Source: a virus
Taxonomy: Duplodnaviria > Caudoviricetes
Virus record (IMG/VR): IMGVR_UViG_3300025296_001836
Location: 1 to 28,509 of that record
Reading direction: 5' to 3' (one strand)
DNA: 28,509 bases
Below are positions 1-28,509 of the stretch, one piece after another. The notes beneath the pieces are model-generated. The model had not been told where the DNA came from, made no database searches, and saw only the letters and a program-made list of their open reading frames with translations. The stretch's first letter is position 1. Each line of letters starts with the position of its first letter. The position numbers and the translations under genes are program-made.

Positions 1-99
1 CGATACGGTAAGTATAAGAGGGTTATGAACCCTACACTTCAGGACAAGAATCGTACACTATACCGGTGTACTGTTTGTCTCAAGCTGTCGTATAAGTAG
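1..99 (+). CDS. 3' end of a small phage protein with a CxxC motif (partial)
   Basis: Frame 1 is open from the window edge: RYGKYKRVMNPTLQDKNRTLYRCTVCLKLSYK, stop TAG at 97-99. Same strand as the downstream operon. Not in the ORF track. Confidence 0.6.
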   Translation, partial: RYGKYKRVMNPTLQDKNRTLYRCTVCLKLSYK

Positions 100-126
100 T
101 AATGCTGAGCCAGGAAAGGAGGTAGT

Positions 127-207
127 ATCGAGTTTCTAATTGGAGCCACAATTGTTGTAACGGTAGTACTGGCTATGTCGGTACTAAGCAAGACACACGG
201 AGGATAG
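127..207 (+). CDS. Possible 26-aa single-TM peptide with a non-AUG (ATC) start
   Basis: Strong SD AAGGAGGT at 116-123, then ATC-EFLIGATIVVTVVLAMSVLSKTHGG-TAG. The stop ends 1 nt before the next ATG at 209. Confidence 0.3.
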   Translation: MEFLIGATIVVTVVLAMSVLSKTHGG

Positions 208-208
208 A

Positions 209-901
209 ATGACAACGGACTTTGTGACAAGAGCAGATCAGCTAGAGTCCTCAGGAACACCGCTTAGGCGTTTCTGGGGCACGTTCCATGACTACGAGAT
301 TAAGATGGACTCCCGGCAGGAAGGTCGGTATCTCGTAGACTTGAACTTTACCGACATTGAGATCGTACCGTTCCCAGACGACCATGAGTTGTTCCCCGGA
401 GCCAAAGGTTCGGTAACTCCTTATAACTACCCCGTATGCCAGATCAACATGAGGTATAATAAGGGTAGGTCAGGAGGCGTGTCGGACCGGGGCGGTTGGG
501 GAATGTTCCTGCGCTCAATGGAGGAGCAGGGTTTCTTGGACCTCGTTGAGTCCAAGGGGTCTAGGTGGCTTATGGAGGCTGAGGATAACCACCTCTACGG
601 CGAGAACGATGCGGGGGAGGAGATCCGAGGTATGGTCTGGAGCGTTGTCGAGTCGAGTACGAAACCTACAAGCGCGGCAGATAGCAGTAACGGTTCAAGC
701 CTGACAGAGGATGAGCTAAAGCAGCTGCTAAGCCTCATTGATGGGAAGGATCTCAGCGAGTTCTCGCAGGCTGCCCTGCAGGACCCAGTTGGTCGGAAGG
801 TTCAGAGCGAGATATTCAACAACAAGCTTGTGGCAAGCTGGATTAGTGAGGGGTTAGTGGAGCTGGAAGGAGAGACCTACAAAGTCATAGCGGGTAAGTA
901 G
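209..901 (+). CDS. Hypothetical acidic protein, possibly ssDNA-binding (SSB-like)
   Basis: 230 aa with SD GGAGG. Aromatic, beta-rich N-domain, then a Ser/Thr linker and a small helical C-domain. The SSB role is inferred only from its position upstream of the exonuclease and Sak4-like genes. Confidence 0.6.
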   Translation: MTTDFVTRADQLESSGTPLRRFWGTFHDYEIKMDSRQEGRYLVDLNFTDIEIVPFPDDHELFPGAKGSVTPYNYPVCQINMRYNKGRSGGVSDRGGWGMFLRSMEEQGFLDLVESKGSRWLMEAEDNHLYGENDAGEEIRGMVWSVVESSTKPTSAADSSNGSSLTEDELKQLLSLIDGKDLSEFSQAALQDPVGRKVQSEIFNNKLVASWISEGLVELEGETYKVIAGK

Positions 902-910
902 GAGCTGTTA

Positions 911-999
911 GGGCTGCGGCGGTGTGGTGCGACACACAAGGCCTAGAGGTGGACTCTTTAGGAACTCCCAGAGTCGGTTGGAATCCGGCCCGCAGCCCA
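911..999 (+). ncRNA. Non-canonical tRNA-like cloverleaf RNA
   Basis: GGGCTGCGG (911-919) pairs with CCGCAGCCC (990-998). D-like arm GTGTG/CACAC (922-937). Central hairpin CCTAGAG/CTTTAGG (942-962). T-arm GTCGG-TTGGAAT-CCGGC (973-989) stacks directly on the acceptor stem. It fills the gap between two CDSs. Confidence 0.75.
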
Positions 1000-1023
1000 G
1001 TCTCTCAAGTAGGAGTTGGTAGA

Positions 1024-1467
1024 ATGAAACACAAAGATATAACGCCGATGGTCAAGGCGCTATCCGAGGTAAAGTGCCCAGAACCTGGGTGTCCTAACGT
1101 TGAAGGCTTTGATGGTCTATACAATCCAGGCTGCAATACCTGCAACGACACTGGGCGCAAGTATTCCCTGACAGAGCCCTGTCCTGGACTACCCCGACTA
1201 CACGTGGCCTTCGGGCCTATTAAACACCGAGCAGAACCGCATGGCTGCTGCGATGGCTCAGGCACGAGGCTGGTGTCCGAGGAGGTGGCCGCAATTCGCA
1301 TACTGGAATGCTCGAAGCCTGGTGAAGGTATAGCACGCTTACCTAATGGGTGGACTACCGACCTCGGATGGGGAACGATGGCAAATCCTAAGGATACTAC
1401 CGCTACCATAACGATCATTCAAGCAGCCGCCAAGCTAGAAGGAGCCACATATGAACTTCACACTTGA
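1024..1467 (+). CDS. Cys-rich protein with DnaJ-type Zn-finger-like motifs (CxxCxxTG, CxGxG)
   Basis: Start reassigned from GTG 922 to ATG 1024, which has SD AGGAG at 1011-1015. Motifs KCPEPGC, CNTCNDTG and CCDGSG. Confidence 0.75.
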   Translation: MKHKDITPMVKALSEVKCPEPGCPNVEGFDGLYNPGCNTCNDTGRKYSLTEPCPGLPRLHVAFGPIKHRAEPHGCCDGSGTRLVSEEVAAIRILECSKPGEGIARLPNGWTTDLGWGTMANPKDTTATITIIQAAAKLEGATYELHT

Positions 1468-2119
1468 CCCCAGACTACAGCACGAGCTAGAAGACCGCGT
1501 GAGGTCCAAGTACATATCATCTCGAGACGACCTCCATGTGACGGACCTTATTAGGTGCCTAACTGCCACCTATTATGACAAGGTAGATCCTCTACCATTC
1601 GAGGATCAGTCTGTTATGTTCTTTGCGATTGGATTTGCTTTGGAAGAGGTCATGCTTCGTAACGGGGCTGAGAAGCCCCAGGTTGAAGAGGTGGACGGCA
1701 TAGTTATGACTGAGGACTATATCTCACTGTCAGGAAATGTGGGGGTAGACCTAAAGACTACAAGGATGAGGCTGGATAAGGACACAGGCATCCCCACGTA
1801 TGGGTGGCCGGAGTCTTGGATCAAACAGTTCATGGCTTACGCTAGGAAGCGGGGGTCGTTGTACTACTCTGTAGCAGTGATAGAGCTGATAGCTGCTAAG
1901 CTGACGTGTGGAACTTTCACGTTCACGCAGGAGGAGCTGGACGATAACTGGAAGTATATGCTAGAGCGTCGAGATATCTACACGGATGCCATGTTTCAGG
2001 CGGAGCCGCCTGAGTCGTTCAAGTATAATGAGGACTGGGAGTGCAAGAATAAGACTTCCACATGTAGGTATTTGATGAGGTGTCAGCAGAGGCAGAAGAT
2101 AGAAATGGTTAGGCAGTAA
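1451..2119 (+). CDS. Cas4-like PD-(D/E)XK exonuclease (Fe-S type)
   Basis: N-terminal HVTDLIRC, catalytic TEDY...VDLKTT, QxxxY helix (KQFMAYA) and a C-terminal three-Cys cluster WEC...TCRY..RC. This is the 1+3 Cys layout of Cas4/AddB nucleases. Confidence 0.85.
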   Translation: MNFTLDPRLQHELEDRVRSKYISSRDDLHVTDLIRCLTATYYDKVDPLPFEDQSVMFFAIGFALEEVMLRNGAEKPQVEEVDGIVMTEDYISLSGNVGVDLKTTRMRLDKDTGIPTYGWPESWIKQFMAYARKRGSLYYSVAVIELIAAKLTCGTFTFTQEELDDNWKYMLERRDIYTDAMFQAEPPESFKYNEDWECKNKTSTCRYLMRCQQRQKIEMVRQ

Positions 2120-2129
2120 AGGAGCCGCA

Positions 2130-2963
2130 ATGAGTACAAAGCTAGGAATGAGAGAGCTAGATCTAAGTGTAGGTGGGCTACCGCCGGGAGTAGCCGTACT
2201 GGTAGGCCCGCCAGGTACCGTCAAGACTACCACTGCTATGACTTGGCCAGGTAAGGTCATGATCTATGACTTTGACTTGGGAGCCCAACGAGCGTGGAAA
2301 GTTCGCGAGCTTATGGCACAGGGAGTGGTCAAGGTTAAACAGGTGCCAATTCCTGAGAAGTCTATCACTACCCGGTACCAACGGATGGAGGGGTTCAGAG
2401 ATATCTGGCGTGAGTTCACCAAGGACTTCTTCGAGACCTGTGAGAATCCAGAGTATCGCACTATAGTCATAGACACCATGACATATGAGTGGAGCTTGTG
2501 TTGTGATGCTTATTTGGAGGAGCTACAGGACGCTCAGCTAGAAAGAGAGCCTAACAAGAAGGATATACGCCGACAGCTTACGCAAATGGAGTTTCGTGAG
2601 CCTAATGCTAGGCAGAGTACGCTGTTCAGTACTGCCAGAGGCTATGGCAAGTGGCTCATAATGGTCGCGCATGAGGCAGATGACTATGCCGTACTGAAGG
2701 ACCCAGAAGGTCGTGAGGTTAAGGATGAGGATGGTAGGCCTGTAAGCGTAGTTGTAGGGAGTAAGCCTGACGGGTTTAAGCGTACGGTAGGCATGTCAGA
2801 CTGGGTGTTTTGGTTTAGGACCGAGCAGAAGGACGGTGAAGTGCCTGTACCCTTTGCCAAGATATCTAAGTCAGGCTGGGGGATAGATTTAGTAGGCGTA
2901 GAGATGGAGCAGCCGTCGCTGAAGATGCTAGAGGATAGGCTGGTACAGTTGGGGAGGCTATAA
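2130..2963 (+). CDS. P-loop ATPase, Sak4/AAA_24-like phage recombinase
   Basis: Walker A GPPGTVKT, YDFDLG strand, Walker B TIVIDTMT and IMVAHE strand. 277 aa, adjacent to the exonuclease. Confidence 0.8.
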   Translation: MSTKLGMRELDLSVGGLPPGVAVLVGPPGTVKTTTAMTWPGKVMIYDFDLGAQRAWKVRELMAQGVVKVKQVPIPEKSITTRYQRMEGFRDIWREFTKDFFETCENPEYRTIVIDTMTYEWSLCCDAYLEELQDAQLEREPNKKDIRRQLTQMEFREPNARQSTLFSTARGYGKWLIMVAHEADDYAVLKDPEGREVKDEDGRPVSVVVGSKPDGFKRTVGMSDWVFWFRTEQKDGEVPVPFAKISKSGWGIDLVGVEMEQPSLKMLEDRLVQLGRL

Positions 2964-3691
2964 TGAACCTCCTATATGTAGACGTCCATGAGCCTTACGA
3001 GATACTAGAGTTATTGGAGCAGAGCCACAAGACAGTTAGAGCATCTATCAATCCAAGTAAGCCGGACTATGCTTGGACTGATATTAAAGGGTTTGAGAGG
3101 GGTGTTACTCGCAAGCAGATGGGCGAGTTGCTGGGAGACCTTGATGCGTTTGAGGATCAGCTTAACAGAGATATTGCCTCGTGTGACGAGATCACTGCAC
3201 TGTTTGAAGGCGTCGCAGTGCCGACGGGTAGAGGGGCGCAGATATTCAAGAGATCAGCAGACGGCAAGTTCTGGCATCCTTATACAGAGATTCCAAGGCC
3301 TGAAGCTAGACCTCAACCAGGTTTGTGGAAGAGGTTTGAGGGGTTGAGATGGAGCCTTGAGCACGAATGTGGGGTGTCGGTTATTAGCACCGTAGACATG
3401 GAGACATCGGCTCATGCTATAAGTGCGGCATTTCGGCAGAGCATGAAGTCGGAGCACACCACTCTCCAGCGGTATGTTATACCCCATATACCTCCGTTCA
3501 ATATCAACCGGCATGTGGATAACCTGGCGAGGTTGAAAGGTGCGGGTATCGGGGTGGAGAGAGCCAAGAAGTTGATTGCTACTCATAACACTTTCTATGA
3601 CACGGTAGTGGCTCCAGTAATAATGATTGAGAACGACATAGGGGTAGCAGCGACGGAGAAGTTCTTGAGTACATTGGGGAGGTGGGAGTAG
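2963..3691 (+). CDS. ERCC4/XPF-like structure-specific nuclease with C-terminal HhH (putative resolvase)
   Basis: VDVHEP (cf. vDxRE), PDY (cf. GDY), VTRKQMGEL (cf. vERKxxxDl), QL and LFEG motifs, then HhH-like LKGAGIGVERAKKLI. Confidence 0.75.
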   Translation: MNLLYVDVHEPYEILELLEQSHKTVRASINPSKPDYAWTDIKGFERGVTRKQMGELLGDLDAFEDQLNRDIASCDEITALFEGVAVPTGRGAQIFKRSADGKFWHPYTEIPRPEARPQPGLWKRFEGLRWSLEHECGVSVISTVDMETSAHAISAAFRQSMKSEHTTLQRYVIPHIPPFNINRHVDNLARLKGAGIGVERAKKLIATHNTFYDTVVAPVIMIENDIGVAATEKFLSTLGRWE

Positions 3692-4038
3692 TGCAAGAGT
3701 CAGTAGCCTGGTGCTATATATGCAATAGAGAGGTAGCTCCAGATAGCCCGTGCAGTCATGTGGCTGCTACAAGTGAGGCCCAGGTAGCTGAGGCTAAGGC
3801 TCCAAAGCAGAAGTGGAATCGACGGAAGGCTCAGATAGGTCAGCTAGTTGAGATAGTCTATCATAGTAGGCTACAGCTAAGCTTACGAACTCATCTGGGT
3901 CATAAGGGTAGAGTAATGGCAGCTGATCACAGGGCTGTGGGGCCTAGAGCTAATCAGGTTAAGCTGCAGTACTTCATAAACTGCGAGTGCGGGGGAAAGT
4001 TTTGGACTCAAAGCCAGTGCTTTGAATTAGTGGTATAG
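3682..4038 (+). CDS. Hypothetical protein with Zn-ribbon motifs
   Basis: CYIC...CSH at the N-terminus and CECG near the C-terminus. The true start may be GTG 3691. Confidence 0.7.
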   Translation: MGVVQESVAWCYICNREVAPDSPCSHVAATSEAQVAEAKAPKQKWNRRKAQIGQLVEIVYHSRLQLSLRTHLGHKGRVMAADHRAVGPRANQVKLQYFINCECGGKFWTQSQCFELVV

Positions 4039-4048
4039 GACTGTAACT

Positions 4049-4615
4049 ATGGATCTTCACATTGACAAGTACATAGTATTTGACAAGAACACTAGTGCAG
4101 TACTACCATTCTCGGCGGTACTGGTAGACCCTAGAAGTCAACAGTCAATCGACGCTATCTTTACGGAGCCTATTCCTCTGCCAGTATATGTTCCGCCTCA
4201 TACGAGGTGCTTGCTTAGTACTACTGAAGTATTAGATGTACCGGAGGGTGCGGCAGGGTTCGTCACGTTACGGAGTACCTTTGCTCGGTTAGGTTTCATA
4301 TCTCCTCCAACGGTAGCAGACCCTGGGTTTAGAGGTCAGCTGACTATGGAGCTGTTTAACGCCAGTAATCATAAGATACATCTTCAGCCTAACGAGAAGG
4401 TGTGGAGTGTTATACTCGTCCAGCTGGTACCGGGGTATGAAGATATGTATAAGGGGAGGTATCAGGTACAGAAGGGGTTAACACTGCCTAAGGCTTTGGA
4501 GCCTATAGACCCTCTGCCAAGTAGAGGAGCTTATAGGCAGGACCCCAAGGAGTCTATCAGTATACCTAGGACAAGAGCTGACTTACCAGGAGGTGGCTTA
4601 GATGTTCGGAGATAA
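4049..4615 (+). CDS. dcd: dCTP deaminase / trimeric dUTPase family protein
   Basis: LSTTE, LRSTFARLG, PTVADPGFRGQLTMEL and YKGRYQVQKG motifs of the Dcd/dUTPase superfamily. Confidence 0.88.
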   Translation: MDLHIDKYIVFDKNTSAVLPFSAVLVDPRSQQSIDAIFTEPIPLPVYVPPHTRCLLSTTEVLDVPEGAAGFVTLRSTFARLGFISPPTVADPGFRGQLTMELFNASNHKIHLQPNEKVWSVILVQLVPGYEDMYKGRYQVQKGLTLPKALEPIDPLPSRGAYRQDPKESISIPRTRADLPGGGLDVRR

Positions 4616-5396
4616 CAGAGAGCGGAACGATCAAGGATGGTTGATATATCCTAACGACAAGAACTATCGGAGTCAGTACTTCGTACACTGGAGTGAGGTA
4701 CTGGAAGCTGACCATCCTGCTAAGGCTAACCTCCATCTAACAGAGGATCTCATATTGTACACGGCGATGGTAGGCCAGCGAGTCATGGATATTAACTCTG
4801 GCAGTGGAAGTATTCTTATAGGAGCTGCTCATAATAGGCTAGTTACTTCTGTAGAGATAGCTCCTCACTTCGTCGAGTGGCAGAGGAGGTCACTAGCACG
4901 TATGGTTAAGAGGGGACAGACTAACGCTAACCATTATATACTGGAAGGTAATTGTGAGGACCTATTACCTCTAGAGGCTGACTCTATAGTATTCAGCCCT
5001 CCATACTCCAAAGCCATGAACGCTGAAGTCACCAGTGGTATACTCTCCAGAGATACACAGCTGGCTGCAGGAATGGAGGCCTACCGTCATGATCCTAAGA
5101 ACCTGGGTAATCTAGACAACTTCCTATATAACAGGACTATGCAACGGATATACCAGTTATGTTTTGAGAGTCTGCCTAGTGGAGGTAAGCTCAGCCTGTT
5201 GATTAAGGATAGGATATCCAAGGGAGGCAGGATAGACCTTGGCCGCCCAGCAGTTAACATGATGGGCAAGATAGGGTTTGAAGTCTTCGAGTGGCATAGA
5301 TGGCATACTCCTGGCAGCATGTTTACTAAGATACACCAGTCCAAAGGGCGCCGAGTTGTTGAGGATGAGCATATCATCATTATGGAGAAGCCGTAA
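4602..5396 (+). CDS. DNA amino-methyltransferase (SPPY type, probably N4-cytosine)
   Basis: HPAK, SAM-binding motif I VMDINSGSGS, VEI, catalytic motif IV IVFSPPY and terminal EHIIIMEK. No cognate restriction gene recognised. Confidence 0.85.
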   Translation: MFGDNRERNDQGWLIYPNDKNYRSQYFVHWSEVLEADHPAKANLHLTEDLILYTAMVGQRVMDINSGSGSILIGAAHNRLVTSVEIAPHFVEWQRRSLARMVKRGQTNANHYILEGNCEDLLPLEADSIVFSPPYSKAMNAEVTSGILSRDTQLAAGMEAYRHDPKNLGNLDNFLYNRTMQRIYQLCFESLPSGGKLSLLIKDRISKGGRIDLGRPAVNMMGKIGFEVFEWHRWHTPGSMFTKIHQSKGRRVVEDEHIIIMEKP

Positions 5397-5647
5397 TGGA
5401 ACACACAGACGTACCTATGGTTCATGTTGATAAGTCTGGGATAGAGGTGTCTCGAGACTCTATAAGGTTAGACCTTGCTACCTTTGACGGGGTGGCTGGA
5501 GTTGTAGTTTATATGCCTCACACGTCAGCGAAGAGGCTAGCCATGCTAATGAGGAGAACACTTAAAGATTTTGAGCGAGAGCACGAGGTTATCATTGTTA
5601 GAGACGACGAGTTAAAGCACATGGACGTGGCTAGGGAGGATTGGTGA
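5396..5647 (+). CDS. Small hypothetical protein (weak DUF3467-like pattern)
   Basis: 83 aa, coupled to the MTase gene by TAATG. VYMPHTSAKRLAMLMRRTLKDFE resembles the MsPxxAKxLxxxL pattern as I recall it. Confidence 0.65.
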   Translation: MEHTDVPMVHVDKSGIEVSRDSIRLDLATFDGVAGVVVYMPHTSAKRLAMLMRRTLKDFEREHEVIIVRDDELKHMDVAREDW

Positions 5648-5663
5648 TGGACAAGTATTTAGC

Positions 5664-7310
5664 ATGAGGGCTCACTTTGGTACCCACCCCAATGCAGCCC
5701 AACTATGGCAGGATACTACAGGTAATCACCCTCCAGTGATTGCTATTGATACTGAGACTGTCAGTCTAAAAGACCGTACACTATTGGGTGTAGGTATAGC
5801 CGTATCACCAAGTGACGCCTTCTATGTGTCGGTAGGAGACCCCTCATTCCAGGAAGTTATAATACTTCTACAGAACCCATATGTAGTTAAAGTACTCCAT
5901 AACGCTCTCTATGATATAAGAGTTCTCAGACCTTGGGGTATAGACGTCACTCTAGTTGAAGACACTGCGATTATGACGAGGCTGATAGGACTAGGTGGAG
6001 TGCTGGAAGAAGCCTCATTCTATGTGAAGACTACTGCTCGCTCGGCCGGCGACGTAATAGATAGTCACGGCGTTAGCACAATGGCGGAGCTGCCGGATAG
6101 TGTGATTGCTGAGAAGTGCTGCGAGGATACACTAGCCACATTTCAGCTGTATGAGAAGTTCAAGGATGAGGTACCACAGAAGGTCTACCAGCTAGATAGA
6201 AGGGTTATACCTTTGCTAGAGAAGGTTAGCTCTAAAGGTATCCGAATAGACCAGGATAGGCTAGAGCATATTCGGAAGTACTACCAACGCGAGTACTCCT
6301 ACTACACGGCTGTAGCAGATGGTATAGGGTTCAACCCTAGTAAGTCGTTTGAGGTGGGCTATATACTCAGTGAGATGGGTGAGTTTTTGCCGTTGACCAA
6401 GAAAGGTCGGCTAAGTACGGACGAAAATGTACTGCGAGGAGTTAGATCTCCTAAGGCTATTCCAATAGCTCAGCTGACACTATTATTTCGCAGAGCCCAG
6501 AAGATGTTAGGGACGTATCTGTTGCCGCTCAAGGATCAGGACCGAGCTTTCACCATGCTGCATATGAACGCTGTGACAGGAAGGATTAACGGTACGAGCG
6601 CGGGAAGTAATAACCTAGATAGGGGGTTGCTTAACCTCCCTAAACGAGCGGACTTGGGTAAGCCTGAGGATTTAAAGTATCGAGGAGTGTTCATACCTAA
6701 CGGGACGAGGCTTACAGAAGCCGATGCTAACCAAATTGAGTTAAGAGTTCTCGCTCACCTATCGGGTGATAAGCGCATGCAGTGGGTGTTCGCCAACGAC
6801 GGGGATTTACACTCTGATGCTGAGATGGCTATATGGGGGAGTAGAGGTACACGTAGAGATTTTGCTAAAGTGTTCAACTATTCCGTGGCATATAATGCTG
6901 ATGTGCAGGCTATAGCCGACGGGATAGAGAGTACTGACCTAGTGAGGGTAGCTGCTGAACGGCGCAAGTGGTTGGACACTTATACTGGGGCAGCTTCCTG
7001 GATGAATAGCCAGATGATTGAGGGGCCTAGGCAAGGATATGTGGAGTCAGCGCTTGGCCGTAAGATGTGGCTGCCAACGGATAGGGAAGAGAAGCACGTG
7101 CTTAATTGCAGTATTAACTGGCCTATCCAGACTTTTGCGGCCGAGATATTCAAGATGTGTATACTGGAGTGTGAGTATCTGGTAGACTGGGCGCTGCTAT
7201 ATATTCATGATGCTCAGCTGTACGAAGGGAAGGTGCCTATTCCGGACCTTAGTAGTGTAAGTGAGGTTCATGTTCCTTGGGAGTCTAAGGTAGGAGATAG
7301 GTGGAGCTAG
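5664..7310 (+). CDS. polA: Family A DNA polymerase (3'-5' exonuclease plus polymerase, no 5'-3' exonuclease)
   Basis: ExoI IAIDTET, ExoII HNALYD, STDENVL, TGR, motif A DANQIELRVLAHLSGD, motif B RDFAKVFNYSVAY, NWPIQ and motif C IHD. Confidence 0.95.
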   Translation: MRAHFGTHPNAAQLWQDTTGNHPPVIAIDTETVSLKDRTLLGVGIAVSPSDAFYVSVGDPSFQEVIILLQNPYVVKVLHNALYDIRVLRPWGIDVTLVEDTAIMTRLIGLGGVLEEASFYVKTTARSAGDVIDSHGVSTMAELPDSVIAEKCCEDTLATFQLYEKFKDEVPQKVYQLDRRVIPLLEKVSSKGIRIDQDRLEHIRKYYQREYSYYTAVADGIGFNPSKSFEVGYILSEMGEFLPLTKKGRLSTDENVLRGVRSPKAIPIAQLTLLFRRAQKMLGTYLLPLKDQDRAFTMLHMNAVTGRINGTSAGSNNLDRGLLNLPKRADLGKPEDLKYRGVFIPNGTRLTEADANQIELRVLAHLSGDKRMQWVFANDGDLHSDAEMAIWGSRGTRRDFAKVFNYSVAYNADVQAIADGIESTDLVRVAAERRKWLDTYTGAASWMNSQMIEGPRQGYVESALGRKMWLPTDREEKHVLNCSINWPIQTFAAEIFKMCILECEYLVDWALLYIHDAQLYEGKVPIPDLSSVSEVHVPWESKVGDRWS

Positions 7311-7328
7311 ATAATAGGAGGTACTAAC

Positions 7329-7871
7329 ATGAGCACGCGAGAGGATACTAGCATCGAGGCGCGGCTGCTGCGGCTGGCGGCGATGGAGGAGATATGCCCC
7401 GCCTACGAGGCAGAGGTTGCTGCTGGGATGGATGCTTCCGAGAGTGATACTGACTGCGTCAAGTGTGGCGGCACAGGCGCTTATCCGCTCATCCAGCTGC
7501 CTGACGGGAGGACGCTGCAGGAGAAGTGTCAGTGCATAGACAGCTATCAACAATGCTCTGAGTGCTGGAACATTAACAGAGATTTAGATAACTTAGGCCA
7601 TGTGGAGAAGCTCTACCACGCCGATACGTGTCTGTATCTTTCGTGCCAGGGCCGCGGCTGGGTGCTCGTGGGCGATGCTCCTCACTACGAGACGGCGTTG
7701 TGGCGATTACAGGTATGGTTCTTCGAGTGGTATGCCCGACAGGAGCCAGGATATTCAAATATGATGATGTTCGTTGCCAGAGCGAGATTGGCATCCGCGC
7801 CAGAAGCCATACTTGAGGACGTCGAGCAGGTGCTGGGGCTCACCAAGCCCGTTACAGAGGAGGTAGGATAA
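7329..7871 (+). CDS. Cys-rich protein with DnaJ-type Zn-finger-like motifs
   Basis: SD AGGAGGT. Motifs CVKCGGTG, CQC, CSEC and CQGRG. Confidence 0.8.
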   Translation: MSTREDTSIEARLLRLAAMEEICPAYEAEVAAGMDASESDTDCVKCGGTGAYPLIQLPDGRTLQEKCQCIDSYQQCSECWNINRDLDNLGHVEKLYHADTCLYLSCQGRGWVLVGDAPHYETALWRLQVWFFEWYARQEPGYSNMMMFVARARLASAPEAILEDVEQVLGLTKPVTEEVG

Positions 7872-8082
7872 ATGGTATTTGAAGACAATTACCTAACCAA
7901 GCTAACAGACAAGGAACTAGCTAAGAGGGGGGCATAATGAAATCTCTGCTCTATGTAACGGTAAGAGATGGCAAATGACAATACCCGTCGACTTTGAGCG
8001 AGATAGTGATGTGCTGTTTGGAGAGATAGTACGAAGACTTACTAGGTCCATTATAGAGGATACGCCATGCGAATCTTCATAG
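7872..8082 (+). pseudogene. Small gene interrupted by one extra G in a G6 run
   Basis: ATG 7872 reads MVFEDNYLTKLTDKELAKRG-A-stop. Removing one G from 7927-7932 gives a 69-aa ORF continuing HNEISALCNGKRWQMTIPVDFERDSDVLFGEIVRRL...CESS-TAG (8082), which fills the gap between neighbours. Confidence 0.65.
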
Positions 8083-8426
8083 CCGGGCCCTACGGCGATC
8101 ACAATACTCAGAAAGTCATAGACCAGAATGTTAGAAATGCTGACAGTATAGGAAGAGTTCTCACCGCTCTAGGCCACTTTGTCTTTGTGCCTCACAAGAT
8201 GTCTCGTGGCTGGGAGAAGGACTCTAGGATACCGCGGGAGCAATGCTTGGAGTTAGACAAGAGCTTCCTAAAGTACTGGGCAGAAGGACTATTCCGGTTA
8301 AGTGGCCATAGTCCTGGCGCCGACGGTGAGGAGGCTTATGCCAGAGAACTCGGTCTTCCTATATTCAGAGTGATAAGTGATACAGAGTCTTATCCGAAGT
8401 CCTGGTCATCGGGAGGTAATCTCTAA
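8067..8426 (+). CDS. Nucleoside 2-deoxyribosyltransferase-like fold protein (DUF4406/DUF1937-like)
   Basis: RIFIAGPY, GHFVFVPH, LD..FL and SPGADGEEAYARELGLPIF motifs. Confidence 0.8.
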   Translation: MRIFIAGPYGDHNTQKVIDQNVRNADSIGRVLTALGHFVFVPHKMSRGWEKDSRIPREQCLELDKSFLKYWAEGLFRLSGHSPGADGEEAYARELGLPIFRVISDTESYPKSWSSGGNL

Positions 8427-8632
8427 TGGGAACACTGACGATAACTGCGCCTGTCTATAGGGAAGACTCACGTATAGCCGAGATAGAAGTAGTCGTAACG
8501 GCTGAGATCACTGGCCCAGGATCAATAGACCGGTGTGAGTGTAAGCATCACTGGGCTAGCCACCGTGCAGGGCAGAAGGAGTGTAGATACTCTCACTACT
8601 GTCCGTGCCTCAGCTACAGACCTACAAGTTAG
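8426..8632 (+). CDS. Small Cys/His Zn-finger protein
   Basis: CECKHHWASH...C....CPC..Y. Coupled to the previous gene by TAATG. Last gene of the + block. Confidence 0.7.
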   Translation: MGTLTITAPVYREDSRIAEIEVVVTAEITGPGSIDRCECKHHWASHRAGQKECRYSHYCPCLSYRPTS

Positions 8633-11426
8633 CCGATACATTGTCGGGTCTAGTACTCCCACTCCACTGCCTCACACTAGCCTGACTACGCTGTTTAGCT
8701 TGCTGCACACGGCTGGTTAGCATACTCCAGTAATCTCGGTGACGGTCGTCTGCGTCGAGCTTCAGCCTATCAGCTATACCACCTCGTTGAGTTGCAAGGT
8801 CTCTGAAACCTGCCGACTGCCGGAAGTAGGCTACAGCTTCCGATAACCAGTGGTCGGCCTCGGATAGGTAAAGCTCACCCTTACTCTGCCATCCTTTAGC
8901 TTCGTCAAAGTATGTACGGACTTCCAGTACACGAGTTTGAGCCTCAGCTATGTAAGCCTGAGCCCCGTCTATATACTGACGTGCTTCATTGATATAGCTC
9001 GCTGACATTGCGTTACGCTCACGGGCCTCGGCGACGTAAGCCTGAGACATCTCATTACGCTGGCCGGCTTCCACACTTAGTATCTGGGCTATAGCGTTAT
9101 GTTGTTCAGCTTCAGCTACCAGTATAGCCGAGATAGCATTGCGTCCTCCAGCCTCGTCAATAAACTTAGACGACATAGCGTTACGCTGGTTAGCCTCATC
9201 TACATAGGCTTCAGTCATGACTCGGCGGGCTTGAGCTTCCTGAACGTACTGGGTACTCATATTATTACGCTCAGCTGCAGCACCAAGAGCTACCTGAGCT
9301 GCAGCATGTCGCTGAGAGGATTCTTCAATTAGCCTGGCAGACATTTCATTACGGGATTGGGACTCCGATATAAATGCCTGGGCGCCTACCGCCCACTCGG
9401 CGGCTTCACTAAGGTAACGAGATACCTGAAGCATACGTCCTTCGGCCTCACGGATATAGGTGTTGGCTTGGGCGGTATGTCTGTCAGCTTCGGCCAGGAA
9501 GTCCTTGCGTCTGTCGGCGTAGGCTTTAGCTATCTCTATACTAGCGAGTGCGTACTCCTGATTAAGTTCAGCCGCTCTATCGCCGAGGTTAACCTTGTCT
9601 ATAAGACCGTCGCCTGCTTGGAGGTACTCTTCAGCTCCAGAATCTACATGAGTTGAACTACCCACGTCGTCTACGAGGAAGTCCTCAATTCCTGGATCAT
9701 CAAATGTCCAGGTGTTCTCAGCGCTCTTGAGGTCGCCAGCTGATGCATCAGTCTTGTGGACTAGTTCTAGGAAGGTAGCAACTTTATCGAGTGCCGTATC
9801 TGCTAGAGCGTGGAAGTCGGGAGCGCTAGGGATTTTATCTAAGGCTTCCGTCAGTGAGTTAGTAGCTGCGCTGATGAATGTAGCTACCTGATCGAGAGCA
9901 GTATTCGCATCAGTGTTGTTCTGGTCTACTTTGTCTAGCGCCTCTACCGCGTCGAAGACTGGAGACTCTCGACGGAAGTCTCCTGTCAAGTCTGATGTAA
10001 AGGACACTGACACTGTGAAGTCATTCGTTCCTTTAGCTGCTACCACAAATCGACTATCGTAGGTTGAATCTCCTGTACCGAAGATATCAATGATATCTCC
10101 AACACTAAGCCCGTGAGCGGTGGAGGTGAACTTAGTACTCTTACCTCCATTGGCGGTAGCTGCAGCAGATATATGCCCGACAATAGGACGGAGTTTATCT
10201 AGCTCAGTCCCGGCTTCTCCAGTGTGAGTAGCTACCTTACCCAAAGCCGCGCCAGCTTCATCAGTGTGAGTTGTGACTTTGTCAAGAGCAGCATCTGCTT
10301 CTGTTCCGCTATGAGTGGCTACTTTATCTAACGCAGTTGGAGCCTTCACAGATGAGTGTTTAGTTACTTCATCTAGCGCAGCCTCAGCCCGGCTAGTATG
10401 GGTAGGTATTTTGTCTAAAGCTTTACCAGCCTCAGCAGTATGCGTACCGACTTTATCTAGAGCAGTGTCTGCTTCCCCGGTATGGGTTGCTACCTTAGCT
10501 AACGCATCAAATGTAGGCTTGCCTGCAGCTGTACCTATGAGAGACTCTACCTTATCCAGCGCAGTATTGATATCCGCTAGTGGGGTAGTAGTACCGTCTA
10601 GAGCAGCAGTAATCTTAGCATACGGGCCGGTTGTAGAGGTTTTGAGTTCATTCAGTGCGGCCTCGGCTGACGCGAACGCTCCAGAAGCGTTAAGTAGCTG
10701 CCTGGCTGCAGAGTCCCCGTCCTTGATAGACTGGAGATTCTGCTCCCTAGACTTCATGGCTAAGGCATAAGCTATCACTCCATTAACCATGACTTCATCA
10801 AGGAACCTAGGGAATGAACCGTTAGCTGAGTCTGTAGGAGCGGTATGCTCAGCAAAGTAATACACACGGATATGGTCTTTGTCGGCTTGTGAGGATTGAG
10901 ACTCGCCTTCCGCAGCAGTCACCCAGAGGATACCGGCGAAGATATAGTACTGGTTAAATGATTGAGGTACATCTCCTACAGGCCACTCTATTCTGGAAGG
11001 CAGCAGCATGTCAGTTAGGCCGGTAAGGTCTAGAGCTATCCTAGACTTGTCATAGTCCGCAGTGGCGGCGGCTGCAGATAGACCTCCTCCACTTATAGCA
11101 TTGACCGTTCCGTTAGCATAGTCCATCGTGTAGTCAGTATCTCGAACGTAAGTGGTACCAGACTGTTTGATAACCTCGGACCCGTGTTTGATAGGCTTAT
11201 TAGCTAGCGACACAGCAGTGCCTATTATCACAGTGAAGGACTCAGCCGTTACCTTGTAATCTATAGTAGTCTCCTGAATCTTCTCGTCGGGTATGAGCCG
11301 ACTAAAGTCTCCAGTAACTCTGTCAACCATGCGGTTGAGTTCAGCATTAGTCCAGACAACTGTGTCGGTAGTTGGAGAGGACAGCTCCAGCCTAGCAGAG
11401 TCTCGTATGGTAGATCGGTTAGCCAT
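8622..11426 (-). CDS. Virion protein: head-tail adaptor-like N-domain with a long helical-repeat insert
   Basis: 934 aa with SD GGAGGT. N-terminal R..IR..AR.EL...W...ELN helices, a DYTMDYANGTV beta insert and a P.FLDEVMVNGVIAYAL helix typical of adaptor/connector proteins, followed by about 650 aa dominated by 14-aa-periodic helices. Confidence 0.7.
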   Translation of the reverse strand: MANRSTIRDSARLELSSPTTDTVVWTNAELNRMVDRVTGDFSRLIPDEKIQETTIDYKVTAESFTVIIGTAVSLANKPIKHGSEVIKQSGTTYVRDTDYTMDYANGTVNAISGGGLSAAAATADYDKSRIALDLTGLTDMLLPSRIEWPVGDVPQSFNQYYIFAGILWVTAAEGESQSSQADKDHIRVYYFAEHTAPTDSANGSFPRFLDEVMVNGVIAYALAMKSREQNLQSIKDGDSAARQLLNASGAFASAEAALNELKTSTTGPYAKITAALDGTTTPLADINTALDKVESLIGTAAGKPTFDALAKVATHTGEADTALDKVGTHTAEAGKALDKIPTHTSRAEAALDEVTKHSSVKAPTALDKVATHSGTEADAALDKVTTHTDEAGAALGKVATHTGEAGTELDKLRPIVGHISAAATANGGKSTKFTSTAHGLSVGDIIDIFGTGDSTYDSRFVVAAKGTNDFTVSVSFTSDLTGDFRRESPVFDAVEALDKVDQNNTDANTALDQVATFISAATNSLTEALDKIPSAPDFHALADTALDKVATFLELVHKTDASAGDLKSAENTWTFDDPGIEDFLVDDVGSSTHVDSGAEEYLQAGDGLIDKVNLGDRAAELNQEYALASIEIAKAYADRRKDFLAEADRHTAQANTYIREAEGRMLQVSRYLSEAAEWAVGAQAFISESQSRNEMSARLIEESSQRHAAAQVALGAAAERNNMSTQYVQEAQARRVMTEAYVDEANQRNAMSSKFIDEAGGRNAISAILVAEAEQHNAIAQILSVEAGQRNEMSQAYVAEARERNAMSASYINEARQYIDGAQAYIAEAQTRVLEVRTYFDEAKGWQSKGELYLSEADHWLSEAVAYFRQSAGFRDLATQRGGIADRLKLDADDRHRDYWSMLTSRVQQAKQRSQASVRQWSGSTRPDNVSANL
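8820..9491 (-). repeat. 16 tandem 14-aa (42-nt) degenerate repeats, consensus EAxxRxxxxxxYxx
   Basis: Unbroken 14-residue register from EADRHTAQANTYIR to EADHWLSEAVAYFR. Confidence 0.9.
10190..10570 (-). repeat. Tandem 14-15-aa repeats, consensus ALDKVATHTxEAxx
   Basis: ALAKVATHTGEADT / ALDKVGTHTAEAGK / ALDKIPTHTSRAEA / ALDEVTKHSSVKAPT / ALDKVATHSGTEADA / ALDKVTTHTDEAGA / ALGKVATHTGEAGT. More ALDK units follow at about 9,770-9,945. Confidence 0.9.
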
Positions 11427-11443
11427 AGCCTACCTCCAGTACG

Positions 11444-14104
11444 TTAGGGTTCCGTGGCTATTACTTGGACTGCTCCAGTCCCAAATCGTACGGCCAGTTG
11501 AGTCTTACCAGAGCCGTTATCTTTAGTATAAAGCTTCCCGGCATTAGAAGCGGCTGTTGGGTCAGTTGTTTCGGTAAACTTAACGTCCTTGGTAACATCT
11601 CCTTGATCCATAGAGGCTACCCCTGCAAAGCACTCATCAGTATGGACCTCAGTAAACGTAAGCGCTTGTGAGCCTAGCTGACGTGTGGAGTCCGCGTCAG
11701 GATAGACACTGGCGTATAGTGAGATATCCGAGCCCGTTCGAGGCCTCAGCTGATTAGTATACAGTGCGTTGATATACCCATTATCGAAGTAGTGAGTACT
11801 GGTTCCAAAGTCCCAAGGTCCGCCAGGTGTTGAACGTAGTATACCGTTGATATTGAATGTAGTACCGGTGATAGGATCTATCTGGTCGGTTTCTAAAGTA
11901 AAGAAGGACCCTCCAAGAAAGGTTTTAGTCGAGGCCTTAGACCCTACACGGTGGAGGTTATTTGCCGACGGAAATACGTCATCGTAGATGTCTATAGCTT
12001 GAGGTGCTACTGAGAATGCTTGGATGCCGTCGGTGAATACTTTATCACCGTAGATGTTAGCCCAGGCTTTAGTCGATGAGCCTATATCGTCATTTGAGTC
12101 TGTATCATTCACTATATTGCCCTGAACTTCTAGAGTCCAAGGAACTGAGTTACCCATCAAAACTGAAATACCGCTATCGTCTTCTAACTCCACCTTGTCA
12201 AAATCCAGGAATATCTTGTTGTTCTTTGTGCCGGAGCCTACCTCTGCTATATTAAACGCACCTACTTGGTCGTGCCAAAGAGATATGTTCTTATATGAAG
12301 CTCCGTCAAAGGAGGCATATCCCCCACCTGCAGCGTTAAACAGTATCCCGTCTTTGTCAATAACCACCGCCCCATCGCCGGCAGTATACTTACCTGAAGA
12401 TGAGAACGTCTCAGCTTGGACAGACTGACGACCGTGCTCGGGCATAGACCTCCATACCCAAGGCCTTATATACCTATTCCAGGAGGCGAATGGAGTCCAC
12501 TCTACATCTACACCGCCCATATGTATCTGGATTTGGTATATGCCTACCTGGAAAGTACGTACTAGCCTAGACACTCGCCCATCGTAGGTCTTACCAGACC
12601 GGCTATCCTGCACCCTAGCCACGTCCCAGACTTCCTGCCCAACGTTCATAGGGGCAGTGACTGTACCCTGACTGCCGTTACGCTTAAGCCGTTTGATAGC
12701 CCGCTGGGCTCGAGTGACGGCTATAGGACCACTACTAACCGTGTCGTCTACTACAATCTCGGTGAGCGTACCCAGAGCAGTTTCGGAGTCTGTGTCCGTA
12801 TCACTGCCAGAGTGTCTAGTATCTACACTACCTGGCGGTACGTTAGTGTAGGTAACCTTGTTAGGAATGATAGGAGCATCTCGAAGTGCTCCCACGTTGA
12901 AGGAGTGGTCTGTGTCATAGGTGTAGTCTATCGGTGTGAGAGTATCGTCAACATGTTTGACATGGAACCCGTCCTGCTGGACAAACACTGCTAGTAGTGA
13001 CTCGGCCAGTATATCGTGGATAGTAGCAGTGATATTCTGGGCAAAGTCTGAGGAGTATTGAGGCTTATCATCGTCGCCCTGGCCGGCTACAGCGGAGTCC
13101 AGTGATATACTGTAATCATGGCCTACTACTATCTTGGTTGCCTTCGGCTGGGTAGTGGTAGCACTCCAGGTTAGAACCCTAATTCTGATGTAGTATAGAG
13201 AGCTGTTTGGAAACGCTGCATCAGTACTATTGAGGTTCTGAGCTGCCCAGTCGGTAGGCTTATCGAAAGTGATAGTCTTTAGCTTGCCAACAGTATACGC
13301 GGAAGTGTTATCTACCTCCCCAGAAACCGCGCCCCATACAGTCCCGTTCCAGTACTCAACTTGAGTAGTCCAGGTACCTACGCCTACTTGCGTGATGTCT
13401 AAGCTAACCGTATCAAACGTTGTGGCCAGTCCTAAGTAGAACGCATCACTAACGCTGCCAGGGTTAGGCATAAGAGTAACATCATCAGCTGAGCCTAAGT
13501 CCGCTCCATCGGTAGGATCTTTAGCCGCGTCTGTGTAAGATGTATAAGCTACCCCCGTCTCGTGAAGAACTGCCGCATCAGCGATAGTACCTCCAAGTAG
13601 CTCCATCAGTATGTGACGGACTTCTACATCTTTAGCATACTCAATCCGGGTGGTTACTGTCTGCTTCTGCCACTGAATCCTCAGCAAATCCCATAAGGAC
13701 ATTAGTAGCAGCTCTACATGCATATGACCTTCGTAGCTTATACTCCTCTGCTCCGCCACAAACATAGGAGGTCCATTACTCACACGGTCGCCGGAAGCGG
13801 TATTAAAACCCCAGCCTATATCGCAGCGGTAGCCTTTGAAGTCTAGGACGTTAATAGCCTGGTCGAAGTCATCCAGCCGAACTATCCCGGATATGGGCAG
13901 TCCTGATTCACTCACATCAAGCCCGCCCTTATCCTCATCGAACCAGGACTCCAGCTGCTGAACAAAGACTAGCCTATTAGTAGCATCGGTGGTAAGGTAG
14001 GTTCGAGTGGTAGCTCGATCTCTTGACTTGAATACTACAGACAAATAGGGAGTTCTGGAGGATGACTGCTGAGCTGTTGTAAGATCAGCGTGAAGCGTAC
14101 GCAT
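11444..14104 (-). CDS. Tail protein: hub-like N-part, inserted beta-sandwich, C-terminal fibre repeats
   Basis: 886 aa. Insert with YWNGTVW...DNT...FDKPTDW...YYIRIR. Four P...dlGs....w..y-type repeats of about 44 aa. Terminal KLYTKDNGSGKTQLAVRFGTGAVQVIATEP resembles fibre C-termini. Confidence 0.75.
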   Translation of the reverse strand: MRTLHADLTTAQQSSSRTPYLSVVFKSRDRATTRTYLTTDATNRLVFVQQLESWFDEDKGGLDVSESGLPISGIVRLDDFDQAINVLDFKGYRCDIGWGFNTASGDRVSNGPPMFVAEQRSISYEGHMHVELLLMSLWDLLRIQWQKQTVTTRIEYAKDVEVRHILMELLGGTIADAAVLHETGVAYTSYTDAAKDPTDGADLGSADDVTLMPNPGSVSDAFYLGLATTFDTVSLDITQVGVGTWTTQVEYWNGTVWGAVSGEVDNTSAYTVGKLKTITFDKPTDWAAQNLNSTDAAFPNSSLYYIRIRVLTWSATTTQPKATKIVVGHDYSISLDSAVAGQGDDDKPQYSSDFAQNITATIHDILAESLLAVFVQQDGFHVKHVDDTLTPIDYTYDTDHSFNVGALRDAPIIPNKVTYTNVPPGSVDTRHSGSDTDTDSETALGTLTEIVVDDTVSSGPIAVTRAQRAIKRLKRNGSQGTVTAPMNVGQEVWDVARVQDSRSGKTYDGRVSRLVRTFQVGIYQIQIHMGGVDVEWTPFASWNRYIRPWVWRSMPEHGRQSVQAETFSSSGKYTAGDGAVVIDKDGILFNAAGGGYASFDGASYKNISLWHDQVGAFNIAEVGSGTKNNKIFLDFDKVELEDDSGISVLMGNSVPWTLEVQGNIVNDTDSNDDIGSSTKAWANIYGDKVFTDGIQAFSVAPQAIDIYDDVFPSANNLHRVGSKASTKTFLGGSFFTLETDQIDPITGTTFNINGILRSTPGGPWDFGTSTHYFDNGYINALYTNQLRPRTGSDISLYASVYPDADSTRQLGSQALTFTEVHTDECFAGVASMDQGDVTKDVKFTETTDPTAASNAGKLYTKDNGSGKTQLAVRFGTGAVQVIATEP

Positions 14105-14107
14105 TAG

Positions 14108-14500
14108 CTACCTTGCGTTAGGTAGCTCTGATGGAGCCTTTTGCAGGTATCCTAGAAGCTTTGACCCGTTGCGGAGAGATTCGAGAGTCAGAGTAGGTAT
14201 AACCCAGCCTACTACTTTGACTATAACGTCGAAGTCAGTGTCCTCTAAAGCGTAGTATCCGTTAGAGCACGGAGCCTCTAATATGGCCATAGCCTTGTTG
14301 AGGGGATCGATCTCTTGAAGGTCTAGTACCTGCCCTCTCAACTGAGTAACCTGATTACTGGGCTGGTACTGTAGTACCACCTCGACTACTGAATCAACGA
14401 CTGAGATATTCTTAGACTTACTGAGATCACTGGCGTCAGTGAACCGTTTGACAGGCTTACCGTCTAGGAATATGAACGGCTCGTCTTTGATATATCTCAA
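14108..14500 (-). CDS. Hypothetical protein in the tail region (possible assembly chaperone)
   Basis: 130 aa, TTG start, tightly packed in the virion operon. Confidence 0.7.
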   Translation of the reverse strand: MRYIKDEPFIFLDGKPVKRFTDASDLSKSKNISVVDSVVEVVLQYQPSNQVTQLRGQVLDLQEIDPLNKAMAILEAPCSNGYYALEDTDFDVIVKVVGWVIPTLTLESLRNGSKLLGYLQKAPSELPNAR

Positions 14501-14513
14501 AGGCTTACTCTAT

Positions 14514-14762
14514 CTAAGTGGAGAAGTCGCCTATGACTGATACTGGTATGTCAGTCTCCGGTTTGACTGGGACAGGCTTTGTAGCTTCTTTAACCGCGTC
14601 CTCGATCTCCGCCTTCATCTGTGTGGCCGTCTGCCCCTTATCAAAGACGAGGGCGATCTGCTTTGGCTGTTCCGCATCCACATCGGTCGGCTTTGACCCC
14701 AGCCGTATCCTGACTGACGGATAGCGCGTGTCTGTTCCCTGATAGACCGTGTAGTTTGCCAT
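14514..14762 (-). CDS. Small hypothetical protein
   Basis: 82 aa, ATG 2 nt after the previous stop, co-oriented. Confidence 0.7.
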   Translation of the reverse strand: MANYTVYQGTDTRYPSVRIRLGSKPTDVDAEQPKQIALVFDKGQTATQMKAEIEDAVKEATKPVPVKPETDIPVSVIGDFST

Positions 14763-14764
14763 CT

Positions 14765-15526
14765 TTACACCACCTTTTCGTCTACGTATAGTCGGATCGT
14801 CATATCGTCATTCGTGTCGACCGAGCCGGTCTCAAGAACCCGGAATTTCCCGCCTGTTTCCAGCACTAATTCGGGTGGAAGCGGTATGAAGATGTCGGAG
14901 CTGTTGGTGAACGCAGTCTCTCTGGTAACCCCCGGCATAAGATTGTAGTGGCGGGTTAAGCTGGCCGCCTGTGTGGCCCCGAAGTTGATGAGGAGAACAT
15001 CTCCAGTGCCAGTTGGCAGGACCAGAAGCCGCAGTTGCCGGTTTCCAGACGTAGCCGTTGTTGCCAACTGCACGTAGCAATAGAGTATTTTCCATTGTCG
15101 ATTGGAGGGCACGGTAAACGTCTTGTCTATATCGTTAGCCGACTCATCTTGTTGTAGGGCGGCTCCATAGACGTGGTTGACTCCCGCCACCCCTAGCAGG
15201 GGAGTCGCGCTCCCAGGAGACCGCAACCTGTCCCAGGTAGTCCCGTTGAACACGTGGGGCAGCGCGAGAACATCCAGGATAGTGGTCGGTTGCGTCAGGG
15301 CGTCAGCGGGGGTATCCCCCTGTCCAATAACGTTGGTACCTTCCAGGAGCTCGGTGTAGACATTGCCTTCAGGAGACACCCGAATCCGGCGCACGTCCCC
15401 TTCGTCACCAGACGCAGGAGAGGTCTCATCTACGCTGCCACCGATCTGGACAGGATTACCGGACTCAGCATCATCACTAGCAGCAACACCCTGTACCTTT
15501 GGGTTAGAGACAGTTTCCTCGCTCAT
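14765..15526 (-). CDS. Putative virion structural protein (beta-rich C-domain)
   Basis: 253 aa with SD GGAG. GNPVQIGG and FNGTTWDRLR segments, then a jelly-roll-like FTVPSNRQWKI...LPPELVL domain. Confidence 0.75.
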   Translation of the reverse strand: MSEETVSNPKVQGVAASDDAESGNPVQIGGSVDETSPASGDEGDVRRIRVSPEGNVYTELLEGTNVIGQGDTPADALTQPTTILDVLALPHVFNGTTWDRLRSPGSATPLLGVAGVNHVYGAALQQDESANDIDKTFTVPSNRQWKILYCYVQLATTATSGNRQLRLLVLPTGTGDVLLINFGATQAASLTRHYNLMPGVTRETAFTNSSDIFIPLPPELVLETGGKFRVLETGSVDTNDDMTIRLYVDEKVV

Positions 15527-15537
15527 ACAGTATACTC

Positions 15538-15849
15538 CTACGGAGTCCCATAAAGCTGAACATCTACCGTAGCGTTGGACTCACCAGTCTGCTTGATCAT
15601 CTTGAAGTTCTTGATATCCTCGTAGCCGGTTACTTTCCACTCAGATCCTACCACATACTCTTTCTCGCCATTACCGCCAGCAGCATCAGGAGCTGCTGAA
15701 GCTAGACCAAAGATCTTACCACCACTACGGTGCTGAAAGTCTGCCACGAACCTATTGAGAGGCGCACCTGTAGTTTCCAATAAACTGGCAGTTATTCCAA
15801 TAGCCGTGTCTACTGTGATTGTCTCGGCAGCCTGTTGAATCAGAGCCAT
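15538..15849 (-). CDS. Small beta-rich putative structural protein
   Basis: 103 aa with SD AAGGAG, in the post-capsid cluster. Confidence 0.75.
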   Translation of the reverse strand: MALIQQAAETITVDTAIGITASLLETTGAPLNRFVADFQHRSGGKIFGLASAAPDAAGGNGEKEYVVGSEWKVTGYEDIKNFKMIKQTGESNATVDVQLYGTP

Positions 15850-15852
15850 AGC

Positions 15853-16068
15853 CTACTCTCCTTCGTCCAAGCCTCTGCGTAGTTGTCGACCTCCCAGACT
15901 ACCCGCTCCATCACCAGTGGCTTTCCTAGCCATGCTTGTAACCATAGCTACACATTCTTTGTGAGATTTCTTACCTTCCCGAACACACTCTGATATAGAT
16001 TCAGATACGGCAGACTTGACAGCATCGTCACTGGAGTCAGGTCTAAGATTCTCTACATGTAGCGGCAT
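15853..16068 (-). CDS. Small helical hypothetical protein
   Basis: 71 aa with SD AGGAG. ISECVREGKKSHKECVAM pattern. Confidence 0.7.
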   Translation of the reverse strand: MPLHVENLRPDSSDDAVKSAVSESISECVREGKKSHKECVAMVTSMARKATGDGAGSLGGRQLRRGLDEGE

Positions 16069-16077
16069 TGACTACTC

Positions 16078-16437
16078 CTATGTGACTGTGATAACGATAT
16101 TATAGGTTCGGTCACCGGCAGCGTATGCCGCTGCATGAGCTATTGTAAGTGTTCGAGCAGCTAATGCCTGCAGTAGGCGTTTGACCAGGTCCGGCAGTTT
16201 GTTAGTACCATATGCCGACTCGTCAAGTACCACACGGATACCGAAGTCGGCGGAAGTACCTCCTACAGTGACAGTAACTTCGTTTGTGGAGGTGGAGCCA
16301 GCAACGTAAGTCGCGGCGTATACTAGACTCAGTGTATCTATAGATAGAGACTGTAGGACCTCTCTAACTATATCAGACTTGTCATCTGCTGATAGAGATG
16401 AGTCGCCAAGTATCTCAACACCGTAGTCTGTAGCCAC
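16078..16437 (-). CDS. Hypothetical protein made of two tandem ~58-aa repeats
   Basis: GTG start with SD AGGAG. DYGVEI..D...DIV..VLQSL...TLSL..AATYVAG aligns with DFGIRV..D...DLV..LLQAL...TLTI..AAAYAAG. Confidence 0.8.
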   Translation of the reverse strand: MATDYGVEILGDSSLSADDKSDIVREVLQSLSIDTLSLVYAATYVAGSTSTNEVTVTVGGTSADFGIRVVLDESAYGTNKLPDLVKRLLQALAARTLTIAHAAAYAAGDRTYNIVITVT

Positions 16438-16454
16438 TACTAACTCCTAATTAT

Positions 16455-16488
16455 GGGGGAGAGAGGTGGAGCCTAACCCCTCTCCCCC
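16455..16488 (-). terminator. 12-bp GC-rich hairpin after the capsid/decoration genes (terminator or mRNA stabiliser)
   Basis: On the - strand, GGGGGAGAGGGG-(10-nt loop)-CCTCTCTCCCCC followed by ATAATT. There is no real U tract. Confidence 0.6.
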
Positions 16489-16500
16489 GAGCCAGGAAGG

Positions 16501-17322
16501 TTATTCTAACGTTAGGAAGATAAGGCTGAACTCCGTAGTCGGCCCTACGTCCATTACGTAACCGACTTCAGCCTCGTCCTCAGCAGTCCCGTCGCGGTCC
16601 AAAGGCTCAACTGCCCCGGCAACACCGTCACTCGCCCTTACGTGCTGACCGATAACAACTGTACCGTCGGTAAGCACTGCAGCAGGCCCACGGGTCTGTA
16701 CCCAGCCAAAGCTGCCGTCTGCTCCCACACCTAGCCCCGCGCCTACCAGGACTCCCGTCACGGTGGTAGGCATCTGAATGACTTCTTTGTACCGGCTCTT
16801 GATCAGAGCTACGGTTGCACCAGATATAGCCAAAGCTAAACCTGGGTCCCACAGAGTAAACAGGGAGTTACTGGCCGGCGCATCGTGGGACTTAATCGGG
16901 TACCGATAGCCTTTACCAGTGCCAGTCTCTATCTTCATGAAGCCGCCAGCGTACTCGTCCTTGACAAGAGTGATAGTGTCCGAGAACGAGATTAACGTGG
17001 CTCCCTTGGCCTGCGAAGCGCCAGAGCCAGTTCCGTTGGAGTTAAGGTCGTCGTGAGCTCCGTCTGGGCCCTCAGCCTGAATCATGTCGCCGGCGGCAGT
17101 GGTATTTCCAAACTCCACGTACCGGTAAACCGCGTCTATTGACGGGTCCCAGATCATGGAGCCTATCGGGAACTTCTGCGTTGTGGTGACTACATGCAGC
17201 TCGTTATCTTTGATGAGCGACTCGAGTCCCTGGATAGGACCGGCAAAGACCGCATCCCTAGCAAGGATCAAAGTCAGCCCGTTCTCATTTTGAATCCACG
17301 GCATTGTCCGTAATTTGACCAT
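16501..17322 (-). CDS. Putative capsid decoration/cement protein
   Basis: 273 aa, Gly-rich, directly after the MCP with strong SD AGGAGGAGG. YRYV..G and FGWVQTRGPAAVL motifs are typical of post-MCP decoration proteins. Confidence 0.7.
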   Translation of the reverse strand: MVKLRTMPWIQNENGLTLILARDAVFAGPIQGLESLIKDNELHVVTTTQKFPIGSMIWDPSIDAVYRYVEFGNTTAAGDMIQAEGPDGAHDDLNSNGTGSGASQAKGATLISFSDTITLVKDEYAGGFMKIETGTGKGYRYPIKSHDAPASNSLFTLWDPGLALAISGATVALIKSRYKEVIQMPTTVTGVLVGAGLGVGADGSFGWVQTRGPAAVLTDGTVVIGQHVRASDGVAGAVEPLDRDGTAEDEAEVGYVMDVGPTTEFSLIFLTLE

Positions 17323-17403
17323 TTTCCAGCCTCCTCCTATGGTCTATCTATCTCCCATACGGGAATCCCACCCGTTAACTGCAGGGAACAGTACTACTAG
17401 CTG

Positions 17404-18441
17404 CTAAGGAGTGACTTCGGCGTCGGTTATGTCGTAGATGCGGCCAAGACTGTGCTGCGCTCCCAGCGTCGGAGCAAGATACGACACAACCCGCTCACCT
17501 CCGGAGTCGTAGTCTTCAAGCACCGGGAATGATGTCCGTTTGAACACCTCACCTACGTCACGACCAGCACCCCCGAATAACAGAGCAACTCCACCGTCTT
17601 CGGTCTGGCCAAACCTTATCCCGAATATGGTGAACATCTCAGTACCGGAAGTATTCTTGGCTCGTATGTCGGAGCCTACACCGGTATTGGCCTGCTCGGC
17701 AACTAGGAAGTCCGACCTAACTATCGGTACTCCCCGGAACATGGTGATTTCTTGGCCGGCTTCACCTAGCATGCTTGAAGCCTGCAGCATGTGGTGGGTT
17801 ACGCCTGAGCGGACCAATCCGCCTTCAGCATAACCCGCGTCGATACGGTCTGCGATCTGGCTGGGGACAAGCAGTATAACGTTGTCCTTGCCCAGAGTGT
17901 GAATCTTCATGGCTGTGAGAAGAAGTCTAAGGTTAGACAGTGCAAGAGCTCCTTCACCCTCGTCTATGTCTAGGTTCCCAGTGTTCTCCTCGGCCATAGC
18001 GTGGAGTCCGTCAAACTCCTTAGCGCTGCCGTACGTCACGTCTCCGTAGATCAGCTTGTCCTCGACGAACCGAGTGGCTCGCTTGACTAGCTGCTGAATC
18101 ATGGTTGCTCGGTAGTCGTTGATGTTGGTATACGTGTCAGCAACGAAGTTGTCCAGGGCGTCCTGGCGAGCAACACGCTTCAGTGGGGTCGTGATCTGAT
18201 CGAGGTCAGCGTCTGAATTCCAGGTGATCTGCTCTCGAATGTCTACGAACTCTGCCCCGTCAGAGGCAGTCCAGGACTTCTCCCGATTGTAGACGAGATC
18301 CTTACCATTCACCTGTTTAACGGGCATCCTGGGTACCAGCTGCCCGCCTTCGATAACAGTCTGAATGATGCCTTTAAGCATCATGGATTGAGTGAGCTTC
18401 TCGGCTTCAGCAAGGCTCGCCCAGTGACCTACTACTGCCAT
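17404..18441 (-). CDS. Major capsid protein (HK97 fold)
   Basis: 345 aa after the scaffold gene. SLAEAEKL, G..LVYNRE, LIYGD, EFDGL and FRGVPIVRSDF patterns. Confidence 0.88.
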   Translation of the reverse strand: MAVVGHWASLAEAEKLTQSMMLKGIIQTVIEGGQLVPRMPVKQVNGKDLVYNREKSWTASDGAEFVDIREQITWNSDADLDQITTPLKRVARQDALDNFVADTYTNINDYRATMIQQLVKRATRFVEDKLIYGDVTYGSAKEFDGLHAMAEENTGNLDIDEGEGALALSNLRLLLTAMKIHTLGKDNVILLVPSQIADRIDAGYAEGGLVRSGVTHHMLQASSMLGEAGQEITMFRGVPIVRSDFLVAEQANTGVGSDIRAKNTSGTEMFTIFGIRFGQTEDGGVALLFGGAGRDVGEVFKRTSFPVLEDYDSGGERVVSYLAPTLGAQHSLGRIYDITDAEVTP

Positions 18442-18464
18442 TGCCTTATTCCTTTCTGCTTAGG

Positions 18465-18977
18465 TTAATCTGCAGCTAGTGATGCTGCGATAGTCTCCCT
18501 GGCAGAAAGGTCGGATGGCGGCGCGTTGGGTCCGCTACCCGCATCGAGGTTCTTGGGATCTGGAGCCTCGGTTTTAACTGCTGGGAGAACCTTCTCTAGA
18601 GCGTCCAGCTGGTCTTCACTCATGTCTTTCAGACTGTCTTCTTTCAGTCCGTGACGCTCCATAAGTTGACTTCGGCGGGTCTCGGACAGCTTAGCACTAG
18701 TCTCAGCTAAAGTCTTGGTTGTCTCCTCGACCTTAGCATTAGCTGTACTTAGCTGAGCTTTGACTTCCTCAGCCTCCTTAAGTTGGGCCTCTACAGCAGT
18801 TCTTGCTGTCGTCAGCGCATCCATATCGCTAGTGAGCTTAGTGATTTTCTCGTTAAGCTCAGTAACTTCGGAAGCGTGACTTCTCTTCAGAGCTATGAGG
18901 TCAGACTCAGGTACCGTCCCATTGGATGCACCGTTATTGCCTGCGTCACTGCTTGAAGAATCTTGGCCGTCTGGCAT
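18465..18977 (-). CDS. Capsid scaffolding protein
   Basis: Acidic N-tail, VPESDL, long coiled coil and Pro/Gly C-tail, directly before the MCP. Start reassigned to ATG 18977 (SD GGAGG; downstream of the promoter). Confidence 0.8.
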   Translation of the reverse strand: MPDGQDSSSSDAGNNGASNGTVPESDLIALKRSHASEVTELNEKITKLTSDMDALTTARTAVEAQLKEAEEVKAQLSTANAKVEETTKTLAETSAKLSETRRSQLMERHGLKEDSLKDMSEDQLDALEKVLPAVKTEAPDPKNLDAGSGPNAPPSDLSARETIAASLAAD

Positions 18978-18994
18978 AATACCCTCCATCATCC

Positions 18995-19023
18995 AGTTTA
19001 TCATACAAGGGTTGCGATGTCAA
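18995..19023 (-). promoter_or_regulatory. Sigma70-type promoter for scaffold-capsid-decoration genes
   Basis: On the - strand, TTGACA (19023-19018), 17-nt spacer ending in TGa (extended -10), TAAACT (19000-18995). Confidence 0.8.
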
Positions 19024-19040
19024 CATTAGGTGTGTGCTTG

Positions 19041-22000
19041 TTATTCTTCCTCTTTTATGAATCCATAATTAGTCCTCAGCCTCCGCCATGCTTCGCGACC
19101 TTTATTACTTACCGGCTGTCTGCCCGTCCAGAGTACTAACCTCGCATCCATCTCTGGATCAAGCATACGCAGACGGCGACGGAATTCTGTCAGCTTAGAC
19201 TGAAACTGAGATACGATATTATCTCCAGCATCATTCGTTTCGGCTAGCAGCTCTCTCCTCTCATCCACGTCGTCTGTAGCATTAGCTCTACGAACCACAG
19301 CCTGGTCATCTTCGGGGAGTTGGCTTAGTACCAAGTCAAAGGTGTTCTGATAAGGCCTCACATACTGTTCGTAGTCCTCCCGCCGATGACGTTCGAGAGG
19401 AGACTCTGATCCTCTAATCCGCTTGTTAAACGACTCCTGGCGGCTTGGAGGAACCGCACCAGCAATCATTTGACGGGTGAGGAAGAACCTATCCCAGTCT
19501 GGAGTGATCTGGCCTATCTCTGGGTCTAGACGTTCTTCAAGCTCAACCTGGAAGTATAAAGCTATTAGCTCGCTCTCCACGTCCATGAGTATGGGATCAT
19601 AGCCCATGAGTTTGGACCATTCTTTACGCTCATCTAACGTCAACGGTATGACTACGTCTTCTCCGTCAACTTCTGATATGAACCTAGGGTCAGCCTGCTT
19701 ATCTTGTATAACCTGATGTACTCGCTCGTTCAGCTTTCGCGTCTCTGCAAGCCACCATTGACGGTCCCGTAAGCCGCTGAGCCATTCCGAGTCTAGGTTA
19801 TACTGAGCCTGGCTAGTAGAGTTAGATTCTCTCTCAACCTCATCCCAGAACTGACGATATATAGCTAAAGTCTGTCCTAGTTCAGACTCTTGGAGATAAC
19901 CGGAAGCTCCACGGAATTGAGTGAATCCCTCAAGCTCTCGTACTATCTCCTTACACTCAAACGGGACACCTATGAATTCTTCTAACCTCAGCCCTGCCCG
20001 TTGAGCTTGCTCTTGAACCGCCTCCGTTATGCCCGTACACTCGGATATGACCCGTCTAGCGTCACGCTCGAACTTGAGTCTCTCTTCAGGTCTGAATCTT
20101 AATAGCCCCATGTGAATGTTGACTAAGTTGAATTGAGCTACCTCTCGCTGACCCTTAGCCCACCAAGCTTCATCATCCTCGGTCAGCTTAGTACCAGACA
20201 CTCTTTTGGTTAGTATATCTAGGCCCGGTCCTCCAAGCTTACCTACGGCCTGGCTAACCTGGTAGTCTCTAAACCTATTAGGCATAAGCTGCTCAAGTAT
20301 AGTCTTAGCTGACGCACTATCCGGGCGAGCAGCTATATAAGCTTCCAAGGGAGTTTGGATTAGTGGAGGTATAATCTCACCTAGCTGACTCTGACCGGTA
20401 GCGGCTCCAAACGCCGCAAAGCTTCCCGAGATAAATATATTAGGATAGAATCCAAACCGACTCATCTGGTCAAAGGCTGATGCTAGACCAGGTACTCGGT
20501 CGTAGAAGTCTGGATAGTCCCGCTGAATTAGCCGCCTCATCCCGCCCATCCAGATAGTTCCACGGAGGAAGTTAACCTCCCAGCCTCCAAGTGGAGTCCT
20601 CACATATCCGTTATCGGTGTAGTCTTGATACTTAGCTAACGACGCCTGCATACCTGGGGTGCGAACGAAGCTTCTAGCCAACCAGAACATTCTATGAGTC
20701 TCATAAGTCCAGAATGGGAATATTGCTCGTCCTACGGCGTTAACTGCTGTGGCGCTAGTGTAGTCTGGGAAGTCTAGCTCAAACTGCTTGCTTGTGCGAT
20801 CGAACGCTCGTTGACGGCGAGTTCTCCACGAGTCATCAAATAGCTCGGGTGCTTCAGTCCTAAGTCTACTCCTCACACGATCACCGAATTTCTTAAGTGA
20901 AGCCCTTCCTTGCTGGGGTAGTAGACTCCGACTACGTTGGCCCAGGCTTATAAGCTCTCTCTTTAATGCTTGTACCTGAGCTATACGAGGTCCGGCTACA
21001 CCTGCTACTCCAGGAGACTGTCTCATACCTTGAAGTATCTCGTCATACACCTGGCCTATAGCAGGCTTTGTAAATCCTAAAGCTTCAGGCAGTGTTCCAG
21101 GACTAACCGCTTGATCTCTAGCCATGACGGTCTTGGCTCTAGCGTATACCTGCTCTACCCAGAGTAGCCTATCCTTAAACGCTCCTATCTCTGGGATATA
21201 GAGCCCCCGCGATAAGTCGGTAGGTACTGAGTTAAATAGCTCTGAAATGTGAGCTAGAGTCAGTTCACCGTCACTCACGTTACGTATTTTGCCTAGAGGA
21301 AGATTCCCAGTACGAGCCTGCGACTCTAGTGTCTCAGCTGACGACTCTGCCATAGGAGATCTCATCCTCTCCCAAAGAGCGTCGCGGCTAAGGTCAAACT
21401 CTCGCCACCAAGCCTCGATTTCAGGGTGAGTTGTAGTAGGTTTTCCACCGGAAGCACGAATCTTAGCTTCAAGTGTCTTAAGCTCAGATGTTAGCCTCTG
21501 TGTTAGGTTCATCTGCTCAAGTCTCACTTCACGAATAAGAGCAAAATGACGTAGATGTTGGTCGAGAAGCTGCTCGTATTGGGTCCGCGTAGCGTCATCC
21601 AGTCCTAGTCCTGAAGGCCTGGCTTCAAACACTGACGCCGGTACGACCTGCTCCGGTCCAAACAGCTGCCCACCTCCTCCTATACGAACACCTCTAAACT
21701 CAGTTATCTCCGGATGCAGGATAGTTAGCTCTCTACCCAACTGCCTCACAGCAGATACACCTAAGTCACCGACATCACTCCCAAAAAGAGCAACCTCAGC
21801 ACTTCCTAACTCATCCCCAATAGTGAGATTCAACTTCGTTACAAAGTTACCTTCTAGATCTTCGACTACATATGCAACGGCCCGAGTGCCTGGCTCTATG
21901 ACTGGAACCTCTTCAGGGTCTATCTCAACTCGTCTAAGCCTAAACCGGCTAGGTTGCCGTGAAGTAGACTCTATAGCTCCTTTCAGCATAGTCACATACT

Positions 22001-25000
22001 GCTCTACACGCTCGCCAGAATCCTTAATGAAGGGTGCTAGTACTCCCTCCCACATCTCGTCGTGTATCCGGACTTTAACAGCTCGGTTAAGGATATTATC
22101 TGTATACTCCTTAGTCGCACGAAGTTGAGTGTGTATAAGATCTCCCGCGTTCTCAGTGATAAAGTGTAGCGTCTGCACGTAGGAGTCGAACTCAGCTTGA
22201 GTAGTCGGAGGATTCTCCATTAGTGCATCGACTAGGGAGTTTAACCTCTGCCTCCCCAGCTCTGGCCCATGCAACACTTCCTGCATGATGAGCTCTTCAA
22301 CGTCATCGAAGGTCTGGCTAAGCTGTGGAAATAGCTGGTCGGACTCTAGCTTAGCTATGATATGATCTGAGCCGGTAGGACCTATATCTGGATACTGAGA
22401 GACTAACTCTCTAACCTTGGCAGCTCTAACCTTCCCAGGAGTGAAGTCGTCGCCCAAGCGACTAAGCGAGTCTGCTAAGGTTGTGGCTCTGAGCTCTGCC
22501 TCCTTGGTTACCTGCCTTATAACCTTGGCGTCGACCCCAGCTGCTAGAGTACTGGCTTCTTCCTGGATTATCCGATCTACAGTACTCATAACATCAGGAG
22601 CGTCGCGCCAGAGCTCCCGTGCGATTCCACGGTTTAGGTAGTTGCCTTGCTGCTGGAGACCCACCTTAGCTCCAGTGTTTATCAAAGCTTCTTCCAGTCC
22701 GCCATAGAACTTCTGCCAGGCTGTTAGCCTTCTACGGGAAGCCCGTCGGTAAGCATTATCACTCATAAACGGAAGCTTACCCTTAACCGCACGTAGAGTG
22801 TCGGATATAGGCAGTGATCCTAGCTCCAGAGTTACTCCCGCAGCTTCTTCAAATACGGGTTGTCTCCCACTGAGCCCGGTAGTCCTAAATACGAGCTCGC
22901 GAGCCTGGTTACCTTCATACATAGGATTAAGCCCTGCGTATATAGTCTTGGACCCGTTCTCCATTACGTTGAATGGAGAGTAGAACGTAAACATGAGGTA
23001 CATTCTGGCGGCCCCGCGACTGACCTTATCCAAGTGATTGGCCCAGATAGCTGTAAGTCTGGCGCCTGCTTGAGCTATTGGAGCACCCATAGCAGCTTGC
23101 TGAATCTTTGTCGGTACACTGCTGCTACGATAGCCTGCTTCAGTGTTAGCTCTCACATGGTCGAATACACGGCTGTAGAGGTTAGGGACAGAACTCGCGT
23201 CGTCAACGATGGCTAGTGCACGAGTGTCGACTTGGTCTACTACTTCCTGGATAATGGCTTTAGATGTAGTAGGCGTAGGAGTAACACTTCCCATACCTTG
23301 AAGCTCTGGAAACTCTCGCAGCATCCACCTCTGAGCTATATCAGCGGTATTAGGACTTGTATCACGAACAAGATTAGCTGGGCCGTCTCTAAACCTCTTG
23401 GGTTGTTGGGTTACAAACTCCTCAAACGCTTCAGCGAAGAACTCCTCCTGATTTCTGGGACTAAGATTAGGATGAATACTTGAGAATCGCTTCAGTATTG
23501 ACGGATCGTCTATATGTATAGCATGGGCTATTTCATGAGCAACCTGACTTCTCACTCCTATAGCTGTACTGGGATACACATAAACTTTCCTAGTAACACG
23601 GTCTAGGCTGACATCTAACGAGGATTCCGCCAAAGCAAAGTCATTTATCCTAGATCCAATATTAGTTTCTGTGTGCCTAGTACGTTTAGTTAGCTCCTCA
23701 AAGAAGGTTACAGCCTCATCAATTGTACCTACCTCTGATAATACTGGAAGATTTTCAGGCTTAGGGGTTCTTGCAACATCTAGCATTAGACTTGCCGCCT
23801 CGTCGACAGTAACCACTCTACCGTCTAATCCCATAGTCTGCCCGAGTAAGTCGTCAAGCTGTAGTATCTGATTAGCGTCTAACCCGTCAACTCCTAACCT
23901 TCTCGCCCAGTCTGCAGCCTGCTCAGCTGTAACTGGGTCCCTAGTCCTTAGTATCCTCCCTGCAGCAGTGAAGTCGTCTACCACTCCTGGGTTAGCCTTC
24001 TGCGCCCCCATTGACTGACGGAGGGCTTCTTGAGCTTCTTCTAGAGGTATGTCTCTAAATACTCTCTGCATCCCAGTGTTTCTAGCACTGAATGTCTCGA
24101 CTGAAGCCTTAACCACCCCCAGTGCAGCCCGTGTTTCTGCTGCTAGTACTGCATCTAGCGGCTTAGGCACCGCATGATACATACCCCTCTTGAGCCCCAA
24201 GAACGCCAAGTCCGTCCCCCGCATGAAGCCAGTCTCAATACCCGCTAGCACTGGCCCTACCTTGGGAATAGGCCTCACAATGTTGGCATACATGCCAAAG
24301 CCGAAGTAGCTAATCGGGTCTACTAGCACCTCCGTCATGAACTTCTTAAACCCGTTAGCGTGATGATTCTCAAAGGCATAGCCTAGAGCCTCCCAGGAGT
24401 TGAAGTCTGGGCTAGCACTGGCCTGCTCATAAATCCTGGTGAATTCGTGGAGCTCCTGCTCGCTGGGCTTCAGCCAGTCAAAGGTAGCTATACCTTCAAC
24501 TCGGCCAAGTGCTCCTCCTATCAGGGGTACCTCACCCAGTATAGGATCCTGCTTAACCCCCGCAATATGGCGGATAAATGCTCCCGATAGAGGCTTAGTC
24601 ACGTTATCAATATAGTAGTTGGCAGGTATTAGCATAAACGCTAGAGGCTTACTTAGCATATCCCGAACTACTCGGTCAGTAATCATTCTTTCTAGAACAT
24701 CAATCTCTGTATTAGCTAGACTACTCTGCATAACTGCCAGTCGAGCGTCATTCTTGACTAGAGACTCTCTCAAGTTAGTGAGGTTATCTTGCATAGCATC
24801 GAGTTCAGCCTGAAGTTCATCCTGACCAAATCCAGCATCGGCAAGTAGAGCCCGCTGTTCTGCCGCAGTTACACCTTCAGGTAGCTTAGGCTGGCTGATC
24901 TCAATCATTGTCTCGAGAAGGTCACGACTACTTCCTAGCAGCACCCCGTAGATACTTGCACTTCGTTGACGGCCAACCTGAGCTATGATCTGATCTCGGC

Positions 25001-25637
25001 GGTCTTCGGTCATCTTAGGTCTATCTCTAACTGCAAGCTGCCTAACCGCACGATCCATCATTATACTAGCCCACTGTATATCTTCGCTTGATAGCCCGTC
25101 TACGCCGTATTGAGCTAGAAGCTGCTCAGGAGTCCGCAGAGGGTTATCCCCTTGTACCGCGTTAGGTATGATTTCCAGTATATGCCGCCTCCAGTTGAGG
25201 CTCTTAGCTTCAGTGACTATAGAGAGTGAAGCTTCTTTAATCTGAGTTTGACGTAAGACTTCCTGAGCTATAAATTCGGGAGTCTTAATAGTAGGAACAA
25301 CTGCTGGAGGATTAAGACCTGTTGGATTGAACTGAGCAAACGTGTTAAGGAAGGAAGCTCCCGCTATTTTAAGCTTATCTATCAAACCTAAAGGGTCAGG
25401 CCTTCCTAGCGGAGGAGGTCCTGGCCTGATAGTAGGCTGTATAGCTACATCCGCCGCAGTTCTATCCAGCTCTTGAGTTGGCGCAGGATCCTCTCCAGAC
25501 AGCACTTCCTGCCTACGTCCTAGAGCTATCTGCGCTGAGGTGAGTGTAGCCCGTTCTCTCGTGAACCCTGGGAAAGGTTCAGTCTTAGGGTCTACTCTAG
25601 GTATAATATCTCGTCCGGGCTCTAGTATTTTAGCCAT
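19041..25637 (-). CDS. Giant mostly helical protein, putative internal virion/ejection or polyvalent protein
   Basis: 2,198 aa, starting immediately after the portal stop. Contains a VDPISYFGFG hydrophobic segment, a zincin motif HEIAH...EEFFAEAF and a C-terminal DY...IFPFWTYE region. Confidence 0.7.
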   Translation of the reverse strand: MAKILEPGRDIIPRVDPKTEPFPGFTRERATLTSAQIALGRRQEVLSGEDPAPTQELDRTAADVAIQPTIRPGPPPLGRPDPLGLIDKLKIAGASFLNTFAQFNPTGLNPPAVVPTIKTPEFIAQEVLRQTQIKEASLSIVTEAKSLNWRRHILEIIPNAVQGDNPLRTPEQLLAQYGVDGLSSEDIQWASIMMDRAVRQLAVRDRPKMTEDRRDQIIAQVGRQRSASIYGVLLGSSRDLLETMIEISQPKLPEGVTAAEQRALLADAGFGQDELQAELDAMQDNLTNLRESLVKNDARLAVMQSSLANTEIDVLERMITDRVVRDMLSKPLAFMLIPANYYIDNVTKPLSGAFIRHIAGVKQDPILGEVPLIGGALGRVEGIATFDWLKPSEQELHEFTRIYEQASASPDFNSWEALGYAFENHHANGFKKFMTEVLVDPISYFGFGMYANIVRPIPKVGPVLAGIETGFMRGTDLAFLGLKRGMYHAVPKPLDAVLAAETRAALGVVKASVETFSARNTGMQRVFRDIPLEEAQEALRQSMGAQKANPGVVDDFTAAGRILRTRDPVTAEQAADWARRLGVDGLDANQILQLDDLLGQTMGLDGRVVTVDEAASLMLDVARTPKPENLPVLSEVGTIDEAVTFFEELTKRTRHTETNIGSRINDFALAESSLDVSLDRVTRKVYVYPSTAIGVRSQVAHEIAHAIHIDDPSILKRFSSIHPNLSPRNQEEFFAEAFEEFVTQQPKRFRDGPANLVRDTSPNTADIAQRWMLREFPELQGMGSVTPTPTTSKAIIQEVVDQVDTRALAIVDDASSVPNLYSRVFDHVRANTEAGYRSSSVPTKIQQAAMGAPIAQAGARLTAIWANHLDKVSRGAARMYLMFTFYSPFNVMENGSKTIYAGLNPMYEGNQARELVFRTTGLSGRQPVFEEAAGVTLELGSLPISDTLRAVKGKLPFMSDNAYRRASRRRLTAWQKFYGGLEEALINTGAKVGLQQQGNYLNRGIARELWRDAPDVMSTVDRIIQEEASTLAAGVDAKVIRQVTKEAELRATTLADSLSRLGDDFTPGKVRAAKVRELVSQYPDIGPTGSDHIIAKLESDQLFPQLSQTFDDVEELIMQEVLHGPELGRQRLNSLVDALMENPPTTQAEFDSYVQTLHFITENAGDLIHTQLRATKEYTDNILNRAVKVRIHDEMWEGVLAPFIKDSGERVEQYVTMLKGAIESTSRQPSRFRLRRVEIDPEEVPVIEPGTRAVAYVVEDLEGNFVTKLNLTIGDELGSAEVALFGSDVGDLGVSAVRQLGRELTILHPEITEFRGVRIGGGGQLFGPEQVVPASVFEARPSGLGLDDATRTQYEQLLDQHLRHFALIREVRLEQMNLTQRLTSELKTLEAKIRASGGKPTTTHPEIEAWWREFDLSRDALWERMRSPMAESSAETLESQARTGNLPLGKIRNVSDGELTLAHISELFNSVPTDLSRGLYIPEIGAFKDRLLWVEQVYARAKTVMARDQAVSPGTLPEALGFTKPAIGQVYDEILQGMRQSPGVAGVAGPRIAQVQALKRELISLGQRSRSLLPQQGRASLKKFGDRVRSRLRTEAPELFDDSWRTRRQRAFDRTSKQFELDFPDYTSATAVNAVGRAIFPFWTYETHRMFWLARSFVRTPGMQASLAKYQDYTDNGYVRTPLGGWEVNFLRGTIWMGGMRRLIQRDYPDFYDRVPGLASAFDQMSRFGFYPNIFISGSFAAFGAATGQSQLGEIIPPLIQTPLEAYIAARPDSASAKTILEQLMPNRFRDYQVSQAVGKLGGPGLDILTKRVSGTKLTEDDEAWWAKGQREVAQFNLVNIHMGLLRFRPEERLKFERDARRVISECTGITEAVQEQAQRAGLRLEEFIGVPFECKEIVRELEGFTQFRGASGYLQESELGQTLAIYRQFWDEVERESNSTSQAQYNLDSEWLSGLRDRQWWLAETRKLNERVHQVIQDKQADPRFISEVDGEDVVIPLTLDERKEWSKLMGYDPILMDVESELIALYFQVELEERLDPEIGQITPDWDRFFLTRQMIAGAVPPSRQESFNKRIRGSESPLERHRREDYEQYVRPYQNTFDLVLSQLPEDDQAVVRRANATDDVDERRELLAETNDAGDNIVSQFQSKLTEFRRRLRMLDPEMDARLVLWTGRQPVSNKGREAWRRLRTNYGFIKEEE

Positions 25638-27278
25638 TTATCTACCTTGTAGTACTTCCTGAACTTCTCCAGGTAAGGCCTCAGGCCTAACTCCTGGTTC
25701 TGTAGTAGGTCTCTCGTTAGCCTGGCCAAACCCAGTGTCACTGGCCAATTGCGCCGCTCGGTCAAGAAGCTCAGCCATATCAGTATCTCGATTAGCTCGG
25801 GCCTCCTCGGCAGCCTGTGACAACTCGTGAATAGTGAATACTAGCTTGAAAGGTTCGCTTTCCAAAGCGTCTGCCGTCCGCAATCGTCCCATCTCGATCA
25901 TAGCGTTTTGGACTTCAGGGAATAGGTTATCGTATAGAGTTTCGGGAGATAGTCTGAAGTTAGGGTTAAGTACTCTAGCTGTTGATGCCCGCTGGATAAA
26001 GTCTCCAGGGATTTCTATAGAGTAGTTGAAGTCTAGAGTGACTTCCTCAGGTAAAGCAGGAAACGACTCTCTTCCCATATCCATACCCCAGACTCTCTGG
26101 TGCATGATGTTCCGGCTGCCCATTTCTCCTGTTATGTCTCTGACCGCGCCGTAGAAGGGGTCTAGCACTTGCTTACTAGCTGCAGTTACCTGGTTCATGA
26201 GGAAGCCTGATACCTGCTGCGTTATATTCCCAAAAGTGATGTCACTGAATAAACTCCGCTGCACTTGGTTACGTAGGTCAAACTGATGACCTCGGAACTC
26301 AGCTGGCAGAGGTGGAGGGTCTAGCGGGTAGATGTCTTCGCCAGGCTCGATAGTGAAGATCGCTCCACGTTCATAGATGTTCTCAGGTGTGACTACCCCG
26401 CCCTGCATAGTCCGTTCAACCCATCGAGGGTTAGCAGTATCACGGAGTAGCTGCTGGAGGTATGTCAGCATTTTGTTGTAGTTCTGCTGAATATCCATGA
26501 TAGGGGCTACGATACTATTACCGATCTCGGCTTTCCAGCTGTCATCTTGGAGTAGTCCCCCATCGTCTGGTAGTCCAGCACAAGGACCTACCAGTATAGG
26601 GAACTCTCTAAACGGCGTGAGGGTCTCAGGCTTGACCTCCTCAGTACCAATAGCTACTGCGTGAGTGATGCCGGTAGGTCTCCTCCGCCAAAGGTTATTC
26701 ACTGCCAAATTCTGAAAGTCGTTAAAGTGTAGACCTGAGCTTTTCCATCCCGACACTCGTACCTTCCATTCAGCTTCTTTCCCGCTTATAGTATATCTCC
26801 GACCTACCGCGATAAGCTCACCATCGCTGGAGTACTCCGGATATACCTGGGCAGGATTCCAGACTTCCATCCACCAGCGGTTACTGCTTATAGGATAACT
26901 CATAATGCTATACCAGCCGGTGGCTAGCATTAGCCCGATAAGCCTCCGCATGAAGGAGCCTTTAAGTGATACCCGCTTTTCCCGGATACCTAGGAGTAGC
27001 TGCCTATCAGCGTATTTCTCGACAGCTCCTACCCTTCGAGACTGGGTTTCAGTGAATCCTTCGGTATCTACACGGAATGACGAAGTCTTAGGCTGTAACA
27101 ACCACTTGGCCATATTGAACCCGGTGCGTGGGTCAGTGCTGATAACCGACTCCATTTTATCCTGCTTGAGAGTGTCCTCAAGCTGAATCATCTTGTACCA
27201 GGCTCGTAATGCTTTGTCTCTTGGAGACCAGAAGCTTACAAGCTTGCCAACTTCTGTTGCTATCTCTTGGTCAGCCAT
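25638..27278 (-). CDS. Portal protein
   Basis: 546 aa upstream of the head genes. GW..I, EVWNPAQVYP, FPILV, the stem helix QQNYNKMLT...TANP and FG....SGFLM are consistent with podophage-type portals. Confidence 0.8.
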   Translation of the reverse strand: MADQEIATEVGKLVSFWSPRDKALRAWYKMIQLEDTLKQDKMESVISTDPRTGFNMAKWLLQPKTSSFRVDTEGFTETQSRRVGAVEKYADRQLLLGIREKRVSLKGSFMRRLIGLMLATGWYSIMSYPISSNRWWMEVWNPAQVYPEYSSDGELIAVGRRYTISGKEAEWKVRVSGWKSSGLHFNDFQNLAVNNLWRRRPTGITHAVAIGTEEVKPETLTPFREFPILVGPCAGLPDDGGLLQDDSWKAEIGNSIVAPIMDIQQNYNKMLTYLQQLLRDTANPRWVERTMQGGVVTPENIYERGAIFTIEPGEDIYPLDPPPLPAEFRGHQFDLRNQVQRSLFSDITFGNITQQVSGFLMNQVTAASKQVLDPFYGAVRDITGEMGSRNIMHQRVWGMDMGRESFPALPEEVTLDFNYSIEIPGDFIQRASTARVLNPNFRLSPETLYDNLFPEVQNAMIEMGRLRTADALESEPFKLVFTIHELSQAAEEARANRDTDMAELLDRAAQLASDTGFGQANERPTTEPGVRPEALPGEVQEVLQGR

Positions 27279-27293
27279 TGTTATTACTCCAAA

Positions 27294-27470
27294 CTACTCC
27301 GACTCTAATACCTTAAAAGAGACACCTGCCAGGAATCCGAATATCCCGGTGATAACCGCTGTCACTACCTCTACCGCGCTCATCCTCATACCCACGACGA
27401 GCGCCACTACAGCAATCAGCGTGCCGCAGAGGATAGCAGCCATGATTTGCGGGCGAATGTTCGCTTTCAT
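27294..27470 (-). CDS. 58-aa two-TM membrane protein, holin-like (not in ORF track)
   Basis: SD AGGAG, then MKANIRPQIMAAILCGTLIAVVALVVGMRMSAVEVVTAVITGIFGFLAGVSFKVLESE-TAG. It fills the gap between the 319-aa gene and the portal gene. Confidence 0.85.
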   Translation of the reverse strand: MKANIRPQIMAAILCGTLIAVVALVVGMRMSAVEVVTAVITGIFGFLAGVSFKVLESE

Positions 27471-27479
27471 GGTCTCTCC

Positions 27480-28439
27480 TTACGGCGGACTGATTGTCAC
27501 CTCAACGTTGTCCACATTCCCGAAGATTTTGTAGACCGTGCTGGTCGCAATCACGAATTCCTTCGTAGCAAACCCGTTACCCAACCCCGTCTCATTCAGG
27601 AGCACGTCTATGGTCCCGGCCTTGATGCGCGAGAACTTGCACGGGCCGCCCTTTGTGAAGATGTTGGAGAGGGTGAAGATGTCGACCTTCCCGTTAACGC
27701 CAGAGGTGGGGGCCTGTATGCGTATCTGGTCGTAGGTTCCGCCCGATGTAATCATGGAGTCGGCACGATTCCCGCCTCCGACCGCCCTAGCACGAGGAGT
27801 CCCTGGTGTAGGGCCGATGCTCTGACCGTCCGAGGCATTGTACTTAATATTGAGCGTGTGCGCCTCAGTCTCGGACAAGTCAAAAGAGTCACAGCGAAAT
27901 CGGGTTATGATCAGGTGGGTAGTCTCAATGAAGGTCTCGGTGAAGCCCGCGCCAGCAGCGAGTCCGCCGACGAGCACCACGTCCGTCTGGCCGACCGGCA
28001 GGGTAGAGCCGGTGACCGCCGTGCCCACGGAAACGTTCTCAATAGTGAGTGCGCCTACTGGGGTACTGCCGAGGTCTACCCGGAGTGTGTTGTTCTCCTC
28101 CGAATAGAATATAGGCGCGTCGGAAGGTGCTTGATATACGCCAGAGTCCCCTCGCTGGAACGACGGCCCGTCTAACAGGGTTTCGTTTACGATCACTCCA
28201 CCGCCGACCGTGGTTCCCGCAAACAGCAGGCCAGCAGCCATCTGCGGAGAGAATCCCATAGCGCGTAGGAAAGAGTACGGGGACTTGCAGACGTTGAAGA
28301 TCGTTCGCCACTTCGCTGATTCAGCGTTGGCGTACTCGATCTTGGCGAGCAGCCAGTCACGTTTGTCCTGACCGTAGCGGTACCAGGAAAGGGGCCGGCG
28401 CTTTACCCATCCCCAACAACGACGGGGTATTGTCCTCAT
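27480..28439 (-). CDS. Membrane-anchored protein with a beta-rich C-domain
   Basis: 319 aa. Basic, Trp-rich N-terminus, hydrophobic Gly-rich helix MAAGLLFAGTTVGGGVIV, then a Thr/Gly/Ile-rich beta-solenoid-like region with two Cys. Confidence 0.8.
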   Translation of the reverse strand: MRTIPRRCWGWVKRRPLSWYRYGQDKRDWLLAKIEYANAESAKWRTIFNVCKSPYSFLRAMGFSPQMAAGLLFAGTTVGGGVIVNETLLDGPSFQRGDSGVYQAPSDAPIFYSEENNTLRVDLGSTPVGALTIENVSVGTAVTGSTLPVGQTDVVLVGGLAAGAGFTETFIETTHLIITRFRCDSFDLSETEAHTLNIKYNASDGQSIGPTPGTPRARAVGGGNRADSMITSGGTYDQIRIQAPTSGVNGKVDIFTLSNIFTKGGPCKFSRIKAGTIDVLLNETGLGNGFATKEFVIATSTVYKIFGNVDNVEVTISPP

Positions 28440-28509
28440 CCGCTTATCCTACAGACCACCGTGCCCACAACGATTCCGACGAGCAGCGTGGCCGTCAGCG
28501 CCGCTACGA
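28436..28509 (-). CDS. 3' end of a membrane protein (partial)
   Basis: Reads ...VAALTATLLVGIVVGTVVCRISG-TGA. The stop overlaps the next start as ATGA. Confidence 0.6.
   Translation of the reverse strand, partial: VAALTATLLVGIVVGTVVCRISG

Follow-up and report, generated by a model that had tools for sequence, protein, structure and literature searches.

The elbow formed by the D- and T-loops of tRNA is retained in non-decoding RNAs such as the YrlA Y RNAs and tmRNA. It is also read by processing enzymes: RNase P measures 12 base pairs (bp) from the T-loop and stacks on the elbow, and RNase Z reads the 12-bp branch by stacking on it in turn (PMC11143913, PMC4810234). RNase P cuts phage RNAs and mRNAs, and its known substrates and tRNA-like signals include the C4 RNA of phages P1 and P7, the T4 gene 32 mRNA and the TYMV structure (PMC11143913, PMC4810234). 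Allo-tRNAs, in which the branch is built as 8/4 or 9/3 and again totals 12 bp, mostly carry G73 or U73; they translate in E. coli, and some members are inactive and do not translate (Mukai et al., PMC5389517). As to the elbow itself, normal aminoacylation is reported for a G19C/C56G tRNA variant (PMC3602588), and in a passage of PMC10944890 the term C19-G56 refers not to phages but to the elbow of an A-site tRNA seen in a ribosome structure. Candidate tRNA-like phage RNAs, which overlap ARAGORN calls, are given in PMC10690425. In our literature searches, which covered few subscription papers, we found a description neither of natural C19-G56 phage tRNAs nor of the RNA considered here.

That RNA lies at positions 911–999 of the window, which is an entire linear virus record of 28,509 bases (IMGVR_UViG_3300025296_001836) from an uncultured phage; we call this copy W. 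Comparison of W with phage tRNAs, with described RNA classes and with related loci leads us to regard it as real and unannotated, a tRNA-like RNA that probably does not decode and that has one independent relative. The new part is the second copy in an unrelated phage, not the swapped C19-G56 pair of the elbow.

Results

A tRNA-Like Cloverleaf between Replication Genes

The plus strand of the window carries a replication and recombination run comprising a 230-aa orphan, a cysteine-rich ORF, an exonuclease, a Sak4-like ATPase, a dCTP deaminase and a family A polymerase, with W behind the first of these genes (Table 1). Pfam and PHROG searches with the 230-aa protein returned no match, and 369 relatives were found at E ≤ 0.001. 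The top Foldseek rows for its structure model (pLDDT 92) are bacterial SSBs, weak yet repeated (best E 1.2e-3, none at E ≤ 0.001), and on the basis of this model it is likely to be a single-strand DNA-binding (OB-fold, SSB) protein. The likely assignment of the exonuclease comes from its relatives: the protein itself has no direct Pfam match, and PF12705 is found on 2 of 27 matches, one of them named Cas4/RecB exonuclease. Scans of the plus strand found no promoter-like site upstream of 2440 and no terminator-like site within 72–1585, and since no such site sets the RNA apart, it probably rides within the operon message. Elsewhere in the window, degenerate 42-base (14-residue) repeats occupy 10188–10565 within a 934-aa minus-strand tail-related ORF, and a 2,198-aa ORF at 19041–25637 (−) with no Pfam or PHROG match adjoins capsid and scaffold-like genes.

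Table 1. Features of the tRNA-like RNA and of the neighboring genes (positions in the window)
Feature	Position	Strand	Remarks
Upstream gene	209..901	+	230 aa; stop 9 bases ahead of the RNA
tRNA-like RNA, whole	911..999	+	89 bases; copy in L054 identical; structural relative L287
Acceptor-like helix, 5′ strand	911..919	+	9 bp with 990–998
Linker C8-G9	920..921	+	C8 = C920; same in L287
D-arm	922..937	+	4–5 bp; G18 = 929, C19 = 930
Anticodon-position arm	942..962	+	7 bp; stem 942–948/956–962, one G·U
Anticodon-position loop	949..955	+	G32, U33, GGA, C37, U38
Variable region	963..972	+	10 bases; no stable stem
T-arm	973..989	+	5 bp; stem 973–977/985–989, one U·G; loop 978–984, G56 = 980
Acceptor-like helix, 3′ strand, then unpaired A999	990..999	+	NCCA not encoded (997–1000)
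AGGAG, resembles ribosome-binding site	1011..1015	+	8 bases 5′ of ATG 1024
Downstream gene, likely true start	1024..1467	+	147 aa, cysteine-rich
Exonuclease gene	1451..2119	+	Cas4/PD-(D/E)XK type, likely
Sak4-like ssDNA-annealing ATPase	2130..2963	+	PF13479 E 4.9e-7; phrog_124 E 1.6e-8

The acceptor-like helix consists of a canonical 7 bp (913–919/990–996) and two extra G-C pairs, and the 7 bp together with the 5-bp T-stem make a 12-bp branch of the length found in normal tRNA. Drawn as a 5-bp stem with a 6-base loop, the D-arm has pair probabilities of 0.95, and because C930 and G980 are complementary, a Watson-Crick 19-56 elbow pair is predicted. Every item of the feature list that a first-pass annotation, made by a model from the bare sequence, had given for 911–999 is present, and its expectation that no canonical call would be obtained proved correct: ARAGORN makes no tRNA call on W, and Rfam gives no match at cut-off, with none to tRNA (RF00005) and, as the best match, tRNA-Sec (RF01852) at 18.6 bits and E 0.13, where the cut-off is 47 bits (141 bases searched alone).

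With the outer helix held fixed and the inner bases shuffled, the T-arm, T-loop motif, D-stem and third arm arose jointly in 0 of 300,000 sequences, and a whole-window cloverleaf test gave 1 match in the real sequence and none in 300 Markov-1 simulated windows (both strands); the criteria of both tests were set after the element had been seen. The pairing pattern of W is that of a tRNA cloverleaf and is real rather than a product of chance. The cloverleaf is not the predicted minimum-energy fold at 37°C, which is a competing fold at −42.7 versus −40.9 kcal/mol, i.e., 1.8 kcal/mol lower; the T-stem pairs of the cloverleaf have probabilities of 0.15–0.24, and the folding z-score for 905–1005 is only −1.65. 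When the acceptor, D- and T-arms are enforced, the 7-bp arm at the anticodon position wins (P 0.95), and an alternative GAG/leucine register (939–943/951–955) with a loose variable arm was rejected, being ∼5 kcal/mol worse (P 0.001).

The same bases could in principle be read as protein, in which case the cloverleaf would be a chance fold within coding sequence: the frame from GTG 922 is open, and gene callers chose the resulting 181-aa form for three of four cluster members (P0047 is called from ATG 1024). We find this barely credible. The two null tests speak against it, the AGGAG at 1011–1015 provides a ribosome-binding site in front of ATG 1024, and the extension is missing from both homologues, P0045 (147 aa) and P0046 (123 aa), which begin at the level of that ATG. 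Given these starts and the AGGAG 8 bases before the ATG, the GTG 922 call is likely an over-extension and 902–1023 likely non-coding, much as the first-pass annotation had supposed in calling the extension spurious; coding use of 922–1023 was rejected on its absence from both homologues. Separately, P0045 differs from the product of 1024–1467 by one residue over the C-terminal 100 residues and has a different N-terminus, a pattern that suggests recombination just downstream of the RNA.

The C19-G56 Elbow in Ordinary Phage tRNAs

Scanning viral contigs for a T-arm with G56 followed by CCA yielded 121 loci from 19 of 64 collection parts, which hold 50 distinct ARAGORN tRNAs, 29 with G56 and 21 with C56. 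The D-loop covaries with this base: GC without GG is found in 24 of the G56 tRNAs (both in 2, neither in 3, GG only in 0), and GG only in 16 of the C56 tRNAs (both in 3, GC only in 1, neither in 1). At least ten ARAGORN isotypes are represented among the G56 tRNAs (Leu, Gly, Arg, Thr, Ala, Cys, Lys, Pro, Met, Ser and others). The swap had been noted at the outset both as compensatory and as a sign of tRNA mimicry; judged from these sequences the first description stands, with 24 of 29 G56 phage tRNAs GC-only, but the second does not, since a feature so common among ordinary-looking phage tRNAs of many isotypes is no mark of mimicry.

The tRNA-Ala(UGC) genes of L246/L248 and the tRNA-Leu(UAA) genes of L163/L165 have the same swapped elbow and T-loop as W, and the D-loop of the former is nearly identical to that of W, which likely derives from a phage tRNA of this type. 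Beyond the elbow, W departs from them. C19-G56 phage tRNAs keep U8, pyrimidine 32, purine 37 and a 7-bp acceptor stem, of which W has none; they encode CCA (as the scan pattern required), and W does not; and they mostly lie in tRNA clusters, whereas W stands alone between protein genes. W has the canonical cloverleaf build, with a 7-bp acceptor and a 5-bp T-stem, but not the canonical base set, carrying instead C8, G32 and C37, each of which occurs in 0 of 52 phage tRNAs.

Several of the phage tRNAs are unusual in their own right. In IMG/VR (L091–L211), inverted C19-G56 tRNAs often lie beside normal G19-C56 tRNAs of the same cluster. Three tRNA-Leu genes of 76–77 bases (L165:319-395, L190:201-276 and L203:80-156) are without the long variable arm, two tRNA-Asn(GUU) genes of 88 bases (L135:335-422 and L182:18-105) have one, and a tRNA with anticodon CUA and a C19-G56 elbow (L127:201-279, minus strand) is labeled Pyl by ARAGORN (amber suppressor or recoding).

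A Second Copy in an Unrelated Phage

A looser scan of viral contigs for the D-loop and T-arm yielded 119 loci from 40 of 64 collection parts, three of which have a perfect 12-bp branch: the ordinary tRNA-Ala(UGC) genes of L246 and L248, and L287. The record that carries L287 is 7 kb long and belongs to another kind of phage, with a thymidylate synthase and a virion structural gene. The unconstrained fold of L287 is a five-stem cloverleaf (z −2.78, a level matched by 2 of 200 shuffles), and a call is missing from ARAGORN and Rfam alike. L287 begins ∼5 bases past a stop codon, among consecutive small genes that follow a sequence which by eye resembles a promoter, and is likewise covered by a probable false ORF start; both copies lie just 3′ of a stop codon and 20–25 bases ahead of the next start.

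With the register set by hand from coordinates and two sequences to compare, so that no formal covariation test applies, all 22 comparable pairs form in both RNAs, 13 of them through double changes, 1 through a one-sided change and 8 unchanged. Many double changes are seen between any two tRNAs, and the telling part of the kinship is therefore the shared oddities. Seven D-loop bases are identical, but these lay within the search pattern; outside the pattern, both copies lack CCA, have a 9-bp helix with an A after it, share the linker C8-G9 and carry the loop frame G32-U33-NNN-C37-U38, filled by GGA in W and by UCC in L287. When the middle of L287 is shuffled, this frame arises in 299 of 200,000 sequences (P about 0.0015). 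The two differ in that W is built 7/5 with a stemless variable region and L287 8/4 with a 5-bp variable arm. An RNA model of L287 (R2) scores W at 29.1 bits (E 0.0038 over 421 kb) and no ordinary tRNA above 22.6, and a model of W (R1) places two tRNA-Ala genes (25.1 and 24.6) above L287 (23.1), so that the model scores back a kinship beyond general tRNA-likeness modestly.

Together, W and L287 probably represent a small family of tRNA-shaped RNAs in unrelated phages. Decoding is improbable for both, because C8, G32 and C37 are absent from the 52 phage tRNAs and the middle triplets differ. The initial reading of W as a probably non-decoding tRNA-like RNA is hence supported by a second copy that also lacks an ARAGORN or Rfam call, and the conservation of shape that went with it holds for L287, with its 22 of 22 pairs and 13 double changes, but fails among the 26 distinct relatives of the window's own locus described below.

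Comparison with Described Classes and the Case for a Working tRNA

W shares with tRNA-Sec a long acceptor helix and a long D-stem, and differs from it in the triplet (UCA expected, GGA in W) and in C19-G56. The likeness to allo-tRNAs (PMC5389517) extends to the 12-bp amino-acid branch, the long D-stem with a small loop and the long third stem. W, at 7/5 or, counting the extra pairs, 9/5, is neither 8/4 nor 9/3, while L287, at 8/4, fits; the variable arm is long in L287 and available to W only in the disfavored register (P 0.001); and position 73, G or U in most allo-tRNAs, is C997 (or A999) in W and A in L287. A term search of the supplement of that paper for G56 T-loop strings found neither of those searched. 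Compared with YrlA (RF02553) and tmRNA, the arms of W come in normal tRNA order and neither Rfam nor ARAGORN makes a call; among the 24 window proteins of this linear fragment, Pfam finds no Ro60/TROVE match. With the RNase P-processed signals W would share, by analogy, the way of working, in which a tRNA shape recruits host processing enzymes, but W is a full cloverleaf and a likely tRNA descendant, with no Rfam match and no antisense target. In sum, W falls outside canonical tRNA, tRNA-Sec, YrlA and C4 RNA, and its build is near that of allo-tRNAs.

This nearness raises the question of whether W is an unusual working tRNA, i.e., an allo-tRNA-like missense adaptor or amino-acid donor that would be charged after CCA addition. 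The mark of tRNA-His is G-1:C73, which the pair G912:C997 resembles; the 12-bp branch and U33 are kept; and L287 offers an 8/4 branch, A73 and a long variable arm. It also fits that allo-tRNAs translate in E. coli (PMC5389517) and that a tRNA with the doubly exchanged elbow is charged normally (PMC3602588). We nevertheless consider a working tRNA quite improbable: G32, C37 and C8 are found in 0 of 52 phage tRNAs, the two copies agree neither in the triplet nor at position 73, every identity set is incomplete, and in Rfam the tRNA model gives no match and tRNA-Sec reaches 18.6 of 47 bits.

Occurrence among Relatives and the Case for Decay

A profile search with the exonuclease gave 5 viral and 37 metagenome loci, of which L054 is identical and the others are 28%–55% identical; after L054 and the duplicates L067, L072, L077 and L084 had been dropped, 26 distinct relatives contained the end of the upstream gene. 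None of the 26 has the D-loop or the T-loop motif behind that gene, and R1, run over 41 sources, matched the window only. At the same spot, a stem reached by at most 3 of 60 shuffles is found in 7 of the 26 (about 1 expected) and none is outstanding in the other 19; the idea of a hairpin at this spot in nearly all relatives was rejected on that count.

Nor was a third member found by R1 over 34 virus records, where two matches are ordinary tRNAs by eye and the remaining one had a score like that of tRNA-Cys in L097, or by R2 over 88, 100 and 86 sources and 47 virus records. When viral contigs were scanned with the upstream gene or the exonuclease as a single protein, no relatives emerged, and a strict D-loop plus T-arm pattern had no match in viral contigs; 46 matches to the strict pattern were rejected as chance, having no cloverleaf, and in GTDB genomes it gave none and then 27 chance matches. 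Short matches were all that blastn returned for W against cultured phages and plasmids and for L287 against phages, and tblastn with the exonuclease found no cultured phage.

Absence from all relatives examined would be expected if W were a decaying tRNA gene, acquired by the phage and now functionless, and there are further points of agreement: the variable arm of L287 is seemingly lost in W, the W cloverleaf is only marginally stable, and inactive allo-tRNAs have been described (Mukai et al., PMC5389517). Decay should break stems, however, and the four stems of W are unbroken, with the changes falling on loop and linker positions; moreover, the same unusual bases recur in the unrelated phage of L287. 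We therefore rate decay as improbable.

A Putative Cutting Signal in the Operon Message

Tentatively, and as a reading from sequence, we favor W as a putative tRNA-shaped cutting signal in the early operon message behind the SSB-like gene (T4 gene 32, whose mRNA was mentioned at the outset, encodes an SSB). The D- and T-loops would form the elbow; host RNase P would measure 12 bp from it and cut before G913, or possibly 1–2 bases earlier given the two extra pairs; and RNase Z or E would cut near 997–999. Such cuts would part the SSB message from that of the exonuclease and Sak4 and set free an RNA of ∼85–90 bases. What leads us to prefer this reading is the acceptor-T-D half with its 12-bp branch, common to both copies, together with the want of promoter- or terminator-like isolation. 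W and L287 agree in what processing enzymes read (the 22 pairs, the linker, the D-loop and the T-loop) and differ in the triplet; the branch amounts to 12 bp in each, as 7+5 in W and 8+4 in L287; and the bases C8, G32 and C37, absent from all 52 phage tRNAs, as well as the outstanding stem at the same spot in 7 of 26 relatives, are in accordance with it. Against a cutting signal, the two extra pairs bury positions 73–74, the other 19 relatives have no outstanding stem there, the kinship by model score is modest, and the unconstrained 37°C fold is not the cloverleaf. C56 has also been proposed to contact RNase P RNA (PMC11143913), and a lone C56G change abolished or cut cleavage by plant protein-only RNase P, to 0% and 18% (PMC5039416). 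Finally, both copies retain the G32-U33-NNN-C37-U38 loop, which a pure cutting signal could do without.

It is this loop that favors the main alternative, in which the released RNA would act in trans as a decoy or inhibitor of a host tRNA-reading protein (an anti-phage system's anticodon nuclease or toxin, or a tRNA-handling enzyme) and the G32/C37 loop would serve as bait or protect from cleavage: the odd frame, with a variable triplet, is shared by two unrelated phages and exceeds the needs of a cutting signal. The position of L287 in a small-gene run behind a promoter-like sequence and the patchy presence of the RNA (0 of 26 relatives), as for an accessory counter-defense element, point the same way. 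We hold a decoy to be rather unlikely on the present sequences, as W occurs once and lacks a promoter-like site to itself, Pfam and PHROGs reveal no tRNA and no known defense-related gene among the 24 window proteins, our literature search found no phage example, and the same prior processing would be required. The cutting signal and the decoy can both hold. A broader proposal, which we regard as doubtful, is that W and L287 belong to a mobile, stand-alone family of phage RNAs with a C19-G56 elbow, a 9-bp acceptor helix and, in place of the anticodon loop, the fixed frame, RNAs that host enzymes would excise from early operons and that would serve as non-decoding decoys for tRNA-targeting anti-phage defenses.

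A cis riboregulator or antisense RNA like C4 of phage P1, with loops that pair with the downstream ribosome-binding site or with another message, has in its favor that C4 RNA is an RNase P substrate (PMC11143913) and that bases 963–968 can pair over 6 bp (−8.0 kcal/mol) with the region where ribosomes would bind ahead of the next gene. We think this very improbable: pairing as good arises in 2,097 of 20,000 shuffles, L287 has none of the kind, Rfam gives no match, and the longest outside complement is 10 bases for W (within the 28.5-kb record) and below 9 in the contig of L287. Pairing against the ribosome-binding site and antisense targets were rejected on these shuffle and complement tests.

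As to what follows, ARAGORN and Rfam miss the RNA, and gene callers cover it with probably false N-terminal extensions in both phages, so that a family of phage tRNA look-alikes could go unnoticed in viral catalogues. Should W be a cutting signal, phages would be punctuating replication operons by means of tRNA shape; should it be a decoy, it would be counter-defense in RNA form. The natural G19-C56 inversion in many phage tRNAs, for its part, makes it directly testable whether a given host machine responds to the identity of the elbow bases or to their shape.

Other RNAs and Spacers Behind the SSB-like Gene

Among the relatives, a different, probably three-way-junction RNA lies behind the SSB-like gene at L057:3923-4042, L058:5669-5794 and L056:27-140 (all plus strand, approximate). 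Its two joining strands are fixed and purine-rich, its closing stem and its inner stems carry compensatory changes, and Rfam gives no match; L056 apparently equals L057, leaving two distinct copies. In L078, L079, L085 and L089 the SSB-like gene falls into two ORFs, and multi-branched GC-rich spacers with a common 9-base motif lie 3′ of it at L079:5849-5985 and L085:1309-1420.
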